Shown one piece after another: positions 1 through 45,270 of a stretch of DNA of 45,270 nucleotides (within the stretch, counting starts at the first letter, position 1; every line of letters starts with the position of its first letter). The translations under genes were made by a program, and so were the position numbers. Under the pieces are notes generated by a model that worked only from the letters and a program-made list of their open reading frames with translations, was not told the origin of the DNA and did no database searches. The DNA is taken from the sequence record OQ589852.1. The stretch is one strand, 5' to 3'. Source of the stretch: Escherichia phage Ioannina.

Positions 1-21
1 ATGCATAAAGGGGTTATTATC

Positions 22-573
22 ATGGCAGAAATCAAGGTAAAAGGCCGTCGTGCGAAGTTAGACGGGCGAGTCGCAGTCACTCCACGCCGCAAACCGGGCG
101 AGCAAACCGAACACACCAATCTCGGACCTGAAATCGAGTACGGCAAACGCCGGAAAGGGGGCAAGTGTGGCCGTCCTACTGATTATCGGTCTGTTTATTG
201 TCGCCAGTTGCGAGATTATTTTGCTTCAGCCGACGCATGGCAAGTCAACTACTCGGACAAGGGTGCGGCGCAAGTTATCCCACGTAACAAGATGCCAACA
301 CTTGGGCGCTTTGCGGCGGAAATCGGGGTAGGCGTAGCATGTCTGTATCGCTGGGCGCGTAAGCACGAAGAATTTGCCGAGGCGATGGCGGACGCGATGG
401 AACTGCAAAAGACCTTTCTCATGGAAGCGGGTGGCGTGACTATTGCTGCGGGATTTGCTGCATTCCTGCTTAAAGCCAACCACGGCGTACGCGACGATGC
501 ACCGCTGGAAGATGACGACGATGATAACGGCGACGTCACTGTGGAGCCAGCCGGTAAAGGGCAGGGCGAGTAA
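22..573 (+). CDS. terminase small subunit (putative)
   Basis: ORF immediately upstream of and overlapping the large terminase start (TAATG); HTH-like segment (ACLYRWARKHEEF), acidic C-terminus; AGGGG RBS before ATG at 22. The ATG at 1 is an alternative start. Confidence 0.55.
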   Translation: MAEIKVKGRRAKLDGRVAVTPRRKPGEQTEHTNLGPEIEYGKRRKGGKCGRPTDYRSVYCRQLRDYFASADAWQVNYSDKGAAQVIPRNKMPTLGRFAAEIGVGVACLYRWARKHEEFAEAMADAMELQKTFLMEAGGVTIAAGFAAFLLKANHGVRDDAPLEDDDDDNGDVTVEPAGKGQGE

Positions 574-1958
574 TGCGTAACTACGCGGCAGAGCACCGCG
601 CACTAGATCGCAAGCTGGCGAAACGCAACCGTCCGCCTAAACCTACCCGTGTAGCGCAAGCGGTCCGGCTATACCAGCCGGATTGCCTGCCGCACCAGGT
701 AGAGCTACTCCGCGACACGAAGACCAAAATCCTCGGCCTGTGTTCCGGCTTCGGCGGTGGAAAGTCATGGTCGGCGGCCCGTAAAGTCGTCCAGCTTCTG
801 TGCCTGAATCCTGGCTATGACGGCATTGTGACCGAGCCGACAATCCCGCTTCTGGTTAAAATCATGTACCCGGAGCTAGAGAAGTCTTTCGACGAGGCCG
901 GTTTGCGCTGGAAGTTCAATAAACAGGATAAGATTTATAACGTACTGGTGAAGGGTAAATGGACCCGCGTGATTTGCGAGTCAATGGAGAACTACACCCG
1001 CTTGATCGGTATTAACGCCGCGTGGATTGTTGCCGATGAGTTCGACACCACGAAGCAGGACGTCGCTATGGCGGCGTATCACAAGCTACTCGGTCGTTTG
1101 CGTGCTGGTAATGTGCGTCAGTTCGTCATCGTATCCACGCCAGAAGGCTTCCGGGCGATGTATCAGATTTTCGAAGTGGAGAAGGATAGCCAGAAACGTC
1201 TGATCCGGGCGAAGACTACCGACAACTTCCACTTACCGCCAGACTTCATCGACACGCTGCGAAGCCAGTACCCGGCAAACCTGATTGACGCATACCTGGA
1301 CGGTAAATTCGTCAACCTTACATCAGGTGCGGTGTACAAGATGTTCGACCGTGAGCAGAACGCCAGTACCGAGGAAGTGCAGCCAGAAGACACGCTAATC
1401 ATTGGCATGGACTTTAACGTCACGAAGATGGCGGCTGTGGTGTACGTCAGACGGCAGCGAGTCACGGAGGCGAAGGAGTTCCGCGACGAAATCCACGCAG
1501 TCGATGAGTTTGTTGACTTGTTCGATACGCCTGCAATGATTGACGAGATTGAGGCACGCTACCCCGATCATTGTGCTGCCGGTAAGGTGGTGATTTACCC
1601 GGATAGCAGTGGCAAGTCCCGTAAGACGGTCAACGCGTCCTCTTCGGATATTGCACAACTGGAAGACGCAGGCTTTGAGGTGGAATATGACAGCGTTAAC
1701 CCGCCGGTAAAAGACCGCCTGATTGCCATGAATACGATGATGTGTAACTCGAAGGGTGTGCGTCAGTATTTTGTGAATATGGCTAAATGCCCTACACTGG
1801 CAAAATGTTTAGAACAGCAGGTTTACGACCTGAAGAAAGGCGAGCCGGATAAAACGGCCGGTGTGGACCACATGAATGACGCCGCGGGCTATCCGATTGT
1901 GCACCTGTTCCCTGTGATTCGACCGATTGCCGTTGTTCCGACCGTCGATTTCTACTAA
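573..1958 (+). CDS. terminase large subunit
   Basis: 461 aa; Walker A-like GFGGGKS near N-terminus, nuclease-like C-terminal half; sits between TerS and portal. Confidence 0.85.
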   Translation: MRNYAAEHRALDRKLAKRNRPPKPTRVAQAVRLYQPDCLPHQVELLRDTKTKILGLCSGFGGGKSWSAARKVVQLLCLNPGYDGIVTEPTIPLLVKIMYPELEKSFDEAGLRWKFNKQDKIYNVLVKGKWTRVICESMENYTRLIGINAAWIVADEFDTTKQDVAMAAYHKLLGRLRAGNVRQFVIVSTPEGFRAMYQIFEVEKDSQKRLIRAKTTDNFHLPPDFIDTLRSQYPANLIDAYLDGKFVNLTSGAVYKMFDREQNASTEEVQPEDTLIIGMDFNVTKMAAVVYVRRQRVTEAKEFRDEIHAVDEFVDLFDTPAMIDEIEARYPDHCAAGKVVIYPDSSGKSRKTVNASSSDIAQLEDAGFEVEYDSVNPPVKDRLIAMNTMMCNSKGVRQYFVNMAKCPTLAKCLEQQVYDLKKGEPDKTAGVDHMNDAAGYPIVHLFPVIRPIAVVPTVDFY

Positions 1959-1970
1959 GAGGATAATTTA

Positions 1971-3491
1971 ATGTCTGTAAACGTGGACAACCAACACCCA
2001 CTCTACGCGCGCATTGCGCCTGAGTGGAAGATGATCCGTGACTGCGTTGCAGGTGAAAGGGCCGTTAAAGCGTGCGGCCCGCTTTACTTGCCGTTTCCGT
2101 CCAGTGGCGACAACACCGACCCAAAAGCGAAGGCCCGCTACAATGCATACAAGCAACGTGCGGTCTTCCTGAACGCCACCGCTCGCACGCTTAACGCGTT
2201 GCTGGGTATCGCCTTTGCGAAGCCAGTCACCATGAAGCTGTCCGGTAAAATCGCCGAGCTTATCGACGACGTAGACGGCAGCGGAATGCCATTGCCGCAG
2301 TTACTGCGTGGAGCGATGTCGGAAGTGCTGCAATCCGGGCGAGCCGGTTTTATGGTGGACTATGACCGCCAGGCGCATTTTGACGAACTGGGTAACGTCG
2401 TGCCGCAAACCGCCGCAGAGATGGCGATGCACCGTCCGCTCATTAAGCTGTACACGGCAGAGCAGATCATCAACTGGCGACAGACCCACGGGCAGGACAC
2501 CTTGATCGTGCTGAAAGAGTGCGACGAAATCAGCACCGAAGATACCGACGATTTCGCAAACCACGAAGTTACGATATGGACCGAGCTACGAATGGTCAAC
2601 GGCAAAGCACACGCCCGCCGCTGGTTTTTCAACGCAGACACGTCCGAAGTGCAGATGGATTTACCGCGTGGCTTTACCAAAACCGACCTGGTGCCGCTGG
2701 TAGATTCTGCCGGTCGCGCACTGGATAGCCTGCCGTTTTGCTGGTGTGGTGCAGTCGATAACAACGCCACCCCGGACGCCGCGCCGCTGGCTGATATTGC
2801 GTCCATCAACATTAAGCACTACAACGCCGAAGCGGACGTTGCTGAGATTGCGCACATCGTAGGCCAGCCGACGCTAATCACTACCGGTCTGACCCAATCA
2901 TGGGCCGATAAAAACCTGAAGGGTGGTATCGCGCTCGGTGCGACGAAGGGTGTTATCTTGGGCCAGAACATGGACGCCAAACTGCTTCAGGCCGAAGAAC
3001 GCAACCTGTCCGTGGCATTGTGTGAACGCCGTGAGAAACAGATGGCTAAACTCGGTGCGGCGCTGGTGGAGAAGGGGAGCGCACCTAAAACGGCAACAGA
3101 AGCGGCCTACGACGCGCAGACTGATAACAGTATCTTGTCGCTGATTGCCGGTAACGTTGAGAAGGCATTCAACAAGGCGCTTCAGATCGTGCAGTTGTTC
3201 ACTGGTGACACCGCCGAGCAGACTGTAACCCTGAACAAGTTCTACACCGAAATCACGGTGGATGCGCAGTTGATGACCGCAATGATGAGCGGTGTACAGA
3301 CTGGGACGGTCCGTCTTTCTGATTTCATCAAATGGATGATGGCACAGGGTGTAATCGACGATTCGCAGACTGTAGACCAGGTGGAAGACGACTTGCGGAA
3401 TCAGAATCCGTTGCCGCAAATGTCACCGGATGCGGTAAACTTGGACGATGACGAATCGGACAAGGTAGATGACGATGCCGAGGAAAATTAA
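1971..3491 (+). CDS. portal protein
   Basis: 506 aa directly after TerL; acidic C-terminal tail (DDDESDKVDDDAEEN); size and position typical. Confidence 0.75.
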   Translation: MSVNVDNQHPLYARIAPEWKMIRDCVAGERAVKACGPLYLPFPSSGDNTDPKAKARYNAYKQRAVFLNATARTLNALLGIAFAKPVTMKLSGKIAELIDDVDGSGMPLPQLLRGAMSEVLQSGRAGFMVDYDRQAHFDELGNVVPQTAAEMAMHRPLIKLYTAEQIINWRQTHGQDTLIVLKECDEISTEDTDDFANHEVTIWTELRMVNGKAHARRWFFNADTSEVQMDLPRGFTKTDLVPLVDSAGRALDSLPFCWCGAVDNNATPDAAPLADIASINIKHYNAEADVAEIAHIVGQPTLITTGLTQSWADKNLKGGIALGATKGVILGQNMDAKLLQAEERNLSVALCERREKQMAKLGAALVEKGSAPKTATEAAYDAQTDNSILSLIAGNVEKAFNKALQIVQLFTGDTAEQTVTLNKFYTEITVDAQLMTAMMSGVQTGTVRLSDFIKWMMAQGVIDDSQTVDQVEDDLRNQNPLPQMSPDAVNLDDDESDKVDDDAEEN

Positions 3492-4578
3492 CCAACGACT
3501 GGCGGATCGCATGATTCGCCGTCACATCTTCACCCAGCGCCTGAGCAATGAGCAGGCGCGTAAAGTGCTGGCAATGTGGCAAAAATTCCGTCCTACGTTA
3601 CTGGGTAAGCTGACCGAATTACTTGAGGGCAAGAAGTCAATGAGCAATAAGGCGCTTACCACTCTGCTAACCCAAATCGACAAAACGGTTAAGACCGAAC
3701 TGCGCGACGAGTTTAAAGTGCTGGCTGAAGGTCTGGCGGAGTTTGCCGATACCGAGGCTGAATATCTGACCGACACATTAACGGCAGCACTGCAACCTGC
3801 GCTTTCAGTCCCTGCCGTTGAGGTGGTTGGTGTAGTGACCGGTGCGCAGATTGCAGCGACGGCTATGAAAAATCCATTCCAGGGCAACACGCTTATGCAA
3901 TGGCCTGATTCTCTGTCAGAATGGACCAGAACGCAGATCAGCAATCAGGTGCGCGCCGGATTTATCCAGGGCAAACCTACTATGCAAATTATTGCGGACG
4001 TCAAGCGCGCGTTGGGCGGTCGTAGCGCGCAGGCCATTTCAAGCGTGGTCAAGTCCGCAGTCAACCACTATGCGGCGACCGCACGCGAATTAATGGTAAA
4101 AGCAAATGATGATATTCTCGACGGTCGCCAGTGGCTTTCTACACTGGATACTCACACCTCAACGCTCTGTCAGTTACGCGATCGCCTGTTTTATCCGGTT
4201 GATGTTACCCCCGAAACAAAAGGGAAACGGGACGGGAAAGTGGTGGCTGGATCACAGTATGGCGCTGGTCCTGGCAAGCTACATTATTGTTGCCGTTCTA
4301 CCGAGACGTGGAAAGTCAAGGGTATGGAAGATTGGCCCAGTGGTAAGCGTCCGGCACTGAAGGCCGAAGCGGGTAAACTGCTAAGTGAGCAGGTCAGTGC
4401 TAAGACGGACTTCTTCTCCTGGGTACAGCGCCAGCCGCGGCATATCCTTGAGGAATTATACGGAGTGCAGCGCGCGGACCAGATCCTGCGAGGCGTGAAA
4501 GTTCCGACCATGTTTAACGACGCGGGCGAGCTTATGACGATTCAACAACCAAAAAATAAGGGGTTATGGCGTGATTAA
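3469..4578 (+). CDS. minor head / head morphogenesis protein (Mu gpF / SPP1 gp7-like)
   Basis: 369 aa following and overlapping the portal gene; start codon uncertain (several in-frame Met). Confidence 0.55.
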   Translation: MTMPRKINQRLADRMIRRHIFTQRLSNEQARKVLAMWQKFRPTLLGKLTELLEGKKSMSNKALTTLLTQIDKTVKTELRDEFKVLAEGLAEFADTEAEYLTDTLTAALQPALSVPAVEVVGVVTGAQIAATAMKNPFQGNTLMQWPDSLSEWTRTQISNQVRAGFIQGKPTMQIIADVKRALGGRSAQAISSVVKSAVNHYAATARELMVKANDDILDGRQWLSTLDTHTSTLCQLRDRLFYPVDVTPETKGKRDGKVVAGSQYGAGPGKLHYCCRSTETWKVKGMEDWPSGKRPALKAEAGKLLSEQVSAKTDFFSWVQRQPRHILEELYGVQRADQILRGVKVPTMFNDAGELMTIQQPKNKGLWRD

Positions 4579-4879
4579 ATACGCAGCAGCCGGATTGATT
4601 CTCGGCCTTGTAATTGGGTTCTGGCAAGGTGACAACTATCGTGCTGGCGTGGTGGCGGAGGCGGCGCAGGAAGCGCAAGCCAAAGCCCAACGGCAGCAAA
4701 CTAAGGTAATCCATGAGTCGGTACAGAAAGAGCAGGCCCGCGAAGTGGAGTTCCGCACAGTTGAGAAAGAGGTGATTAAATATGTCACGCGTCCTGATCG
4801 CGATAATTGTAAGTTTGATGCTGACCGCGTGCGGATCAAGCAACGTGCCGTTGATGCCGCTAACGGAATCAGCAATTAA
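4571..4879 (+). CDS. Rz-like i-spanin
   Basis: N-terminal TM helix (AAAGLILGLVIGFW), Q/A/E-rich coiled coil; an out-of-frame lipoprotein ORF overlaps its 3' half, the classic Rz/Rz1 arrangement. Confidence 0.6.
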   Translation: MIKYAAAGLILGLVIGFWQGDNYRAGVVAEAAQEAQAKAQRQQTKVIHESVQKEQAREVEFRTVEKEVIKYVTRPDRDNCKFDADRVRIKQRAVDAANGISN

Positions 4880-5012
4880 GCCGCCGTGTAAGTTTGAGTC
4901 GCCATCGGAAGATCCGGACGAAGATTTAGCGATTGATGTGCGAAATATGAAATGCGGGGCGGAGTTAAGGGCACAAGTGCTGGATTTGCAGAAATTAATT
5001 AAGGGGCCGTAA
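4782..5012 (+). CDS. Rz1-like o-spanin lipoprotein
   Basis: Signal peptide with lipobox LTAC, Pro-rich mature part with Cys; begins inside Rz in another frame and runs past its stop. Confidence 0.65.
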   Translation: MSRVLIAIIVSLMLTACGSSNVPLMPLTESAIKPPCKFESPSEDPDEDLAIDVRNMKCGAELRAQVLDLQKLIKGP

Positions 5013-5025
5013 TGGCCCCTTTCTA
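5002..5025. terminator. bidirectional rho-independent terminator (AAGGGGCC-loop-GGCCCCTTT)
   Basis: GC-rich perfect stem flanked by A-run and T-run; lies between convergent Rz1 and the minus-strand gene. Confidence 0.7.
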
Positions 5026-5787
5026 TTAGCGCGGAATACCGCAGATTTCGTTTAGTGTCTTCACGTCAAGCGCTACTGCCGTTGACTTCTTCTCTTCCTG
5101 CGGGATGAACTGTTTCACTTCAGGCCATGCCTTAATAAGTTTGGTGTCTGTAGTGTACTTATTCAGAGTACCCATAACTGACAATTTAAACTCATCGTAT
5201 TTAGCACGTAAATCGCGGCGCGCCTTGTCGTTCTTATCCAGACGTTTGCAAAATTCATGCTCTGCCGGGTAATCTGCACGACCGCGAGGCTTGTAGATCG
5301 GCACTTGCTCACCTTCCGCGTTAATTTCCACCAGCGCCGTAAGTAGCGCAGTTTCAAACCCAGGTACGATTTCGCCAATGTCCGGGGCCATCGAGTTATT
5401 GTAGCGGTCTTCCCAGTAGCCTCGGTGACAGCGGCTGCTGTAGTTATCACCGCTCAATGACAGTGTGCGGATGTTACCACCCATGTTGACTTCGAACGTT
5501 GCATCGTACACAGCACCAATGCCGTGGGGCATGTCCTTGTTATGGCTGAAGGTTGCACGGCTGGCGTACACGCTTATGCTAAACATGCCGTTATTTGTGT
5601 CTTGATAGCTGCGCATCATTTTCTGCAACCCAACGAAGCTGGTAACACCTTTCGGCATCTGATCCAGAGTGATATCCAGCGCCAGGTCGCGCGATTCGGT
5701 CATTAACTTTTTGGCCTGCTTCGTGATTTCGTGGCCTGCCAGGATGTTAGCCAGGATTTGCTTTTTAATGTCTTTAGTCAGTCTCAT
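5026..5787 (-). CDS. hypothetical protein, early-promoter-driven minus-strand gene inside the structural module
   Basis: About 253 aa from MRLTKDIKK with GAGGAAACAACA RBS; own promoter upstream and own terminator downstream; no recognisable motif. Confidence 0.5.
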   Translation of the reverse strand: MRLTKDIKKQILANILAGHEITKQAKKLMTESRDLALDITLDQMPKGVTSFVGLQKMMRSYQDTNNGMFSISVYASRATFSHNKDMPHGIGAVYDATFEVNMGGNIRTLSLSGDNYSSRCHRGYWEDRYNNSMAPDIGEIVPGFETALLTALVEINAEGEQVPIYKPRGRADYPAEHEFCKRLDKNDKARRDLRAKYDEFKLSVMGTLNKYTTDTKLIKAWPEVKQFIPQEEKKSTAVALDVKTLNEICGIPR

Positions 5788-5810
5788 TGTTGTTTCCTCG
5801 TTTGTTGGTG

Positions 5811-5885
5811 TGCAACCAATATATTGCAACCAATTAGCCAATGCAAGCAAATTTTGTGATTATTTTTATCACTGATAATATTAAG
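5811..5885. promoter_or_regulatory. divergent promoter region with tandem TGCAACCAAT repeats
   Basis: Minus strand reads TTGCAT-N17-TATATT, overlapping two ATTGGTTGCA copies; plus strand has TTGTGA-N16-TAATAT upstream of the scaffold gene. Confidence 0.55.
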
Positions 5886-5937
5886 GGCGTGAAGTCGAGC
5901 GGGTGGCCCGCTCTGCCACAATCCCTGGGGGATGTTA

Positions 5938-6641
5938 TGAAACTGACTAAAGCAGAATATGACGCGTTGCCTGAAGGCATGAAAGCATTGTTTGTTGCCG
6001 ATGGTGACGGGTACAAGGCGACGTTTATGACCGCCGAAGAAGTACAGGCCGAGATCAAAGGTCTGAAGGATAACAACGCGAAGCTGGTAGGCGAGAAAAA
6101 GGCAGAAGCCGAACGCCGTGCCGAAGCGGAGCGACTCGCTAAAGAGAAAGAGGAAGCCGCAGCGCGCAAGAACGGCGACCTTGAAGCGATCGATAAGTCC
6201 TGGCAGGACAAGTTTACTAAATACGATGCGGATACGAAGGGCAAAATCGAAGCCTACCGCAAACAGATTCACGATCTTACCATCGGCAGCACTGCCAAAG
6301 ACCTGGCATCAAAGCTGTTCGGTAAGAACGCTGGCATTATGCAACGCCACGTCATGGACCGCCTTGCGCTGGAAGAAGGCGAAGACGGCAGTCTGAAAGT
6401 GCGCGTATTGCAGGACGGCAAACCATCCGCACTGACTATGGAAGAACTGGAGAAAGAGTTCCGTAGTAACGAAGATTTCGCGTCCGTCCTGGCGGGTACG
6501 CCTGCCGGTGGTGCGCCGAGCAAACCGACCCATGTAATCGACGATCCGAAATCTAAGATTCAGATGGGTCATAGCTTCGGCATCACTGACTTGACCAAAC
6601 AGGCCAGCGATATTATCGCCAAACTGGGCGACGACGAGTAA
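5938..6641 (+). CDS. scaffolding protein
   Basis: About 234 aa from MKLTKAEYDAL; charged coiled-coil (AEAERRAEAERLAKEKEEAAARK); directly upstream of major capsid gene. The track's longer ORF from 5841 is probably an over-extension. Confidence 0.65.
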
Positions 6642-6644
6642 GCA

Positions 6645-6680
6645 GGTTGCCCGCGAAAGCGGGCAATTTTGCGAGCGTGA
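6645..6680 (+). terminator. rho-independent terminator/attenuator
   Basis: TTGCCCGC-GAAA-GCGGGCAA hairpin followed by TTTT. Confidence 0.6.
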
Positions 6681-6738
6681 AAAATTAGGGTAACATTAAA
6701 AGCACTGGGCGATTGCTCTCTACTCAAAGGATAAACTT

Positions 6739-7860
6739 ATGTCTTTAACAGTGTTCCAGCGTAAACTCGTCACCGCGGTTACGCAAATGATCCCCGACAA
6801 CTTGAACGTCTTCAACGCTGCCGCTAACGGCGCGGTCGTTCTCGGTACTGGCGAAGTGCTGAAAGATGTTGTCGAGAAGATGTCTGTAGGTCTGATCGCC
6901 AACCTGGTGTCTGACCGTAACGCATATGCCCCGGTTGGTACTCCTGCCGATGCGAAAGTGCTGGCGCGTATGCTGACCAACTCCGTTAACCTGTCCGCGA
7001 AAGTCGGTCCTGTTGCAATCACCAAAGCTATGATGGCTAAAATCGAAACCAACGTTAACAGCGTTGCGGCTGAGATTGCGGCACAGGCTACTCAAGCTAT
7101 CTTGCTGCACTACCTGAAAGCGGGTATCGGCGCTGGTAAAGCTGCGATCGACTCTAACGATGCGGCGAAATATACCCAACCGGCGCGCGTTGACGGTGTA
7201 GGCGGTCGTACCTTCCCGACCCTGGCAGACTTCCCGCTGGCGGCGGCTAAGTTCGGCGATCAGGCATCTCTGATTAAGTCCTGGTTTATGGACGGTGTGA
7301 CCTGGGCTAACTTCATTGCATATCAGGCGCTGCCTTCTGCTGAGCAGGTGTTCGCGATCGGCGACCTTCAGGTAATGGGTGATGGCTTAGGCCGCCGCTT
7401 TATTATCTCCGATGCCGCTGCCGATGCAATGGGCGCTGGCAAAATGCTGGGTCTTGTTCCGGGCGCGGTAGCAGTTACTACCAACGGTCTGGATATGCTG
7501 GCGCAGGAGCGTGGTGGTAACGAGAACATCGAGCGCTGGTGGCAGGGTGAGTTTGACTTTAACGTCGCTGTTAAAGGCTATCGCATGACCGCGGCAGCAC
7601 GCGCAGGCGTTGAAGGCGTCCGTTCCTTCAAACTGGCTGATATTACCAATACCAGTAACTGGGAACTGGATCAGGGCCAGGTCGATAACGCGCCGTACAC
7701 TACCTACGACGTTGGCGGCACGGATACTGAAGAGGGATCTACCACTTCACTGAAAGAGAAAGGTCGTCGTCGTAAGCAGGACGCGCAGGCCGTACCGACC
7801 CGCCACATCAAGGAAACTGCCGGTGTGTTGGTAACTCTGACGGCAACCACCGCATCTTAA
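6739..7860 (+). CDS. major capsid protein
   Basis: 373 aa, Ala/Gly/Val-rich; follows scaffold; strong terminator hairpin after the stop. Confidence 0.8.
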   Translation: MSLTVFQRKLVTAVTQMIPDNLNVFNAAANGAVVLGTGEVLKDVVEKMSVGLIANLVSDRNAYAPVGTPADAKVLARMLTNSVNLSAKVGPVAITKAMMAKIETNVNSVAAEIAAQATQAILLHYLKAGIGAGKAAIDSNDAAKYTQPARVDGVGGRTFPTLADFPLAAAKFGDQASLIKSWFMDGVTWANFIAYQALPSAEQVFAIGDLQVMGDGLGRRFIISDAAADAMGAGKMLGLVPGAVAVTTNGLDMLAQERGGNENIERWWQGEFDFNVAVKGYRMTAAARAGVEGVRSFKLADITNTSNWELDQGQVDNAPYTTYDVGGTDTEEGSTTSLKEKGRRRKQDAQAVPTRHIKETAGVLVTLTATTAS

Positions 7861-7867
7861 TCGGTGC

Positions 7868-7900
7868 ATACCCAAACGGGGCGGGCTTAAGCCCGCCTTT
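7868..7900 (+). terminator. rho-independent terminator
   Basis: GGCGGGCTT-AA-GCCCGCC then TTTTTT. Confidence 0.7.
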
Positions 7901-7917
7901 TTTATAGGAGCAATATC

Positions 7918-8418
7918 ATGTATGGCGACCCACAAACATTTGTAGATTATGCCAACGCGCGAGGCGTAGAAGTCACATTGGGAGATGCAACGCAGCACTT
8001 GACCGTCGTTAACGACTTCCTGAACGGCCTCGACTGGATCGGCGACCCTGCGGACCATCTCGGCGTCGATGCGTGGCCTCGTATGAATTTCACCTCCGAC
8101 GGTAAGCCAATCCGCGAAACGGACACGCTTGACATCACCACTATTCCGAAAGGCCAGCAAGTCGAGTTTTCTGCAATTCCCGTTGCCGTTGAGCAGGCGG
8201 TTTATCGACTTGCCTTGCTGGTGGCGGACGGCATTGATATTTCACCCATCGGCGGTGGTAAAGAAACAATCCGCGAAACGGTTGGCCCGATTACGATGGA
8301 ATATGACCCGTCTACCTTTGGCGGTTATGTTTCGTTCCCGTGGTGGGATGGTATGCTGAGCTACTGGTTGAACACCGAAGGCAACGCAGCCGGTAACTTT
8401 GACGTATACAGAGGTTGA
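7918..8418 (+). CDS. head-tail connector / head completion protein (putative)
   Basis: 166 aa; position between capsid and tail genes; AGGAG RBS. Confidence 0.4.
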   Translation: MYGDPQTFVDYANARGVEVTLGDATQHLTVVNDFLNGLDWIGDPADHLGVDAWPRMNFTSDGKPIRETDTLDITTIPKGQQVEFSAIPVAVEQAVYRLALLVADGIDISPIGGGKETIRETVGPITMEYDPSTFGGYVSFPWWDGMLSYWLNTEGNAAGNFDVYRG

Positions 8419-8420
8419 TT

Positions 8421-8882
8421 ATGAATCCTGCAATCATCGTAGCGATGCTGGCGGCGTTGGCTACTAAAGAAGACGAGCCAGAAGTAGAACAACCGGAGGC
8501 CGGAACAACCAGAAGGAGGCGAAAGAGGATGGCGGGCTTTGACTATCGGGCGTTGAAACGGAAAGTTAATCCGTTGATTAATAAATTTGGCATGAAGGTG
8601 ATGGCATCACGTCCAGGCGGCGTGGTGCGCGTGGGCGGCGAGGAAGTGGTGACGCCGCCGTTATCGTTTGAAATCGTCGGCCTGCGTGAAGAATACAAGC
8701 CGCATGAGATAGACGGAACGCGTGTCCTTTCCGGGGACGTTAAATTTTTATGCCAGGCTACCGAGCAGTTGCAGGTTGGTGACACGGTTAATCTGAATAA
8801 CATCGACTACCGCGTGGTGAATCCTAACCCCCTGCAACCGGCAGCTACAACAATGCTGTTCCAGTTACAGCTAAGGGGCTAA
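8421..8882 (+). CDS. head-tail joining protein (putative)
   Basis: About 153 aa from MNPAII with GAGG RBS; call by position only. Confidence 0.35.
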   Translation: MNPAIIVAMLAALATKEDEPEVEQPEAGTTRRRRKRMAGFDYRALKRKVNPLINKFGMKVMASRPGGVVRVGGEEVVTPPLSFEIVGLREEYKPHEIDGTRVLSGDVKFLCQATEQLQVGDTVNLNNIDYRVVNPNPLQPAATTMLFQLQLRG

Positions 8883-8883
8883 C

Positions 8884-9474
8884 GTGGCAGAACAGTATTC
8901 TTTCGCGGCTACGATCGCAACGTGGGTAGAGAAGACGAAAGAGAACAACGATAAGGCGGTGCGGGCGGTGGGTATGCAAATCCTCGGTCGCCTTATCGAG
9001 ATCTCGCCAGTTGGCGACCCGAAGCGCTGGAAGATTAACCGCGCTTTCGCCCTTGCGCGGGAACACGCTAACAGAGTTAACGCCGCACAGCGCAAGAAGA
9101 ACGGCGGCAAACTGAAGCGAGGCCAGAAGAAGCACGCAAGCGTACTGGTTAGCTTCACGACGAAGAAAGGGCAGGTGACTTTCCGCCAGCGTGGCTGGGC
9201 AGCTAAGAATTACACCGGCGGGCGCTTCCGGGGAAACTGGCAGGTGTCATTTGATCGCCCGGCTACCGGTACAGTTGACCGCATCGACAAGGCGGGGGCC
9301 GCCACACTTGCCGCAGGGCGTGAGATTCTGGTGCAGTATGATTCGGACACGTACGGGTCGATCTGGTTTACTAACAATGTGCCGTATGCGCAGCGACTGG
9401 AGTACGGCTGGAGTAAACAAGCGCCCGCGGGCATCGTCCGCGTAGTGGCGGCAGAAATTAATTCGAAGGTGTGA
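8884..9474 (+). CDS. neck / head-tail joining protein (putative)
   Basis: 196 aa, GTG start after AAGGGG; call by position. Confidence 0.4.
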   Translation: MAEQYSFAATIATWVEKTKENNDKAVRAVGMQILGRLIEISPVGDPKRWKINRAFALAREHANRVNAAQRKKNGGKLKRGQKKHASVLVSFTTKKGQVTFRQRGWAAKNYTGGRFRGNWQVSFDRPATGTVDRIDKAGAATLAAGREILVQYDSDTYGSIWFTNNVPYAQRLEYGWSKQAPAGIVRVVAAEINSKV

Positions 9475-9475
9475 T

Positions 9476-9898
9476 ATGAGCAATACTAAAATCCGGAAGG
9501 CGCTGAATAGCGTAGTGGAAGAGTTAGCCGCGGAATTGCAGACGGGTACGCGCATTATCCGCATCAACTGGGAGAATATTGCGGGCGACCACGCAGACGG
9601 CAACGGCATCTACCTAGAGCCGTACCTGCTACCGGCCCCGACCCAGTTTGTTGGCCTACAGCAGAAGGGACGGATCTACGCGGGCGTGTATCAGGTTGCC
9701 GTAGTGTTCCCCGCGGACACGGGCACGCAGTATGCCAGCGAACTGGCGGACACCATTGCCGAGTCGCCAAAGTGGCAGAACGTGAAAATTGACGGCATGA
9801 CGTTCCAGTTACAAGATGCACCGTACACCAGTCCGGTGACTGAAGATATTGACGCGGCGCGCATTGTAATCACGGTTATGTACCACGGTTGCGCCTGA
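9476..9898 (+). CDS. tail completion / tail terminator protein (putative)
   Basis: 140 aa immediately upstream of major tail gene. Confidence 0.4.
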   Translation: MSNTKIRKALNSVVEELAAELQTGTRIIRINWENIAGDHADGNGIYLEPYLLPAPTQFVGLQQKGRIYAGVYQVAVVFPADTGTQYASELADTIAESPKWQNVKIDGMTFQLQDAPYTSPVTEDIDAARIVITVMYHGCA

Positions 9899-9959
9899 TT
9901 TGGCGCAATTCAGCGTGTGCGGTATCATTAATCGGAATAACTAAACAGGAGCATTCATT

Positions 9960-10685
9960 ATGGGTTATCAACTTCCTAACGGGTCCAGCGTCCAAATCGG
10001 GTCCGTACAGGGTGCAGGCATCGCAGTTACGGCAGCGTCGAACGCGGCGGCATCTATCAGCGACCTGACTCAAGGTTGCGTAATCACCTGCGCCGCTTCA
10101 CATGGTCTGGCGGTTGGCGACGTGGTTATGTTCACGAAATCCCCGTGGGTCCGTGCGCTTAACCAGGCTTTCATCGTGGGTAAAGTAGACACCAACGACG
10201 TGACGCTGGCGCGCTTCGACACGTCTGATACGACTAAGTATCCGAACGGTGCGTTCCAGGCAGGCACACCGGGTGAGGTCGTGAAGATTTCGAGCTTTAT
10301 CGACTTCCCGTTTATCACCAACGTTGCCGTGTCCGGTGGCGACCAGCAGACGACGACCTTCCAGCCGTTGCAGGTGAATACCGCGATCAGTCTGAACACC
10401 ACGAAAAACCCGTTGGTACAGACCTATACCTTCACCCACGACGAAGAAGACCCGATCCGTCCGATTCTGGAAGACCTGGACGACACGCAGAAGACAACGG
10501 TAATTAAGTTCACTAACCCGGCAGCGTCCAGCGGTAAAGGTGAAATCCGTATCTATGCGGCTAAGGTGTCCTTCCAGAAGATTCCGTCTGCGGAAGTAAA
10601 CAACGTCGAAACGGTACAATCCACTCTGACCATGCAGTCGGAAATGATGATTTACCGCAAAGACCTTGTTGAAGCCTTATCCTGA
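9960..10685 (+). CDS. major tail (tube) protein
   Basis: 241 aa, Ser/Thr/Val-rich beta-type composition; followed by attenuator hairpin and the G/GT chaperone pair. Confidence 0.65.
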   Translation: MGYQLPNGSSVQIGSVQGAGIAVTAASNAAASISDLTQGCVITCAASHGLAVGDVVMFTKSPWVRALNQAFIVGKVDTNDVTLARFDTSDTTKYPNGAFQAGTPGEVVKISSFIDFPFITNVAVSGGDQQTTTFQPLQVNTAISLNTTKNPLVQTYTFTHDEEDPIRPILEDLDDTQKTTVIKFTNPAASSGKGEIRIYAAKVSFQKIPSAEVNNVETVQSTLTMQSEMMIYRKDLVEALS

Positions 10686-10717
10686 TTTGGTCGGGTAAAT
10701 GGCGAGTGTTAACATTG

Positions 10718-10742
10718 GGGGCGTAAGCCCCCTTTTTAATGG
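10718..10742 (+). terminator. attenuator hairpin after major tail gene
   Basis: GGGGGCGTAAGCCCCC followed by TTTTT. Confidence 0.5.
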
Positions 10743-10752
10743 AGAGAATATC

Positions 10753-11115
10753 ATGGCTAAACAATCCCTTTTCACCCTCGACCCAAAACCGACTTTCAAG
10801 CTGCCTATTGAAATCCCGCGTCCGGGCGAGAAAGAGCCGGGTAAGCTGACTTTCACCGTCCGCCACCGTCCGATCGACGAGTTCTCGCAGACCATGCAGG
10901 AGACTGAACGCAAGCTGTCAGAGTATGACCAGAATGACCCGGACGGCTTTAACGTTATGGTCGAGGCCATCATGCATGTGGCTGAAGGCTGGAATCTGCC
11001 GGATGAGTTCACTGAAGAGAACGTACGCCGCCTGGTGGTGAACTATCCGCGTGCGTTCGGCGTGTTCCATACGTCGTACTATCTCGAATTGATGGGCTTG
11101 CGTGAAAAAAACTAA
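10753..11115 (+). CDS. tail assembly chaperone (lambda gpG-like)
   Basis: About 120 aa from MAKQSLF with GGAGAG RBS; ends just after an A-AAA-AAC slippery heptamer; lies between major tail and tape measure genes. Confidence 0.65.
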   Translation: MAKQSLFTLDPKPTFKLPIEIPRPGEKEPGKLTFTVRHRPIDEFSQTMQETERKLSEYDQNDPDGFNVMVEAIMHVAEGWNLPDEFTEENVRRLVVNYPRAFGVFHTSYYLELMGLREKN

Positions 11116-11429
11116 TTGAGGCGGCGCGACGCTTCTATGGTCCGCCGCCACCGTCCGAAGACCTTGCCGCTAGTTTATGGGGTGCGGCCCCCGAAGATAT
11201 TTGTCCGCCAGTTGCATTATGGCCTGATAACGTACAGGTCGTTGCCGTTTTCACTGACTGCTCAACGCAGTGGCGCACCGGTTTTAACGGCGCATACGGC
11301 ATCGACTACGGCGTGCTGGAATGGCTATTTAAAATGCACGGCATCGAAAATGAGAAGCGAGCTTTTAAAGATATCAAGTTAATGGAGCGTATTGCACTCG
11401 ACGAAATTGCAGCACAACAGGCCGGGTAA
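10753..11429 (+). CDS. tail assembly chaperone GT fusion (via -1 frameshift)
   Basis: G frame joined to the -1 frame at the slippery site; the extension is not the track ORF 11116..11382, which is in another frame. Confidence 0.5.
11106..11112 (+). other. -1 programmed ribosomal frameshift slippery site (A AAA AAC)
   Basis: Heptamer sits three codons before the G stop; the -1 frame beyond it stays open for about 105 codons of protein-like sequence (…AYGIDYGVLEWLFKMHGIENEKRAFKDIKLMERIALDEIAAQQAG) ending near 11429. Confidence 0.6.
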
Positions 11430-11440
11430 TTCCGGCCTTT

Positions 11441-11770
11441 TTCATAGCGGGACAGCGGGACGTCCCGTTTTTATCCCGCTGTCCCGCCCAGCCAAAAACT
11501 GCATACCTATTCAGAAATACTGCATAAAACCAAAACGGGACAAAAACGGGACAAGCAGGACGTCCCGCCTCAAAAGTGCATATCTATGCAGTTTTCGTGC
11601 ATAAAACGAACGGGACAAAAACGGGACAAATTGCAAGCGGGACAGAGCGGGACGTCCCGCCGTCCCTGCCAGAGCTGCCGCGGGTTTCAGCCGATCGGGA
11701 CAGGCGGGACAAAGCCCAGTCTTTCAGACTAGACGGGGGTCAATGGCCCCCTCCGTCTGAGACTGAATAA
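11441..11770. repeat. GGGACA iteron-like array plus conserved hairpin, copy 1
   Basis: At least ten CGGGACA/GCGGGACA units in both orientations, GGGACGTCCC palindromes, TGCATAAAAC boxes and the inverted repeat CAGTCTTTCAGACTAGACGGGGG…CCCCCTCCGTCTGAGACTG; about 180 bp nearly identical to 40205-40380. Confidence 0.8.
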
Positions 11771-11832
11771 GGTTGGTTGCAAAATGACTGATACAATACA
11801 AACGGCAACTTGCATAAAAAGGGGACTGCATA

Positions 11833-14475
11833 ATGGCAGATCAAGCGGCAGGCATCACGCTAAAGGCGGATGTTGCACAAATCAGAACGGCGAATACTGT
11901 GCTTGATTCATTCGCACAGAAATCAGAGAACACAGAAAACAAGGTTAAGAAATTAAACAACACCCTCGGCAACTCTAAAAAGGTGACGAGTGATGCCGCT
12001 GGCGGAATGGAAAAGCTGGCGAACGAATCGCATCGAGCAGCCGATGGCATGACGAAACAGGAGCGACTCGCCAACCGGTTAGGCATGTCGACCAAAAACC
12101 TGGGCTTTGCCTCGCGTAACGCCGCATTCCAGTTACAGGATATAGCGGTTACGCTTGAGATGGGTATGCCGGTGCACCGCGTCATGCTTCAGCAGTTACC
12201 ACAGCTTACTGGGGCGTTCGGTGGGTTTGGTAACACGCTGCGTTATGTTGCTGGCTTCCTCGGCCCAGTAGGGATCGGAATTGCAGCACTAACGGCAACG
12301 TTAGGCGTAGGGGTGGCAATTACGTCACGTGCCGAAAACCAGGTAGCAGCGCTTAACAAGACGCTGGCGCTATCCGGTAACATTTCCGGCCTAACTGCAA
12401 ACCAGATCCTGGTGCTATCCGAGAACGCCGAGCGCATGGGCGGGTCGTTCCGCAAGACGCGTGACACAATCCAGGCGCTGGCGGCGGCGGGTGTGAAAGC
12501 GGGTGCAGACTTCGGCACGCTGGCGAAAGTGGTGAATGATTTTGCGAAGGCGTCCAGCCAGCCGATCGAGGATGTGGTCGCGGCGGTGGCGAAGCTGTCT
12601 ACCGACCCGGTAGGTGGCTTGCGAGCATTGGCTGATAAGTATCACGTCGTAAACGAAGCGCAGATCCAGCAGGTGCAGTCACTAGTGACGGCTGGTCGCG
12701 AAACCGAAGCGGTGGCGCTGGCTAACAAAACAGCCGCAGCGTCGTTTACCACTATGACCAATGAGATCAAGTCCAACATGGGTACGCTTGAGCGGTCGAT
12801 GAACGTCGTTACATCGGCAGCTAAATCTATGTGGGATGCCATCCTGGATGTTGGACGCGCGCAGTCCTCGAATGAGTCAGAGATGAAAGCGCGTGAATCA
12901 TTGCAGCGACTGACCACGGCTTACTATGCCGAGATGAAAGCGGTAAACGCTGCCGGTGGGGTGATGACCGAAGCGCAGAAATCGCGTATTAACATGCTTT
13001 ACAGCGAACTGGTCGCCCAGGAGAAGGTGGTGGCGTCGCTCACCCTGCGCAACCGTGCCGAGCGGGACAACGCCAGCGCCGCGGACGCAGCAGCAAAGGC
13101 GAACGAAGAGGCAAACCGCACCGCCCGCGACCGCGCTGCGTTTGAGAAGGAGTACGCAACCAACGCGAAGAGGCGCGCCGACGAGATCGCCCGCCTCAAT
13201 TTGCTTAATAAGCGCGGCGTGATTGACGAGAAAGAGCTTGCCGAGGCGGTGAAGCAGGTAAACGAGCGTTACAAAGACCCCGCCCCGAAGAAGGCCGCCG
13301 CTGTTCGAGTCGATGCCGGGCTGAAAATGCTGGAAGTAGCACGGAGCGAACTGGCACAGCTTCGTGAGTCTGGAAAGCAGATCGAAGCCAACTCCTCGAC
13401 GCAGACCCGAACGCAACGCGCGCAAGCGGCCCTGAACAAGCTGATCGCGGATAATGAGCAGTTAATCGCCGCAAGCAAAGAAAGAGCACTAACGGCAGCC
13501 GAAAAGCAGCAGATGGTCGAATTCGGACGCGTGAAGGAAGTACGCGAGCAGATCGTCGAAGAAGCCAAATTGCTGGACGCGAAAGAGAAGCAGGTCAAGG
13601 CGCACGTGCAGATCGACGCCTTCGTTAAGAACCAGAACGCCGAGCTAAAAGCCACCGCGGCGGGCTATGCGCTTTCCACTCGCGAAGCGGCAAACCTGCG
13701 TGAAGAATTGCAGCTAATTGACCGCCTGAAGCGGGTGGGCGCTAGTGATACCGATATTGATCTGGCGGTGTCTAAACTGCGCGAAGTGCAGGAAGCACAG
13801 ACCGGTGCTAACGCCTCACTATGGGATGGATTCAGCCGTGGGCTTAAGGATAGCGTGGATGAAATGGGTAACGGCTATACGCAGATGGTATCGGCAACGA
13901 AATTTACATTCGGCGCTATGATGGACACGATGAATGAATTTTTCGAGACTGGTAAATTCAACGCGAAGGAAATGATTAAATCCATCCTGAGCGAATTTAT
14001 CAAGCTGGCTACCTCGCAGGCGTTCAAGTCCGTAATCAACGCATTCGGCGGTGACGGTGGGAAGAATGGTCTGTTCGGGGCAATCTTCTCCGGTCTGACG
14101 AAGAATGCCGACGGAGGAGCGTACGCTGGCGGCAACCTGTCCGCATATTCCGGTCAGATCGTAAGCCAGCCAACCTTTTTCAATTACGGCGTTAAGGCGT
14201 TCGCTAACGGCGCGGGATTGATGGGTGAGGCTGGGCCGGAGGCCATCATGCCGCTGAAGCGCGGGCCGGACGGTAAACTGGGCGTTGCCGCAAGTGGGGC
14301 TGGTGGTGGAATCGTCGTGACAACGAACGTGAACATGGGTACAGGGCAGGCTTACACCAGCGTTAAAGGGACCGACCCGCGAATGGGGCAGGTATTCGGC
14401 AAGCAGATCACGGAAGCGGTTAAGGCCGAAATCGTGAAAGCGACTAAACCAGGTGGAGTACTTTACAAACGATGA
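11833..14475 (+). CDS. tail tape measure protein
   Basis: 880 aa, long Ala/Gln/Glu-rich coiled coil, Gly-rich C-terminal part; downstream of G/GT. Confidence 0.9.
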   Translation: MADQAAGITLKADVAQIRTANTVLDSFAQKSENTENKVKKLNNTLGNSKKVTSDAAGGMEKLANESHRAADGMTKQERLANRLGMSTKNLGFASRNAAFQLQDIAVTLEMGMPVHRVMLQQLPQLTGAFGGFGNTLRYVAGFLGPVGIGIAALTATLGVGVAITSRAENQVAALNKTLALSGNISGLTANQILVLSENAERMGGSFRKTRDTIQALAAAGVKAGADFGTLAKVVNDFAKASSQPIEDVVAAVAKLSTDPVGGLRALADKYHVVNEAQIQQVQSLVTAGRETEAVALANKTAAASFTTMTNEIKSNMGTLERSMNVVTSAAKSMWDAILDVGRAQSSNESEMKARESLQRLTTAYYAEMKAVNAAGGVMTEAQKSRINMLYSELVAQEKVVASLTLRNRAERDNASAADAAAKANEEANRTARDRAAFEKEYATNAKRRADEIARLNLLNKRGVIDEKELAEAVKQVNERYKDPAPKKAAAVRVDAGLKMLEVARSELAQLRESGKQIEANSSTQTRTQRAQAALNKLIADNEQLIAASKERALTAAEKQQMVEFGRVKEVREQIVEEAKLLDAKEKQVKAHVQIDAFVKNQNAELKATAAGYALSTREAANLREELQLIDRLKRVGASDTDIDLAVSKLREVQEAQTGANASLWDGFSRGLKDSVDEMGNGYTQMVSATKFTFGAMMDTMNEFFETGKFNAKEMIKSILSEFIKLATSQAFKSVINAFGGDGGKNGLFGAIFSGLTKNADGGAYAGGNLSAYSGQIVSQPTFFNYGVKAFANGAGLMGEAGPEAIMPLKRGPDGKLGVAASGAGGGIVVTTNVNMGTGQAYTSVKGTDPRMGQVFGKQITEAVKAEIVKATKPGGVLYKR

Positions 14476-14480
14476 TAAAA

Positions 14481-14510
14481 TGGCCCTCACACACAACGTG
14501 AGGGCTTTTT
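14481..14510 (+). terminator. rho-independent terminator
   Basis: GCCCTCAC-loop-GTGAGGGC followed by TTTTTT. Confidence 0.65.
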
Positions 14511-14511
14511 T

Positions 14512-15111
14512 ATGGCACAAGGTACAATCACAGTGACGAATGGTAGTAAGACCGTCACAGGCGCGGGCACAGCGTTTTTAAGCGCATTGGGTAAGGTATT
14601 CGTGCTGGCCACCATCGACGGCAACGACTACATTGCTAAAATCGCGTCATTCAACTCTAACACTTCAATCACACTGGTGGACAATTGGCCCGGACCGACT
14701 AAATCCGGCGCTGCATACGACTTGATTGAGGCGCACGACCAGCGGGCTAATGAGTGGCCCTACTATTGGCATATGCAATTGCAAGGCGGTGGCGACGTGC
14801 AGTTATCATTCCGCACCGAAGAATTGCAATTTGGCAACGGGTACGGGCAGAACATCTCAGATGGGCCGAACGCCGAGACGAAACAATTCCCGATCCAGTT
14901 TGTAGGCTTGACTAACGACAAGTGGAATAACCCTAAGCTGGTCTATAACTTCCTGCGCGCGCATTTTGTAAAGCCGTTTATTGTCACCGCGCCGGATGGG
15001 GAGAAGGGGCTTTACGTTGTAGAGCGGTCGAGCTTGTCGTACACTGACAACGGACACTATACGGCAACCGTATCAGCGACACTTAAAACAGCAATTGGAT
15101 TCGTGCAATGA
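14512..15111 (+). CDS. minor tail protein (gpM position) with fiber-like N-terminal module
   Basis: 199 aa, first gene after tape measure; N-terminus MAQGTITVTNGSKTVTGAGTAF closely resembles the N-terminus of the tail fiber at 21992. Confidence 0.55.
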   Translation: MAQGTITVTNGSKTVTGAGTAFLSALGKVFVLATIDGNDYIAKIASFNSNTSITLVDNWPGPTKSGAAYDLIEAHDQRANEWPYYWHMQLQGGGDVQLSFRTEELQFGNGYGQNISDGPNAETKQFPIQFVGLTNDKWNNPKLVYNFLRAHFVKPFIVTAPDGEKGLYVVERSSLSYTDNGHYTATVSATLKTAIGFVQ

Positions 15112-15896
15112 ATAAACTTTACCGTGAGGCAACGCGCTTCGACCCGTCCGGGCGCGTTCGACTGATTCACATTGATGCGCAGGACGTCGATCCTGGCGAC
15201 GGCGCTATCGGGGCAGGACACCACTATTTCCACTACTGCTTTATCCCACACACCGCGGAAGATATTGCCGCTGCCGGTGGGGATGAGTCGAAGCTGAAGC
15301 CTAAATCTCTGTTCTTTGACGGACAGGAGTATGAATTTTGGCCCTTTGATTTAACCGGCCTTAATTTCTCCACCTCAACGGCGGCAGATCCGCAGCTAAC
15401 TATCGTCGATATTGGCGGCGTTATCACTCGCCTGTCACTGAATCACGACCAGCTACTGGGCGCAAAGGTTGAGGTTATCGACACGTTTGCGAAGTTCCTG
15501 GACCACGGCGAAGATCCAGACCCAACACAAAAACGCGTACAGGAGTTTTACATTGATTCGCAGGTTGGTCGCAATCCGGGTAGACAAATTACGTTTGCGC
15601 TTTCCTCGCCTGCGGATATGGAAGGGCAGGTGGTCCCGCGCCGCCAGATCATGAATATGTGCGAGTGGGCGCTTAATGGCAAATACGCCAGCGGGGACGG
15701 GTGTACGTGGAATCTGGCGGCCCCCGGCATCAAGTATTACGACGAGCGGGGCAACGAAGTCATAGCGATGAACATGGACCGCTGCGGTGGCTGTTTGTCA
15801 GACTGTTATCTTCGTTTTGGTCAGGGGCTGGCTGACCCTAAATCGGCAGTGCTGGACTTCGGCGGCTTCCCCGGATCTAAACTTATCAAGGGGTAA
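15108..15896 (+). CDS. minor tail protein L-like
   Basis: 262 aa; C-terminal Cys cluster (RCGGCLSDCY) as in lambda gpL; synteny M-L-K-I-J. Confidence 0.65.
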   Translation: MNKLYREATRFDPSGRVRLIHIDAQDVDPGDGAIGAGHHYFHYCFIPHTAEDIAAAGGDESKLKPKSLFFDGQEYEFWPFDLTGLNFSTSTAADPQLTIVDIGGVITRLSLNHDQLLGAKVEVIDTFAKFLDHGEDPDPTQKRVQEFYIDSQVGRNPGRQITFALSSPADMEGQVVPRRQIMNMCEWALNGKYASGDGCTWNLAAPGIKYYDERGNEVIAMNMDRCGGCLSDCYLRFGQGLADPKSAVLDFGGFPGSKLIKG

Positions 15897-15898
15897 TC

Positions 15899-16639
15899 AT
15901 GTTAACTAAGAAAGTGAGAAGTGAGATTACCGCTCATGTCGCGTCTTGTCTGCCTGAAGAGGCCTGCGGGCTTGTCGTCATGGTCGGGCGCAAGCAGGTT
16001 TTCGTACCCTGCCTGAACGTGTTCGAAGACCCCACCGGCGCGCGCACCAGGAAAGACGCATTCACTATCAGTGATATGGCATGGATGGATGCCGAAGATA
16101 TGGGCGAAGTCGTACGCGTGGTGCACTCGCACCCCGGACAGCGCGAACTAACACCATCGTTAGGCGACGTCAACGGATGCAACGGCAGCGGCATTACCTG
16201 GACCATCGTTAACGAGTTTGGCGACCTTATCGAGATAGACCCGGAAGACCCGCCGCTGGTAGGCCGCCGTTTTGTGCTGGGTATTACTGACTGCTACGGC
16301 CTCGTCATGGACTGGCACAAGAAGAATGGCGTAAACCTGCCGGACTTCCGCGTGCCGTATAACTGGTGGGAGAGCGGGGAGAATCTCTACATGGACAACT
16401 GGTATAGCGCCGGTTTCCGTGAATGCGCTGAGAACACCCCAGGCGCAATGGTCATCATGCAGATTAGCTCCGAGGTGCCAAACCACGCAGGGATCTACCT
16501 TCCGGGCGACCAACTGCTACACCACATCTACGGCAGCTTGTCCAGTGTTATCCCGTTCCGGGCAGGCTTTTTCCGTGAAAATGTGGTTAAATGGGTAAGA
16601 CACAAAGACCTACCGGAGAAAATTGCGATATGGCAATGA
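15899..16639 (+). CDS. tail assembly protein K-like (JAMM/MPN plus NlpC/P60-like)
   Basis: 246 aa; HSHPG JAMM-type metal motif; position between L-like and I-like genes. Confidence 0.7.
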   Translation: MLTKKVRSEITAHVASCLPEEACGLVVMVGRKQVFVPCLNVFEDPTGARTRKDAFTISDMAWMDAEDMGEVVRVVHSHPGQRELTPSLGDVNGCNGSGITWTIVNEFGDLIEIDPEDPPLVGRRFVLGITDCYGLVMDWHKKNGVNLPDFRVPYNWWESGENLYMDNWYSAGFRECAENTPGAMVIMQISSEVPNHAGIYLPGDQLLHHIYGSLSSVIPFRAGFFRENVVKWVRHKDLPEKIAIWQ

Positions 16640-17247
16640 CCACGTTTAAATTATACGGCGTCTTAGGACGCCGTTTTGGTAAAGAGCATAAGCTGGACTG
16701 TTTCACACCAGGCGAGGGAATTACCGGTCTGTGTGTGAAATTGCCCGGCTTACAGGAATTTTTAATGTCTGCGCACCTGGACAATATGATGTTCAAAGTG
16801 CGTAAAGGCGGCCACACAATGGGAAGCACCGATGAACTGGGCGAATCCCACGGCAACCGCGTCATTACCATCGCGCCAGTTATGACGGGTGCAAAAAGCG
16901 GCTTAGGCCAATTGCTGGCTGGCGTGGCTATCGTAGTAGCCTCGTTCTATACGGGTGGTCTTGCAACTGCCGCTTTCGGAGCTTCCGCCGCCACCGCTGC
17001 CGCGATCGGGACCGCCACATTCTCATTCGGTATGTCAATGGCGCTGGGTGGTGTTATGCAGCTACTATCACCGCAACCGAAAGGATTGCAGACACGCCAG
17101 GATGTTGATAACAAAGCATCGTACGCGTTCGGCGGGCCAGTAAACACGACTGCGCAAGGGACCGCACTTGGTGTATTATGGGGCGAGCGTGAGATCGGCG
17201 GCGCTATTATTTCTGCCGGTATCGTAACTGAGGATTTACACGAATGA
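16591..17247 (+). CDS. tail assembly protein I-like
   Basis: Gly/Ala-rich hydrophobic C-terminal half; overlaps the K-like gene; the true start may be the downstream Met (MAMTTFKLYG). Confidence 0.55.
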   Translation: MGKTQRPTGENCDMAMTTFKLYGVLGRRFGKEHKLDCFTPGEGITGLCVKLPGLQEFLMSAHLDNMMFKVRKGGHTMGSTDELGESHGNRVITIAPVMTGAKSGLGQLLAGVAIVVASFYTGGLATAAFGASAATAAAIGTATFSFGMSMALGGVMQLLSPQPKGLQTRQDVDNKASYAFGGPVNTTAQGTALGVLWGEREIGGAIISAGIVTEDLHE

Positions 17248-20200
17248 CTATCGTCTATTCCGTAACGGGCCATAAGGGCGGTGGCGGGAAACAGCATACC
17301 CCGCAAGAAACACCCGACAGCCTGCACTCGCTGGCTAAAATCCGCATTCTGCTAGCACTGGGAGAAGGGGAATTTGAAGGAATCCCGTCGGCAGCCGAGC
17401 TACGCAAGCGTGTCTATCTGGACGGCACGCCGATCATGAACGAGGATAACTCGGAAAACTTCCCTGGCGCGCGCGTTGAGTTCCGCCCTGGCACACAGCA
17501 CCAGGACGTGATTCACGGATTTTCAGCCGTGGAAAGCGAGTCGTCGGTAAACGTCAAGCTGGAGCAGGGCGCACCGTGGGTACGTCAAATCACCGACACC
17601 AGTCTGGACGCGGTGCGCATTCGTATTGGCATTCCTGCGTTGTACACCAACGAAGATAACGGCGACCTGGTTGGTGGGCGTATCGACTATAAGATCGTGG
17701 TGTACACCGACAACGCCGATCCGCGTGAGTTTGCATTCGCTGCCGTTGGTAAAACAATGTCGCTGTATGAGCGCGACCACCGCATCGAATTACCGTCGAA
17801 CGTTAACACCGGCTGGCGCGTCGAAGTGCACCGCATCACCGCAGACTCCACCTCGGCGAAAGTGGTAAACGATATTCGCGTACAATCTATCACCGAGATA
17901 ATCGACGCCCGTTTGCGCTACCCGCTAACCGCGTTGCTGTTCGTTGAGTTTGATGCGAAGGCTTTCCAGGATATCCCGCGCGTGTCTATCAAGTGCAAAG
18001 GCCGCAAAGTGCTGATCCCGACCAACTACGACCCGATCGCACATACCTATAGCGGCGACTGGGACGGCACTTTCAAGCGTGCATGGACGGATAACCCTGC
18101 GTGGCACTGGTACGATATTTGTATTACGGAACGCTTCGGCCTCGGTCGTCGCATCAAGCCGCAGATGCTAAACCGCTATGCGCTTTACCAGATTGCACAA
18201 CGCTGCGATCAGATGGTTAGTGACGGCAACGGCGGACAAGAAATACGGTTTAAGAATGATATGTACATACAGTCGCAGACCGACGCATGGACCGTTCTGA
18301 AGGACTTAGCCGCCATCTTCGCCGGAATGACCTGGTGGGGCAATCAGATGCTGAATATTGTCAGTGACCAACCAGTCGCTGCGGTTTCGCACACCATTAC
18401 GAATGCCTCCGTTATTGATGGGCGATTCGATTATGCGTCTGGCAGCCAGAAGACTCGCTATTCAACATTCGCGGTGGCATACGGCAATCCGGCTAACCAC
18501 TACGATGACGCAATCGCAACGGGCCAGCGCGTGGAACTGGTGCGCCGCCACAAGATTAACCGCCTTGATATTACGGCGATCGGCTGTACGCGTGAATCTG
18601 AAGCGCAACGCCGCGGTCACTGGGCGCTTATTTCAAACCAGCTTGACCAGCAGGTTAGCTTTAAAGTAGGTATGGAAGGTCTGTTCTTCATTCCGGGGAG
18701 CGTGGTCGCTATCGCCGACACCAACATTTCCGGCGGTTTCGAGATTCGCGGCGGTCGCTTACTGGAAGACCCAGGCACGCGCACGGTGCTTAACACAGAC
18801 GAAGAAATCACATTCCGCCCAGGTGATAAATTCCTGGTGCGCACTGCGAACGGTAGTGTCGAGACTCGCGCAATATCAAGCGTCAACGGCAACAAGGTTA
18901 CGTTATCCAGTGCCCTGGACGCAGACCCGATCCCGTTCCAGCCGTTTTGCGTCGACGGTGATGATATTCAGGTGCAGAAGTTCCGCATCACCGATCTGGA
19001 GTATGACGACGCAACCAGCACTTTCTCGGTGCGCGGGATTGAGTACAACGACAGCAAATATGATGCCGTTGATAATGGCGCTCGTCTTGATCCTGGCATC
19101 TTTACGCAAATGCCGGACGGTGTGCTGAAGGGGCCGGAATCCGTAACCATTACCCCGTCGCAGATTTCAAGCCAGGGTCAGTTAATCACCAACGTGGATA
19201 TTGTCTTTCCACCGGTGAAAAATGCCGTTGTATATGAAATCCAGTGGCGAAGGACCAGCCTTCAGAATATGGCGTTGCAGTGGGGTAACGACTGGGTAAA
19301 CTTGCCGCGTACGCCGTCGAACGGTGCACACATCCCCAACGTGTTCTCCGGTAACTACCAGGCGCGCGTCCGCGCAATCGGTATGGGTGAAATCTCATCC
19401 CCGTGGGTAGAGTCTGCCATCACGCCGATCGAGGGTCGTTTAGGTGGGCTGAATGCGCCAATCATTACGGCGGCAGTTTCCGGTTTGCATCAGATCTTGT
19501 GGAAGTGGAATCACAACAACGCTGCGACCGATATTTCATACACAGAGCTTGAAGTGCGCAAGCCAGGGACTGAAGAGTGGCACTTCCTCACTAACGTGCC
19601 GTACCCAGGCGCGGAGTACGCGCAGACTTCGCTTGAGTTCGGGATTTACCAGCAGTTGCGAGCGCGCGTAGCAGATAAAATCGGCAACCTGTCCGATTGG
19701 TCCGCACCGTTTGAAGGCCAGGTGAGCGATAAAGTTGACGACTACATGAAGGGACTCGACGATGAGTTTCTTACTTCTGAAGACGGCAAGCACTTCCAGG
19801 AACAGATCGACACGTTCCCGCAAGGCATTTACGAGTCAATGCTTACGGACGCGCAGCAGTTGCTTAACGCACGTGCCGAGTATCAAGGTATTTACGCCGA
19901 GATCAAAGTGGCCTATAACGTTGCTGCCGATGCGCACCAGGCGGTCGCTGAACTGGAAACGCTGATCGGCACGCGCCTTGATGATGCGGAAGCCGCAATC
20001 CATACGCTACAGACTGCGCAGAGCACACACGAACAGGCGTTCGCTCAGTACCAGCAAACGGTGTCAGCTAAGTTTGGCGATCAGGAAGCCGCAATCCAGT
20101 CAGTGCAAACGGCAACGAGTGATGTAGCCAGCGCTCTGGCGACCTACAAAACACAGGTAGCCGCGCAGTTCGGGCAACAGTCCGCCGCGATCGAGCAGAA

Positions 20201-20690
20201 AATGACGTCTACGTTTAACCACTCTGGTGGTAACGCAACCTACAGCCTGAAAGCTGGAGTTACGTACAACGGGACGTATTATGATGCCGGTATGCAGCTT
20301 TCGGTAGTTGCCGAAGGGAACTCGGTTAAATCGCGCATCGCGTTCAAGGCGGACCAGTTCTACATCATGCACCCGTCGAACGGTACGCTATCCTCCGCGT
20401 TCATCGTTGACGGCGGGCAGGTGTACATCGACACGGCCCGAATCAAGAACGCGTCCATTAACTTTGCGCAGATCACGGACACGCTGCAATCCAACAACTG
20501 GCAGCCTGGCAGCCAGGGGTGGCGAATCGCGAAGGATGGCGGCGCGGAGTTTAACAACGTGACAATCCGCGGCAACGTGTATGCGCAGACTGGTAACTTC
20601 GGTTTTTCAAGTGGGTCGGTACAAATCGACTGGTCGGGGGTAAACGTGCCGTTGCCTGGCGGAGGGCGGGTTAAAGTGGGGGTGTGGTAA
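17244..20690 (+). CDS. host specificity / tip attachment protein J-like (central tail fiber)
   Basis: 1148 aa, last gene of the M-L-K-I-J series; size and position match lambda gpJ. Confidence 0.85.
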   Translation: MTIVYSVTGHKGGGGKQHTPQETPDSLHSLAKIRILLALGEGEFEGIPSAAELRKRVYLDGTPIMNEDNSENFPGARVEFRPGTQHQDVIHGFSAVESESSVNVKLEQGAPWVRQITDTSLDAVRIRIGIPALYTNEDNGDLVGGRIDYKIVVYTDNADPREFAFAAVGKTMSLYERDHRIELPSNVNTGWRVEVHRITADSTSAKVVNDIRVQSITEIIDARLRYPLTALLFVEFDAKAFQDIPRVSIKCKGRKVLIPTNYDPIAHTYSGDWDGTFKRAWTDNPAWHWYDICITERFGLGRRIKPQMLNRYALYQIAQRCDQMVSDGNGGQEIRFKNDMYIQSQTDAWTVLKDLAAIFAGMTWWGNQMLNIVSDQPVAAVSHTITNASVIDGRFDYASGSQKTRYSTFAVAYGNPANHYDDAIATGQRVELVRRHKINRLDITAIGCTRESEAQRRGHWALISNQLDQQVSFKVGMEGLFFIPGSVVAIADTNISGGFEIRGGRLLEDPGTRTVLNTDEEITFRPGDKFLVRTANGSVETRAISSVNGNKVTLSSALDADPIPFQPFCVDGDDIQVQKFRITDLEYDDATSTFSVRGIEYNDSKYDAVDNGARLDPGIFTQMPDGVLKGPESVTITPSQISSQGQLITNVDIVFPPVKNAVVYEIQWRRTSLQNMALQWGNDWVNLPRTPSNGAHIPNVFSGNYQARVRAIGMGEISSPWVESAITPIEGRLGGLNAPIITAAVSGLHQILWKWNHNNAATDISYTELEVRKPGTEEWHFLTNVPYPGAEYAQTSLEFGIYQQLRARVADKIGNLSDWSAPFEGQVSDKVDDYMKGLDDEFLTSEDGKHFQEQIDTFPQGIYESMLTDAQQLLNARAEYQGIYAEIKVAYNVAADAHQAVAELETLIGTRLDDAEAAIHTLQTAQSTHEQAFAQYQQTVSAKFGDQEAAIQSVQTATSDVASALATYKTQVAAQFGQQSAAIEQKMTSTFNHSGGNATYSLKAGVTYNGTYYDAGMQLSVVAEGNSVKSRIAFKADQFYIMHPSNGTLSSAFIVDGGQVYIDTARIKNASINFAQITDTLQSNNWQPGSQGWRIAKDGGAEFNNVTIRGNVYAQTGNFGFSSGSVQIDWSGVNVPLPGGGRVKVGVW

Positions 20691-20696
20691 AACGCA

Positions 20697-20718
20697 AGGG
20701 GCCGTTTGGCCCCTTTCT
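20697..20718. terminator. bidirectional rho-independent terminator (AAGGGGCC-loop-GGCCCCTTT)
   Basis: Same stem family as 5002-5025 and 25167-25190; between convergent J and the minus-strand gene. Confidence 0.7.
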
Positions 20719-21692
20719 TAATACATATTAGGAAGGACAATCAGCGGTGTTGGTACGACAACATTGCGGTTAGGCATCTGGAATTGCTGCCGTGAATAGT
20801 TGCCAATGACGCGGTTTTTCGCTGCACCAACGACGCTACCCGCCATGCGTATCCCGTTCATGCGTACGTGGTTATAACCGCTATTGTTTTCAATAAGCGC
20901 GCCCGTGTATGAAAGCTGAATAAGGCTGTTACCGATATTCTGCCACCCTGCGCTAAGGTCAACCGTCCCGTTAAACACAAACGGCTTATTGACGGTGGAG
21001 AATGTAACCTGGCCTGCGTTGTTGGTCATCGTGATACCGGTTCCGGGGCTTGGCGGTGTGTTATTGAATATAACCAATTCCATGTCAACGGCAGCACCCA
21101 CATCATCAATCCCGCCGTAAGCCGCATTGCGGACGATAATACTGCCTCCATCGAAGCCAACCGACACGTTAGGGTCATCCCAACGGGCGAACGGAACACC
21201 TCCTACCGGCAGCGGCATACTTCCGTTCACATGGACGCGCTGCGCGTAGCGACAGGTCATCAGCCGAGCGACGTTTGATATGGCGGTAAAGTCCGTCGAG
21301 TTAGCCACCAGAAGCCCAGCATTACGCGACCCCACCGGCAGCACTTCCATAATCGTTCCCGCCCAGGTTGGAAGCCCGCTATAAGCGCCCAGCGCGTCAG
21401 CACCGTGCAGCGTAATTCCGCCATCACCATTTCGAGATATTGACGTTACAAACATCGGATCGGGTATTACCAGTGTTTGGTCGAACACTTCCACCACTTC
21501 AACGGGATTAGTTAGCACGACTATAAGCTGCGATCCAGGCGTTAGCGGAGTATTGACTGTTAGCGTCTTGTCAGATTGGCAGCGCTGATTAAAATTGGTA
21601 CAAAAAGACGGAGCACGAAGCCCCGCCGTAATTTCCATTCTTGGACGTCCATCGTTGTATTCGATAAGGATACCTGCACCCATAATTACCAC
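20718..21692 (-). CDS. hypothetical beta-rich protein (possible receptor-binding or secreted partner of the lipoprotein)
   Basis: 324 aa, Gly/Asn/Thr/Val-rich; second gene of a minus-strand cassette antisense to the tail genes; no motif recognised. Confidence 0.5.
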   Translation of the reverse strand: MVIMGAGILIEYNDGRPRMEITAGLRAPSFCTNFNQRCQSDKTLTVNTPLTPGSQLIVVLTNPVEVVEVFDQTLVIPDPMFVTSISRNGDGGITLHGADALGAYSGLPTWAGTIMEVLPVGSRNAGLLVANSTDFTAISNVARLMTCRYAQRVHVNGSMPLPVGGVPFARWDDPNVSVGFDGGSIIVRNAAYGGIDDVGAAVDMELVIFNNTPPSPGTGITMTNNAGQVTFSTVNKPFVFNGTVDLSAGWQNIGNSLIQLSYTGALIENNSGYNHVRMNGIRMAGSVVGAAKNRVIGNYSRQQFQMPNRNVVVPTPLIVLPNMY

Positions 21693-21910
21693 TCCCGTGA
21701 TTTAACTGATACCGTACCAGAGAAGTTACCGTCTGAATCTGCCGCCAAACCGGTGAATCGCATGTCAATGCCTCCGGCAGCGACCTTTTGCCCGTCAACA
21801 TAACGCAACATGCAGCTTCCCGCAACGTAGGTAACGCAATCGCCATTATGACGCTCAACAGCACAACCACACACCATAGCAACGACTAAAATACTTAATA
21901 AAGTTTTCAT
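21686..21910 (-). CDS. small lipoprotein, candidate Cor/Llp-like superinfection-exclusion protein
   Basis: About 74 aa from MKTLLSILVVAMVCGC (signal peptide with Cys); AAGGAG RBS; early-type promoter upstream; sits beside host-range genes as cor does in lambdoid phages and llp in T5. Confidence 0.45.
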   Translation of the reverse strand: MKTLLSILVVAMVCGCAVERHNGDCVTYVAGSCMLRYVDGQKVAAGGIDMRFTGLAADSDGNFSGTVSVKSREW

Positions 21911-21935
21911 GGTATCATCTCCTTTGTTTTGACAA

Positions 21936-21975
21936 CTTAAATATAGTGCAACCAATACGTGATTGCAACCAATTT
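21936..21975 (-). promoter_or_regulatory. early-type promoter (TTGCAA-N17-TATATT) with tandem ATTGGTTGCA repeats
   Basis: Read on the minus strand: ATTGGTTGCAATCACGTATTGGTTGCACTATATT; drives the lipoprotein cassette. Confidence 0.55.
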
Positions 21976-21991
21976 ATGAGGAGTTTTCGCT

Positions 21992-24016
21992 ATGGCAGCG
22001 GGTACACTTAACGTAACAAACAACAGCAAGGCCGTAACGGGGTCGGGCACGACGTTTACGTCATTGAAAGCGGGCGACTTTTTATCGCTGGTGGTGGGGC
22101 AAGTCCCGTACACCGTCGCGATTGAGTCAATCCAGAGCAACACGGCGCTTACGCTGGCGCTGCCGTTTGACGGCCCAACGTCTACCGGTCTGGCGTGGGA
22201 CTCCGTATCCCGCGATACGATGTCGCTGGCGACTATGGGTGTGACCGTACAGGCGCAGAAAGCGCTACGCATGTTGATTGCTGACGAAAGCAACTGGCGA
22301 GCAATCTTCGGCGACGCAGAGCAAATCAGCGTGACACTGCCAAACGGCACGGTTATGCAGGGTATGTCGTGGGGCTATTTGTCCAGCCTTCTAAAAGACG
22401 TCGATCCGGTTGAGCTTCAGAATATTGCCAACCAGGCGGTTAACGCTAAAAACCAGGCTGTAACGGCGAAGAACGACGCCGTGTCTGCTAAGAACGATGC
22501 GCAGACTGCGAAGACTGCCGCAGAAACAGCGCGCACACAGGCCCAGTCGGCTAAGACCGCCGCAGAGTCAGCACGTGACGACGCGCAGACGGCTAAGACT
22601 GCCGCAGAAACAGCACGCACCCAGGCACAGACCGCGAAGACCGCCGCAGAAACCGCCCAGGGTGCGGCGGAAGACGCCCGCGATGAGGCGAAGCAATATG
22701 CAGAGCAAGCCGGAGCACCATATAAGCAGGTATTACAACCGCTACCAGACGTGTGGGTTCCGTTTAACGATTCGCTGGATATGCTCGCAGGCTTCGCGCC
22801 AGGATACAAGACGGTTACGGTAGCCGACGACGAGGTTATTATGCCTAGCGACAAGGTGGTGTCGTTCAAGCGCGCATCAACGGCAACATATATTAACAAG
22901 TCCGGCGAGTTTAAAATCGCAGATATTGACGAGCCGCGGTTCGAGAAATACGGCCTGCTTATCGAAGGCCAGCGCACTAACCACATCACCAACGGGGGCG
23001 CTCCGGCTGCCTGGGGCCGCAGCACATCGGTTGGAGTGGTTACGGGTACAGATGATTTCGGTTTCTTGTATGGAAAGTTTGGTATCGGCCAGGGCGACGT
23101 GGGCAGTACGACTGCGCGTAACCTGGCTTCCGTAACATCAGTAAACAGTCTGGATACTTCCGGCGACGATAAGTATGTAACGGCGTCATGCCGCTTTCGG
23201 TCCGACAAGGATGTACGTCTTCGTGTGCGTTTTGCAGAAGGCGCGGATCAAGGCAGCATAGCTTTCTCTGGCGACGCGTACATTAAATTAAGCGATTTGT
23301 CCGTGTCTAAGACGGGTGTCGCGGCAGACCGCATTACCGTAGAAGTAGAGAAAGACGAAGCCACCGGATGGAATCGTGCGGTGGTAATGCTGCAAGCTAC
23401 CACGGCGCTGGTGAACGCGCAGATCCAGATCTCGCCAGTGAGCAGTTATGCTGCCGGTGATTATATCGAACTGGCAACTCCGCAGGTTGAGTTAGGGATC
23501 GGGGCGTCTTCATATATAATCTCCGGAACATCTCCAACCACACGCGCCAGCGATATGGTGACGGTACCGGCTAACCGCAACCTGTATAACCTGCCGTTTA
23601 CGGTGCTTGTAGAAGCGCACAAGAACTGGTCTAAGGCGCCGAACGCAGCGCCGCGTGTATTCGACACCGGCGGTAATCAATCGGGTGCGGCTATTATCCT
23701 TGGATTCGGGTCTGGCGCTATTGACGGGTATCCGTACTGCAACATCGGCAGTGCTAACGGACGTGTGAGTGAAAACGCAGGGCTTAAGCATATGGTTATG
23801 GGTATGCGTGTGAAAGAAAACCAGAACACTTGCGCGGTGAGTAACGGCACTCTTTCGACCGAATCTAAAACCACATGGACCTACCTGCAAGGGTCTGCAA
23901 CGCTGCGAATCGGCGGGCAGACCACGAACGGAGACAGACACCTGTTCGGGCACGTCCGTAACTTCCGTATCTGGCATAAAGCACTGACCGACTTACAAAT
24001 GGGAGAATTAGTATGA
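21992..24016 (+). CDS. tail fiber protein
   Basis: 674 aa; fiber-type N-terminal module, Ala/Lys/Thr/Gln coiled-coil repeats (AKTAAETARTQAQ x4-5), beta-rich C-terminal domain. Confidence 0.75.
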   Translation: MAAGTLNVTNNSKAVTGSGTTFTSLKAGDFLSLVVGQVPYTVAIESIQSNTALTLALPFDGPTSTGLAWDSVSRDTMSLATMGVTVQAQKALRMLIADESNWRAIFGDAEQISVTLPNGTVMQGMSWGYLSSLLKDVDPVELQNIANQAVNAKNQAVTAKNDAVSAKNDAQTAKTAAETARTQAQSAKTAAESARDDAQTAKTAAETARTQAQTAKTAAETAQGAAEDARDEAKQYAEQAGAPYKQVLQPLPDVWVPFNDSLDMLAGFAPGYKTVTVADDEVIMPSDKVVSFKRASTATYINKSGEFKIADIDEPRFEKYGLLIEGQRTNHITNGGAPAAWGRSTSVGVVTGTDDFGFLYGKFGIGQGDVGSTTARNLASVTSVNSLDTSGDDKYVTASCRFRSDKDVRLRVRFAEGADQGSIAFSGDAYIKLSDLSVSKTGVAADRITVEVEKDEATGWNRAVVMLQATTALVNAQIQISPVSSYAAGDYIELATPQVELGIGASSYIISGTSPTTRASDMVTVPANRNLYNLPFTVLVEAHKNWSKAPNAAPRVFDTGGNQSGAAIILGFGSGAIDGYPYCNIGSANGRVSENAGLKHMVMGMRVKENQNTCAVSNGTLSTESKTTWTYLQGSATLRIGGQTTNGDRHLFGHVRNFRIWHKALTDLQMGELV

Positions 24017-24270
24017 AAGACTTAACGCTGAAGTTTGAAAACAAGGCCGCTTTTGCGGCCTTCAAAGCGCAGTTAAACTGGGACGAGAACGAAACGTTGC
24101 AAGATGATATTCTGCTTGATGTCATCGGCAACATGTATGATGGTGATGAGGATAATCTCGTTGCCGTTGAGGGCTACTTCGTTAACGTGCGCATTCTTGA
24201 CGACGACCACGGCATTAACTTTGAGCAGTATGCCGTTGTGTTAGACTCACCACTTCGTCAATGGGCTTAA
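24013..24270 (+). CDS. hypothetical acidic protein (possible fiber assembly factor)
   Basis: 85 aa, start overlaps the fiber stop (ATGA); no motif. Confidence 0.35.
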   Translation: MKDLTLKFENKAAFAAFKAQLNWDENETLQDDILLDVIGNMYDGDEDNLVAVEGYFVNVRILDDDHGINFEQYAVVLDSPLRQWA

Positions 24271-24340
24271 GAGGGTAAATCATGGTTACTAAAACAAACA
24301 TCCCAGCGGATATACGGCGCTGAAAAATTCTACTTCATCA

Positions 24341-25084
24341 TTGTCGTCTGACAAGATGGATAAGTCAGCCAATTTGTCGGACCTGGCAGACAAAACTGAG
24401 GCGCGAAGTCATCTTGGTTTAGGGTCAGCAGCCACGTTGGACGTAGGGGATAGCAGCGGAAACGCGATGAAGGTTGGTGATTTTGGATTGGGGCGACCTA
24501 ACGGCGCTAAGGTTTTCTATACTACCTCGCAAGACACGCTACTTGCTGGACTGGACCAATACGGTTTATGTGTGTTCAGGAACGACCTGCAGATCGCTGC
24601 GCCGTGGGATATATGGAACTATTCATCAAACCTGTTCTTCCGCGCCGGAGATACTTACAGTATGCTAAGCATACCGTTTGAGGCGGCTGGTAAGGTGAAG
24701 GTTTTCGGCGGTGCCGCGGGTTACGGGTGGAAGACAGGGCGAACACTGCTCGATAACACAACGACGACTATTGACACTAACGGATTTGTCAAGCAAGCAT
24801 CGCCGATTGTTAAAGTATTTGGTGATGGTAAATTTGAGGTTAATGAAGAGTCGAAAGGGGCTAGTGTAGATCGCATATCCGTCGGCGTTTATCGTATCTC
24901 TGGTGTTCTCGGTCTTAACTCAGATGCGGCCTGGGGTGGCGTAGGCGGTGGCTTCGAGATTCCGGTAGACATCAACAAGCAGCCGCGGGTGTGGGTTGAC
25001 TTCGAGGTTGAGCCTGAAGGGTCTATCATTCTTAAAACGTACCACCGGACACACGACACGGCTCCGTCTTTTGCAAAAACATAA
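24341..25084 (+). CDS. tail fiber-like protein (second fiber or receptor-binding module)
   Basis: N-terminal NLSDLADKTEARSHLGLGSAA motif is common in phage fiber proteins; Gly-rich beta C-terminus; start uncertain (TTG at 24341 or ATG near 24356). Confidence 0.5.
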   Translation: MSSDKMDKSANLSDLADKTEARSHLGLGSAATLDVGDSSGNAMKVGDFGLGRPNGAKVFYTTSQDTLLAGLDQYGLCVFRNDLQIAAPWDIWNYSSNLFFRAGDTYSMLSIPFEAAGKVKVFGGAAGYGWKTGRTLLDNTTTTIDTNGFVKQASPIVKVFGDGKFEVNEESKGASVDRISVGVYRISGVLGLNSDAAWGGVGGGFEIPVDINKQPRVWVDFEVEPEGSIILKTYHRTHDTAPSFAKT

Positions 25085-25166
25085 TTGACGGCGTTAATGA
25101 CGGCGATCCGGTAGATATTCCATCAGACGCTTTTATCTCAGTTCGCGTTAACATGCCGTAAGTGGA

Positions 25167-25190
25167 AAGGGGCCAAACGGCCCCTTTTTC
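25167..25190. terminator. bidirectional rho-independent terminator (AAGGGGCC-loop-GGCCCCTTT)
   Basis: Separates the plus-strand late module from the minus-strand early module. Confidence 0.7.
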
Positions 25191-25764
25191 ATTGTGCGGA
25201 TTCCCAGTCTATCTTTCGGCGTATTGTAGGACTTTCGAAATACTCTTTGCCGTCTACTTCAACCAAAGGCCAGTCGTTCACAATGGCGTATGGATCTGCG
25301 ACCTCTTCGATTATGCCGGTGGCTTTATGCTGACCAAACTCTACCAGCACCAGAATCACCCCGGCAACGTGACGCTCCATATACTCGTATGCGCAACGTG
25401 CTTCAACCAGACCGCGACGGATGCCGGTAGTGGCCTTCACTTCGTACGACCAGACGGCATCAATAACCTGGTCTTTGTAATCCGGCCCTACTTTCACTTT
25501 GCGCTTACCCAGCATTACCACATCGCCACGGTTCATGGTGTTGCCGCTAAATAATCCGGTGCGCTGGAGTAAGCCTTGCGGGATGCAACTGCGACCGCCG
25601 GTTTGCCCTTCCAGATACATCCCTGCGAACATCTCGCCCAGTACACCAACGAGACGGCTTTGCTTGCACGCGTCGGAACGGTTACGCCAGTAGTCAAACT
25701 CAATGCTTGCAATCAACGATGCCAGATGAAATGCTTTGCCAGATAATTCATATTCACCGTACAT
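25189..25764 (-). CDS. putative PD-(D/E)xK-type nuclease
   Basis: 191 aa; GPDYKDQVIDAVWSYEVK fits a PD…(D/E)xK signature; last gene of the leftward early operon. Weak call. Confidence 0.3.
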   Translation of the reverse strand: MYGEYELSGKAFHLASLIASIEFDYWRNRSDACKQSRLVGVLGEMFAGMYLEGQTGGRSCIPQGLLQRTGLFSGNTMNRGDVVMLGKRKVKVGPDYKDQVIDAVWSYEVKATTGIRRGLVEARCAYEYMERHVAGVILVLVEFGQHKATGIIEEVADPYAIVNDWPLVEVDGKEYFESPTIRRKIDWESAQ

Positions 25765-25808
25765 GATTAAACTCCTTCAGGTTGCGGGCCGAAGCCCGCG
25801 ATTAATGA

Positions 25809-26279
25809 TTATTTAAGTGCGCGAGTTACCAGTGTTTTTTCCATATTGCGGAAGTCTTCCTCGGTCATCTGGATTTTCGACCCGTCTTCACCGTACAGCG
25901 TCACCAGCGGTTGAGCTTTCGCTAAAACTCCCTTCGGCAGCGACCACGCATCAACCTGTTTCTTCAGGCTTTCCAACTGCGCTGCCGTTACGTCGATCTG
26001 GATCTCGTCATGCACAGTTGTGTAAGACTCACCCAGTAGCGCGGAATATGCCACTAAATCCACAATGTTATCTTCCTGGTGTTTACGGGTCTGGCGTACC
26101 AGCTTCAGGCAAATCATAAATACCCAGGCTTCTTGCTCGGTAAGGTCACGACCGGTTAGTGCGTTGAATACGGCAGCGATCTGTTTAGCGCTGCGTTCTT
26201 CTTTGCTGTCATATCCATTTTCTTTCCCGCGCTGTTCCATAGTGGTGGCGGCGTTTTTGCAGTATTCGAATGCTTTCAT
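25809..26279 (-). CDS. putative MazG-like nucleotide pyrophosphohydrolase
   Basis: 156 aa, all-alpha character; segment LKLVRQTRKHQEDNIVDLVAYSALLGE resembles the MazG/HisE family. Weak call. Confidence 0.3.
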   Translation of the reverse strand: MKAFEYCKNAATTMEQRGKENGYDSKEERSAKQIAAVFNALTGRDLTEQEAWVFMICLKLVRQTRKHQEDNIVDLVAYSALLGESYTTVHDEIQIDVTAAQLESLKKQVDAWSLPKGVLAKAQPLVTLYGEDGSKIQMTEEDFRNMEKTLVTRALK

Positions 26280-26321
26280 GGTTTATCTCCTTGAGGGGCG
26301 GCGGTATTGCCTCCCGATGTG

Positions 26322-26356
26322 GTTAATATAGTGCAACCAACCTATTGGTTGCAAGT
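26322..26356 (-). promoter_or_regulatory. early-type promoter containing perfect palindrome TGCAACCAA-N4-TTGGTTGCA
   Basis: Minus strand reads TTGCAA-N18-TATATT; the palindrome looks like a dimer operator. Confidence 0.55.
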
Positions 26357-27034
26357 AAATTTTGCAACGTTTATTGCGTAAATTTTCGGGACTAAATCGC
26401 TGCACGCCCGACGAATTGCCGCGATGTTCTTCGGGCAGTCCTCGATGATGACCAGTTCCGACACATCCGCATAGCAAACCATTTGGAACACGGCGCACGC
26501 CTTAAACTCTGGCGGCGGGGTGTCGTCCAGCATGTGGCGCATAAACAACCGGCCTACCGGGAAGACCTCCAATTGCTTGGCGGTGGTATCCCAACATTCT
26601 CGCTGCCGGTTGGTCAGATACGCTATCTCGAAGCCTTGCTCTTTGTACATGCGCAGCAGCGGCAGCATATCCATGTTAAGGTCTTCGCGTACGTGTGCTT
26701 TGTGCCACTTCGCCCAAAAGGTTGATTTGGTTTTTATGCCGGGCACCAGGTCAGCACGCGCATCACTTGAACCATTAATAACGCCATCCAGATCACAAAT
26801 CAGTAGTTTCATTTTTAAGCTCTCAATAAGGGTGTAGCGGGCGCTTCGCGCAGTAACGGAGTTGCATACAAAATGGCAACGCTTGGTTATGACAAGCCAG
26901 CCGGTGAGGTCCAGGCCCAGGATGTATTCCGGGCGGCTGGCGCGCATCACTCGGTCGCGGCGCGGGTCGATGTTATAGTCTCTTTGCATTTGGTCTACTA
27001 CCGCGGGGTCGCGGTCAACGATTAAGATATTCAT
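26342..27034 (-). CDS. HAD-superfamily phosphatase-like protein with N-terminal extension
   Basis: Internal MKLLICDLDGVINGS matches HAD motif I (DxDG); N-terminal 75 aa unassigned and may be a separate small ORF. Confidence 0.45.
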   Translation of the reverse strand: MNILIVDRDPAVVDQMQRDYNIDPRRDRVMRASRPEYILGLDLTGWLVITKRCHFVCNSVTARSARYTLIESLKMKLLICDLDGVINGSSDARADLVPGIKTKSTFWAKWHKAHVREDLNMDMLPLLRMYKEQGFEIAYLTNRQRECWDTTAKQLEVFPVGRLFMRHMLDDTPPPEFKACAVFQMVCYADVSELVIIEDCPKNIAAIRRACSDLVPKIYAINVAKFTCNQ

Positions 27035-27500
27035 GTAACTCACTCTCGCTCATTATTTCAATTTGTGCGCTGCCGATTGGCGGCGCTTCGTCAAAGATTA
27101 TCAATTGCTGGCACTTGTTATTGCTCGGCCCGACTTCACCGGTGACAGCGTGTATAAATCTCACCCGCCAGTCCAGAAGAATTATCAGGTTTGCAGTCTT
27201 CCGGGCCAGCCTCGCCCACTTCGTCGACGTGTCCTGATTCAGTAGCATGACCGTCCGGCGTCCGTGCGCTGCGCATTCGACCCACGGCAGCGGATCGGAA
27301 TACGGCGGATTGCACCACTTCCACCCTTTCAACTCTGCCCAGTCCACATCAAGCGCGCTATGTTCTGCCGTGAAGTAACGCGGTAGCAGGTGGTTGGCAT
27401 CGCTTGCCGCCATATCGTAACGGAATCGGTATTTCCGACGAAGCGGTTTGAATAAAGCTGGCGGCGTGCGCCAGCTATCTTTTTGCTCACTCTTCTGCAT
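27015..27500 (-). CDS. dam: DNA N6-adenine methyltransferase (phage Dam family)
   Basis: 161 aa; WRTPPALF N-terminus and catalytic WCNPPY motif. Confidence 0.85.
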   Translation of the reverse strand: MQKSEQKDSWRTPPALFKPLRRKYRFRYDMAASDANHLLPRYFTAEHSALDVDWAELKGWKWCNPPYSDPLPWVECAAHGRRTVMLLNQDTSTKWARLARKTANLIILLDWRVRFIHAVTGEVGPSNNKCQQLIIFDEAPPIGSAQIEIMSESELHEYLNR

Positions 27501-27954
27501 GACCTGGATCTATCGCGTATAAAGGGACTTTATTGCCGGTTTTCATAACGCGCTGGACGCGCTTTGACTCCTCGGCGCTCATTGGGCGCATATCAGTGCT
27601 ATAACCACCGTTTGATGTGTGCCGCCACGCTATCAGCACCAGATCTTTCCGGTCGATCTTAGACTGGCGGCCCTTCGGTCGCACGTACGCCTCGGCCCGT
27701 TTGCAATGCTCGCGCAGACCTTCGGCAGTGATGCGGTTTAGTGCAACGCTGGTTGTGTATCCGGTGCGCTGCATAATCCCCATCAATTCGAAAAGCAGTT
27801 CGAAGCGCTCCTCTAACTCCTTGCGCACCTTCTCCTCACCTTCATAGCTCGCAAGGTAGGTGTCTGCCAGCGCGTTCGCACGTTCGGCCTGTTCGCGGGC
27901 TTCGAGGCATTGCGCGGCCCAGTATGCTTTTTCTTCTTGTAAAATTTTCATCGT
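27487..27954 (-). CDS. hypothetical protein
   Basis: About 155 aa from MKILQEEKAYW with GGAGA RBS; coiled-coil-like; early-type promoter directly upstream. Confidence 0.4.
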   Translation of the reverse strand, partial: TMKILQEEKAYWAAQCLEAREQAERANALADTYLASYEGEEKVRKELEERFELLFELMGIMQRTGYTTSVALNRITAEGLREHCKRAEAYVRPKGRQSKIDRKDLVLIAWRHTSNGGYSTDMRPMSAEESKRVQRVMKTGNKVPLYAIDPGHAEE

Positions 27955-27997
27955 GTTGTCTCCAGGTATTAAAAAGGGCGTTCCCTTCAGAACACCC

Positions 27998-28032
27998 CCA
28001 ATATAATGCAACCAATCTCGCAATGCAACCAA
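27998..28032 (-). promoter_or_regulatory. early-type promoter (TTGCAT-N17-TATATT) with tandem ATTGGTTGCA repeats
   Basis: Minus strand: ATTGGTTGCATTGCGAGATTGGTTGCATTATATT. Confidence 0.55.
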
Positions 28033-28033
28033 T

Positions 28034-28357
28034 TTATTCGAAGAAATTTGGGTCGCTCATCACATCCACAAGATAAAGGTTGTTAAGGCGGTTGCCGTAA
28101 TGGCCTGGCGTGCGCTGACGGCACACAACAGCGTAACCAGGGGGGACGGTATTTCCGGTCGCCAGAATCCACGCCACGCGCGCGCCGTTTAGTGATTTAC
28201 CGTTGTATTCTATGCGGGTGCCGCCATCTGCAGTGTTAAGGCTGCCAATCTTCTGACCGGTAGAATTGAGACGGATAACACCAGTCTGGCTATCGTAATT
28301 AAACAGTTGTTTGGTCAGTGCTACCGAAAAATCAATTGGATCAAAGATAGTGTTCAT
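28034..28357 (-). CDS. HNH-like endonuclease (small, possibly degenerate)
   Basis: 107 aa; GHYGNRLNNLYL resembles the HNH H-x-GN-x-LNN-x-NL signature. Confidence 0.35.
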   Translation of the reverse strand: MNTIFDPIDFSVALTKQLFNYDSQTGVIRLNSTGQKIGSLNTADGGTRIEYNGKSLNGARVAWILATGNTVPPGYAVVCRQRTPGHYGNRLNNLYLVDVMSDPNFFE

Positions 28358-29070
28358 TTTAAATTTTCCTCATTGACTGCAATTGCGAAGCCGCGCGGTG
28401 TGAGCGACCTGATTAATTTAGTGCGGGCGGACTTACCACCGAGCAGACTATACTGTTTGGAGTAACCTTTTTCAACAAATACCGGCTTCTTCTCCGGCAT
28501 CCTGAAGCCGTTCCCCGTCCATAAGCAAGTCAGCTTCGGATATGAATCACGCGCGTTGATATATTCCGGGAATAGCGGGTGCACATCATCTTCCGGCAGG
28601 TAGCCGCCACACTCCCACGGGTTAAACGAGTGATCTGGCTTGCGCCACTGGGTGGATAGCACACTGCGCGGATTCTCTATCATATATGGCACTTCGAAGA
28701 AGTCACCGAGAAAGGCCGCTATCTTAGCGGTGCGCACTGCCTTAATCTGGAATGCTGGGTCTTTAGCGCGTTTGCGCGGGAAAGCTGGCGCGCCGCTAAC
28801 TGCCAGGTCGGTGCATGGCGGAAAGGCGTAAATAATATCGGGTGTGCCAAACTCGCCCGCCATAGCGCGGTCTACGAAGTCCAGATCGATAAACACGTTC
28901 TTATAGCGAATGCCGCGCCCATAAAGCCGGTAGTGGTTGTAGGAGCCGTGGTCGGCCCCGTCAAAGTTAAAGCAGGTGCACTTATGCCCCATCTCGGCAG
29001 CACGCTCGATCATAAGGCCGCTGCCGTCGAATAATGACCAGATGTTTAGTATCCTAACTCGCTTATTCAC
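28354..29070 (-). CDS. DNA cytosine-C5 methyltransferase-like protein (short, atypical)
   Basis: LFDGSG (motif I-like), FPPCTDLAVSG (PC catalytic motif-like), IENP (ENV-like); only 238 aa, so the target-recognition region is reduced or absent. Confidence 0.45.
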   Translation of the reverse strand: MNKRVRILNIWSLFDGSGLMIERAAEMGHKCTCFNFDGADHGSYNHYRLYGRGIRYKNVFIDLDFVDRAMAGEFGTPDIIYAFPPCTDLAVSGAPAFPRKRAKDPAFQIKAVRTAKIAAFLGDFFEVPYMIENPRSVLSTQWRKPDHSFNPWECGGYLPEDDVHPLFPEYINARDSYPKLTCLWTGNGFRMPEKKPVFVEKGYSKQYSLLGGKSARTKLIRSLTPRGFAIAVNEENLK

Positions 29071-30713
29071 TTGCGGCCTCGCTTCTTCTCTTTCATATAT
29101 TCCATCAGTTCATCCTGGATGTCGCGCTTACCATCACGGCGGCTTGCCACTAACTCGTCGAGCGTGCCGCGGGCCTGGATAATGTAGACGAATACCGGGC
29201 GCGGGTGTCCGGCCTGCATCTGGCGCACCGGTCCGATACGTTCGACGATCTGCGCGAAGTGCTCAAAGTTCCACGTATCCGAGAAGATAGCGAGGTGGTG
29301 TCCGCCGTCCTGTAAGTTAAGACCGTGGCCTGCCGATGCCGGGTGTGCAAACATGATCGGAATCTCGCCCCGGTTCCACGCTTCCATATCCTTAACGCCT
29401 TGCTTGCCCTTACCCATTGCGACACCCTGCGGGAATTTCTTCTTAAGGCGGGCTAGGTCGTGCTTGTACTGGTAGGCCACAAGCAGCGGTGCGCCGTTAA
29501 GTTCTTCTACGATACTTTCCAGGGCGTCAAGTTTGGCGTCGTGGATTTTCTCCCACTCGTCGGTCCGCTCGCCGTCGTCGTCAACCTTATACACAGCGCC
29601 AGATGCAAGCTGGAGGCATTTAATCGTCTTAGAGGCAGCGTTGGCGGCCTCCACTGTTCCGCTTTCCAGTTCGGCAAATAGCTCGCTCTCGAACTGGTCG
29701 TAAATCTTGCGGGCTTTCTTCGGCAGGTCAACCAGCACCGGCGTGTAAATCGGCTTGTCACACCCGAAGTATTCAGCCGCGTCAACCGTTAGCGAAATAT
29801 CAGCCAGCTTTGCGTGAATCTCTTTTTCGGAGTTTTTCAGCGGGGAGTGCTGCATAGTGAAGCTGCCAGGCGCAACCGGCTTACTTATGAACCAGCGGTC
29901 GGTGAATGCTTTATAGCTACTGCCGAGGCGTTCGCCACCGTCAACAAACCAGTTCTGCCCCCACACATCCTTAAGCCCGTTGGGTGCTGGCGTACCGGTC
30001 AGGTTAATCCAGCGCTTGACGTGCTTATGTGCGATCGCCGCCAGTGCGCGAGCACGTTTACTGCCCTGCTTACTGCGGTAGCCTTTCAGCTTAGTGGACT
30101 CATCGGCAACAACGACCGTAAAAGGCCACTCCTCGCCGCAATAGTTCACAAGCCACTCAACCACATCATAGTTGATGCACACGACGTTCGCGCCGCTCTC
30201 AAGCGCTGTAATGCGGTCCTTCTCCGGTCCGGTGCCGTCTACTACCTGAAGCGATGAGAATCCCCATTTATCTTGTTCCGGGGGCCACGTACCGGACGCA
30301 ACGCGCAACGGGGCCAGCACCAGCACGCGGTCTTCTCCGTGGTTCAGGATGCCGGTCTGGAACATCTTGTTCAGCGCCCACATGGTAGCGCCAGTCTTTC
30401 CCGATCCCATCGTCGCCCAGATATTACAGCGGGCGTGTTTAATGATGAAAGACGTGATTAACTTTTGGTACTCGCGCCTGCGAAAACGTGCCATCTTGTT
30501 ACGCCTTTTCCAGACTTCTGTTTCATGGTGCCAATTCCTCGTCGTAGCGGTCCAGTTAAATTCGTGCCCCACATGCACGCCGGTCGCCCGGAAGCCTTTA
30601 AACTTCTGCCAGCACACAGTTAACGGCAGCGGCTCGCGCATTGCGGCGATATACCATACGCGATCGCCGGGTTTGCAGTCGCCAAGTGTGGTAAGGCGGT
30701 AATGTTCTTTCAT
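29067..30713 (-). CDS. SNF2-like ATP-dependent helicase
   Basis: Walker A MGSGKTG, DEST box (VVADESTKLK), LTGTPAPNGL motif III; start taken at MKEHYRL after GGAGA RBS. Confidence 0.8.
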   Translation of the reverse strand: MKEHYRLTTLGDCKPGDRVWYIAAMREPLPLTVCWQKFKGFRATGVHVGHEFNWTATTRNWHHETEVWKRRNKMARFRRREYQKLITSFIIKHARCNIWATMGSGKTGATMWALNKMFQTGILNHGEDRVLVLAPLRVASGTWPPEQDKWGFSSLQVVDGTGPEKDRITALESGANVVCINYDVVEWLVNYCGEEWPFTVVVADESTKLKGYRSKQGSKRARALAAIAHKHVKRWINLTGTPAPNGLKDVWGQNWFVDGGERLGSSYKAFTDRWFISKPVAPGSFTMQHSPLKNSEKEIHAKLADISLTVDAAEYFGCDKPIYTPVLVDLPKKARKIYDQFESELFAELESGTVEAANAASKTIKCLQLASGAVYKVDDDGERTDEWEKIHDAKLDALESIVEELNGAPLLVAYQYKHDLARLKKKFPQGVAMGKGKQGVKDMEAWNRGEIPIMFAHPASAGHGLNLQDGGHHLAIFSDTWNFEHFAQIVERIGPVRQMQAGHPRPVFVYIIQARGTLDELVASRRDGKRDIQDELMEYMKEKKRGRK

Positions 30714-30721
30714 CGTCATGT

Positions 30722-30748
30722 CTCCAAAAAGGCGGGACTAGCCCGCCA
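30722..30748 (-). terminator. minus-strand hairpin terminator/attenuator
   Basis: GCGGGCTAGTCCCGCC followed by TTTTT on the minus strand, between the Zn-ribbon gene and the helicase. Confidence 0.5.
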
Positions 30749-30754
30749 TGTTGA

Positions 30755-30958
30755 TTATTCGCGTTCTTCACGATAGCGGCGCTGCCGTTCTCGTTCGGCC
30801 TTGTTCCGGCACGATTTACACTGCGCACGATACCCGTCGGGGCTACGTGCTGTTTTGCCAGTGTACTTATGAAATTGCGATAGCGGTTTAACACAGCCGC
30901 ATTGGCTGCAACGTTTTTCTTCAATCATCTTAAATGCCTCGTTAGTCCTAACCTGCAC
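30755..30958 (-). CDS. zinc-ribbon protein
   Basis: CSQCGC…CKSCRNK (two CxxC pairs), basic C-terminus. Confidence 0.4.
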   Translation of the reverse strand: MQVRTNEAFKMIEEKRCSQCGCVKPLSQFHKYTGKTARSPDGYRAQCKSCRNKAERERQRRYREERE

Positions 30959-30967
30959 ACTATAACT

Positions 30968-31246
30968 TTATGCGACCAATTCCGCAACCAATAAATCAGC
31001 GTCGTGAATGTTGTCGATTACGCGAACGTCGGCCCCGCGCTTCGCCATGCGCTCATGTTCACGTACCTGGTGCGGCTTCGGCTTACCACCGGGGCGCTTC
31101 ACTTCAACGAATACGACTCTGCCGTTGATGATGATAATCAGGTCGGGAGCGCCGGTACGCCCTTCCCATGCCATTTTACGGCAGAATCCACCTGCCTCTT
31201 TTACCTCTTTCATCAGGTGACTTTGCATCTTGCCCTCAGGAGTCAT
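30968..31246 (-). CDS. VRR-NUC domain nuclease
   Basis: 92 aa; GAPDLIIIINGRVVFVEVKRPGG is a PD-(D/E)xK core of VRR-NUC type. Confidence 0.65.
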   Translation of the reverse strand: MTPEGKMQSHLMKEVKEAGGFCRKMAWEGRTGAPDLIIIINGRVVFVEVKRPGGKPKPHQVREHERMAKRGADVRVIDNIHDADLLVAELVA

Positions 31247-33537
31247 TATTTTCTATACCTGTACATGATGTCGCCTTCAGCGGCGAGCGGGAAGCCCTTA
31301 GCCCACACCGGCAGATCGCACATTAACCGGCATAACTCTTCCGTCGTGTAATCGTCCGTGTCCGGCACTTCGGTGATTAATTCATCGTGCACCGACAGGA
31401 CGATTTCGTATCCCGCCGCTTCGACGCCAGGCATTGCCCATGCGAGAATATCGCGGCACAGCGCCTGTACAATGTTCTCTGTCAGTTTGCCGCCGTAGGT
31501 GTACTGGAAGCCCCACTGGCGCGTCGTCTGATTCTCGCCCTGATATTTAATGCGGGTGTTGGTTTTCTTCTTGCCGGTGTCTTCGTCAACTTCAGTAGTT
31601 ACTGACAGCGCAATGCCAGGATAGCTCATGATACGACCCGACGGCAACTCGACTTTCAGCCACCAGCCGGGCGCGTCTGGGTCGTCCCGCTCATCGTCAA
31701 ACGTCGGGTCGTGCTTAGCCTTCGTGCGCATGATTTTAAGCGCCTGTTTGCCGTCTGGACGCACGTTAGCACCGGCCCAGTATGATTTGCCCGGATTGCG
31801 GATTGCGCACAGCACAGCGTCTTCCAGTTCGGCCCAGAATCTAACCGTTTCCGGGTGGGACTCACGCCACATACGCTTGATCGCATCGCAGGTAAGCCAC
31901 ACGTTCTTCGGCAGGATGTAAGTCGGTCGCTCGTCTTTCTTGCCAGGCTTCGGCGGACGCTTCGCTTCATTAATCCTCGCGTACTCGTACCCGCGTTTCG
32001 CTGCGGCCCATATGTGATCCGGGAACGTGCCTTTCATCACGTCTGCCATCGCATACAGGTCAAGACCCAGGTTTTTGGCAAACTGCAAGAACGCCGCAAC
32101 GCCACCACCATAGCCGAGGCCCAATTCACAGGCCTTACCGATCTGGCGAAGGTCTTTGCGGTTGGCCTTGATATAATCCGGGTCGAGGCCGAACATCTTA
32201 CCGGCAGTTTCGCAATAAATATCGCGTCCCGCCTTAAAGACCATCAACGCAGTTTTCTCGCCCGCAATCCAGGCAAGGCCGCGTCCTTCCACGTTGGAGT
32301 AGTCCGCTACAACAAACTTCTTACCCTTAGCCGGGATAATGCAGCCGCGTACGGTCGATGCTGTCAGCTTAGATATGTCGTACGCCCAGTGTGCGGTCCC
32401 GCGTAATAGGGAATTGATGCCGTTGGTTAGCATGTGCGACCGGACCCAAAACGACACGTCGCTTTCACCATCACGGCGCTTGATCTTGCCTTCGTGGTCG
32501 TCGCTGTACTCGCCACGCGCCAGGTTTTGAGGCTGAAAACTTTTACCGGCCCAGCGCAATGTTCGTTTAGCACCACCATACTGAAGACAACCACGGCGGC
32601 GACCGTCAGACGACAGACCGTTAACGAGCGGATTGTATTTGGTCGACGCCGTTGATGACGCACCGAGGCGCATTTCAATCAGAACTTTGCCCTCGTCCGG
32701 GAAGTCCGGGTCTTCCAGCAAATCATTCAGTGTGGATTTCTGCGCGTTATGGATAGTGAAAGCTGGCGCAATATCTCGTAACAACGGCAGGAAATCATTT
32801 CCGGTCAGCTTACCGCCAAACTTCTCCATCGCTTCTTCTTTCAGTTCTTCCTTGTGCGCTTCAACGGCCTTGATGGCGGCGTAGGCCAGTTCGGTGTCCA
32901 CGTTGAAGCCGCGGTCATTGATCAACTGGTCAATTGCCAGTATCTGGTCTTCCTTCGGAGTATTACCCCAATCCGGGATACGCCAGTACACTTCACGCAT
33001 CGCGATAATATCGAAGCGTGCATACTTGAGGAATTTGGCCCACTCTTCCGGGTGAGTCTCGCGAGTGTAGCGACGGACTTTGTAAGTCTTCGGCGTTGGC
33101 TTACAGAATCGCTTAATCAGCGCCTTGCCCGCTTTATCTTTCGCATGTTCAGCGTCAACGCCCAATACCTGGCATTGCATGTCAAGGCTGCCGGGGAGGG
33201 CGTGGCGGAAGGCCATAATCATGGTGTCTTCGATCTGGCAAACCGGCAGGTCAATACCCCACTTCTCACGGATAACCAGGCGGTCAAACAGGAGGCCGTT
33301 AGCCATTACGATTTTTGCTTTCTTGCGGACTACCGCACGCAATGCCTTACGCAGTTCACTCGGCATCTTCGGCGATTCAGTAGCGTCCCACGTCTGAACA
33401 CGGCCTTCATCAATGGCGTAGGTGCAGATCATGATTTCCGTGGTTGGGTGTTCTGCATACGCGTATGCGCCGACCTTCTTCAGATCAACGCCGCTAAACG
33501 TTTCGGTATCGAGGAATAGTCGTTCGAAGTTCATTGT
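31246..33537 (-). CDS. DNA polymerase, family A, with 3'-5' exonuclease domain
   Basis: Exo I motif FLDTETFSG; Pol motif A DYSNVEGR; motif B RQIGKACELGLGYGGG; motif C SVHDEL; start at MNFERLF with RBS. Confidence 0.9.
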   Translation of the reverse strand, partial: TMNFERLFLDTETFSGVDLKKVGAYAYAEHPTTEIMICTYAIDEGRVQTWDATESPKMPSELRKALRAVVRKKAKIVMANGLLFDRLVIREKWGIDLPVCQIEDTMIMAFRHALPGSLDMQCQVLGVDAEHAKDKAGKALIKRFCKPTPKTYKVRRYTRETHPEEWAKFLKYARFDIIAMREVYWRIPDWGNTPKEDQILAIDQLINDRGFNVDTELAYAAIKAVEAHKEELKEEAMEKFGGKLTGNDFLPLLRDIAPAFTIHNAQKSTLNDLLEDPDFPDEGKVLIEMRLGASSTASTKYNPLVNGLSSDGRRRGCLQYGGAKRTLRWAGKSFQPQNLARGEYSDDHEGKIKRRDGESDVSFWVRSHMLTNGINSLLRGTAHWAYDISKLTASTVRGCIIPAKGKKFVVADYSNVEGRGLAWIAGEKTALMVFKAGRDIYCETAGKMFGLDPDYIKANRKDLRQIGKACELGLGYGGGVAAFLQFAKNLGLDLYAMADVMKGTFPDHIWAAAKRGYEYARINEAKRPPKPGKKDERPTYILPKNVWLTCDAIKRMWRESHPETVRFWAELEDAVLCAIRNPGKSYWAGANVRPDGKQALKIMRTKAKHDPTFDDERDDPDAPGWWLKVELPSGRIMSYPGIALSVTTEVDEDTGKKKTNTRIKYQGENQTTRQWGFQYTYGGKLTENIVQALCRDILAWAMPGVEAAGYEIVLSVHDELITEVPDTDDYTTEELCRLMCDLPVWAKGFPLAAEGDIMYRYRK

Positions 33538-33664
33538 TTCACCCTTACCACGGCCTCGGCGTTCTGTTTCACTTCGGCAACCGTGAAGTATTCGCCCAGG
33601 AATTTGGACCACACGCGCATTCCCGGTTTCACATCTTTAGCTTTAATTCTCATTACATTGTCCT

Positions 33665-33690
33665 ATGAAAAAGCCCGCATAAAGCGGGCT
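33665..33690 (-). terminator. minus-strand rho-independent terminator after the SSB gene
   Basis: AGCCCGC-TTTATG-CGGGCTT followed by TTTT on the minus strand, just after the frame-B stop. Confidence 0.6.
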
Positions 33691-33709
33691 TGAGTAGTGG
33701 GCTTTGCCC

Positions 33710-34482
33710 TTAGCGGCGTCGACGTTTACGTGGTGCTTCGTCTTCGTCATCATCGTCATCTTCATCGCGTGACTTGCGACGTTTACGCGGCTTATCGTCT
33801 TCATCGTCGTCATCTTCATCACGGCGGCGCTTAGACTTGCGCGGTTTTTCATCTTCATCATCGTCGTCACGACGTTTTGACTTTTTGGATTTACGCGGTG
33901 CTTCGTCTTCGTCATCATCCAGGTCGTCGTCAGAGCAATATGCACCGCGCCGCCACCGAAGGAATCCCCATCATCACGGAAGCGCATACCCAGCAGACCA
34001 CAGCCTAAGCCTTTGCCGTTGGTATTGTTCCAGGCCCAAATATCTAAGGAAACGTTGCAATAGCAACCGGAATAGATTTCCTTCCCTTCGATTTCGTCGC
34101 CGTCGATGGTCAGACCCTGCTCCGTCTGCTTCTCGCCTTCGGAAGTCTGGATGATCGGCTGTTTGAATGATTTAGCGTTGATATACAGCTTACCTTCAAA
34201 CTCTTCCGTTACTTCTTCACGCTCATCACCATCTCGAACGGCACATTCTTTCGAATCCTGCGCGTAGTGGCGGTCCATCCACTTATCGGCGTTCTTCTCA
34301 GACTTCAGTTTTTCGGTGAGCACTGCGCGTGCCGCCGCTTCCACTTTGTCCACCTGCGGATCTTCTTTATCAAGAATAATCACCGCACGATATGCCGGTT
34401 TTTGTCCATCCTGTTTAGGGGTATCACGCTCCCAAATTTTCAGGAAGCATACACGTACATTTTTCAGGTTGACTTTAGCCAT
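33710..34482 (-). CDS. ssDNA-binding protein with tandem acidic/basic C-terminal repeats; two halves in different frames
   Basis: N-terminal domain from MAKVNLKNVRVCF (GAGGA RBS) is open in one frame; the C-terminal tail (four DDDDEDE-PRK-KRR units) is open only in the -1 frame and ends at 33710 ahead of the terminator. Confidence 0.5.
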
Positions 34483-34578
34483 TTTCCAATTCCTCATTTC
34501 ACATGTATCGGGGTTATTAGAAGCCACCCCGTCCGGCTTGGTTGCTAATGTACTTGGTTGCGTTTCCGCGGTCAAGTG

Positions 34579-34812
34579 TTATTTATCAAAAAGTTTTAAA
34601 ATCAGGTCGAGATATTTGTGCAGCCACACCAGTGGAGGGCGGTGCACGTTGTTTTCCATCCAGTTCAAACAGGCTTCGTTATAGCCGTCGTCCCATAAGC
34701 GGGATGGGTGGCGAATCATCCAGGCCAGCGCCAGCAGACCGCCGCAGGTATGTACTACGAATCCCAGCGCCGCAAGCGGCAGCACCATAATCATTGCCAG
34801 AATCTTATTCAT
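34579..34812 (-). CDS. small membrane protein
   Basis: About 77 aa from MNKILAMIMVLPLAALGF; two predicted TM helices. Confidence 0.4.
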   Translation of the reverse strand: MNKILAMIMVLPLAALGFVVHTCGGLLALAWMIRHPSRLWDDGYNEACLNWMENNVHRPPLVWLHKYLDLILKLFDK

Positions 34813-36235
34813 CGCCCAAATCCTCGTCTCTTGCTTCTTGCCATTCCGGGCGCGGGTCGTCAACTGGTGCCAGGACCGGTTTCGCCGGCGCACGCGTGAT
34901 TTTATCTTGCAGTTTCGCCCACACTTTCGGTTTCTCATCCTTCAGCACCTTCTCGGCATCAGTAGGGCTGATTAATGATTCCTTGTACATCAGGTCGCGC
35001 TTGATCCGGGCCGTTGTGAATACTGCGATAACTTCGCTTTCATCCTTCCACTTACGCGCACCTTCACGACCAGCTACCAGCTTCAGGCCCAGCGCTTCGC
35101 CGTCACCGGCTAACACTGCTTTGAATACGGCAGCCTCGATCGCTTTGATGTGCTGGCGCATGGTTTCCAGGCCGTCGTAAGCCTTCTTCAGTTCTTCCGT
35201 GGTCATAGCACCGGCTGGCGCTTCTTTCTTTCCACGCTTCGCACGTCGGGCAGCTTTCCGGGCTTCGAGGTCCATGTTCAGGTCGTGGTTTTTGCATTCT
35301 TCCTCGGCGGCAATGCTTACATCGTCGCCCAGGTCTTCGTCGGTTGCCGTTGGTGGCGTCATTGTGTCGATGGCGGCTTTAGCGCGGGCACTACATTGGT
35401 CCGCAAATCGACACCACTGACACGCATCGGCGCTCGGACGGAAGTCTGCACGGGTGAGATTCTTCTTACCCTTAGCGAGGGCATCCAGGGCGGCTACTGC
35501 GCGTTTTGCTGCGTACTTGGCGAAGATTTCCAGTGCTTCCACCGAAATATCCCACTCCGACGCCCCGCCGCAATACGGCTGGAATATGACCAGGCGCACG
35601 GTTGTTATGTCGTACATCTTTTGCAGCTTGCGCAGCAGTCCGAGCGCATACAGCATAAGCTGTTTGTTCTCTTTCGCCTCGACCTTATGGCGTCCGGTCT
35701 TCAGGTCGCCCACAATGAGCATGTACGTGCCGTCGGTCTTCTTCATTACCATAACCATATCGGCAGTACCGAAGGTCTTGATCGCTTCGCCGTCAATCTC
35801 GTAGCCTTTGTGCAGGACGCGAGTCAGATCCGCGCGCATCTCAAGCTGGACAAACTCGGCAACTTCAAGCAGCGGTCGCCAGTGGTCGATGTACGCGTCG
35901 CACTGTTTCACCATGTCGTCAGTTACCAGGATGGCGTCCTTAGGTGCTTTCGCTGCCGCTTTAACTGGTCCTTTACCCTGATTTTCGACGTAGCACCCTT
36001 TATATGTCTTCGCCGTGATGTGGTCTTCGCCTGCAATGATGCGGTTTAGTACCACTTCAGATACGGTGTGCATACTCGTACCGTTGATCGCGGCTTGCCC
36101 GGATTCGTTCGGAATACCTTTCTCCACCACCAGGGCGGCGGGACACCCCATCCATTTTTTAGCGCCGGATGGGCCGAGTAATGAGTGTTCTGTATTACTG
36201 CCGGATTGCGTCTTGCGCTTCGCTTTGATAGCCAT
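34805..36235 (-). CDS. Cas4-like PD-(D/E)xK exonuclease with Fe-S Cys cluster and long C-terminal extension
   Basis: N-terminal Cys plus GDLKTGRHK and QLMLYALGL core motifs and C-x2-C-x5-C (CQWCRFADQC); about 200 aa charged C-terminal region of unknown role. Confidence 0.65.
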   Translation of the reverse strand: MAIKAKRKTQSGSNTEHSLLGPSGAKKWMGCPAALVVEKGIPNESGQAAINGTSMHTVSEVVLNRIIAGEDHITAKTYKGCYVENQGKGPVKAAAKAPKDAILVTDDMVKQCDAYIDHWRPLLEVAEFVQLEMRADLTRVLHKGYEIDGEAIKTFGTADMVMVMKKTDGTYMLIVGDLKTGRHKVEAKENKQLMLYALGLLRKLQKMYDITTVRLVIFQPYCGGASEWDISVEALEIFAKYAAKRAVAALDALAKGKKNLTRADFRPSADACQWCRFADQCSARAKAAIDTMTPPTATDEDLGDDVSIAAEEECKNHDLNMDLEARKAARRAKRGKKEAPAGAMTTEELKKAYDGLETMRQHIKAIEAAVFKAVLAGDGEALGLKLVAGREGARKWKDESEVIAVFTTARIKRDLMYKESLISPTDAEKVLKDEKPKVWAKLQDKITRAPAKPVLAPVDDPRPEWQEARDEDLGDE

Positions 36236-36438
36236 TATTCGACCCTCGTAAATTGAGCAATATAATAATCATGCTTAATTCCTGCTTTCGCCGCGGCGTT
36301 ATTCATTGTCGCTGCCAGTTCTTTCGCTTGCATCCAGCAACAATTCCAGTTCTGATTCATAATTATTTCCGGCTGTTCGTCGCCGGTGTTACGGCAGCGA
36401 AATAAAATAAAGAAAATACTCATTATGGCGTCTCCCAA
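36235..36438 (-). CDS. hypothetical small protein
   Basis: 67 aa ORF in early operon; no motif. Confidence 0.3.
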   Translation of the reverse strand: MGDAIMSIFFILFRCRNTGDEQPEIIMNQNWNCCWMQAKELAATMNNAAAKAGIKHDYYIAQFTRVE

Positions 36439-36674
36439 CGGTCAATAGTTTTTGCTTCAGACCCAACTGCAAAGCGAACATATTCGTGATTCGAGTCCGC
36501 CCATAAATAAAAGTCTGGATTAGCGAAGGTCGTGCGTTTAATTTGTGCCGGTGTTTCCCGCTTCTTACTAATTACGGCAACGCGGGATTGAAAGGGGCCG
36601 GTGCGCTCGAATAGCCAGTAGTACGGGCGCTGGTCGCGCGAGTCCACCGCTTCAATTAATGTGAATCGTGCCAT
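36423..36674 (-). CDS. hypothetical protein
   Basis: 83 aa; second gene of the leftward early operon. Confidence 0.35.
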   Translation of the reverse strand: MARFTLIEAVDSRDQRPYYWLFERTGPFQSRVAVISKKRETPAQIKRTTFANPDFYLWADSNHEYVRFAVGSEAKTIDRWETP

Positions 36675-36689
36675 TGTCTCGTCTCTTTA

Positions 36690-36712
36690 AAAATAGGCCC
36701 GCAGAATAGCGG
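36690..36712 (-). terminator. minus-strand attenuator hairpin after first early gene
   Basis: GGCCCGC-TATTCT-GCGGGCC followed by TATTTTT on the minus strand. Confidence 0.5.
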
Positions 36713-36722
36713 GCCGGGTATA

Positions 36723-37225
36723 TTAGTCTTCCAGTTCGAAATAGGTTTCGACTATTTCTTTCAGTTCGGTGTGGAAGTCTTCAACGTCGTCATCTTCCAG
36801 CTTAGCCACAGTCTTGATTTCGAACGATTCCAGCAGGTCGTCAAATTCGTCGTTCGCGTCGTCATCGTCACCGCCTGCAATGATTGCCGCGTATTGTGCA
36901 ATTTCATCGCGCATTTCTTTCAGTGGATCGGCGTCTTTCTTAGCCTTCACTTTGCCCTTGCCTTTGGCTGGCTTTTCTTCCGGTTCGTCTTCGTCGTCGT
37001 CATCTTCTACGACTTCTTTTTTCGCCTTGCCCTTAGCCGTGGACTTCTTAGCAGGTTTCTTATCTTCCTGCTCGTTATCTTCGTCTTTGGCTTCTTCTTT
37101 CTTAGCCTTAGACGGTTTCTTATCTTCCTGCTTACCAACGGCAGCGCCCTGGGTTTCGTAATGTTTAGCGATGGTTTCCAGTGCTACTACGCCGCGAGTA
37201 ATCAGATTCAGGATTTGCTCAAACA
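36723..37225 (-). CDS. first early protein, highly charged low-complexity with very acidic C-terminus
   Basis: About 167 aa from MFEQILNL; lysine-rich blocks alternating with DDDDEDE-type blocks; promoter-proximal in the early operon. Confidence 0.45.
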
Positions 37226-37269
37226 TGGTGTGTCTCCGTTTAGTTAAAAGTGAATGTCGTTTCGACGAG

Positions 37270-37305
37270 GTGAATAATAGATTGGTTGCAGGATGGGTGT
37301 CAACA
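37270..37305 (-). promoter_or_regulatory. leftward early promoter (TTGACA-N18-TATTAT)
   Basis: Consensus -35 hexamer on the minus strand, with a TGCAACCAAT copy in the spacer. Confidence 0.6.
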
Positions 37306-37414
37306 ACTAATTTAAAAAAAAAATCCCCGAAGCAAAACGCAACGGGGATAACCATAAGAGACAATGAGACTGGTTTTATTATTACACGCGCGCGCACCCG
37401 TTTCAATATACAAA

Positions 37415-37450
37415 ACAGTTGACACCGGTTTAATTTGGGTGTAGTTTCTT
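37415..37450 (+). promoter_or_regulatory. rightward promoter for the HTH regulator and primase operon (TTGACA-N17-TAGTTT)
   Basis: Plus-strand TTGACA about 55 nt upstream of the ATG; GGTGTCAAC…GTTGACACC inverted repeats flank the divergent region. Confidence 0.5.
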
Positions 37451-37477
37451 TGGTCATTAACCAACAGGAGACGGATT

Positions 37478-37807
37478 ATGAATATCAACGAAGCAATTGA
37501 AGTGTTATCTAATGCAATCCGCGGCGAGACGGGTAAATCCTGGTATTACACGAATGCGGTGGGTACTCTGCTATTTGAGGTGTCCCGATTATCGCGTGTC
37601 GAGAAAGAGCTTACCGCCAAACTTGAATTGCTGAACGGTACGGCGGCGAGCAAGCTGCAAAAGCATAACGAAGAAATGGAAGAATACAAAAAGCAGGTTA
37701 TCAGACTGCGTGAAGAAGGTAAGTCCTGGGCGATGATTGCCGAGTTAACGGGTATTAATCAGAGCACCGTTCGTTCTTGGGTCCGCAATACTAAAACTGC
37801 TAAGTAA
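37478..37807 (+). CDS. HTH DNA-binding regulator
   Basis: 109 aa; C-terminal helix-turn-helix (SWAMIAELTGINQSTVRSWV); first gene of the rightward operon beside the divergent promoters. Confidence 0.6.
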   Translation: MNINEAIEVLSNAIRGETGKSWYYTNAVGTLLFEVSRLSRVEKELTAKLELLNGTAASKLQKHNEEMEEYKKQVIRLREEGKSWAMIAELTGINQSTVRSWVRNTKTAK

Positions 37808-37819
37808 GGAATTGAGACA

Positions 37820-40084
37820 ATGAGAAATATAGAATTTGCGATCACACCCCCCGCTAAGAAAGGCGAATCTGCGGTAGCTCATAACCAGTCCATGACTACC
37901 GCCGAGTTTTTCGAATTTATCCAGGATGCACCGGTAGTGTCGTCAGTTTGCATTAACGGTACTGAAGATAAAAAAGAATATGCGCGACGTAAGCGTAAAG
38001 GCGACGGCATTGTGGCTACAACCGCCGATGGCACGCGTAAAAAGACTGGCGTGGTTAGCCGCTCGATCCTGTTCTTCGACCTGGACCGTGCTGACAACCG
38101 CACACTTACCCGCTGCCGCAGGGCTTTCCGCAAGTCCGGCCTGGAATATGTCTACCACACCACCACCGGCGACCGCCACCCGTTGAAAGACGGCAAGCGC
38201 TGTGTGCGTTTCCTGGTGCTGACAAACAAGCCAGTTCCGGCGGAAGACTTGGGTCGCGCGCAGGCTGCACTGCTTGAGCAACTGGGTCTTACCGACGCGG
38301 GCTTTGATGACTGCTCGAAAGACACAAACCGCCTTATGTACCTGCCCCACCAGCAGGCTAAGGTCGAGTGTCATGAGGGTGAACGCGCTAACGTGCGTCG
38401 TCTGCTTCGCCTGGCTGACAAGATGGGTATTGAGCAGGAAACGTTTCGCCGTGAACTGGTGCAGGGCGACGACGAGCAGATGAACGGCATCCTCGACTGG
38501 TGTTTCCAGGCTGGTTTTGAGCCGTTACCATCCGGGCGCGGTTATGAAGTACCGTGCCCAAACGAACATCTGCACTCTGGTGAAGGGTCTACCGCTATCA
38601 TGCTTAAGGATGGCGAGATTCGTTTCAAATGTATGCACACCGGCAACGGATGCTGTTCTGAACTGAACAAACACCAACACCTGGCGCTGCGAATGATTGG
38701 TATCCCGGATATTTATAACGTGGAACCTCACAACATGTCGCGCAAACAGATCTCGGCAATCCTGCCCGGACTGGACGATGAAGAAGTGGACGCGCAGTAT
38801 GAGCACATGGTCGATCTGGTTGGCGAAGGTGAGGATTATGCGTCCTGTACTGACGCAGACCTGGAAGACGAACCAACGGCACTGTTCTCTAAACACGACC
38901 CGATCATCGAAGGTCTGATTAACTTCAAATCGACCTGGTACGCAGCGGGTGAGTCGAACATTGGTAAGTCCTTCTTCGTCCTGGGTCAGATGGCTGCCGT
39001 TGCCGCTGGCATCCCGTTCGGCGGCGCTAAGGTCGTCCAGTCCCATTGCTTCTACTTCGATGCGGAAGGTGGCGAGGCGTCCCACCAGCGTAAAGAAGCG
39101 TTGCAGATTAAATATGAGCACGACCTGGACAAGCTGCACATTATCGACCTTCAGGCACGCGGCTGGGATATTACGAGCAAATCCGGCCTGCGTGAAGTCA
39201 TCAGCTTTATCAACCGCACAGCGGATGGGGAACCGGTCGGCCTGGTGGCGTTCGACTCCCTTAACCAGACCGTGGCCCTGCGCTCGGCAGATGCCAAACC
39301 GTTCGACGAGAACAACGCAAGCGATATGGGTGAGATTGTCAAAGCGCTGAAGTCCATTGCGGAAAACACAGGCGGCAGTGCGGGCGTCATCCACCACCCG
39401 GCGAAGGGTGCAAACGGCAGCCGATCCCCGCGTGGGTCCGGTGCGCTACATGGCGCGGTGGATTCTGCATTCTTCCTGGAACAGCCAGACGAGAATCAGC
39501 CAGGCCAGCTTAACCTCTATCATGAGAAAGCCCGTAACGGCGTGAAACAGGGTCCGCGCGGCTTCGTGCTACTGAAGTGCAAAGTGTCCATTAACGAGCG
39601 CAAGTCCGACACGTTCGAAGCGCACCAGTCCACTAACCCTGGTCCAGACTTCGGCGATGTGGTTGCCGGTTGGGACGTCAAGCCAATCCAGGCCACCCCG
39701 CGTGATGAGACTCTGTACCTTGTACCGGTAGCTCTGGTCCCGTTCGCTATCGAACAGGCGAAGGCCGCGGGCAAGCAGGCTGTTAAGGAAGAAAACCCCG
39801 CCGGTCCGCGCAATGAAAAAGAGAAAGTGCTTTACGCAGCGCTCGAAGCGTTGATGGAAGAGAATCCGGGACACCATGGCTTCAGCAAATCGGCAATCGT
39901 CCGCAAAGCCGGACTGGCGAAAGGTGGCACATCGACGAAGCCAATAGACGATATGCGTGAGCGCGGAATAATCGGCTTTTACAAAGACCCGGACACCGGG
40001 GCCATTTACGGGTCGTCGAATCTGGTTATCAATTCACAAATACCTATGCAATTGACGGCGACGGATGATGATTTGAAAGATTAA
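37820..40084 (+). CDS. DNA primase / replicative helicase (bifunctional)
   Basis: 754 aa; N-terminal primase-like domain (FFDLDRADN), Cys/His cluster (CPNEHLHSGEG…CMHTGNGCC), C-terminal RecA/DnaB-like ATPase with Walker A GESNIGKS. Confidence 0.75.
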   Translation: MRNIEFAITPPAKKGESAVAHNQSMTTAEFFEFIQDAPVVSSVCINGTEDKKEYARRKRKGDGIVATTADGTRKKTGVVSRSILFFDLDRADNRTLTRCRRAFRKSGLEYVYHTTTGDRHPLKDGKRCVRFLVLTNKPVPAEDLGRAQAALLEQLGLTDAGFDDCSKDTNRLMYLPHQQAKVECHEGERANVRRLLRLADKMGIEQETFRRELVQGDDEQMNGILDWCFQAGFEPLPSGRGYEVPCPNEHLHSGEGSTAIMLKDGEIRFKCMHTGNGCCSELNKHQHLALRMIGIPDIYNVEPHNMSRKQISAILPGLDDEEVDAQYEHMVDLVGEGEDYASCTDADLEDEPTALFSKHDPIIEGLINFKSTWYAAGESNIGKSFFVLGQMAAVAAGIPFGGAKVVQSHCFYFDAEGGEASHQRKEALQIKYEHDLDKLHIIDLQARGWDITSKSGLREVISFINRTADGEPVGLVAFDSLNQTVALRSADAKPFDENNASDMGEIVKALKSIAENTGGSAGVIHHPAKGANGSRSPRGSGALHGAVDSAFFLEQPDENQPGQLNLYHEKARNGVKQGPRGFVLLKCKVSINERKSDTFEAHQSTNPGPDFGDVVAGWDVKPIQATPRDETLYLVPVALVPFAIEQAKAAGKQAVKEENPAGPRNEKEKVLYAALEALMEENPGHHGFSKSAIVRKAGLAKGGTSTKPIDDMRERGIIGFYKDPDTGAIYGSSNLVINSQIPMQLTATDDDLKD

Positions 40085-40087
40085 ATT

Positions 40088-40175
40088 TTGCGCGCATTGG
40101 TTGCCAATATGGTTAATTTGTGCGCGCATTGGTTGCCGGATTGAGCATTAAATTCATATCGTATTGGTTGCCGTG
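40088..40175. repeat. three direct repeats of (GCGCGC)ATTGGTTGCC spaced about 34 bp
   Basis: Immediately downstream of the primase-helicase stop. Confidence 0.7.
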
Positions 40176-40204
40176 TAGTGTTAAAGAAGTGAATAATTAT
40201 GCAA

Positions 40205-40380
40205 AATACGTGCATAAAACAAACGGGACAAAAACGGGACAAACGGCAAGCGGGACAAAGCGGGACGTCCCGTCGTCCCCGTCAGTCGTGGCGCGGGTTT
40301 GAGGCAAACGGGACAAGCGGGACAGACCACAGTCTTTCAGACTAGACGGGGGGTATTGTCCCCCCTCCGTCTGAGACTGC
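40205..40380. repeat. GGGACA iteron-like array plus conserved hairpin, copy 2
   Basis: Collinear with 11591-11770 (TGCATAAAAC, ACGGGACAAAAACGGGACAA, GCGGGACA-AGCGGGACGTCCCG, CGCGGGTTT, hairpin CAGTCTTTCAGACTAGACGGGGGG…CCCCCCTCCGTCTGAGACTG). Confidence 0.8.
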
Positions 40381-40529
40381 ATAAAATCTCTGGTTGCATA
40401 ATCAACGGCAGCATAGTGAAAAATGCGGCGGGGGTAGATCTCGGCAACCAATGCGAGTTGAAGAGTGGAGAGTGAAAAATGCAGTTTGCAATTGCAACTC
40501 ATAGCGATCAGCATTTTCATGCGCGTGAT

Positions 40530-40575
40530 TAATATTGGTTGCATCCAGCCTGGCACCTTGCTATATTGGTTGCAC
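40530..40575 (+). promoter_or_regulatory. early-type promoter (TTGCAT-N17-TATATT) with ATTGGTTGCA repeats
   Basis: Plus strand: ATTGGTTGCATCCAGCCTGGCACCTTGCTATATTGGTTGCAC, about 30 nt upstream of the ATG at 40596. Confidence 0.55.
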
Positions 40576-40595
40576 ACCAACATGAGGACTGAACG

Positions 40596-40901
40596 ATGAG
40601 AGCATTAATCTGGAATTACACAATGGCTGTGGCGAAGCTGTACGAAGCGAAGCACACAAACGGCAACGCAGACGACGCGCGCCAGGCTGTCATCCTGGCC
40701 CAGCAGGGAATCATGAACGCGTTCGACAATATGTTTGCCAGCCTAGACGAACTGGAACCGCTGCGCGTGGCAATCTGCGAATATGCGATGGCATTTGCCC
40801 GTGAACGCCTGGCATACCGGTTTGGTATCGGGAAAACGGCAGTGGCTAACATCGCCCGCATTCAGGCCCAGCGTGAGCTGCACGCCATACTCGCGAAATA
40901 A
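40596..40901 (+). CDS. hypothetical protein
   Basis: 101 aa, alpha-helical; no motif. Confidence 0.4.
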   Translation: MRALIWNYTMAVAKLYEAKHTNGNADDARQAVILAQQGIMNAFDNMFASLDELEPLRVAICEYAMAFARERLAYRFGIGKTAVANIARIQAQRELHAILAK

Positions 40902-40910
40902 GGGGCCAAA

Positions 40911-41180
40911 ATGGCACGCAGACGCGCTCAATGGCTTTCATGGCACATTCCCCTACATAGCATCCGTTTATGGGCGCAGAACGCGATTGAGGGCGATTCT
41001 GTGTTCTGGAGCTATCGGGATGACGTCAAGCCGCTGACGCAGACCAGAAAGCTGCACCAGTTCATGAACGAACACGGACTGCCGGTGAAAACATCATTGC
41101 AACCAATCGGCATCCGTATTACATTACGCCGTAAGCCAATCGTTGAGCAGGTTGGCAAACACAGGAGACTGACAAAATGA
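40911..41180 (+). CDS. hypothetical protein
   Basis: 89 aa, basic. Confidence 0.35.
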   Translation: MARRRAQWLSWHIPLHSIRLWAQNAIEGDSVFWSYRDDVKPLTQTRKLHQFMNEHGLPVKTSLQPIGIRITLRRKPIVEQVGKHRRLTK

Positions 41181-41773
41181 AATTGATCTTCCGCCATAAA
41201 CATAATGGGCGATTCCTTACCCCAATCCAGGTGCTGCCGAACTATGTGCGCCTGCACCACGAAGCCAGCGACCGCGTATTCTGGTTTAAGAAAGCCACTC
41301 TGCCGAAATATTTGCAGGTTGTGCATCATGACGTCCGCGTCGGCGATGTGCTGCGGGATATTCGGGACGGTGCGCTGTTCGTAGTCCAGCGTGTGACTAC
41401 CTTCGGCGTTGTACTGCAATGCGGAGCGATCCGACGCCGTCTATTTTCTGTCGGCCTGGTGAACTACACTCGCGTGGGCCGGAACTATGTGCCTAAGCTG
41501 TTCAAGCGCTACGACGCCAACCAGGTGCAAGCGAAGATGGGTCGCGCCGTACACAAAATCGTCAATCGCTTTGATGCCGTGACGAACGCACAGCGCCATG
41601 CGCAGGAATACGGTGTGGGATTCATCCGAGTAGAACGAGACGGCAGTATGACGTCCATCGACCCGCGCTCGACCCAACTGAAGATAGTCGAAGTGAGCAA
41701 ATGTTGCCGGGCAGAAGTTGTGCGCGACCCCGGCGGGCAAGCCTTCTGTCGCGAGTGTGTGGGTGTGATATGA
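41177..41773 (+). CDS. hypothetical protein with C-terminal CxxC…CxxC
   Basis: 198 aa; C-terminal SKCCRAEV…CREC. Confidence 0.4.
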   Translation: MKLIFRHKHNGRFLTPIQVLPNYVRLHHEASDRVFWFKKATLPKYLQVVHHDVRVGDVLRDIRDGALFVVQRVTTFGVVLQCGAIRRRLFSVGLVNYTRVGRNYVPKLFKRYDANQVQAKMGRAVHKIVNRFDAVTNAQRHAQEYGVGFIRVERDGSMTSIDPRSTQLKIVEVSKCCRAEVVRDPGGQAFCRECVGVI

Positions 41774-41910
41774 GCGCAACCATCCGTGATATGCTTATGC
41801 ACAACCGTTTTGAGATAGGCGGTCGGGTGTTTCGCAATTACTTCGTGGCGCGTGCCTGGGCGCGCCATATTGGCAAACCGGAGAAAGAGATAAAATGCTA
41901 TACGATGTGA
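41770..41910 (+). CDS. small hypothetical protein
   Basis: About 46 aa from MSATIRDM; overlaps neighbours; weak. Confidence 0.25.
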   Translation: MSATIRDMLMHNRFEIGGRVFRNYFVARAWARHIGKPEKEIKCYTM

Positions 41911-42182
41911 TATTTTGGTTCGGGTTATTCTGCGCAATCTTACTGGTTGGCGCTGTTACCCTGGTGATTGCAGTCTGGTTTATATGGCCTGCCGTTGAGG
42001 CCGTGAGCATTACCCGCATGACCTTCGCCTACTACAAGAAACACAGCATCACGCAACATTCCAGCAGGCTTAGGGTGTGGTGGCTGTGGTATCGCGATAT
42101 GCTCGGAGGCAGGCGGTTCGAGGCCATCAGGTCACACGGTTGGGAATGGCAAGGCGTAGGACGCTGGTCAATTTCAGAATAA
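41895..42182 (+). CDS. membrane protein
   Basis: N-terminal hydrophobic span (VIFWFGLFCAILLVGAVTLVIAVWFIW), Trp/Arg-rich C-terminus. Confidence 0.4.
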   Translation: MLYDVIFWFGLFCAILLVGAVTLVIAVWFIWPAVEAVSITRMTFAYYKKHSITQHSSRLRVWWLWYRDMLGGRRFEAIRSHGWEWQGVGRWSISE

Positions 42183-42203
42183 TTATGCAGTCGTGATATA
42201 GTC

Positions 42204-42233
42204 CCCAGTGAGGTTTAATCTTACTGGGGCTTT
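42204..42233 (+). terminator. rho-independent terminator
   Basis: CCCCAGT-loop-ACTGGGG followed by CTTTTT. Confidence 0.55.
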
Positions 42234-42235
42234 TT

Positions 42236-42538
42236 ATGGAAGTTTTCCACAAATTAGATGAATGGGTAATTATCGCCGCTGCCGGGGTGGCGGGTGGCTT
42301 CGTAGGTGCGCGTATGCACCCGGAAGCTGCACAAGGACCGGTAAACTTTGTGCTGTTCGTCGTCGTTGGCTTCCTGTGTGCGGTATTCGGCGCACCAGCC
42401 ATCGCCGAACTGACCGGATTGACCAGTCAGCGCATGATCGCAGGTCTTGGATTCGTAACGGCAATCTTCTGGATGCCGATTGCGGCACGGATCCGAGAGC
42501 TAATCGCTAATGCCCGCTTTCCGGGAGGTGCCAAATGA
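42236..42538 (+). CDS. holin-like membrane protein
   Basis: 100 aa, three predicted TM segments, charged C-terminus; directly upstream of the lysozyme gene. Confidence 0.5.
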   Translation: MEVFHKLDEWVIIAAAGVAGGFVGARMHPEAAQGPVNFVLFVVVGFLCAVFGAPAIAELTGLTSQRMIAGLGFVTAIFWMPIAARIRELIANARFPGGAK

Positions 42539-42801
42539 TTTTCGGCGTCGATGTTTGTGCGTGGTTTGGCGTTATGTTCTTCCTCATCGTCGGCGTGTCG
42601 TCGCTGTACAACGTCTACGCCGCATCCGTGAATGACGGCCTTGTTGGTCGTGTGCTCTATCTCTTAACGGCAGTCTTCTGCGTGGTCGGCTTGATGCAAA
42701 CCGGGCATGTGGAGAACGCCACTATCAACGCCATTTGCTGGCTGTTTGCATTGCGCACCCTGCGCAATGCTGTTTTGAAAGGTGTAAAACATGCAATTTA
42801 G
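42535..42801 (+). CDS. holin/antiholin-like membrane protein
   Basis: 88 aa, two or three TM segments; overlaps both neighbours. Confidence 0.45.
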   Translation: MIFGVDVCAWFGVMFFLIVGVSSLYNVYAASVNDGLVGRVLYLLTAVFCVVGLMQTGHVENATINAICWLFALRTLRNAVLKGVKHAI

Positions 42802-43276
42802 TGAGAATGGTTTGCGGTTTACTGCCGCATGGGAGACGTTTAGCCCGGTGCCCTACTTCGCCACGAAGAAAGAGCAGGAGCAAGGTCTTTATACCTGGGG
42901 CTTCGGTCATACGGGCACTAACCCGCCGCGCAGCATTACCCGCACTGAGGCAATGGAACTACTGCGCAAGGATATTGCCATTGCTGAGAAGTTTGTTCAG
43001 CGCGCAATGCCGATCGGGGCGTTCAACCAGGCCCAGTACGACGCGCTTGTGGATCTGGTCTTCAACGTAGGGCCGCGTGCCATCGGGGCTAATACCGGAA
43101 CTGGTCGTGCAGTTCGTGCCGGTGATATTCAGACGATCCGTGCTAAACTGCCTCAATTCCGTATGCAAGCCGGGGTTGTTGTCAAGGGTCTGGTGCGTCG
43201 CGCTAACGGACGCCTGGCACTGTTCGACGGTAAGCAGTGGGACGTTGCCGAGCGTATCGGTCGTAATTCAGCTTAA
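42791..43276 (+). CDS. endolysin (T4-type lysozyme, GH24-like)
   Basis: N-terminal ENGLRFTAAWE…YTWGFGHTG follows the T4 lysozyme E…D…T pattern. Confidence 0.75.
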   Translation: MQFSENGLRFTAAWETFSPVPYFATKKEQEQGLYTWGFGHTGTNPPRSITRTEAMELLRKDIAIAEKFVQRAMPIGAFNQAQYDALVDLVFNVGPRAIGANTGTGRAVRAGDIQTIRAKLPQFRMQAGVVVKGLVRRANGRLALFDGKQWDVAERIGRNSA

Positions 43277-43285
43277 GGGGGAGAT

Positions 43286-43693
43286 ATGTTAAAAAGTATT
43301 CTTGATCATAATGCGGACGCGCTTGACGCGTTGGCTAAAACGGACGACGCTGGCGCGCGTCGCATCATTGCAAACACCATCAGCCATGCTGGGGTGTTTG
43401 GTGCAAGCCTTCCGGGGCCTAAGCCGGATGTGAAGGTGTCAAGCGCCACAGTAACGGTAACACCAGAGGAAGTTACAATCGGCACCAAGTCTAAGGCTAC
43501 GGTGGCGGTGCAACCGGCAGGGGCGACCGATAAATCCGGTGTGTGGATTAGTGGGTCGCCAACCATCGCCACCGTTGACGCTTCGGGTAATATCGACGGC
43601 AAAACTCCCGGTTCTGTCGATATTATTTGGGTGGCTAAGGATGGAAGCGGGGTGTCGGGCCGAAAAACGGTAACTGTGGCAAACGCCGAGTAA
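43286..43693 (+). CDS. bacterial Ig-like (Big_2-type) domain protein
   Basis: C-terminal 80 aa (ATVAVQPAGATDKSGVWISGSPTIATVDASGNIDGKTPGSVDIIWVAKDGSGVSGRKTVTV) is a typical Big_2 fold; no signal peptide. Confidence 0.55.
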   Translation: MLKSILDHNADALDALAKTDDAGARRIIANTISHAGVFGASLPGPKPDVKVSSATVTVTPEEVTIGTKSKATVAVQPAGATDKSGVWISGSPTIATVDASGNIDGKTPGSVDIIWVAKDGSGVSGRKTVTVANAE

Positions 43694-43697
43694 AGAG

Positions 43698-43728
43698 CAA
43701 GCCCGCAACTATGGCGGGCTTTTTATTG
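43698..43728 (+). terminator. rho-independent terminator
   Basis: AGCCCGC-AACTATG-GCGGGCT followed by TTTTTATT. Confidence 0.65.
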
Positions 43729-43780
43729 CTTGACTTGCAACCAATTAATAGCTCATACTTCTGTCGCCGTGGTATATTGA
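43728..43780 (+). promoter_or_regulatory. promoter region (TTGACT plus TGCAACCAAT; downstream TATATT)
   Basis: TTGACTTGCAACCAATTAATAGCTCATACT and a TATATT hexamer upstream of the ATG at 43812; exact -10 unresolved. Confidence 0.4.
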
Positions 43781-43811
43781 TCGCGGTCAAACTGAATCAG
43801 GAAAATATACG

Positions 43812-44954
43812 ATGCACCCTCAAACCAAAATTACAGACGAGCAGTTGATCGCCGAAATCCAGGCGGGAACGACCGCGAAAGATATTGCTAAGAAATACGG
43901 GATTGCACTGCGCAATGTTTATATGCGCAAAGCACGCTTATCTAAAAAGGGGATTGGGCACGGTAACGATGCCGTAATTCGTAAGCGGGTTGCCGATGGC
44001 TTCGGCGTGAAACGTGTATCCGCCCTGGTACGAGGCAATGGCGAAGAGGTCATGTCGTGGGTTATCACCGAGCAGGACAAAGAGCGCCAGCTTGAGGCGA
44101 TGCGTGCAGTGCTGGACGGCATGAACAGCGAAATCACACCGGCAGCACCCGTAAGCGCGCCACCAGTCCCGATCCAGGCGCTGGACCTGCTAAACCTGTA
44201 CACCGTGTCCGACTTCCACCTGGGGATGCTGGCATGGGGAGAAGAGACTGGCGAGGATTGGGATATGGCTATTGCCGAAGACCTGTTCTACCGCTGGTTT
44301 GTCGAAGCCTTTGCCCGCGCCCCGGATGCCGGAACAGGCGTGATTAACATCCTCGGTGATATGGCCCACTTTGACAGCCTGGATGCCGTTACCCCCGCAA
44401 GTGGTCACGTCCTGGATGCCGATACCCGCTATCAGAAGCTGGTGCGCTACATGATTCGCATGGTCCGCCGCGTTGTCGAACTGGCATTGCAGAAACACCA
44501 CAAGGTTAAACTGCTAATCGTGCAGGGCAACCATGACGAAAGCGGTATGATCTGGCTGGCGGAGATGTTCGCTACGCTGTACGAGAACGAGCCGCGCGTT
44601 GAGGTGGATACGTCGCCGGATGTCTATAAGATGGTCCAGCACGGTAAGACTACGCTGTTCTTCCATCACGGGCACAAGGCTAAATTCGACGCTATCGAGC
44701 CGGTCATGATTTCGAAATTTCGTGAGGCGTTCGGATCCAGCCAGTACAGCTATGCTCACGTAGGACACCTGCACCACCAGAAGATTATCGAATCGCGCAA
44801 CATGATTGTTGAACAGCACCGCACGCTTGCCGCGAAGGATGCCTACGCCAGCCGAGGCGGTTGGATGAGCGGACGCAGTGCAAACGTGATAACCTATAGC
44901 GCGAACTACGGTGAAGTAGCACGCTTAACCATTAGCCCGGAGATGTTGAAATGA
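43812..44954 (+). CDS. HTH domain fused to calcineurin-like metallophosphoesterase
   Basis: N-terminal HTH (TAKDIAKKYGIALRNVYMRKARL); metallophosphatase motifs GDMAHFD, GNHDE and HHGH. Confidence 0.55.
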   Translation: MHPQTKITDEQLIAEIQAGTTAKDIAKKYGIALRNVYMRKARLSKKGIGHGNDAVIRKRVADGFGVKRVSALVRGNGEEVMSWVITEQDKERQLEAMRAVLDGMNSEITPAAPVSAPPVPIQALDLLNLYTVSDFHLGMLAWGEETGEDWDMAIAEDLFYRWFVEAFARAPDAGTGVINILGDMAHFDSLDAVTPASGHVLDADTRYQKLVRYMIRMVRRVVELALQKHHKVKLLIVQGNHDESGMIWLAEMFATLYENEPRVEVDTSPDVYKMVQHGKTTLFFHHGHKAKFDAIEPVMISKFREAFGSSQYSYAHVGHLHHQKIIESRNMIVEQHRTLAAKDAYASRGGWMSGRSANVITYSANYGEVARLTISPEMLK

Positions 44955-45163
44955 TCAGACAAGTATTCATGAGCACGCAGGCCGCACGCCTGGCTGAATT
45001 ACGCAAACAACTGGAAGGACTGCGCCGATTCGAGCGCACAGCGGCAGCGGTAGGCATGAGTATGTCGGAACGGATCGAGATACTCACTCAAATTCGCCAC
45101 ACAGAGGGCGCAATCGAGGCAGTTAAGGCTATGCTAACCCGATACTACGGTCGACCCGTTTAA
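44951..45163 (+). CDS. hypothetical small protein
   Basis: 70 aa, helical; followed by terminator. Confidence 0.35.
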   Translation: MIRQVFMSTQAARLAELRKQLEGLRRFERTAAAVGMSMSERIEILTQIRHTEGAIEAVKAMLTRYYGRPV

Positions 45164-45171
45164 TCTCACCA

Positions 45172-45200
45172 CAGGCCCGCTTACGCGGGCTTTTTTGTGT
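45172..45200 (+). terminator. rho-independent terminator
   Basis: GCCCGC-TTAC-GCGGGC followed by TTTTTTGTG. Confidence 0.65.
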
Positions 45201-45270
45201 CTGCAATTCTCCCTGATATAATCGTGACAGGTGGTTGGGCCACCTCCTATGTTGCCGATGGTCGGCGCAT

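Follow-up and report, generated by a model that had tools for sequence, protein, structure and literature searches.

Introduction

Several described systems come close to the gene analyzed here. T7 Ocr (gp0.3) and ArdA are small, very acidic, helical DNA mimics that act against restriction. Lambda Gam and T7 gp5.9 are acidic helical proteins encoded beside a phage exonuclease and an SSB or annealase: gam adjoins bet/exo, and T7 5.9 adjoins gene 6. In the replisome, bacterial SSB and the T7 proteins gp2.5 and gp4 dock electrostatically through acidic tails at their C-termini; for both T7 proteins, the docking site is on the polymerase. The phosphoprotein P of paramyxoviruses and rhabdoviruses combines an oligomerization helix, a disordered linker, and a C-terminal three-helix X domain, and serves as an abundant tether of polymerase and nucleoprotein. 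Finally, the Dhillonvirus proteins anti-Tmn and Ksap1 are small proteins of formerly unknown function to which roles in defense are now assigned. Anti-Tmn (SMS22 ORF35) is accessory, absent from some Dhillonviruses, and consists of a helical N-domain and a three-stranded beta-sheet C-domain joined by a 12-aa linker (PMC11846954).

We analyze a gene for a 167-aa protein in the genome of Escherichia phage Ioannina (OQ589852.1), whose 45,270 nucleotides, taken whole, are called the window. Each of these systems resembles the gene or its surroundings in part. Like Ocr and ArdA, the protein is small, very acidic, and helical, and in Dhillonvirus its gene is the first after an early promoter; unlike them, it combines an N-terminal helix that stands apart with a long disordered linker, its carrier phages are restriction-sensitive, and its gene is a core gene of the replication module. 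As with Gam and gp5.9, an acidic helical protein is encoded beside a phage exonuclease and SSB, but the tripartite tether architecture is unlike either and Chi is enriched in the genome, not absent. The short acidic C-terminal motifs and the charged SSB tail of the module recall the T7 and bacterial SSB tails; here, however, it is a protein of its own that carries the acidity, in a folded three-helix domain, and the tip of the SSB tail is Arg-rich, not acidic. The predicted order of modules and the generic three-helix bundle are the same as in phosphoprotein P, a likeness that is an architectural analogy only, without homology and with another type of virus. Anti-Tmn and Ksap1 share the phage genus; in contrast to anti-Tmn, the 167-aa protein is all-alpha in its model, and its gene is present in about 153 Dhillonvirus records. 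Identity with either was rejected from their published descriptions; in SM_S22, the homolog of the 167-aa protein is CDS0050 (P0074), not ORF35.

The family to which the protein belongs is a core, uncharacterized part of the replication-recombination module in several hundred sequenced enterobacterial siphoviruses (among them Dhillonvirus and Guernseyvirinae such as Jerseyvirus and Kagunavirus), and many such phages are under development for phage therapy and biocontrol. Knowledge of its function would fill a gap in a T7-like replisome (Pol A, gp2.5-like SSB, and fused primase-helicase) with different charged-tail contacts. It offers experimenters a clearly delimited target in phages that are in wide use.

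The gene and its signals

The gene is encoded on the minus strand, with its ATG at 37226..37224 and its TAA at 36725..36723. A first-pass annotation, made from the letters alone, had placed it at 36723-37225; the gene is real, and its upper coordinate was one base short. The gene and the signals around it are as follows.

36723..37226, minus strand: coding sequence of 167 codons plus stop, a member of family phrog_3127, from the ORF reading, composition, homologs, and dN/dS
37234..37237, minus strand: Shine-Dalgarno sequence GGAG, 7 nt 5' of the ATG, kept in the flank alignment of Dhillonviruses
37274..37303, minus strand: sigma-70-type promoter TTGACA-18-TATTAT driving the 167-aa gene, with 11/12 consensus matches
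36686..36715, minus strand: intrinsic terminator, GGCCCGC-loop-GCGGGCC plus a T-run, directly 3' of the stop codon

The promoter is the top promoter-like site in a scan of 10.5 kb. It is unchanged across four Dhillonviruses (the window, rolling, EE09, and PaulFeyerabend) whose flanks are ~82% identical; the gene was rightly described as the first behind a leftward TTGACA promoter, and the site is strong and conserved. The terminator hairpin has an RNA fold of -17.2 kcal/mol (z -4.1) and is kept in 4/4 of the aligned Dhillonviruses. Together with it, the Shine-Dalgarno sequence, the start codon, and the promoter are all kept in rolling, EE09, and PaulFeyerabend. The 5' leaders of EE09 and PaulFeyerabend carry an insertion of roughly 150 nt, which is why the annotations of these phages give falsely extended proteins of 229-232 aa. 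An Rfam search with an upstream small-RNA-like element returned no match. The bracketing of the gene by promoter and terminator fits large-scale production of the protein.

In terms of composition, the whole protein contains 27 E, 24 D, 27 K, and 2 R (51 D/E and 29 K/R). Computing pI and charge, as the first-pass annotation had suggested, gives a pI of 4.48 and a net charge of -22. The alternation of Lys-rich and Asp/Glu-rich blocks that it described is present at aa 31-105 (23 K/R and 24 D/E). The last 65 aa are extremely acidic, as it also claimed, with 25 acidic residues instead of the estimated 20 or so, 5 basic residues, and a pI of 4.05 for the segment. The sole repeat in the linker DNA is a weak 6-nt one (Tandem Repeats Finder).

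Family, distribution, and expression

Dhillonvirus LM40P1 shares 99% identity with the region of the window that holds the gene, and for many further Dhillonvirus genomes the figure is ~82%; the matching phage records number 153 in total. The protein matches phrog_3127 over its full length (residues 1-167 against profile positions 1-178 of 178; E 2.5e-51), a family annotated as "unknown function." Apart from this match, scans of the protein against Pfam, NCBIfam, and PHROGs returned low-complexity noise only. A profile search of 1.8 billion representative proteins gave 46 clusters at 50% identity, 1 of them spurious, and the homologous protein clusters amount to 105, nearly all from contigs of 44-45 kb. 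One candidate, P0113 (2539 aa, with 18 matched stretches), was rejected as a spurious repeat-protein match. By tblastn, the family extends to ~485 further phage records of Guernseyvirinae type, among them Jerseyvirus, Kagunavirus, Shemara-like phages, phiEap-2, and Edwardsiella eiAU.

Between Dhillonviruses, the C-terminal domain shows dN of 0.02-0.07 against dS of 0.23 to more than 1.8, a dN/dS of ~0.03-0.1. For the N-terminal 30 codons, dN is well below dS in 5/6 Dhillonvirus comparisons. Judged by these substitution rates, the gene is under strong purifying selection.

Expression is documented in a relative. Mass spectrometry of infected cultures at 25 min detected no more than four phage proteins, of which one is the EE09 homolog, CDS56, and a second is CDS61, a replication-module protein of 30.7 kDa (PMC10673088). 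We take CDS61 to be the SSB homolog, judging from gene order and its 30.7-kDa mass. Since CDS56 is detected in infected cells, the gene is translated and its product abundant.

The family is already cataloged and is uncharacterized; its architecture resembles known kinds of tethers and mimics, and it belongs to none of them.

A three-part protein

The architecture was derived from an alignment of 27 homologs and from AlphaFold2 models of the window protein and of a distant homolog (P0110), the latter built with a diverse alignment. The modules map to the window as follows.

37143..37226, minus strand: amphipathic helix at the N-terminus (aa 1-28), the module with the widest conservation (AlphaFold2 and alignment)
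36927..37142, minus strand: disordered polyampholyte linker, aa 29-100, hypervariable in length (pLDDT and indels)
36726..36926, minus strand: predicted folded acidic three-helix bundle, aa 101-167, net charge ~-21 (AlphaFold2)

AlphaFold2 places a helix at aa 2-28 with pLDDT 83, and residues 1-30 are nearly invariant in the 27-homolog alignment. The pLDDT falls below 50 over aa 26-94; in the alignment, indels in this K/E/D/A/P-rich segment explain the total length range of 115-178 aa. Across 34 diverse members, the linker measures 27-100 aa and is highly charged and net-neutral (net charge per residue -0.11 to +0.10). From about residue 96, the C-terminal segment is again nearly invariant in the 27 homologs, and the model folds it into helices at 101-118, 122-134, and 145-163 with pLDDT 91-94. 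The model of P0110 has the same helix-linker-bundle plan. Both models leave the packing of the N-terminal helix against the bundle without confident support (pTM 0.40 and 0.49). The window protein and phrog_3127 have this three-part architecture of helix, variable linker, and C-terminal helical domain in common.

Structure prediction had been proposed in the first-pass annotation as a check on what it called a low-complexity protein. The term holds for the central linker; the acidic C-terminus is, in the model, a folded domain, a predicted three-helix bundle. A sequence profile search of the PDB returned only a designed protein and UTP23. The structural search found no informative neighbor among solved structures, the bundle being of a generic three-helix kind.

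In all 34 diverse members the C-domain has a negative net charge, which averages -13 and runs from -3 to -21; Dhillonvirus marks the extreme, and some members are only weakly acidic (-3 to -8). Acidity as strong as this is an exaggeration peculiar to the Dhillonvirus lineage and does not define the family. The acidic positions that are kept among the 34 cluster in GD-DD--D-FDDLL and near D145, and R106 is kept in all of them. Three members (P0109, P0114, and P0116) carry two C-domains in tandem. An aromatic-acidic tail (such as KYYEIED, KYFEEE, or TYFELED) ends the protein in 79/81 members.

Genomic context

The window gene opens a leftward operon that continues with two small ORFs, the DUF2800 exonuclease, a small ORF, the SSB, Pol A, a helicase, and a methyltransferase. 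An HTH protein and then the primase-helicase come first in the divergent operon. The neighbors that bear on function are as follows.

34805..36235, minus strand: DUF2800 / PD-(D/E)XK (Cas4-like) exonuclease, the invariant downstream neighbor (Pfam PF10926, E 1.5e-69)
33643..34575, minus strand: Enc34/gp2.5-like SSB/annealing protein, ORF as listed, with a blocky acid/base tail
31246..33612, minus strand: family A DNA polymerase (Pol A), same operon
37820..40084, plus strand: primase-helicase, divergent here, to which the family gene is always adjacent

The annotated SSB homolog starts ~32 codons into the listed ORF. Relative to phage rolling, the SSB ORF of the window is frameshifted at a G-run, and its tail is readable only in the shifted frame. 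The HTH-protein neighbor is labeled "Gam" in the records of relatives; the gene encodes only an HTH protein.

We assembled 81 loci, 72 of them from IMG/VR, by a locus search with a subset of the diverse alignment. In 74/74 loci with enough downstream DNA, the DUF2800 nuclease follows on the same strand at a gap of 42-1269 bp; the SSB lies downstream in 69 of these and Pol A in 66. The primase-helicase is the upstream neighbor in all 75 loci, divergent in 27 and on the same strand in 48. The gap between family gene and nuclease is often 42-55 bp, even in loci whose operon is otherwise rearranged (L006, L007, L025, and L036). In the window, two small genes and the terminator separate the two. 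For each of five distant homologs on metagenomic contigs, a DUF2800 nuclease gene lies downstream, with 0-4 small genes in between. Position within the operon varies: the family gene is seventh in locus L006 and fourth in L004, where the place right behind the divergent promoter region belongs to an AcrIF11-like gene. From this synteny, what is conserved is that the gene belongs to the replication-recombination module, not promoter proximity or extreme acidity.

One relative shares the N-terminal helix alone and retains the gene position. In Achromobacter phage phiAxp-2 (Casjensviridae), the gp4 gene immediately precedes the exonuclease gene, and gp4 shares the N-terminal helix (hhalign probability 96.6%; 12/16 residues against the E. 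coli phage), followed by a T/G/K-rich linker and a different, barely acidic C-domain. The neighboring nuclease is 26% identical between the E. coli and Achromobacter phages, below the conservation of the helix. Phage Chi gp71, which has a similar architecture at the same position, was rejected as a homolog; it is not detectably homologous (hhalign probability 0.8%).

A candidate tether in the replication-recombination module

Taken together, the gene encodes a conserved, abundant accessory protein of a module made up of the primase-helicase, the Cas4-like DUF2800 exonuclease, the gp2.5/Enc34-like SSB, and Pol A. The best reading, by inference and held tentatively, is that the protein serves the replication-recombination machinery of the phage as a flexible tether or hub. 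The N-terminal helix would oligomerize or anchor onto a conserved replisome component, while the acidic bundle would dock electrostatically on Lys/Arg-rich segments; the obvious candidate is the phage SSB tail with its Arg-rich blocks at the C-terminus. In this manner, the protein could hold the SSB, the exonuclease, and/or the primase-helicase together at forks or recombination ends. Acidic tails organize the T7 replisome, and phosphoproteins tether the polymerase of negative-strand RNA viruses, in a similar way.

Features of a tether are present: two predicted modules on a flexible linker, encoded by a gene that is co-conserved with replisome genes. The other members of the module carry charged tails of their own. 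In relatives, the SSB tail starts with DDL(D/E/G)DD, contains 1-4 repeats of an acidic block then a basic block, and has an Arg-rich end in 65/69 loci. Its blocky style of charge is like that of the linker of the 167-aa protein, and the echo noted in the first-pass annotation is real; in the window itself, it is visible only in the shifted frame. The primase-helicase and the nuclease share a C-terminal end motif, (S/T)-(D/E)-(D/E)-D-L-(D/E). The pattern [DE][DEGSA]DL occurs in the last 9 residues of 68/75 primase-helicases and 68/74 nucleases, against 0/66 polymerases and 1/2424 other ORFs of the same loci. By analogy with T7, the module appears to be wired by charged tails. A highly expressed protein composed of a helix, a linker free to vary in length, and an acidic bundle would be a natural fit as a tether in such a network.

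In a test for co-variation between C-domain charge and the basic residues of the SSB tail, Spearman rho is -0.28 over 9 clade representatives (p = 0.47, not significant), and -0.33 over 68 loci that are not independent of each other. Further counter-points to the tether reading are that the bundle is of a generic kind, that genes for host-nuclease inhibitors such as lambda gam and T7 5.9 just as typically adjoin recombination genes, and that high abundance also fits a stoichiometric inhibitor.

Alternative functions

The main rival, which we judge unlikely, is that the protein is a Gam/gp5.9-like inhibitor of RecBCD or another host nuclease, with the acidic bundle as a DNA mimic protecting linear replication or recombination intermediates. 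Such an inhibitor would be at home in the invariant slot just upstream of the exonuclease and SSB genes (74/74 loci), and the protein is helical, abundant in infected cells, and very dense in negative charge (25 of 65 residues). The window holds no other credible candidate, given that the neighbor labeled "Gam" is just an HTH protein. Evidence from the P2 OLD defense points in both directions. A 2026 preprint reports that OLD, which is triggered by Gam, by gp5.9, or by loss of recB, robustly defends against Dhillonvirus phages and that its triggers map to recombination loci (10.64898/2026.07.10.737580). In the BASEL data, Old restricts Bas14-16 little or not at all (EOP 0.07-1.75). Neither in sequence nor in fold does the protein resemble Gam, gp5.9, or Abc2. 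Some members of the family are weakly acidic (net -3 to -8), and phiAxp-2 retains the helix with a barely acidic C-domain.

The distribution of Chi also argues against a RecBCD inhibitor. Wild-type lambda makes Gam and has no Chi sites, whereas Chi (GCTGGTGG) is enriched in the window, with 9 sites. Expectation is 3.4 +/- 1.7 from a synonymous-codon shuffle, in which 1 of 300 shuffles reaches 9, and 1.65 +/- 1.3 from a dinucleotide shuffle; among the 168 octamers of the same composition, Chi ranks 1st in frequency. This enrichment suggests that RecBCD stays active on the DNA of this phage. Were the RecBCD reading nevertheless true, the family would be a new family of inhibitors and a likely trigger of OLD- and retron-type guard systems. 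In SECphi18, RAZR triggers and the escape mutants for Retron-Eco8 and Borvo fall in portal, SSB, and polymerase genes, not in the family gene.

A role in some other form of host takeover is rather improbable. The acidic bundle would mimic nucleic acid and sequester a host DNA- or RNA-binding protein (H-NS or other nucleoid proteins, RNAP, or a defense sensor), with the helix serving for oligomerization. A very conserved host target would fit the helix, which is more conserved between the E. coli and Achromobacter phages (12/16 residues) than the nuclease (26%); charge, abundance, and a promoter for host RNAP are also in keeping with this role. The gene is, however, strictly linked to the replication module instead of to variable early or accessory regions, the degree of acidity varies across the family, and there is no similarity to known mimics.

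We give a low probability to the proposal that the protein regulates or inhibits the phage's own DUF2800 exonuclease in the style of an immunity protein, its acidic domain occupying the DNA-binding surface until the enzyme is needed or localized. Immediate adjacency, often 42-55 bp even in the rearranged operons L006, L007, L025, and L036, together with an acidic helical nature, would suit such a partner; the two small genes and terminator that intervene in Dhillonvirus, and production far in excess as judged by proteomics, would not. An equally low probability attaches to a further proposal, in which the protein and the SSB form an electrostatic condensate or scaffold, a "replication factory," with the 167-aa protein as organizer and the end motifs of primase-helicase and exonuclease as client-recruitment signals. 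This proposal rests on the blocky acid/base disordered segments of both proteins, which are also both among the most abundant phage proteins in infected cells, and the organizer role could be likened to that of the P phosphoprotein of negative-strand RNA viruses.

Restriction sensitivity of the carrier phages

The first-pass annotation had proposed that the gene, being expressed first, encodes an Ocr-like anti-restriction or host-takeover protein. In its specific form, the reading is of an Ocr/ArdA-like DNA mimic, made first, that blocks type I (and other) restriction-modification or BREX. The promoter-proximal position in Dhillonvirus, the acidic charge, the density of 25 D/E in the last 65 aa, and the abundance in infected cells speak for it. 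Published data on phages that carry the gene argue against it, if indirectly. Dhillonvirus phages are sensitive to type I and type II restriction-modification compared with Queuovirinae (PMC8594841). PaulFeyerabend (Bas15) carries the gene and is nevertheless restricted ~100-fold by the type I system EcoCFT_I, and for Bas14-16 the reduction is 30- to 5000-fold with EcoRI and at least ~300-fold with EcoRV and type III systems. In the BASEL S1 Data, the plating of PaulFeyerabend is ~0.8 on EcoKI, ~0.01 on EcoCFT_I, ~2e-4 on EcoRI, and <1e-6 on EcoRV; on type III systems it is ~5e-6 for EcoCFT_II and 5e-6 to 2e-4 for EcoPI. The PaulFeyerabend genome contains one EcoKI site and one EcoCFT_I site. 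TheodorHerzl, whose genome is without type I sites, and GeorgBuechner are similar on type II and III systems in the BASEL data. For EcoKI, 8.3 +/- 3.0 sites would be expected in the window and there are 0; their absence is escape by avoidance of sites, not by an inhibitor.

Comparisons of the protein and of its locus lead the same way. The protein is without sequence or fold match to Ocr or ArdA: Pfam gave no Ocr hit above noise, a PDB sequence search returned no solved Ocr, and the model does not show an Ocr-like fold. The gene is a core replication-module gene, not an accessory one, and in most relatives it lies away from the promoter-proximal slot (in 48/75 loci, the primase-helicase is upstream on the same strand). 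The restriction data, the core-gene synteny, and the absent fold match together make the Ocr-like reading very unlikely. The data do not support the proposed role. Homology to a known structural or replication protein, which the first-pass annotation had named as evidence that would weigh against its proposal, was not found; the proposal is opposed instead by module position and restriction data.

Names in public records

These results bear on annotation. An "Ocr-like" label for the phrog_3127 protein is tempting and unsupported, and two names in public records are misleading: "Gam" for the HTH neighbor gene and "13.88 kDa late protein" for the phrog_3127 family. The second name goes with the Salmonella phage MB78 "13.88 kDa late protein" (UniProt Q9T1Z8), which is a Foldseek match to the window protein (E 1.6e-3); the origin of the MB78 "late" label was not found in the literature available. 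Many Jerseyvirus and Kagunavirus records give the syntenic gene this name. The label "late" sits uneasily with a position in the replication module behind a sigma-70-type promoter.

A C-terminal motif common to replication proteins

The primase-helicase and the DUF2800 nuclease end in the same motif, (S/T)-(D/E)-(D/E)-D-L-(D/E), at the extreme C-terminus. Both genes were compared with their counterparts in 81 related loci (L001-L081), together with the tail of the SSB.

37820..40084 (+), primase-helicase, motif at C-terminus
34805..36235 (-), DUF2800 nuclease, motif at C-terminus
33643..34575 (-), gp2.5/Enc34-like SSB ORF, with a frameshift near a G-run at about 33790-33800

The motif is present in 68/75 primase-helicases and 68/74 DUF2800 nucleases, against 0/66 polymerases and 1/2424 background ORFs. 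In the SSB, the tail opens with DDL(D/E/G)DD, and in 65 of 69 loci it has an Arg-rich end. Judged from these sequences, the C-terminal motif and the SSB tail pattern look like a candidate shared docking motif of the replisome.

In the window itself, the SSB ORF is frameshifted relative to that of phage rolling ('FGGGGGAYCSDDD…' in the window versus 'FGGGAVHIALTTTW…' in rolling). The expected tail is readable in the other frame, as four repeats, each with an acidic block first and a basic block second, and with RKRRRR at the end. The frameshift is genuine or else an artefact of sequencing the homopolymer.

The promoter-proximal slot and its neighbors

A gene for an AcrIF11-like ADP-ribosyltransferase (PF26151) comes first after the divergent promoter region in a distant relative; therefore, the promoter-proximal slot of this operon can host anti-defence genes, with the acidic-protein gene further in. 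The acidic-protein gene is separated from the nuclease gene by two small, conserved ORFs without assigned function, and these are other candidates for any host-directed function at this locus.

L004 6718..7173 and L005 551..1006, AcrIF11-like gene
36423..36674 (-), small ORF of phrog_4965
36235..36438 (-), small ORF of phrog_9934

Casjensviridae encode a helix-linker-helical-domain protein before the exonuclease, in a position equal to that of the acidic-protein gene.

L083 2539..2934, Achromobacter phage phiAxp-2 gp4
L084 2147..2563, Salmonella phage SeWh-1 gp71

The N-terminal helix (LLALIERGVVALETIA) is common to gp4 and the acidic protein, whereas the C-domain of gp4 is different; for the Chi-like protein (gp71), the likeness is limited to architecture.

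The divergent promoter region

37315..37406 (-), second promoter-like site, TTGAAA-17-(TG)AATAAT, and after it a segment of about 55 nt with hairpin and T10
37478..37807 (+), 109-aa HTH gene

The segment lies directly upstream of the main promoter of the acidic-protein gene and ends in a hairpin followed by T10 (-18.5 kcal/mol, z -4.5). Site, segment, hairpin, and T10 are all kept in 4 Dhillonviruses; relatives carry an annotated 36-aa ORF over the element, and an Rfam search with it gave no match. Candidate identities for the element are a small RNA and a transcribed origin element.

In relatives, the 109-aa gene is named "DNA recombination nuclease inhibitor gamma," "transposase," or "resolvase." The protein matches helix-turn-helix families only (HTH_23, Sigma70_r4_2) and is probably the regulator of the divergent promoter region; the Gam label is spurious.

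EcoKI and Chi sites

EcoKI (AACN6GTGC) has 0 sites in the whole window versus 8.3 +/- 3.0 expected, consistent with the BASEL phage collection, which lists Dhillonviruses with 0-1 type I sites. Chi (GCTGGTGG) is enriched, with 9 sites (3062, 5328, 7535, 8217, 14299, 22087, 31660, 38347, and 39082) versus 1.65 expected from a dinucleotide shuffle; a synonymous-codon shuffle gives 3.4, with 9 reached in 1 of 300 shuffles. Among 168 octamers of the same composition, Chi has the top frequency across the window.

What the first reader, a model, noticed from the sequence alone, without database searches (positions are those of the whole stretch)
40086..40595. Compound non-coding region downstream of primase-helicase: GCGCGCATTGGTTGCC triplet, second GGGACA module, promoter
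Five hundred bp without coding capacity hold, in order, three direct repeats of GCGCGCATTGGTTGCC at about 34-bp spacing, the second GGGACA/TGCATAAAAC module, the conserved hairpin, and a TTGCAT-N17-TATATT promoter. Repeats stacked next to the primase-helicase gene are the classic layout of a phage replication origin; alternatively this is a regulatory hub.
Basis: partly seen in the sequence, partly recalled or inferred. Interest (0 to 1): 0.7.

Follow-up and report, generated by a model that had tools for sequence, protein, structure and literature searches.

The report
Probable phage replication origin with iterons
The gap after the primase-helicase gene of this E. coli phage most likely holds a replication origin, built from CGGGACA repeats matched to the enzyme's own DNA-binding tail, next to the late-gene promoter; it is a new variant of a known design and is untested.

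Summary
The window is a complete Dhillonvirus (HK578/SO-1-like) genome.

The elements are of two kinds.
- **ATTGGTTGC, core of the GCGCGCATTGGTTGCC triplet:** the commonest 9-mer in the genome (17 copies, 0.34 expected). It usually sits in pairs over sigma-70-like promoters, so it is a promoter/operator word, not an origin iteron.
- **CGGGACA array with AT-rich boxes and a long hairpin:** a 178-nt module also present upstream of the tape-measure gene (83% identical). Both copies are kept across the genus.

Phages whose primase-helicase is about 44% identical keep the same layout directly after the gene. Their 7-mer differs by lineage (GGGGAGA, CGGACAA, CCGACAA, AGGGATA, GGGGATR). The 7-mer follows the protein's C-terminal domain, modelled as a winged helix, even in three domain-swapped proteins. 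It does not follow the neighbouring HTH gene.

Best reading (about 0.55): an iteron origin for a self-loading primase-helicase, as in SaPI Rep, P4 alpha and pRN1 ORF904, with a second copy in Dhillonvirus and the late promoter alongside. The main rival is a late-transcription control element. Nothing has been tested biochemically.

The parts
39812..40084 (+). 3' end of the primase-helicase gene (37820-40084), encoding the C-terminal domain (residues ~665-754). This domain is the proposed iteron-binding winged helix.
   Evidence: AAA_25/RepA-like helicase core and phrog_3228. It is the most divergent part of the protein and tracks iteron type. The AF2 model has the order H1-H2-H3-beta-wing, core pLDDT 70-83. 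All top Foldseek hits are winged-helix proteins, but E >= 0.028.
40081..40172 (+). Three direct repeats TTAAWTTnnGCGCGCATTGGTTGCC at 40081-40105, 40113-40137 and 40148-40172. Proposed binding sites for a phage regulator, that is, an operator array.
   Evidence: family D6. The core ATTGGTTGC is a genome-wide motif. Relatives carry 1 to 3 copies. The copies are inverted in L007/L054.
40168..40197 (+). Candidate sigma-70 promoter TTGCCG-N18-AATAAT, reading into the module. It is weak and its use is not shown.
   Evidence: Promoter scan, 9 of 12 positions. GTGAATAGTTATGCA is conserved across the genus.
40189..40218 (+). Two GTGMATAA boxes 21 bp apart (GTGAATAAT at 40189-40197, GTGCATAAA at 40210-40218) inside the most AT-rich stretch, up to 77% A+T. 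Candidate host-factor site and unwinding region; by eye each box matches a DnaA box at 8 of 9 positions.
   Evidence: Sequence and AT profile. GTGAATAGTTATGCA is kept in lineages that have different iterons. The DnaA-box likeness is inference only.
40224..40324 (+). Iteron array. CGGGACA at 40224, 40235 and 40251; CGGGACG at 40261; inverted copies within 40265-40280 (palindrome GGGACGTCCC at 40262-40271); a spacer containing GCGGGTTTG; CGGGACA at 40309 and 40318.
   Evidence: Iterons are invariant while their spacers vary across the genus. The 7-mer is replaced in other lineages at the same positions.
40330..40378 (+). Conserved long imperfect hairpin. It has a small 5' hairpin (AGTCT-ttc-AGACT), a G/C apical stem with a variable loop, and a 3' flank (GAGACTG) that can pair with the 5' arm instead.
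   Evidence: Fold z = -4.6. The loop varies while the stems are kept. Other lineages have the same shape with different stem sequences.
40392..40452 (+). Conserved non-coding block (GGTTGCATAATCAACGGCAGCAT) followed by an inverted copy of the regulator word (GGCAACCAAT, 40443-40452).
   Evidence: ACACGGCA(A/G)CA is also kept in other genera.
40472..40533 (+). Highly conserved 60-nt block (GTGAAAAATGCAGTTTGCA...GCGCGTGATTAAT) just upstream of the late promoter. Function unknown.
   Evidence: Some GenBank records annotate a small ORF here, but the amino-acid sequence is not conserved across the promoter spacer and 1-nt indels occur.
40534..40598 (+). Late-operon promoter and leader: ATTGGTTGCA (40534-40543), -35 TTGCAT (40539-40544), 17-nt spacer, -10 TATATT (40562-40567), second ATTGGTTGCA (40565-40574), ACACCAACA, RBS GAGGA (40584-40588), ATG at 40596.
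   Evidence: Both hexamers and both motif copies are conserved, while the spacer varies in sequence but not in length. The same 21-nt TATATTGGTTGCACACCAACA recurs at 5812 on the minus strand. Holin and endolysin genes lie downstream.
11440..11766 (+). Second copy ('region A'), between the tail chaperone gene and the tape-measure gene: about one and a half extra iteron sets (11448-11570) plus the full module and hairpin (11574-11765).
   Evidence: (D2). Conserved in 14 Dhillonvirus loci. Annotated as a repeat region in Sodalis phage SO-1.

Best explanation
The gap 40086-40595 is a composite control region. Its core (about 40189-40378) is an iteron-type origin of replication for the phage's own primase-helicase.

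**Proposed mechanism**
1. The C-terminal winged-helix domain of the 754-aa primase-helicase recognises the CGGGACA 7-mers. The protein has a DxD-type primase N-terminus, a Cys/His zinc region and a RepA/DnaB-like AAA_25 helicase.
2. The 7-mers lie as direct repeats one helical turn (11 bp) apart, together with inverted copies.
3. Several subunits gather on the array, and the adjacent AT-rich box region melts.
4. The helicase loads itself, and the primase domain starts synthesis. The conserved long hairpin acts as the structural entry or priming site once the strands separate.

Dhillonviruses carry a second full copy upstream of the tape-measure gene. It is either a second origin or a cis partner like P4 crr.

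Around the core sit regulatory elements built on a different word, ATTGGTTGC. Three copies follow the gene's stop codon, one inverted copy lies at 40443, and two lie over the TTGCAT-N17-TATATT promoter of the lysis and structural operon. These are most likely operators for a phage regulator. gp45, an HTH protein encoded just upstream of the primase-helicase, is one candidate.

**Shown here:** the anatomy; conservation; the lineage-specific change of iteron; its association with the C-terminal domain; the predicted fold.
**Inferred:** binding, melting, loading, priming, the role of the hairpin, and the identity of the regulator.
For: 1. **Same layout in other genera.** Directly after the primase-helicase stop codon, phages with about 44% identical proteins have two boxes, 3 direct 7-mers, inverted 7-mers, a spacer, 2-3 more 7-mers, a small hairpin, a long G/C hairpin, then a promoter.
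2. **The 7-mer changes as a set between lineages.** CGGGACA, GGGGAGA, CGGACAA, CCGACAA, AGGGATA and GGGGATR each fill the same positions while the boxes and layout stay. This is the pattern expected of sites co-evolving with a specificity protein.
3. **Iteron type follows the C-terminal domain, not the rest of the protein.**
 - L062 and L086 are 95-98% identical in primase and helicase but 42% in the C-terminal domain, and their iterons differ.
 - L068 and L067: 98-99% against 51%, and their iterons differ.
 - L082 and L086: 89-93% against 51%, and their iterons differ.
 - Pairs with the same iteron share 65-84% in the C-terminal domain despite lower body identity.
4. **Neighbouring genes are excluded as the binder.** The upstream HTH protein is the same protein (only the last 1-3 residues differ) in L062, L082 and L086, which have three different iterons, and again in L067 (whose ORF is called from a later ATG), L068 and L084. 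The first downstream gene differs among CCGACA phages.
5. **Predicted fold.** The C-terminal domain models as a winged helix. Every top Foldseek hit is a winged-helix DNA binder: MarR, Fur, histone H1, ORC2, LexA.
6. **The iteron is confined to the two modules.** 14 of 18 CGGGACA lie there; the 4 outside are at chance level.
7. **Constraint is on the sites.** Within the genus the iterons are invariant while the spacers between them vary.
8. **The hairpin is thermodynamically unusual.** z = -4.6. Its shape is kept with different stem sequences in other lineages.
9. **Documented precedents.**
 - SaPI Rep/PriRep has a winged-helix C-terminal domain that binds 5-6-nt iterons lying immediately downstream of rep (PMC9371898).
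 - The pRN1 minimal replicon is a repressor gene, a primase-helicase gene and a stem-loop downstream of that gene (PMC4234260).
Against: - No experiment or read-depth data places the origin here, and no paper in the library maps a Dhillonvirus origin.
- The C-terminal coding DNA and the gap are physically adjacent. Their joint inheritance could reflect linkage alone.
- The fold matches are not statistically significant (best E = 0.028) and mean pLDDT is only 65.
- A group of relatives (L058-L061, L064, L069) has no iteron array directly after the gene.
- Both Dhillonvirus copies point the same way as late transcription and sit just upstream of late genes. That placement fits a transcriptional role equally well.
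- GC skew gives no signal here.
- No plasmid uses this protein as its replicon.
Confidence: 0.55

Rival explanations
1. Late-transcription control element. The module is transcribed, or bound on DNA by an activator, and governs expression of the late operon, like a nut/put/qut-type antitermination site or a leader RNA ending at the hairpin. The second copy re-arms transcription before the long tail genes.
For: - The gap lies at the junction between the replication operon and the lysis and structural operon.
- Both copies have the same orientation as late transcription, and each is followed by a conserved promoter-like element: TTGCAT-N17-TATATT here, and the invariant extended -10 TGATACAAT at 11789-11797.
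- A weak promoter reads into the module.
- The hairpin has two mutually exclusive pairings, as attenuators do.
- In other lineages the hairpin is followed by TTATTCATT.
Against: - The 7-mers occur in both orientations, in palindromic sets, which suits a duplex-DNA binder rather than a single-stranded RNA motif.
- Iteron type follows the primase-helicase C-terminal domain and not the HTH regulator.
- Dhillonviruses have no T-run after the hairpin, and the terminator scan finds nothing there.
- There is no Rfam match.
- vB_STM-ZS has an equally long late operon but only one module.
Confidence: 0.2
2. Binding array for the primase-helicase C-terminal domain (or another phage protein) with a role that is not initiation. 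Examples are autoregulation or titration of the replication protein, or handcuffing and genome pairing between the two copies.
For: - The association between the C-terminal domain and the iteron type says only that something binds.
- Inverted-repeat versions of iterons serve as operators in iteron plasmids (established knowledge).
- Two distant copies could pair, as P4 ori and crr do.
Against: - The array lies downstream, not upstream, of the gene it would regulate.
- The AT-rich boxes and the structure-conserved hairpin are not needed for simple titration.
Confidence: 0.12
3. Packaging (pac) recognition region for the terminase.
For: - Three GenBank records (PTXU06, Zar3M, BMA1) match the query only up to window position ~40490 at their very ends, and PTXU06 and BMA1 break at the same nucleotide inside this gap.
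- Dhillonviruses package by the headful mechanism (PMC9022532).
- Repeat arrays are typical of pac sites.
Against: - The site is 4.7 kb upstream of the small terminase gene.
- The break point is 110 bp beyond the module.
- PTXU06 is from the DSMZ phage survey and Zar3M carries the same naming pattern, so they may share a source, and BMA1 may have been rotated to match them (my inference). These may not be independent observations.
- The layout is tied to the primase-helicase gene across genera and follows its C-terminal domain.
Confidence: 0.04

Closest known systems
SaPI replication module (Rep / fused PriRep5 and its ori) of Staphylococcus aureus pathogenicity islands
   Same: - The initiator is itself the helicase, in SaPI5 fused to a primase.
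- A C-terminal winged-helix domain reads short (5-6 nt) iterons.
- 6-12 iterons lie immediately downstream of the ORF, in both orientations, with an AT-rich region.
- Specificity differs between elements (PMC9371898).
   Different: - The SaPI helicase is of the AAA+/SF3-related type. Here it is a RecA-type AAA_25/RepA-like core.
- In SaPIs the AT-rich region is central. Here it flanks the array.
- SaPIs have no long structure-conserved hairpin and no second copy.
- Binding is demonstrated for SaPIs and not here.
Satellite phage P4: alpha protein with ori and crr
   Same: - One polypeptide combines primase, helicase and a C-terminal winged-helix origin-binding domain.
- Two separated clusters of short repeats act in cis, one of them next to the alpha gene (from my own knowledge; references listed).
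   Different: - P4 alpha has an SF3 helicase, and its iteron is TGTTCACC.
- A profile of the C-terminal domain found no P4 alpha chain among solved structures.
- Whether the second Dhillonvirus copy is required in cis is unknown.
pRN1 (Sulfolobus plasmid) minimal replicon: orf56 repressor, ORF904 primase-helicase, downstream stem-loop origin
   Same: - Gene order: a small DNA-binding protein gene, then a multidomain primase-helicase gene with a winged helix, then a long stem-loop downstream of that gene.
- The integrity of that stem-loop is needed for replication.
- The authors note the same plan in some phages (PMC4234260).
   Different: - pRN1 is archaeal, with an SF3 helicase and a 100-nt stem-loop.
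- No iteron array has been described for it.
- The phages named there are the Bordetella BPP-1 group, not these.
IncQ plasmids (RSF1010/R1162): oriV with RepA, RepB' and RepC
   Same: - The helicase family is RepA-like.
- The origin combines iterons, an AT-rich segment and hairpin-forming priming sites.
- The replicon supplies its own primase, helicase and iteron binder (from my own knowledge).
   Different: - IncQ uses three separate proteins; here there is one polypeptide.
- IncQ iterons are 20 bp, not 7.
- The profile match to RSF1010 RepA (1G8Y) is not significant (E = 0.43).
Bacillus phage SPP1 oriL / oriR
   Same: Two distant origin-like regions with the same repeated boxes and an AT-rich segment, one of them among late genes, in a 44-kb pac siphophage (from my own knowledge).
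   Different: The binder, G38P, is a separate replisome organiser and not the helicase. There is no sequence relation.

Membership tests
Iteron origin of a self-loading initiator-helicase (SaPI Rep / P4 alpha / pRN1 type) | Multiple short repeats immediately downstream of the initiator ORF | tested here: met
   Eight CGGGAC(A/G) sites (direct and inverted) plus a degenerate inverted copy lie within 40224-40324, starting 140 bp after the stop codon. The same holds in other genera.
Iteron origin of a self-loading initiator-helicase (SaPI Rep / P4 alpha / pRN1 type) | Repeats in both orientations with an AT-rich, easily melted segment | tested here: inconclusive
   Direct and inverted copies are present. 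The AT-rich stretch (up to 77% A+T, 40181-40210) flanks the array rather than splitting it. Melting was not tested.
Iteron origin of a self-loading initiator-helicase (SaPI Rep / P4 alpha / pRN1 type) | Initiator carries a winged-helix origin-binding domain | tested here: inconclusive
   The AF2 model has winged-helix topology, core pLDDT 70-83, mean 65. All top Foldseek hits are winged-helix proteins, but the best E is 0.028. No Pfam family matches.
Iteron origin of a self-loading initiator-helicase (SaPI Rep / P4 alpha / pRN1 type) | Repeat sequence matches the specificity of the initiator's binding domain | tested here: met
   This is a correlation only. Six iteron types each pair with a distinct C-terminal domain, including three domain-swapped proteins. 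The HTH neighbour is excluded. Physical linkage is a caveat.
Iteron origin of a self-loading initiator-helicase (SaPI Rep / P4 alpha / pRN1 type) | The region supports replication in cis and is bound by the initiator | not testable with these tools
   Needs a plasmid replication assay, EMSA or footprinting, or marker-frequency sequencing.
Iteron origin of a self-loading initiator-helicase (SaPI Rep / P4 alpha / pRN1 type) | Helicase of the SF3/AAA+ class, as in SaPI Rep, P4 alpha and ORF904 | tested here: not met
   The core is Pfam AAA_25 (RecA-type, RepA/DnaB-like), E = 3e-21. The region works like this family but is not a sequence member of it.
   It matches 8 of 12 consensus positions, below the scan threshold. 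Both hexamers are invariant across relatives, and the 17-nt spacer keeps its length while its sequence varies. The same design recurs at five other gene starts. Transcription itself was not tested.
Intrinsic (Rho-independent) terminator, for the conserved hairpin | G+C-rich stem followed by a run of T | tested here: not met
   The stem is present, but it is followed by GAGACTGCATAAAATC. The scan finds no terminator at 40330-40390 on either strand.
Any described RNA family (Rfam 15) | Covariance-model match | tested here: not met
   The whole window was scanned at E <= 1. The only hit is a weak Trp-leader match at 43622-43727, and nothing falls in the gap.
Protein-coding gene in the gap (some records annotate a 54-aa ORF) | Reading frame conserved among relatives | tested here: not met
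   ORFs differ between relatives, and three relatives have none of 40 aa or more. Non-3n indels and non-synonymous variation occur in the promoter spacer.

The most novel reading that the evidence does not exclude
The module has two jobs. The primase-helicase loads at the CGGGACA array and moves into the adjacent late operon, so that replication initiation itself switches on, or keeps open, late transcription. This would resemble the replication-coupled late transcription of T4. It would explain why Dhillonviruses placed a second full copy, in the same orientation, in the middle of the late operon just ahead of the tape-measure gene.

The exchangeable cassette of C-terminal domain plus iterons would then set both the replication specificity and the late-gene specificity of these virulent phages.
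Probability: 0.1. Interest if true: 0.8.

Novelty: new variant of a known kind. Interest (0 to 1): 0.5.

Why it matters
Dhillonviruses and their Guernseyvirinae-like relatives are common coliphages and Salmonella phages, and they are used in phage-therapy collections. In the papers I could search, no origin of replication has been mapped for them.

If this reading holds:
- It gives a precise, testable origin for a whole group of virulent siphophages.
- It shows that one protein can be primase, helicase and origin reader with a RecA-type helicase. The known examples of that plan use SF3 helicases.
- It reveals a swappable cassette of binding domain plus iterons that resets replication specificity between near-identical enzymes. 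That matters for co-infection, for exploitation by satellites, and for engineering.
- It flags a second origin copy inside the tail operon as an unexplained genus-specific addition.

If the reading is wrong, the region is still the control point for the late operon.

Tried and rejected
- **Rfam, whole window:** nothing in the gap.
- **GC skew:** the turning points follow gene strand, so it is uninformative.
- **Terminator reading of the hairpin:** no T-run follows it.
- **Coding reading of the gap:** the ORFs are not conserved.
- **GGGAC depleted outside the modules:** 41 against 73 expected under a first-order model, but 46 under a third-order model, so there is no real depletion.
- **ACGGCA(A/G)CA as a third genome-wide signal:** it is simply a common word in coding sequence.
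- **Upstream HTH protein as the iteron binder:** rejected, because the same HTH protein accompanies three different iterons.
- **A plasmid replicon using this protein:** the only full-length plasmid hit is a 44-kb record whose primase-helicase is 34% identical, the same level as kagunavirus phages such as RP180. I take it to be a phage genome (not checked), so it is uninformative.
- **Sequence search of solved structures:** the full protein gives no hit. A profile gives only RSF1010 RepA at E = 0.43.
- **TALE-like BurrH match:** E = 9e-26 overall, but it is the sum of about 20 repeats scoring 11 bits or less each. I treat it as a curiosity.
- **Literature:** no origin mapping, transcript map or mention of either motif for Dhillonviruses.
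- **MAFFT/RNAalifold across lineages:** it aligned the 3' half of the hairpin poorly and supports only the small 5' hairpin, with 3 pairs showing compensatory change. The rest rests on per-sequence folds.
Full report
**Context.** The window is a complete genome of a Dhillonvirus, an HK578/SO-1-like virulent siphophage of E. coli. The tested 1-kb stretch around the gap is 97% identical to Dhillonvirus LM40P1 and about 76-81% identical to most other members listed.

Genes run rightward from about 37.5 kb through the end of the window and on through terminase, head and tail genes to 20.7 kb. Replication genes lie on the minus strand between 25 and 37.4 kb.

The finding is the gap between two units:
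- the primase-helicase gene (37820-40084; AAA_25/RepA-like helicase core, phrog_3228 'replicative helicase-primase');
- a run of small genes that includes the holin (42236) and endolysin (42791) and continues into terminase.

So the gap separates the replication operon from the late operon.

**Observation.**
- GCGCGCATTGGTTGCC occurs twice exactly, at 40090 and 40122. A third copy, at 40157-40172, keeps only ATTGGTTGCC. Spacings are 32 and 35 bp.
- Five CGGGACA sites and the palindrome GGGACGTCCC are present.
- A 178-nt stretch is 83% identical to 11574-11751.
- A hairpin at 40330-40378 folds far better than shuffles, z = -4.6.
- TTGCAT-N17-TATATT lies at 40539-40567.

The gap does contain mechanical ORFs, including a 128-aa one on the minus strand. 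None is conserved among relatives.

**Two different repeat systems.** ATTGGTTGC, the core of the 'triplet', is the most frequent 9-mer in the genome: 17 copies against 0.34 expected, 11 of them outside the two repeat regions.

Read in context, most copies come in pairs laid over sigma-70-like promoters just upstream of gene starts. One copy supplies the -35 (TTGCAA or TTGCAT). The second fills the spacer or overlaps the -10 TATATT. This design occurs at 5812/5826, 21948/21965, 26333/26345, 28008/28025 and 30984 on the minus strand, and at 40534/40565 on the plus strand.

At the start of this gap the word behaves like a protein-binding site:
- It is followed by C rather than A.
- Only the third copy has a plausible -10 (TTGCCG-N18-AATAAT).
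- Relatives carry 1 to 3 copies.
- In one relative (one IMG/VR contig, held as L007 and L054) two copies sit there inverted.

This is how an operator behaves, not a replication iteron. Which protein binds is unknown. gp45 (37478-37807), an HTH protein with sigma-70 region-4-like matches, is encoded just upstream of the primase-helicase and is a candidate.

**The CGGGACA module.** The module consists of:
- two GTGMATAA boxes 21 bp apart in the most AT-rich part of the gap;
- three CGGGACA at 11- and 16-bp steps;
- a palindromic pair;
- a spacer containing GCGGGTTTG;
- two more CGGGACA;
- the long hairpin.

A search of IMG/VR with a 20-mer from the hairpin returned 29 loci from 16 Dhillonvirus contigs, most contigs giving both copies. 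That search forces those 20 bases to be invariant, so their conservation is not independent evidence. Outside them, the 7-mers are invariant while the spacers between them and the hairpin loop vary freely.

The second copy lies in a roughly 390-bp non-coding stretch between the tail chaperone gene and the tape-measure gene. That stretch also carries about one and a half extra iteron sets.

The GenBank record of Sodalis phage SO-1 already marks both places as 'region A' and 'region B', made of direct, inverted and palindromic repeats and similar to each other. I found no functional study.

**Comparison beyond the genus.** This was the decisive analysis. Phages whose primase-helicase is about 44% identical have the same order of parts directly after the stop codon. 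They are Salmonella phage vB_STM-ZS and a dozen IMG/VR contigs.

| Lineage | 7-mer |
|---|---|
| Dhillonvirus (window, L054) | CGGGACA |
| L034 / L057 / L086 | GGGGAGA |
| L062 / L063 / L065 / L067 | CGGACAA |
| L068 / L070 / L082 | CCGACAA (CCGACAG in L070) |
| L071 | AGGGATA |
| L084 | GGGGATR |

The boxes (GTGAATAGTTATGCA), the spacer motif, ACACGGCAaCA and the overall plan stay. A set of sites that all change together is what a co-evolving specificity protein produces.

The C-terminal ~90 residues of the primase-helicase are its most divergent part, and they partition exactly with iteron type. Three proteins are natural domain swaps:

| Pair | Identity in primase and helicase | Identity in C-terminal domain | Iterons |
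|---|---|---|---|
| L062 vs L086 | 95-98% | 42% | differ |
| L068 vs L067 | 98-99% | 51% | differ |
| L082 vs L086 | 89-93% | 51% | differ |
| Same-iteron pairs | 75-85% | 65-84% | same |

The same HTH protein, differing only in its last 1-3 residues, accompanies three different iterons, and this happens twice over. The first downstream gene varies among phages with the same iteron.

The caveat is linkage. The C-terminal coding DNA touches the gap, so one recombination event moves both.

vB_STM-ZS has a single module, with 7 of its 11 GGGGAGA in that gap and none near its tape-measure gene. The tail-side copy is therefore a Dhillonvirus addition.

**The C-terminal domain.**
- An AlphaFold2 model from 18 sequences gives helix, helix-turn-helix, then a beta wing. 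Core pLDDT is 70-83 and the mean is 65.
- All leading Foldseek matches in the PDB are winged-helix DNA binders (MarR, Fur, linker histone, ORC2, LexA). None is significant; the best E is 0.028.
- Sub-threshold Pfam hits point the same way: Ribosomal_S25, Linker_histone and RPA_C. That these three are winged-helix folds is my own knowledge.

I rate the fold as likely, not proven.

**The hairpin.** In every lineage the array is followed by a small hairpin, then a long G/C-rich hairpin. The 3' flank can pair with the 5' arm of the small hairpin, so two pairings compete.
- The stems differ in sequence between lineages: AGTCT/AGACT, CATC/GATG, CCTC/GAGG, CTCCT/AGGAG. The shape is kept.
- An automatic alignment confirms compensatory changes only for the small hairpin.
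- In several lineages the apical part contains an inverted copy of that lineage's own iteron.
- Both strands fold equally well, so the data do not say whether the structure forms in RNA or in unwound DNA.
- It is not an intrinsic terminator in Dhillonviruses.

**The promoter.** TTGCAT-N17-TATATT matches only 8 of 12 consensus positions. Across relatives both hexamers and both flanking ATTGGTTGCA words are fixed, while the 17-nt spacer changes in sequence but never in length. The 21 bases TATATTGGTTGCACACCAACA recur at another gene start. It is a credible promoter for the late operon. The small ORF that some records annotate across it is not supported.

**Model.** The most likely reading is an origin of replication served by a self-loading primase-helicase.
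1. The winged-helix tail reads the 7-mers.
2. Subunits accumulate on the direct and inverted sites.
3. The AT-rich box region opens.
4. The helicase ring closes on single-stranded DNA and the primase domain starts synthesis, with the hairpin as a structural entry or priming signal.

The boxes are conserved across lineages with different iterons. They should therefore be read by something conserved, possibly a host factor. By eye they match a DnaA box at 8 of 9 positions, but this is only a lead.

The ATTGGTTGC sites on both flanks and the late promoter make the gap a combined replication and transcription control point. Steps 1-4 are inferred. What is shown is the anatomy, its conservation and the association between the C-terminal domain and the iteron type.

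**Rivals.**
- **Transcriptional element (0.2).** It is favoured by position and orientation. It is weakened by sites in both orientations, the link to the primase-helicase rather than to the regulator, and the lack of a second copy in vB_STM-ZS.
- **Non-initiating binding array (0.12).** Autoregulation or pairing of the two copies cannot be excluded.
- **pac site (0.04).** It rests only on three GenBank records that break inside the gap, in a genus that packages by the headful mechanism.

**Relation to known systems.** In design this matches three systems:
- SaPI Rep/PriRep, with its ori immediately downstream of rep;
- P4 alpha, with ori and crr;
- the pRN1 replicon, made of a repressor gene, a primase-helicase gene and a downstream stem-loop.

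It is not a sequence member of those families. The helicase is RecA-type AAA_25 rather than SF3, and no solved relative was found. I classify it as a new variant of a known kind, with moderate interest. The cassette-like exchange of binding domain plus iterons and the second copy inside the tail operon are the parts a specialist would want to follow up.

Noticed in passing
window 5812-5834, 21948-21973, 26333-26352, 28008-28033, 30984-31010, 34538-34561, 37281-37289, 41099-41107, 43737-43745: ATTGGTTGC(A) is a genome-wide word, usually in pairs 14-17 bp apart laid over TTGCAx-N17-TATATT promoters at gene starts. It looks like a phage-specific promoter/operator code. In vB_STM-ZS the equivalent word, GTTGGCTGC, has just three copies, all in or beside the gap after the primase-helicase gene.
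   Followed up: partly
window 11440-11832: About 390 bp of conserved non-coding DNA lies in the middle of the tail operon. It has extra iteron sets (11448-11570) and an invariant extended -10 element, TGATACAAT (11789-11797), about 35 bp upstream of the tape-measure start codon. The intrinsic terminator at 11419-11438 is present only in this lineage.
   Followed up: partly
L062, L068, L082 (IMG/VR loci), primase-helicase genes: These are natural chimeras. Primase and helicase parts are 89-99% identical to one group, while the C-terminal domain (42-51% identical) comes from another. The junction lies just before the predicted winged helix.
   Followed up: yes
window ~40490; records NC_073064.1, NC_073065.1, PQ178821.1: The PTXU06 and BMA1 records end with ...GTTTGCAGATT and start with CAGCAGATAGCG, so they break at the same nucleotide inside this gap. 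Zar3M's match also ends at its last bases, at the same query position; its sequence was not read. This may be an assembly or orientation convention, or a real end.
   Followed up: partly
window 39950-40040 (protein residues ~711-740): The stretch GFSKSAIVRKAGLAKGG resembles the first helix and loop of the TALE-like repeats of BurrH (4CJ9). The summed E-value is 9e-26, but each of the ~20 repeat matches scores 11 bits or less, so it may be convergence on a helix-loop-helix with a GG loop.
   Followed up: partly
L058-L061, L064, L069 (IMG/VR loci): This group of relatives has a C-terminal domain reading GPGGGRRPALK and no iteron array after the gene; a terminator and oppositely oriented genes follow instead. 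L069 has a degenerate version about 1.5 kb downstream, with six tandem GGCAGCAT.
   Followed up: partly
window 22464-22673: Four to five tandem 42-nt repeats lie inside the 674-aa ORF at 21992-24016, probably a tail fibre gene (not checked). They probably encode a 14-residue repeat (D1).
   Followed up: no
window 33725-33934 and 36847-37013: Repeated TCGTCATCATC-type tracts lie in minus-strand genes. One is the N-terminal part of the Enc34-like ssDNA-binding protein; the other is the 244-aa ORF at 36723-37457. They encode acidic Asp/Glu-rich repeats (D3/D4).
   Followed up: no
window 43622-43727: The only Rfam match is a weak Trp-leader hit (29.6 bits against a threshold of 41). It lies at a terminator-like hairpin in the gap after the Ig-domain gene, next to an ATTGGTTGC copy. 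It is most likely just a terminator.
   Followed up: no
window 40197-40583, minus strand: A 128-aa ORF spans most of the gap on the minus strand. It is intact only here and in the closest relative (133 aa) and broken everywhere else, so it is a chance ORF.
   Followed up: yes

What the first reader, a model, noticed from the sequence alone, without database searches (positions are those of the whole stretch)
43286..43693. Ig-like (Big_2) protein in the slot normally held by spanins after the lysozyme gene
A 135-aa protein with a clear Big_2-type C-terminal domain and no signal peptide follows the endolysin. Ig-like domains in phages usually decorate capsids or tails, so this may be a virion-associated protein encoded outside the structural cluster.
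Basis: partly seen in the sequence, partly recalled or inferred. Interest (0 to 1): 0.4.

Follow-up and report, generated by a model that had tools for sequence, protein, structure and literature searches.

The report
Capsid decoration protein carrying Ig-like domain
The small gene after the lysozyme gene of this E. coli phage most likely encodes a head-decoration protein: a short anchor, already seen bound to the capsid in a solved structure of a sister phage, joined to an immunoglobulin-like domain that would stick out from the head. This is a familiar kind of phage accessory protein in an unusual genomic position.

Summary
ORF 43286-43693 (+, 135 aa) is real. It has a ribosome-binding site, is followed directly by a terminator, carries a Pfam Big_2 domain (E=6e-11), and has no signal peptide. 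The window is Escherichia phage Ioannina, a Dhillonvirus.

The "spanin slot" framing is misleading. The phage has an ordinary i-spanin/o-spanin pair at 4571-5012, inside the head-gene cluster.

The decisive result is that residues 1-49 match PDB 9zys chain H, "Decoration protein gp64" (55 aa, E=7.6e-18). That chain was deposited with seven chains of a major capsid protein about 91% identical to the window's. The N-terminal two-helix module is therefore a Dhillonvirus capsid anchor.

- **Distribution:** the anchor is found in about 146 phage records plus the diverged HK578 clade. About 25% of records also carry the C-terminal Big_2 domain behind a proline-rich linker.
- **Selection:** both modules are under purifying selection (ω about 0.05-0.25), and they recombine independently of each other.
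- **Expression:** the EE09 orthologue was detected in virion pellets and was abundant late in infection.

The Big_2 ligand is unknown; glycan adhesion is argued only by analogy with T1 gp48, T5 pb10 and T4 Hoc. This is a new member of a known kind, of modest interest.

The parts
43286..43693 (+). Gene for the 135-aa decoration protein with an Ig-like domain. It is 100% identical to the protein GenBank names 'Ig-like domain protein [Escherichia phage Ioannina]'.
   Evidence: ORF list. P0006 is 100% identical and lies on a 45270-bp contig. Orthologues sit at the same position in Kenya-K19, StarDew, HK578, PTXU06 and EE09.
43286..43399 (+). N-terminal capsid-anchor module, residues 1-38, predicted as two helices (2-18 and 22-34) ending in the invariant G36-V37-F38 motif.
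   Evidence: PDB 9zys_H 'Decoration protein gp64', E=7.6e-18 over residues 1-49. phrog_11068, E=2.7e-25. AF2 helices. dN/dS 0.05-0.1. Invariant residues from alignment A2.
43400..43441 (+). Proline-rich flexible linker, residues 39-52 (GASLPGPKPDVKVS). This is where the long and short forms diverge and where recombination separates the two modules.
   Evidence: Block mean pLDDT 57-66 across residues 31-50, and no secondary structure predicted for residues 35-52. Long/short DNA alignment. Discordant dS/dN on the two sides of the linker.
43442..43681 (+). C-terminal Big_2 immunoglobulin-like beta-sandwich, residues 53-132, inferred to project from the capsid surface.
   Evidence: Pfam PF02368, E=6.2e-11. 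AF2 pLDDT about 90 with eight strands. Foldseek top hits are the Ig-like domains of T5 pb6 and lambda gpV, and Big_2-CBM56. dN/dS 0.12-0.25.
43275..43283 (+). Shine-Dalgarno-like sequence AAGGGGGAG upstream of the ATG.
   Evidence: Direct reading of the sequence.
43699..43728 (+). Intrinsic terminator (8-bp GC-rich stem plus TTTTATT). It closes the four-gene late unit holin-holin-endolysin-decoration gene and is conserved in all relatives examined.
   Evidence: Terminator scan. Conserved hairpin in the DNA alignment.
6739..7860 (+). Major capsid protein, the inferred binding partner of the N-terminal module.
   Evidence: PDB 9zys_A 'Major capsid protein gp09', E=2.3e-210, about 91% identity by my count of the printed alignment, seven chains in the same entry as gp64.

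Best explanation
The gene encodes an auxiliary capsid decoration protein built from two modules. Residues 1-38 form a two-helix anchor that docks on the outside of the T=7 HK97-fold capsid, as modelled for the 55-aa homologue gp64 in PDB 9zys. Residues 39-52 form a proline-rich spacer. Residues 53-132 form a Big_2 Ig-like beta-sandwich that is therefore displayed on the head surface. PDB 9zys holds two anchor chains per seven capsid-protein chains. If those seven chains are one icosahedral asymmetric unit, that implies roughly 120 copies per head; this copy number is my inference. The gene is transcribed late, as the last gene of the holin-holin-endolysin unit, so the protein is made in the cytoplasm when filled heads are present, and it needs no signal peptide. 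The anchor is a core gene of the genus. The Ig domain is an optional, exchangeable cargo. It most likely gives weak multivalent adhesion to surface glycans (host LPS or capsule, or mucus), by analogy with T1 gp48, T5 pb10 and T4 Hoc. Shown here: the domain architecture, homology to a solved capsid-bound protein, conservation of the capsid partner, purifying selection, and expression of an orthologue. Inferred: that the long form binds in the same way, the copy number, and the ligand and benefit of the Ig domain.
For: - Residues 1-49 match 9zys_H 'Decoration protein gp64', E=7.6e-18.
- The window's capsid protein matches 9zys_A at E=2.3e-210, about 91% identity. Portal and tail-tube chains that follow the same gp numbering (gp03, gp15) and are highly similar to the window's proteins are also in the PDB.
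- The short (55-aa) and long (135-aa) forms share the N-module and differ by a clean domain-sized indel between the linker and the terminator.
- The N-module is present in 146 phage records, all Dhillonvirus-type by organism name and genome size; 39 records have the Big_2 form.
- dN/dS is 0.05-0.1 for the anchor and 0.12-0.25 for Big_2.
- AF2 predicts two helices, a low-confidence linker, and a confident beta-sandwich. Foldseek places the sandwich with the externally displayed Ig-like domains of T5 pb6 and lambda gpV and the BIG2 domain of the phi29 capsid protein.
- The Big_2 part matches T1 cement protein gp48 (9kzj_H, E=1e-5). In T1 the C-terminal BIG2 is a flexible outward protrusion (PMC11945409).
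- EE09 CDS40, the orthologue, was found in virion pellets with 28% coverage and was one of only four phage proteins detected in cells at 25 min (PMC10673088).
Against: - The solved homologue is the short form, so no structure or purified-virion proteomics exists for a Big_2-bearing form.
- I could not find a paper for 9zys. Capsid binding therefore rests on the depositors' chain name and on the co-deposited capsid-protein chains.
- EE09 virions were only pelleted, not gradient-purified, and endolysin, terminase and phosphoesterase were also detected, so that detection does not prove attachment.
- About 75% of Dhillonvirus records lack the Ig domain, and SECphi18 carries a nonsense codon at the conserved Trp. 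The domain is therefore dispensable, and its benefit is undemonstrated.
- No ligand is known.
Confidence: 0.8

Rival explanations
1. The protein is a lysis accessory: a soluble partner of the endolysin or holins. It could be a targeting subunit that binds the cell envelope, or a substitute for or helper of the spanins. It would act at lysis and not be part of the virion.
For: The gene is the last one in the holin-holin-endolysin transcription unit, bounded by terminators. A precedent for stand-alone binding domains in siphophage lysis cassettes has been proposed for Drexlerviridae SH3 proteins (PMC13164509). EE09 endolysin and CDS40 were recovered in the same crude pellet.
Against: A complete i-spanin/o-spanin pair is present elsewhere (4571-5012; phrog_2536 E=7.5e-31, phrog_5672 E=1.9e-22). 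The protein has no transmembrane segment or lipobox. Its conserved module matches a chain modelled on a capsid. The Ig domain is absent from most relatives although they keep the same lysis genes.
Confidence: 0.07
2. The protein is a tail protein or tail decoration, as several GenBank records annotate it ('major tail protein'), with the Ig domain displayed along the tail tube as in lambda gpV or T5 pb6.
For: PHROG hits to major-tail-protein families (phrog_341, 41, 885), and PDB and Foldseek hits to the Ig-like domains of gpV and pb6. The window's own tail tube protein has no Ig domain, so a protein supplied in trans is conceivable.
Against: All those hits cover only the Big_2 domain, not a tube-forming domain. 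The true tube protein is 9960-10685 (PF08813, E=1.4e-32). The gp64 sequence occurs in only one PDB entry, the capsid entry 9zys, whereas the tail protein gp15 chains are in other entries (10lj, 10xw, 23gd).
Confidence: 0.05
3. The Big_2 extension is a functionally neutral or decaying passenger. Only the 45-aa anchor matters, as a capsid cement, and the Ig domain contributes nothing in this phage.
For: Presence is patchy (39 of about 155 records). SECphi18 has a nonsense codon. Truncated or frameshifted variants occur in metagenome assemblies (P0001, P0004, P0033, P0034, P0036).
Against: Where the Big_2 codons are intact they evolve under purifying selection: window versus Kenya-K19 gives dS 0.52 and dN/dS 0.15. 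Three divergent Big_2 lineages (about 42-57% amino-acid identity to the window protein) all keep the fold-defining residues. The domain is exchanged as an intact unit between anchor types.
Confidence: 0.08

Closest known systems
Dhillonvirus 'Decoration protein gp64' (PDB 9zys chain H, 55 aa; phrog_11068)
   Same: The N-terminal module is homologous (E=7.6e-18; about 76% identity over 49 residues by my count of the alignment). The gene sits in the same place after the endolysin. The capsid-protein partner is about 91% identical.
   Different: gp64 ends in a short proline-rich/acidic tail. The window protein instead continues into an 85-residue Big_2 domain.
Phage T1 cement protein gp48 (PDB 9kzj chain H; PMC11945409)
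   Same: It has a capsid-bound N-terminal part, a poly-proline linker and a C-terminal BIG2 domain homologous to this one (E=1.1e-5). The BIG2 part is a flexible outward protrusion proposed to aid adsorption.
   Different: The gp48 anchor is a 150-residue beta-tulip that joins gp49 in heterotrimers at quasi-threefold axes. Here the anchor is a 38-residue helical hairpin with no detectable similarity to it. gp48 is encoded in the head module.
T5 pb10 and T4 Hoc (Ig-like head decoration proteins)
   Same: From my own knowledge, they share the logic of a small capsid-binding domain plus one or more displayed Ig-like domains. They are non-essential and have been proposed as adhesins (for example Hoc and mucus).
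   Different: No pb10 or T4 Hoc chain appeared among the PDB sequence hits at E up to 1; only a 'Hoc-like protein ORF90' hit at E=0.003 on the Ig domain. Their anchors and binding sites differ, and they are encoded among structural genes.
C-terminal Big_2 domains of siphophage tail tube proteins (lambda gpV, T5 pb6)
   Same: These are the closest structural matches to the Ig domain (Foldseek E about 1e-7 to 1e-5, rmsd 1.4-3.2 Å). They are likewise dispensable, surface-exposed accessory domains.
   Different: They are fused to a tube-forming domain and decorate the tail, not the head.

Membership tests
Pfam Big_2 (PF02368) bacterial Ig-like domain, group 2 | Profile score above the curated gathering threshold | tested here: met
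   42.5 bits against a 22.8-bit cut-off, E=6.2e-11, residues 55-122.
Pfam Big_2 (PF02368) bacterial Ig-like domain, group 2 | Ig-like beta-sandwich fold | tested here: met
   AF2 predicts eight strands at pLDDT about 90. Foldseek probability is 1.00 to the Ig-like domains of pb6 and gpV, Big_2-CBM56 and intimin.
Dhillonvirus gp64-type capsid decoration protein (PDB 9zys_H / phrog_11068) | Sequence homology of the anchor module | tested here: met
   E=7.6e-18 to 9zys_H over residues 1-49. phrog_11068 E=2.7e-25, covering 1-49 of a 55-position profile.
Dhillonvirus gp64-type capsid decoration protein (PDB 9zys_H / phrog_11068) | Conserved genomic position: the last gene of the lysis unit, followed by a terminator | tested here: met
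   Same position in EP23, HK578, PTXU06, NHEP3, SM_S24 and EE09. The terminator is conserved.
Dhillonvirus gp64-type capsid decoration protein (PDB 9zys_H / phrog_11068) | Cognate capsid protein present and conserved | tested here: met
   The window capsid protein matches 9zys_A at E=2.3e-210, about 91% identity.
Dhillonvirus gp64-type capsid decoration protein (PDB 9zys_H / phrog_11068) | Physical attachment of this protein to the mature capsid | not testable with these tools
   There is only indirect support: the EE09 orthologue was detected in a crude virion pellet that also held non-structural proteins (PMC10673088).
Spanins (i-spanin / o-spanin / u-spanin) | N-terminal transmembrane segment (i-spanin) or lipoprotein signal with a lipobox Cys (o- and u-spanin) | tested here: not met
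   The N-terminus is MLKSILDHNADALDALAKTDD, hydrophilic and without any Cys. The genuine spanins are 4571-4879 (transmembrane segment; phrog_2536 E=7.5e-31) and 4782-5012 (LTAC lipobox; phrog_5672 E=1.9e-22).
Siphophage major tail (tube) protein, as annotated in several GenBank records | Tube-forming domain (Pfam Phage_tail_3 or equivalent) | tested here: not met
   Only the Ig domain aligns to tail-protein families. The Phage_tail_3 domain is in ORF 9960-10685 (E=1.4e-32).
Hoc / pb10-type Ig-like head decoration proteins | Homology of the capsid-binding domain, and binding at hexamer centres | tested here: inconclusive
   No pb10 or T4 Hoc chain appeared in the PDB sequence search; there was only a Hoc-like Ig-domain hit at E=0.003. 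The binding site on the capsid cannot be read with these tools. The resemblance is in how it works, not in family membership.

The most novel reading that the evidence does not exclude
Dhillonviruses may carry a natural 'plug-and-display' system: a minimal anchor of about 40 residues that docks on the finished head, plus a recombination-prone proline linker. Behind the linker a cargo domain (three divergent Big_2 lineages, or nothing) would be swapped in and out between otherwise near-identical phages, tuning adhesion to host or gut surface glycans. The gene's placement in the lysis operon, with the spanins placed in the head operon, would then reflect a deliberate late-expression design and not an accident. 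If so, the anchor would be one of the smallest natural phage-display scaffolds, and the long/short polymorphism would be a tractable natural experiment on what capsid Ig domains are for.
Probability: 0.3. Interest if true: 0.5.

Novelty: new member of a known kind. Interest (0 to 1): 0.3.

Why it matters
The result corrects a recurrent mis-annotation. GenBank records variously call this gene "major tail protein", "putative lysozyme" or "hypothetical protein". It also explains why a lysis cassette ends with an Ig-domain gene.

The result links a very recently solved 55-aa capsid decoration protein to a longer natural variant that would display an Ig-like domain on the head. The genus contains closely related phages with and without the domain, including the BASEL phages Bas16 and Bas17 (with) and Bas18 and Bas84 (without). 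It therefore offers a clean system to test what capsid-displayed Ig domains do for adsorption, mucus adherence or persistence. The tiny anchor could also be useful for phage display.

None of this overturns current understanding.

Tried and rejected
**Literature**
- I could not find a paper for PDB 9zys. Searches on gp64/decoration/cryo-EM, Dhillonvirus plus decoration, Dhillonvirus plus cryo-EM, gp numbers and PDB codes found only unrelated work (Sf11, LptDE-RBP, tail-spike modelling).
- The Tmn paper (PMC11846954) lists a "CDS67 major tail protein Pro53fs" mutation in an escape phage. I first took this as evidence that Big_2 is dispensable. On checking, Pro53 fits the last residues of the 55-aa short form (...ESGP53AA), so I do not use it.

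**Searches that added little**
- The word-indexed homologue search with the N-module alone returned only five proteins.
- The exhaustive profile search returned only 13 representatives, all Dhillonvirus-like. No fusion of the anchor to any cargo other than Big_2 was found.
- The Foldseek PDB library stops at 2026-04-08 and does not contain 9zys, so I could not make a structural comparison of the anchor.

**Hypotheses tested and rejected**
- The Big_2 domain is not a copy of one in the phage's own tail tube protein. The tube protein has none, and an HMM of this Big_2 subfamily finds nothing else in the six-frame translation.
- The diverged HK578 anchor is not matched by a diverged capsid protein: the HK578 capsid protein is 98.6% identical to that of Bas84.

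**Not attempted or dismissed**
- I decided against predicting an anchor-capsid complex with a linker fusion. Too few paired sequences were available, and decoration sites usually span several subunits.
- I attach no meaning to the weak internal hairpin at 43380-43392. The scan found about as many such sites in shuffled sequence.

Full report
**Identity of the window.** The window is essentially a complete Dhillonvirus genome. It is 99.5% identical over the tested 3.3 kb to "Dhillonvirus LM40P1". The protein under study is 100% identical to "Ig-like domain protein [Escherichia phage Ioannina]", which lies on a 45,270-bp contig, the same length as the window.

**The observation.**
- ORF 43286-43693 (+) starts with ATG and encodes 135 aa.
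- A purine-rich ribosome-binding sequence, AAGGGGGAG, lies at 43275-43283 and overlaps the endolysin stop codon.
- A GC-rich hairpin at 43699-43721 followed by a T-run sits six bases after the stop codon.
- Pfam Big_2 matches residues 55-122 with E=6.2e-11, at 42.5 bits against a 22.8-bit threshold.
- The three genes upstream are two holins (phrog_2359, phrog_2508) and a Phage_lysozyme endolysin.
- The N-terminus is hydrophilic and has no signal peptide or lipobox.

**The spanin question.** The title implies that this gene occupies the spanins' place. The phage does have spanins, but they are in the head-gene cluster.
- ORF 4571-4879 has an N-terminal transmembrane segment and matches phrog_2536 "Rz-like spanin" (E=7.5e-31).
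- The overlapping ORF 4782-5012 has a lipoprotein signal with lipobox LTAC and matches phrog_5672 (E=1.9e-22).
- The same arrangement is annotated in Bas84 and HK578.

Nothing is missing from the lysis machinery, and the protein has none of the features that define a spanin.

**Two modules.**
- PHROGs splits the protein. Residues 1-49 match phrog_11068, a 55-position family of unknown function (E=2.7e-25). Residues from about 32 to 135 match Ig-domain structural and tail families.
- In most relatives the gene after the endolysin encodes only the first module. EP23, NHEP3, SM_S24 and Bas84 have proteins of 53-55 aa that end in a proline-rich/acidic tail.
- Kenya-K19, StarDew, PTXU06, HK578 and EE09 have forms of 133-137 aa with Big_2.
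- A DNA alignment shows a clean domain-sized presence/absence between the proline-rich linker and the conserved terminator.

**What the N-terminal module is.** Searching PDB sequences gave the decisive hit.
- Residues 1-49 match chain H of entry 9zys, "Decoration protein gp64", which is 55 aa (E=7.6e-18).
- The same entry holds seven chains of "Major capsid protein gp09". These match the window's capsid protein (6739-7860) at E=2.3e-210, about 91% identity by my count of the printed alignment.
- Portal (10ec, "gp03") and tail (10lj, 10xw, 23gd, "gp15") chains with the same gp numbering, each highly similar to the window's proteins, are also deposited.

The short form of this gene has thus been modelled on a Dhillonvirus capsid. 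The entry holds two gp64 chains per seven capsid chains. If those are one icosahedral asymmetric unit, that implies about 120 copies per T=7 head; this copy number is my inference. I could not find the associated paper. The Foldseek PDB library ends on 2026-04-08 and lacks the entry, so the structure appears to be very recent.

**Structure prediction.** AlphaFold2 on a 24-sequence alignment gave mean pLDDT 83. It predicts helices at 2-18 and 22-34, an unstructured stretch at 35-52, and an eight-stranded sandwich at 53-132 with pLDDT about 90. Confidence is lowest over residues 31-50, where the 10-residue block means are 57 and 66. Foldseek places the sandwich with the following:
- the externally displayed Ig-like domains of T5 pb6, the DT57C tube protein and lambda gpV;
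- the BIG2 domain of the phi29 capsid protein;
- Big_2-CBM56 and intimin.

**Evolution.**
- The N-module is found by tblastn in 146 phage records. By organism name and genome size these are all Dhillonvirus-type. The HK578 clade carries a strongly diverged version that keeps 14 invariant residues: M1, L2, S4, I5, L6, L16, A24, R25, I27, A29, G36, V37, F38 and P43.
- An exhaustive profile search of 1.84 billion representatives found only 13 hits. All are Dhillonvirus-like, either short or with Big_2. The anchor is a genus-restricted core gene.
- The Big_2 form occurs in 39 of about 155 records, in three sequence lineages that are about 87-100%, 56% and 42% identical to the window protein.
- Nei-Gojobori estimates give dN/dS of 0.05-0.1 for the anchor and 0.12-0.25 for Big_2. 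For example, window versus Kenya-K19 gives dS 0.52 and ω 0.15 for Big_2. The Ig domain is therefore maintained by selection wherever it is present.
- The two modules have discordant histories. StarDew versus PTXU06 gives anchor dS 0.23 but Big_2 dS 2.5. HK578 versus PTXU06 gives anchor dN 0.8 but Big_2 dN 0.23. This indicates recombination at the linker.
- The diverged HK578 anchor does not go with a diverged capsid: the HK578 capsid protein is 98.6% identical to that of Bas84.
- The domain is dispensable. SECphi18 has a stop codon at the conserved Trp, and truncated variants occur in metagenome assemblies. The other long forms I checked are intact.

**Expression and virion association in a relative.** In phage EE09, CDS40 (137 aa) lies between the lysin (CDS41) and the phosphoesterase (CDS39), so it is the orthologue (58.5% identity). 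It was detected by LC-MS/MS in ultracentrifuged virions, with three peptides and 28% coverage. It was also one of only four phage proteins seen in infected cells at 25 min (PMC10673088). The pellet also contained endolysin, terminase and phosphoesterase. This result therefore shows abundant late expression and is compatible with virion attachment, but does not prove it.

**Mechanism.** I conclude, with about 0.8 confidence, that the gene encodes a capsid decoration protein. The helical hairpin docks on the expanded head, and the Big_2 domain is held out on a flexible proline-rich spacer. Expression from the late lysis unit suits a protein that binds finished heads in the cytoplasm.

The role of the Ig domain is inferred by analogy only. 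Phage T1 cement protein gp48 has a homologous C-terminal BIG2 (E=1e-5) that forms a weak, flexible outward protrusion, and the authors propose that it assists adsorption (PMC11945409). From my own knowledge, T5 pb10 and T4 Hoc are non-essential Ig-bearing head proteins implicated in surface or mucus adhesion. Ig-like proteins of gut phages were recently reported to mediate epithelial adherence when displayed on the scaffold phage K1F (PMC13370021).

**Rivals.**
- **Lysis accessory.** Supported only by gene position and by the proposed Drexlerviridae stand-alone SH3 precedent (PMC13164509). It is contradicted by the capsid-bound homologue and by the complete spanin pair elsewhere.
- **Tail protein.** This is how several GenBank records annotate the gene. 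It rests only on the shared Ig domain. The true tube protein is 9960-10685 (PF08813, E=1.4e-32), and the gp64 sequence occurs in only one PDB entry, the capsid entry.
- **Neutral passenger.** Contradicted by purifying selection on the Big_2 codons.

**Novelty.** GenBank already labels this protein as Ig-like, and RefSeq calls the HK578 orthologue a "structural protein with Ig domain". The anchor has a solved structure. What this analysis adds is:
- the link between the two forms;
- the census of long and short forms across the genus;
- the evidence for selection on, and modular exchange of, the two parts;
- the correction of the spanin framing and of the tail-protein and lysozyme annotations.

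It is a new member of a known kind (Ig-bearing head decoration proteins), with an unusually small anchor and an unusual gene position. Interest is modest.

Noticed in passing
window 4571-5012 (+): The i-spanin (4571-4879) and the overlapping o-spanin (4782-5012, lipobox LTAC) lie between the head-morphogenesis gene and the scaffold/capsid genes, about 38 kb from the holin-endolysin cassette. The decoration gene, in turn, sits in the lysis cassette, so the two appear to have traded places. The layout is conserved in Bas84 and HK578.
   Followed up: partly
window 5026-5850 (-): An Nmad5 (nucleotide-modification-associated domain 5) gene, PF18757 E=5.9e-43, lies on the opposite strand inside the head module. 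PMC11846954 implicates the Dhillonvirus Nmad5 as the trigger sensed by the Tmn defence system.
   Followed up: no
L004 (Bas84, PQ850611.1) 42342-42524: The GenBank CDS Bas84_0065 is called in the wrong frame. The conserved decoration-protein ORF (MLKSILDH...ESGPAA, 55 aa) is read in another frame and starts about 25 nt upstream. Elsewhere the same gene is annotated 'major tail protein' (ZCEC10, BEK2-2, Gluttony, JLBYU37) or 'putative lysozyme' (StarDew).
   Followed up: partly
L007 (SECphi18, NC_073071.1) 1501-1914: The Big_2 form is split into two annotated CDSs by an in-frame stop at the conserved Trp codon of the Ig domain. This laboratory-used phage therefore probably makes only the anchor plus half a domain.
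   Followed up: partly
window 43694-43811, compared with L002 (EP23) 1866-2102: The intergenic region after the terminator is 118 nt here, and similarly short in Kenya-K19, StarDew and SECphi18. It is about 237 nt in EP23, HK578, PTXU06 and SM_S24, where it holds an extra 26-codon ORF for a hydrophobic peptide (MARKDIWVLAIWTTTAFIDMVICELI). This ORF is absent from the window and its function is unknown.
   Followed up: no
window 43730-43780 (+): Two conserved promoter-like elements lie directly after the terminator and ahead of the phosphoesterase/exonuclease gene (43812-44954): TTGACT-18-CATACT, and a TGGTATATT extended -10-like motif. Both are conserved in relatives, which suggests a separate, probably early, transcription unit at the genome's right end.
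   Followed up: no
window 7630-7790 (major capsid protein residues about 298-350): The only variable stretch of an otherwise over 95% conserved capsid protein. It has clustered substitutions and a 7-residue insertion relative to HK578 and 9zys_A (…TTYDVGGTDTEEGSTTSLKEKGRRRKQ…). I did not examine whether this surface patch relates to decoration-protein binding.
   Followed up: no
P0004 and P0001 (metagenome-derived variants): These are natural variants of the Ioannina-type and K19-type gene. P0004 matches the window protein through …SHAG and then continues in what looks like a shifted reading frame of the window DNA, consistent with a deletion of about 35 nt (my reading of the sequences, not run through a tool). 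P0001 ends early at 70 aa. Both lack most of the Big_2 domain, which suggests it is lost repeatedly in the wild, although assembly error is not excluded.
   Followed up: partly

Follow-up and report, generated by a model that had tools for sequence, protein, structure and literature searches.

A helix-turn-helix metallophosphoesterase of Escherichia phage Ioannina as a candidate DNA nuclease of phage DNA metabolism

Introduction

What does a phosphoesterase with a DNA-binding domain do beside the genes that package a phage genome? The question is raised by Escherichia phage Ioannina (OQ589852.1). Its sequence, the window analysed here, is a complete Dhillonvirus genome of 45,270 bp. At the far right end lies a gene in which an original prediction had recognised an N-terminal helix-turn-helix (HTH) fused to a calcineurin-like metallophosphoesterase (MPE). 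Profile, fold and alignment all bear out that architecture. The proposed function, a nuclease or a protein phosphatase in DNA processing tied to the small terminase subunit (TerS), fared less evenly. Here, we describe the gene, its family and its surroundings, and we weigh what the enzyme may do. With a probability of about one half, we favour a stand-alone, HTH-tethered DNA nuclease that would serve phage DNA metabolism.

An intact metallophosphoesterase behind a helix-turn-helix

The gene (43812..44954, + strand, stop codon included) starts with an ATG preceded by AGGA 9 nt upstream and encodes a protein of 380 aa. It is genuine and under strong purifying selection. Compared with its counterpart in phage Bas84, it shows 84.5% DNA identity and 96.3% protein identity; 147 of the codon differences are synonymous and 14 non-synonymous. 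This synonymous excess, together with the full-length match to the family phrog_704 described below, indicates that the motif pattern of the protein did not arise by chance. The 380-aa homologue in Dhillonvirus EE09, CDS39, is represented by three MS peptides in lysates; since endolysin is also found in the sample, the latter is not virion-specific (PMC10673088).

The protein can be divided into three parts. A tri-helical HTH of the resolvase, LuxR or sigma-70 region 4 type occupies residues 9–45 (43836..43946, + strand). It is followed by a β-hairpin and a long helix (residues 64–107; 44001..44132, + strand) carrying the family-specific motif 'KGxSxL..G....WVK'; a search for relatives of this segment returned none that was recognisable. 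The catalytic MPE domain (residues 126–380; 44187..44951, + strand) contains motifs I–V and a conserved family-specific loop. All five di-metal ligand motifs (DxH, GDxxD/H, GNHD/E, H and GHxH) are present, as DFH (134–136), GDMAHFD (182–188), GNHDE (239–243), HHGH (285–288) and GHLH (318–321). The original prediction had listed GDxxHxD, GNHDE and HHGH, which occur exactly as described, and had omitted the first and the last of the five. The family-specific loop lies between motifs II and III and comprises T194, P-x-S-G-H, L201, D202 and R206 (T-P-x-S-G-H-x-L-D-A-D-x-R). Across an alignment of 46 family sequences with 32–47% identity to the query, residues D134, H136, G182, D183, D188, T194, N240, H241, H286, G318 and H321 are invariant.

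A large family with public annotation

Residues 5–380 match positions 2–390 of the 390-position profile of phrog_704 ('DNA repair exonuclease') with an E-value of 3.2e-161. An exhaustive HMMER search recovered 4666 cluster representatives (50% identity) at E <= 1e-3 and 1128 at E <= 1e-30, nearly all of them 370–420 aa long. By tblastn, a relative is encoded in 2041 of the 50,697 phage records. The hosts of these phages include Escherichia, Klebsiella, Salmonella, Vibrio, Campylobacter, Flavobacterium and Rhodobacter. Family members are known from T1, HK578, Jerseyvirus and Kagunavirus. The Ioannina protein is 96% identical to a protein of Dhillonvirus PNS1 and 95.8% identical to the product of an HK578 gene annotated 'DNA repair exonuclease', and it shares 45% identity with its homologue in phage T1 (MK213796, 40822–41955), which likewise falls into phrog_704 (E 7e-155). 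According to the 46-sequence alignment, the order of HTH, hairpin/helix and MPE is common to the whole family.

GenBank labels for family members range from 'DNA repair exonuclease', 'calcineurin-like phosphoesterase' and 'metallophosphoesterase' to 'winged helix-turn-helix domain-containing protein' and 'nuclease'. The homologue of Pantoea phage Nifs112 is labelled 'HTH and metallophosphatase domains containing protein', and the pairing of the two domains is thus not the unusual one that it had been taken for. The architecture is already part of public annotation and the Ioannina gene is an ordinary member of a known family. The name of phrog_704 itself derives from remote similarity, and the searched literature contained no biochemical, genetic or other functional study of the family.

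The curated Pfam sequence models do not capture a family that has diverged this far. The Ioannina protein scores 22.6 bits against Metallophos (cut-off 27) and 17.4 bits against Metallophos_2 (cut-off 21.5), both below the gathering score, and these models reach E <= 0.01 in only 9 and 4 of 46 relatives, respectively. As the gathering thresholds are missed, the precomputed Pfam column is blank for the family. For the HTH, Sigma70_r4_2 matches 10 of 46 members (best E 1.5e-9) and GerE 5 of 46. The only NCBIfam hit, to PdeM at E 0.067, is meaningless. PADLOC returned no match for the MPE protein, nor did any known anti-defence family, and we rejected a defence or anti-defence identity on the negative PADLOC result.

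Predicted structure and remote homology

An AlphaFold2 model based on the 46-sequence alignment reached a mean pLDDT of 91.6 and a pTM of 0.78, with a single weak segment, the linker at residues 45–62. It places the HTH, a flexible linker, the hairpin/helix and the MPE core in this order. The MPE domain is predicted to adopt the four-layer α/β sandwich of calcineurin-like metallophosphoesterases. The tri-helical HTH is recognised by both fold and profile.

When the model was compared with nucleases of the Mre11/SbcD type and with Ser/Thr phosphatases, the nuclease-type neighbours came out on top. The best structural matches were the PolD DP1 exonuclease, Mre11 and SbcD, with Ser/Thr phosphatases far lower. 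Foldseek ranked Mre11 of T. maritima first (E 2.4e-8), followed by DP1. At the profile level, hhalign aligned the family with T4 gp47 over 183 columns with the motifs in register (78% probability, E 1.8e-5), a point in favour of a nuclease. The comparison with E. coli SbcD was weak (2.6% probability, GNHD motif only), and among PDB sequences the family profile found T. maritima Mre11 at an E-value of about 1. A direct PDB sequence search gave a spurious match of residues 67–100 to designed armadillo-repeat proteins and no other matches.

There are clear differences between the Ioannina protein and these enzymes. Its identity to Mre11, SbcD and T4 gp47 is only 13–17%. The Mre11-type capping domain that lies C-terminal to the core is absent, as the protein stops at the end of the MPE core, and it carries an N-terminal HTH instead. 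Whereas Mre11, SbcD and gp47 partner with the ATPases Rad50, SbcC and gp46, usually encoded by an adjacent gene, this partner has no counterpart here. The complete annotation of Dhillonvirus Bas84 contains no Rad50/SbcC-like gene, and none was seen next to the homologues of T1, Jerseyvirus, Kagunavirus and the other sampled lineages. DP1, the small subunit of archaeal PolD, is a 3'-5' proofreading exonuclease. At 12% identity it is a fold neighbour only, and both its OB-fold and its partner DP2 are missing from the Ioannina system.

A predicted insulated transcription unit at the circular junction

The first base of the window is the start codon of TerS (1–573), which belongs to phrog_3064, shows weak GP3_package and Sf6-type matches and is of the P22/Sf6 type. 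It is followed by the large terminase subunit TerL (573–1958; Terminase_6N and Terminase_6C) and the portal gene (1971–3491). The terminase is complete and of the headful type, and TerL carries its own RNaseH-like nuclease domain in Terminase_6C. The HTH-MPE gene therefore meets the packaging genes only over the circular junction. In records opened elsewhere, the order is endolysin, small ORF(s), MPE gene, a 70-aa ORF, TerS and TerL. The placement 'just upstream of the packaging genes' thus holds on the circular map, with the 70-aa ORF, a terminator and a separate promoter in between. The last 2.3 kb of the window are 99.5% identical to Dhillonvirus LM40P1 and 82–84% identical to many other Dhillonviruses of E. 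coli, Shigella and Salmonella.

On the upstream side, the MPE cassette is insulated by an intrinsic terminator at the end of the lysis/Ig-like gene cluster (43699..43721, + strand). This element is a perfect inverted repeat, AAGCCCGC/GCGGGCTT, that forms an 8-bp stem with 6 G-C pairs and a 7-nt loop, with TTTTATTG behind it; phage NHEP3 has an equivalent hairpin. Conservation points to an extended -10 element of the sigma-70 type, TGGTATATT (43770..43778, + strand), as the predicted promoter of the cassette. Bas84 has exactly the same core, GTGGTATATTG, and NHEP3 a near-identical one (ATGATATATTG), in an intergenic region that has otherwise diverged. An alternative promoter from a consensus scan, TTGACT-18-CATACT (43730–43759), is not conserved.

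Downstream, the 70-aa ORF (ORF70, phrog_20931; 44951..45163, + strand) shares an ATGA overlap with the MPE gene, to which it is predicted to be translationally coupled. An intrinsic terminator (45173..45192, + strand), with an 8-bp stem and a 4-nt loop followed by TTTTTTGT, closes the unit; at this position, Bas84 and NHEP3 carry a hairpin with another stem sequence and the same T-run. The TerS/TerL operon would start from its own extended -10 promoter, TGATATAAT (45214..45222, + strand), as read from the sequence, in place of which Bas84 and NHEP3 carry TGTTATAAT. Terminator, promoter, MPE gene, ORF70 and terminator are thus predicted to form one insulated transcription unit.

ORF70 is found only in Dhillonvirus, where it is 84–86% identical to its versions in Bas84 and NHEP3, and it is unrelated to the ORFs that Jerseyvirus and Kagunavirus carry 3' of their MPE genes. 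It is not Ksap1, the small Dhillonvirus protein that triggers KpAvs2, which maps elsewhere, at 24.8–26 kb of Bas84. Although 50 of 64 environmental loci have an ATGA-overlapping downstream ORF, these ORFs come from unrelated families (DUF3310, Zn-ribbon, an 81-84-aa family and phrog_20931), and the idea that they encode a conserved small partner or inhibitor was rejected.

Genomic neighbourhoods in other phages

In phage T1, the gene order is Dam, three small genes, MPE, endonuclease, holin and endolysin. Throughout the Drexlerviridae, the gene lies directly 5' of the holin-endolysin-spanin cluster in 508 of 522 genomes, and PNK or dNMP kinase is often encoded 3' of the exonuclease gene (PMC13164509). 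The cassette has the opposite orientation in Jerseyvirus and Kagunavirus (75% identity), where it lies between genes of the tail module. A J8-65-like podovirus and Pantoea phage Nifs112 encode the MPE protein after a 5'-3' exonuclease and endonuclease VII and before PNK, a phosphatase, dNMP kinase and ligase, and in Vibrio, Rhodobacter and Sulfitobacter phages the homologue is found beside SSB or lysis genes. Some of the phages with a homologue are temperate, as they possess an integrase.

We also surveyed 20 dereplicated environmental viral loci, found using a 6-sequence alignment, with 114 genes within three positions of the homologue. NinG/Rap proteins were represented by 11 matches to phrog_5034, 3 to phrog_171 and 7 to Pfam NinG. 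Further neighbours were NinB/Orf (8), nucleotide kinases (5), DUF3310 (5) and HNH proteins (3). Among the Pfam families (all 23) and PHROG families (top 25 of 108) listed for these 20 loci, none is a terminase family.

Adjacency to terminase was likewise absent from the T1-like, Jersey, Kaguna, J8-65-like, Pantoea, Vibrio, Rhodobacter, Sulfitobacter and 20 environmental lineages. It is confined to Dhillonvirus, where a terminator and a promoter intervene. The conserved adjacency to, and co-transcription with, TerS/TerL expected of a terminase-associated accessory nuclease, such as the HNH proteins of HK97-like cos phages, is therefore not seen. Since the family occupies DNA-metabolism or lysis neighbourhoods elsewhere, the position beside the packaging genes in this genome is incidental.

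Discussion

The reading that we give even odds is a DNA nuclease in which the MPE domain would act as a di-metal, probably Mn2+-dependent, DNA phosphodiesterase resembling Mre11, SbcD and gp47 as well as PolD DP1. An activity on DNA is suggested by four features together: the di-metal site is intact, the fold neighbours are of the nuclease type, the DNA-binding HTH is obligatory and the genes nearby belong to DNA metabolism. The flexibly linked N-terminal HTH would tether the enzyme to duplex DNA, and the enzyme would work without an ATPase of the Rad50/SbcC type. It would be expressed from its own host-RNA-polymerase promoter, as part of the insulated two-gene unit, and would act in phage DNA metabolism and not in packaging. 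The most likely role would be host DNA breakdown for nucleotide salvage, trimming of DNA ends and hairpins in recombination-dependent replication, or both. The analysis itself establishes the gene with its domains and intact catalytic motifs, its fold neighbours, the absence of an SMC partner and a context that varies and lies away from packaging; for the nuclease reading, we infer that DNA is the substrate, which metal is used, when the enzyme is expressed and what it does for the phage.

A nuclease is further supported by the fusion of the HTH to the enzyme across the family and by the genes next to it in other phages, which encode a 5'-3' exonuclease, endonuclease VII, PNK, dNMP kinase, ligase and SSB and, at the environmental loci, NinG/Rap, NinB/Orf and nucleotide kinases. 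The persistence of the gene in Drexlerviridae, often with PNK or dNMP kinase 3' of it, also speaks for this reading. The weak sequence links to bona fide nucleases (SbcD, 2.6%; T5 A1 family, 37–49%) argue against it. With regard to the possible roles, the T4 record describes gp46/47 as required for both recombination and host-DNA degradation. The Ioannina genome also encodes a phrog_69 exonuclease and a gp2.5-like annealing protein, so resection may not need the MPE enzyme. This exonuclease (476 aa) was considered as a second MPE paralogue and rejected, as it is not an MPE. Wholesale destruction of host DNA is less expected given that some carriers are temperate. That phage DNA would somehow have to be spared also counts against a role in host-DNA breakdown.

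We consider it unlikely that the protein is instead a small-molecule phosphodiesterase acting on cyclic or linear oligonucleotides, Ap4A or 2',3'-cNMP, which might blunt the signalling-based immunity of the host or adjust nucleotide pools, with the HTH serving regulation or localisation only. Rv0805, GpdQ, YfcE, MJ0936 and Ap4A hydrolase lie within 2–4 Z units of the top matches and the Foldseek top 10 includes Rv0805 and GpdQ. Fold scores alone set nuclease MPEs apart from phosphodiesterase MPEs by only 2–3 Z units. Nucleotide kinases are among the neighbours, and the insulated, moron-like cassette shifts its genome position between phages, as accessory and counter-defence genes often do. However, the closest fold neighbours are nucleases, and a conserved DNA-binding HTH on every family member would be hard to explain. 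Moreover, whole families such as the Drexlerviridae retain the gene as a persistent core component, whereas most anti-defence genes are patchy, and neither PADLOC nor the known anti-defence families gave a match.

A protein phosphatase, the second option of the original prediction, appears improbable. Such an enzyme would be a functional counterpart of lambda NinI/lambda protein phosphatase and dephosphorylate proteins of the host or the phage, with the sigma-region-4-like HTH perhaps placing it on DNA or at RNA polymerase. In lambda, the MPE phosphatase NinI is encoded in the NinB-NinG region. Like the Ioannina protein, it is a phage-encoded MPE, and in environmental relatives the gene for the Ioannina-type protein occupies a nin-like site, with NinB and NinG homologues on either side; the resemblance of the HTH to sigma-70 region 4 in 10 of 46 members could also fit a target at RNA polymerase. 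Nonetheless, Ser/Thr phosphatases score much lower structurally, and the PPP subfamily fold with GDxVDRG and GNHE motifs (lambda-PP/NinI type) was not found in the protein. Of the two activities proposed, it is hence the nuclease that the fold neighbours favour.

We regard it as highly improbable that the protein is mainly a DNA-binding regulator with an accessory or degenerate MPE domain, acting for example on its own gene or, in the way reported for T5 A1, on the RNA polymerase of the host. Its HTH is of a transcription-factor type, and in Bas84 the -10 element of the MPE gene itself lies between the two arms of a 9-bp inverted repeat, GGACCGTGG...CCACGGTCC. Yet this repeat is imperfect in both the window and NHEP3. 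As a repeated HTH operator, the conserved motif CCGTGGTATATTG was rejected because it is not enriched in the genome, where 11 matches with up to three mismatches compare with 10.9 expected by chance. In addition, all catalytic residues are invariant in very divergent members, which indicates that the enzyme function is under selection.

Largely refuted by the comparative context, and the least probable of all, is an accessory packaging nuclease whose HTH would recognise the pac region and whose MPE domain would cut or trim concatemers for the terminase: it would fit a gene that adjoins TerS on the circular Dhillonvirus map and a protein that occurs along with terminase in cell-free lysates (PMC10673088), but that sample lacks virion specificity, the terminator, ORF70 and a separate promoter stand between the two genes, TerL has a nuclease domain of its own and the homologues of all other sampled lineages lie away from terminase.

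A tentative link to host-chromosome degradation

Within the nuclease reading, we tentatively suggest that phrog_704 enzymes may be the host-chromosome-degrading enzymes of T1-type infections, that is, Rad50-independent, HTH-guided, Mre11-like DNases. Besides the Drexlerviridae, in which it is core, this family occurs in Dhillonvirus, Jerseyvirus, Kagunavirus and numerous environmental siphoviruses. The variable HTH could provide targeting, through discrimination of host from phage DNA or through association with promoters or RNA polymerase. A role of this type is supported by the presence of a phrog_704 member in T1. We take T1 'gene 2.5' to be the locus that controls host-DNA degradation, with a map position between the genes for replication and those for lysis. 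Both T1 and TLS break down the genome of their host and build its nucleotides into their own DNA again; the gene product responsible is stated to be unidentified (PMC11447400).

The suggestion draws on an analogy with A1 of phage T5, a pre-early 'DNA transfer protein'. A1 is a putative metallophosphatase that is reported as both necessary and sufficient for host DNA degradation, is likened by its authors to DSB-repair nucleases and a polymerase proofreading subunit and is reported to interact with RNA polymerase (bioRxiv 10.64898/2026.04.02.716235). Like the Ioannina protein, it is a phage MPE without an SMC partner, its authors describe the same structural neighbours for it, and relatives of A1 carry N-terminal HTH Pfam types as seen in the Ioannina family (HTH_23, HTH_38, HTH_7, HTH_28 and GerE). 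However, A1 is 556 aa long, belongs to another PHROG (phrog_1745) and lays out motifs I and II differently. It has further roles in second-step DNA transfer and is said to be largely confined to Demerecviridae. In an hhalign comparison with the A1 family, the N-terminal region reached 37% probability and the MPE domain 49%, both weak.

The single gene of phage Ioannina adds nothing new by itself, as the databases already contain annotated copies that are nearly identical and GenBank notes the pairing of HTH and MPE. The family, however, is large and widespread. If the proposed role of phrog_704 in T1-type infections is true, it would settle a question stated as open in the T1/TLS literature and would make the recent result for T5 A1 valid for far more phages. 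It could then also help to account for the transduction frequencies and the nucleotide economy of phages in wide therapeutic use.

Genomic context of the HTH-MPE gene

The ATGA coupling at the 3' end of the HTH-MPE gene is conserved, while the identity of the coupled partner varies. In Ioannina, the partner is an ORF at 44951-45163 of the window, a member of the Dhillonvirus family phrog_20931. In 50 of the 64 environmental loci (L100-L179), the ORF downstream of the HTH-MPE gene likewise begins with a 4-nt ATGA overlap, and an ATGA-overlapping downstream ORF is also present across several cultured phage lineages (loci L090, L091, L094 and L097). The downstream ORFs are mutually unrelated, comprising DUF3310, Zn-ribbon proteins, an 81-84-aa 'ATIGG...VYTD' family and phrog_20931 of the Dhillonviruses.

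At the 5' end, a perfect 9-bp inverted repeat, GGACCGTGG N8 CCACGGTCC, flanks the MPE gene's -10 promoter element in the related Dhillonvirus Bas84 (L001, approximately 6525-6550). This repeat is degenerate in both the window (43764-43787) and NHEP3, and the motif does not recur in the genome beyond chance. The Bas84 repeat could be an operator or a coincidence.

A gene between the endolysin gene and the MPE cassette (43286-43693) encodes a Big_2 Ig-like domain (Pfam E 6e-11) as a free-standing protein of 135 aa. In its C-terminal part, this protein is similar to the Ig domains that occur in major tail proteins and decoration proteins. Two small unrelated ORFs fill the corresponding slot in Bas84, which marks it as a variable locus. 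CDS40 of the Dhillonvirus EE09, which at 137 aa is of about the same size as the Big_2 protein, has been detected by MS (PMC10673088). The lysis cassette is split, since the genes for the i-spanin and for an Rz-like o-spanin embedded in it (approximately 4571-5012, compare 4548-4989 in Bas84) are annotated within the head-morphogenesis module, whereas the holin-holin-endolysin genes are located about 38 kb away, at 42.2-43.3 kb.

A further gene, on the minus strand at 25809-26279, is called 'polynucleotide kinase' in Bas84. The sole matches of its product are DUF6378 and phrog_9871, and a kinase or phosphatase label looks unsupported on this basis. The gene is probably the 'phosphatase' that flanks Ksap1, the small KpAvs2-triggering protein, in SECphi18.

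Comparison with other phages

In Jerseyvirus (L090 3400-5420) and Kagunavirus (L091 3600-5720), the MPE gene belongs to a moron-like cassette that runs on the opposite strand and interrupts the tail module, with the major tail gene on one side and the tail chaperone/tape-measure genes on the other. Besides a promoter of its own (TTGCAT-N17-TATTAT) and a bidirectional terminator, this cassette includes a small gene of the signal-peptide or 'superinfection immunity' kind. The taxonomy lines of four siphovirus/podovirus records (PV052268, OR594180, OK570184 and MN850625) appear at odds with their gene content, for example a Rountreeviridae label on a Jersey-like Salmonella phage and an Autographiviridae label on a Kagunavirus-like phage; these lineage strings were left out as evidence.

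The putative metallophosphatase A1 of phage T5 (L180 1706-3376) itself gave no Pfam matches. Its relatives (43-48% identity; alignment A8) show N-terminal HTH matches (HTH_23 in 5 of 24, HTH_38 in 4, HTH_7 in 3 and GerE in 2), and the A1 family therefore has the HTH+MPE layout in common with phrog_704. Both families also carry the 'NHDxxxSxWL' extension of motif III.

Among 20 dereplicated representatives (L100-L179), the environmental HTH-MPE relatives reside in a setting that resembles the lambda nin region, with NinB/Orf, NinG/Rap, nucleotide kinases and DUF3310. Lambda encodes its own metallophosphoesterase, NinI (lambda-PP), in this very region. The shared placement may mean that one MPE type has taken over the site of another.
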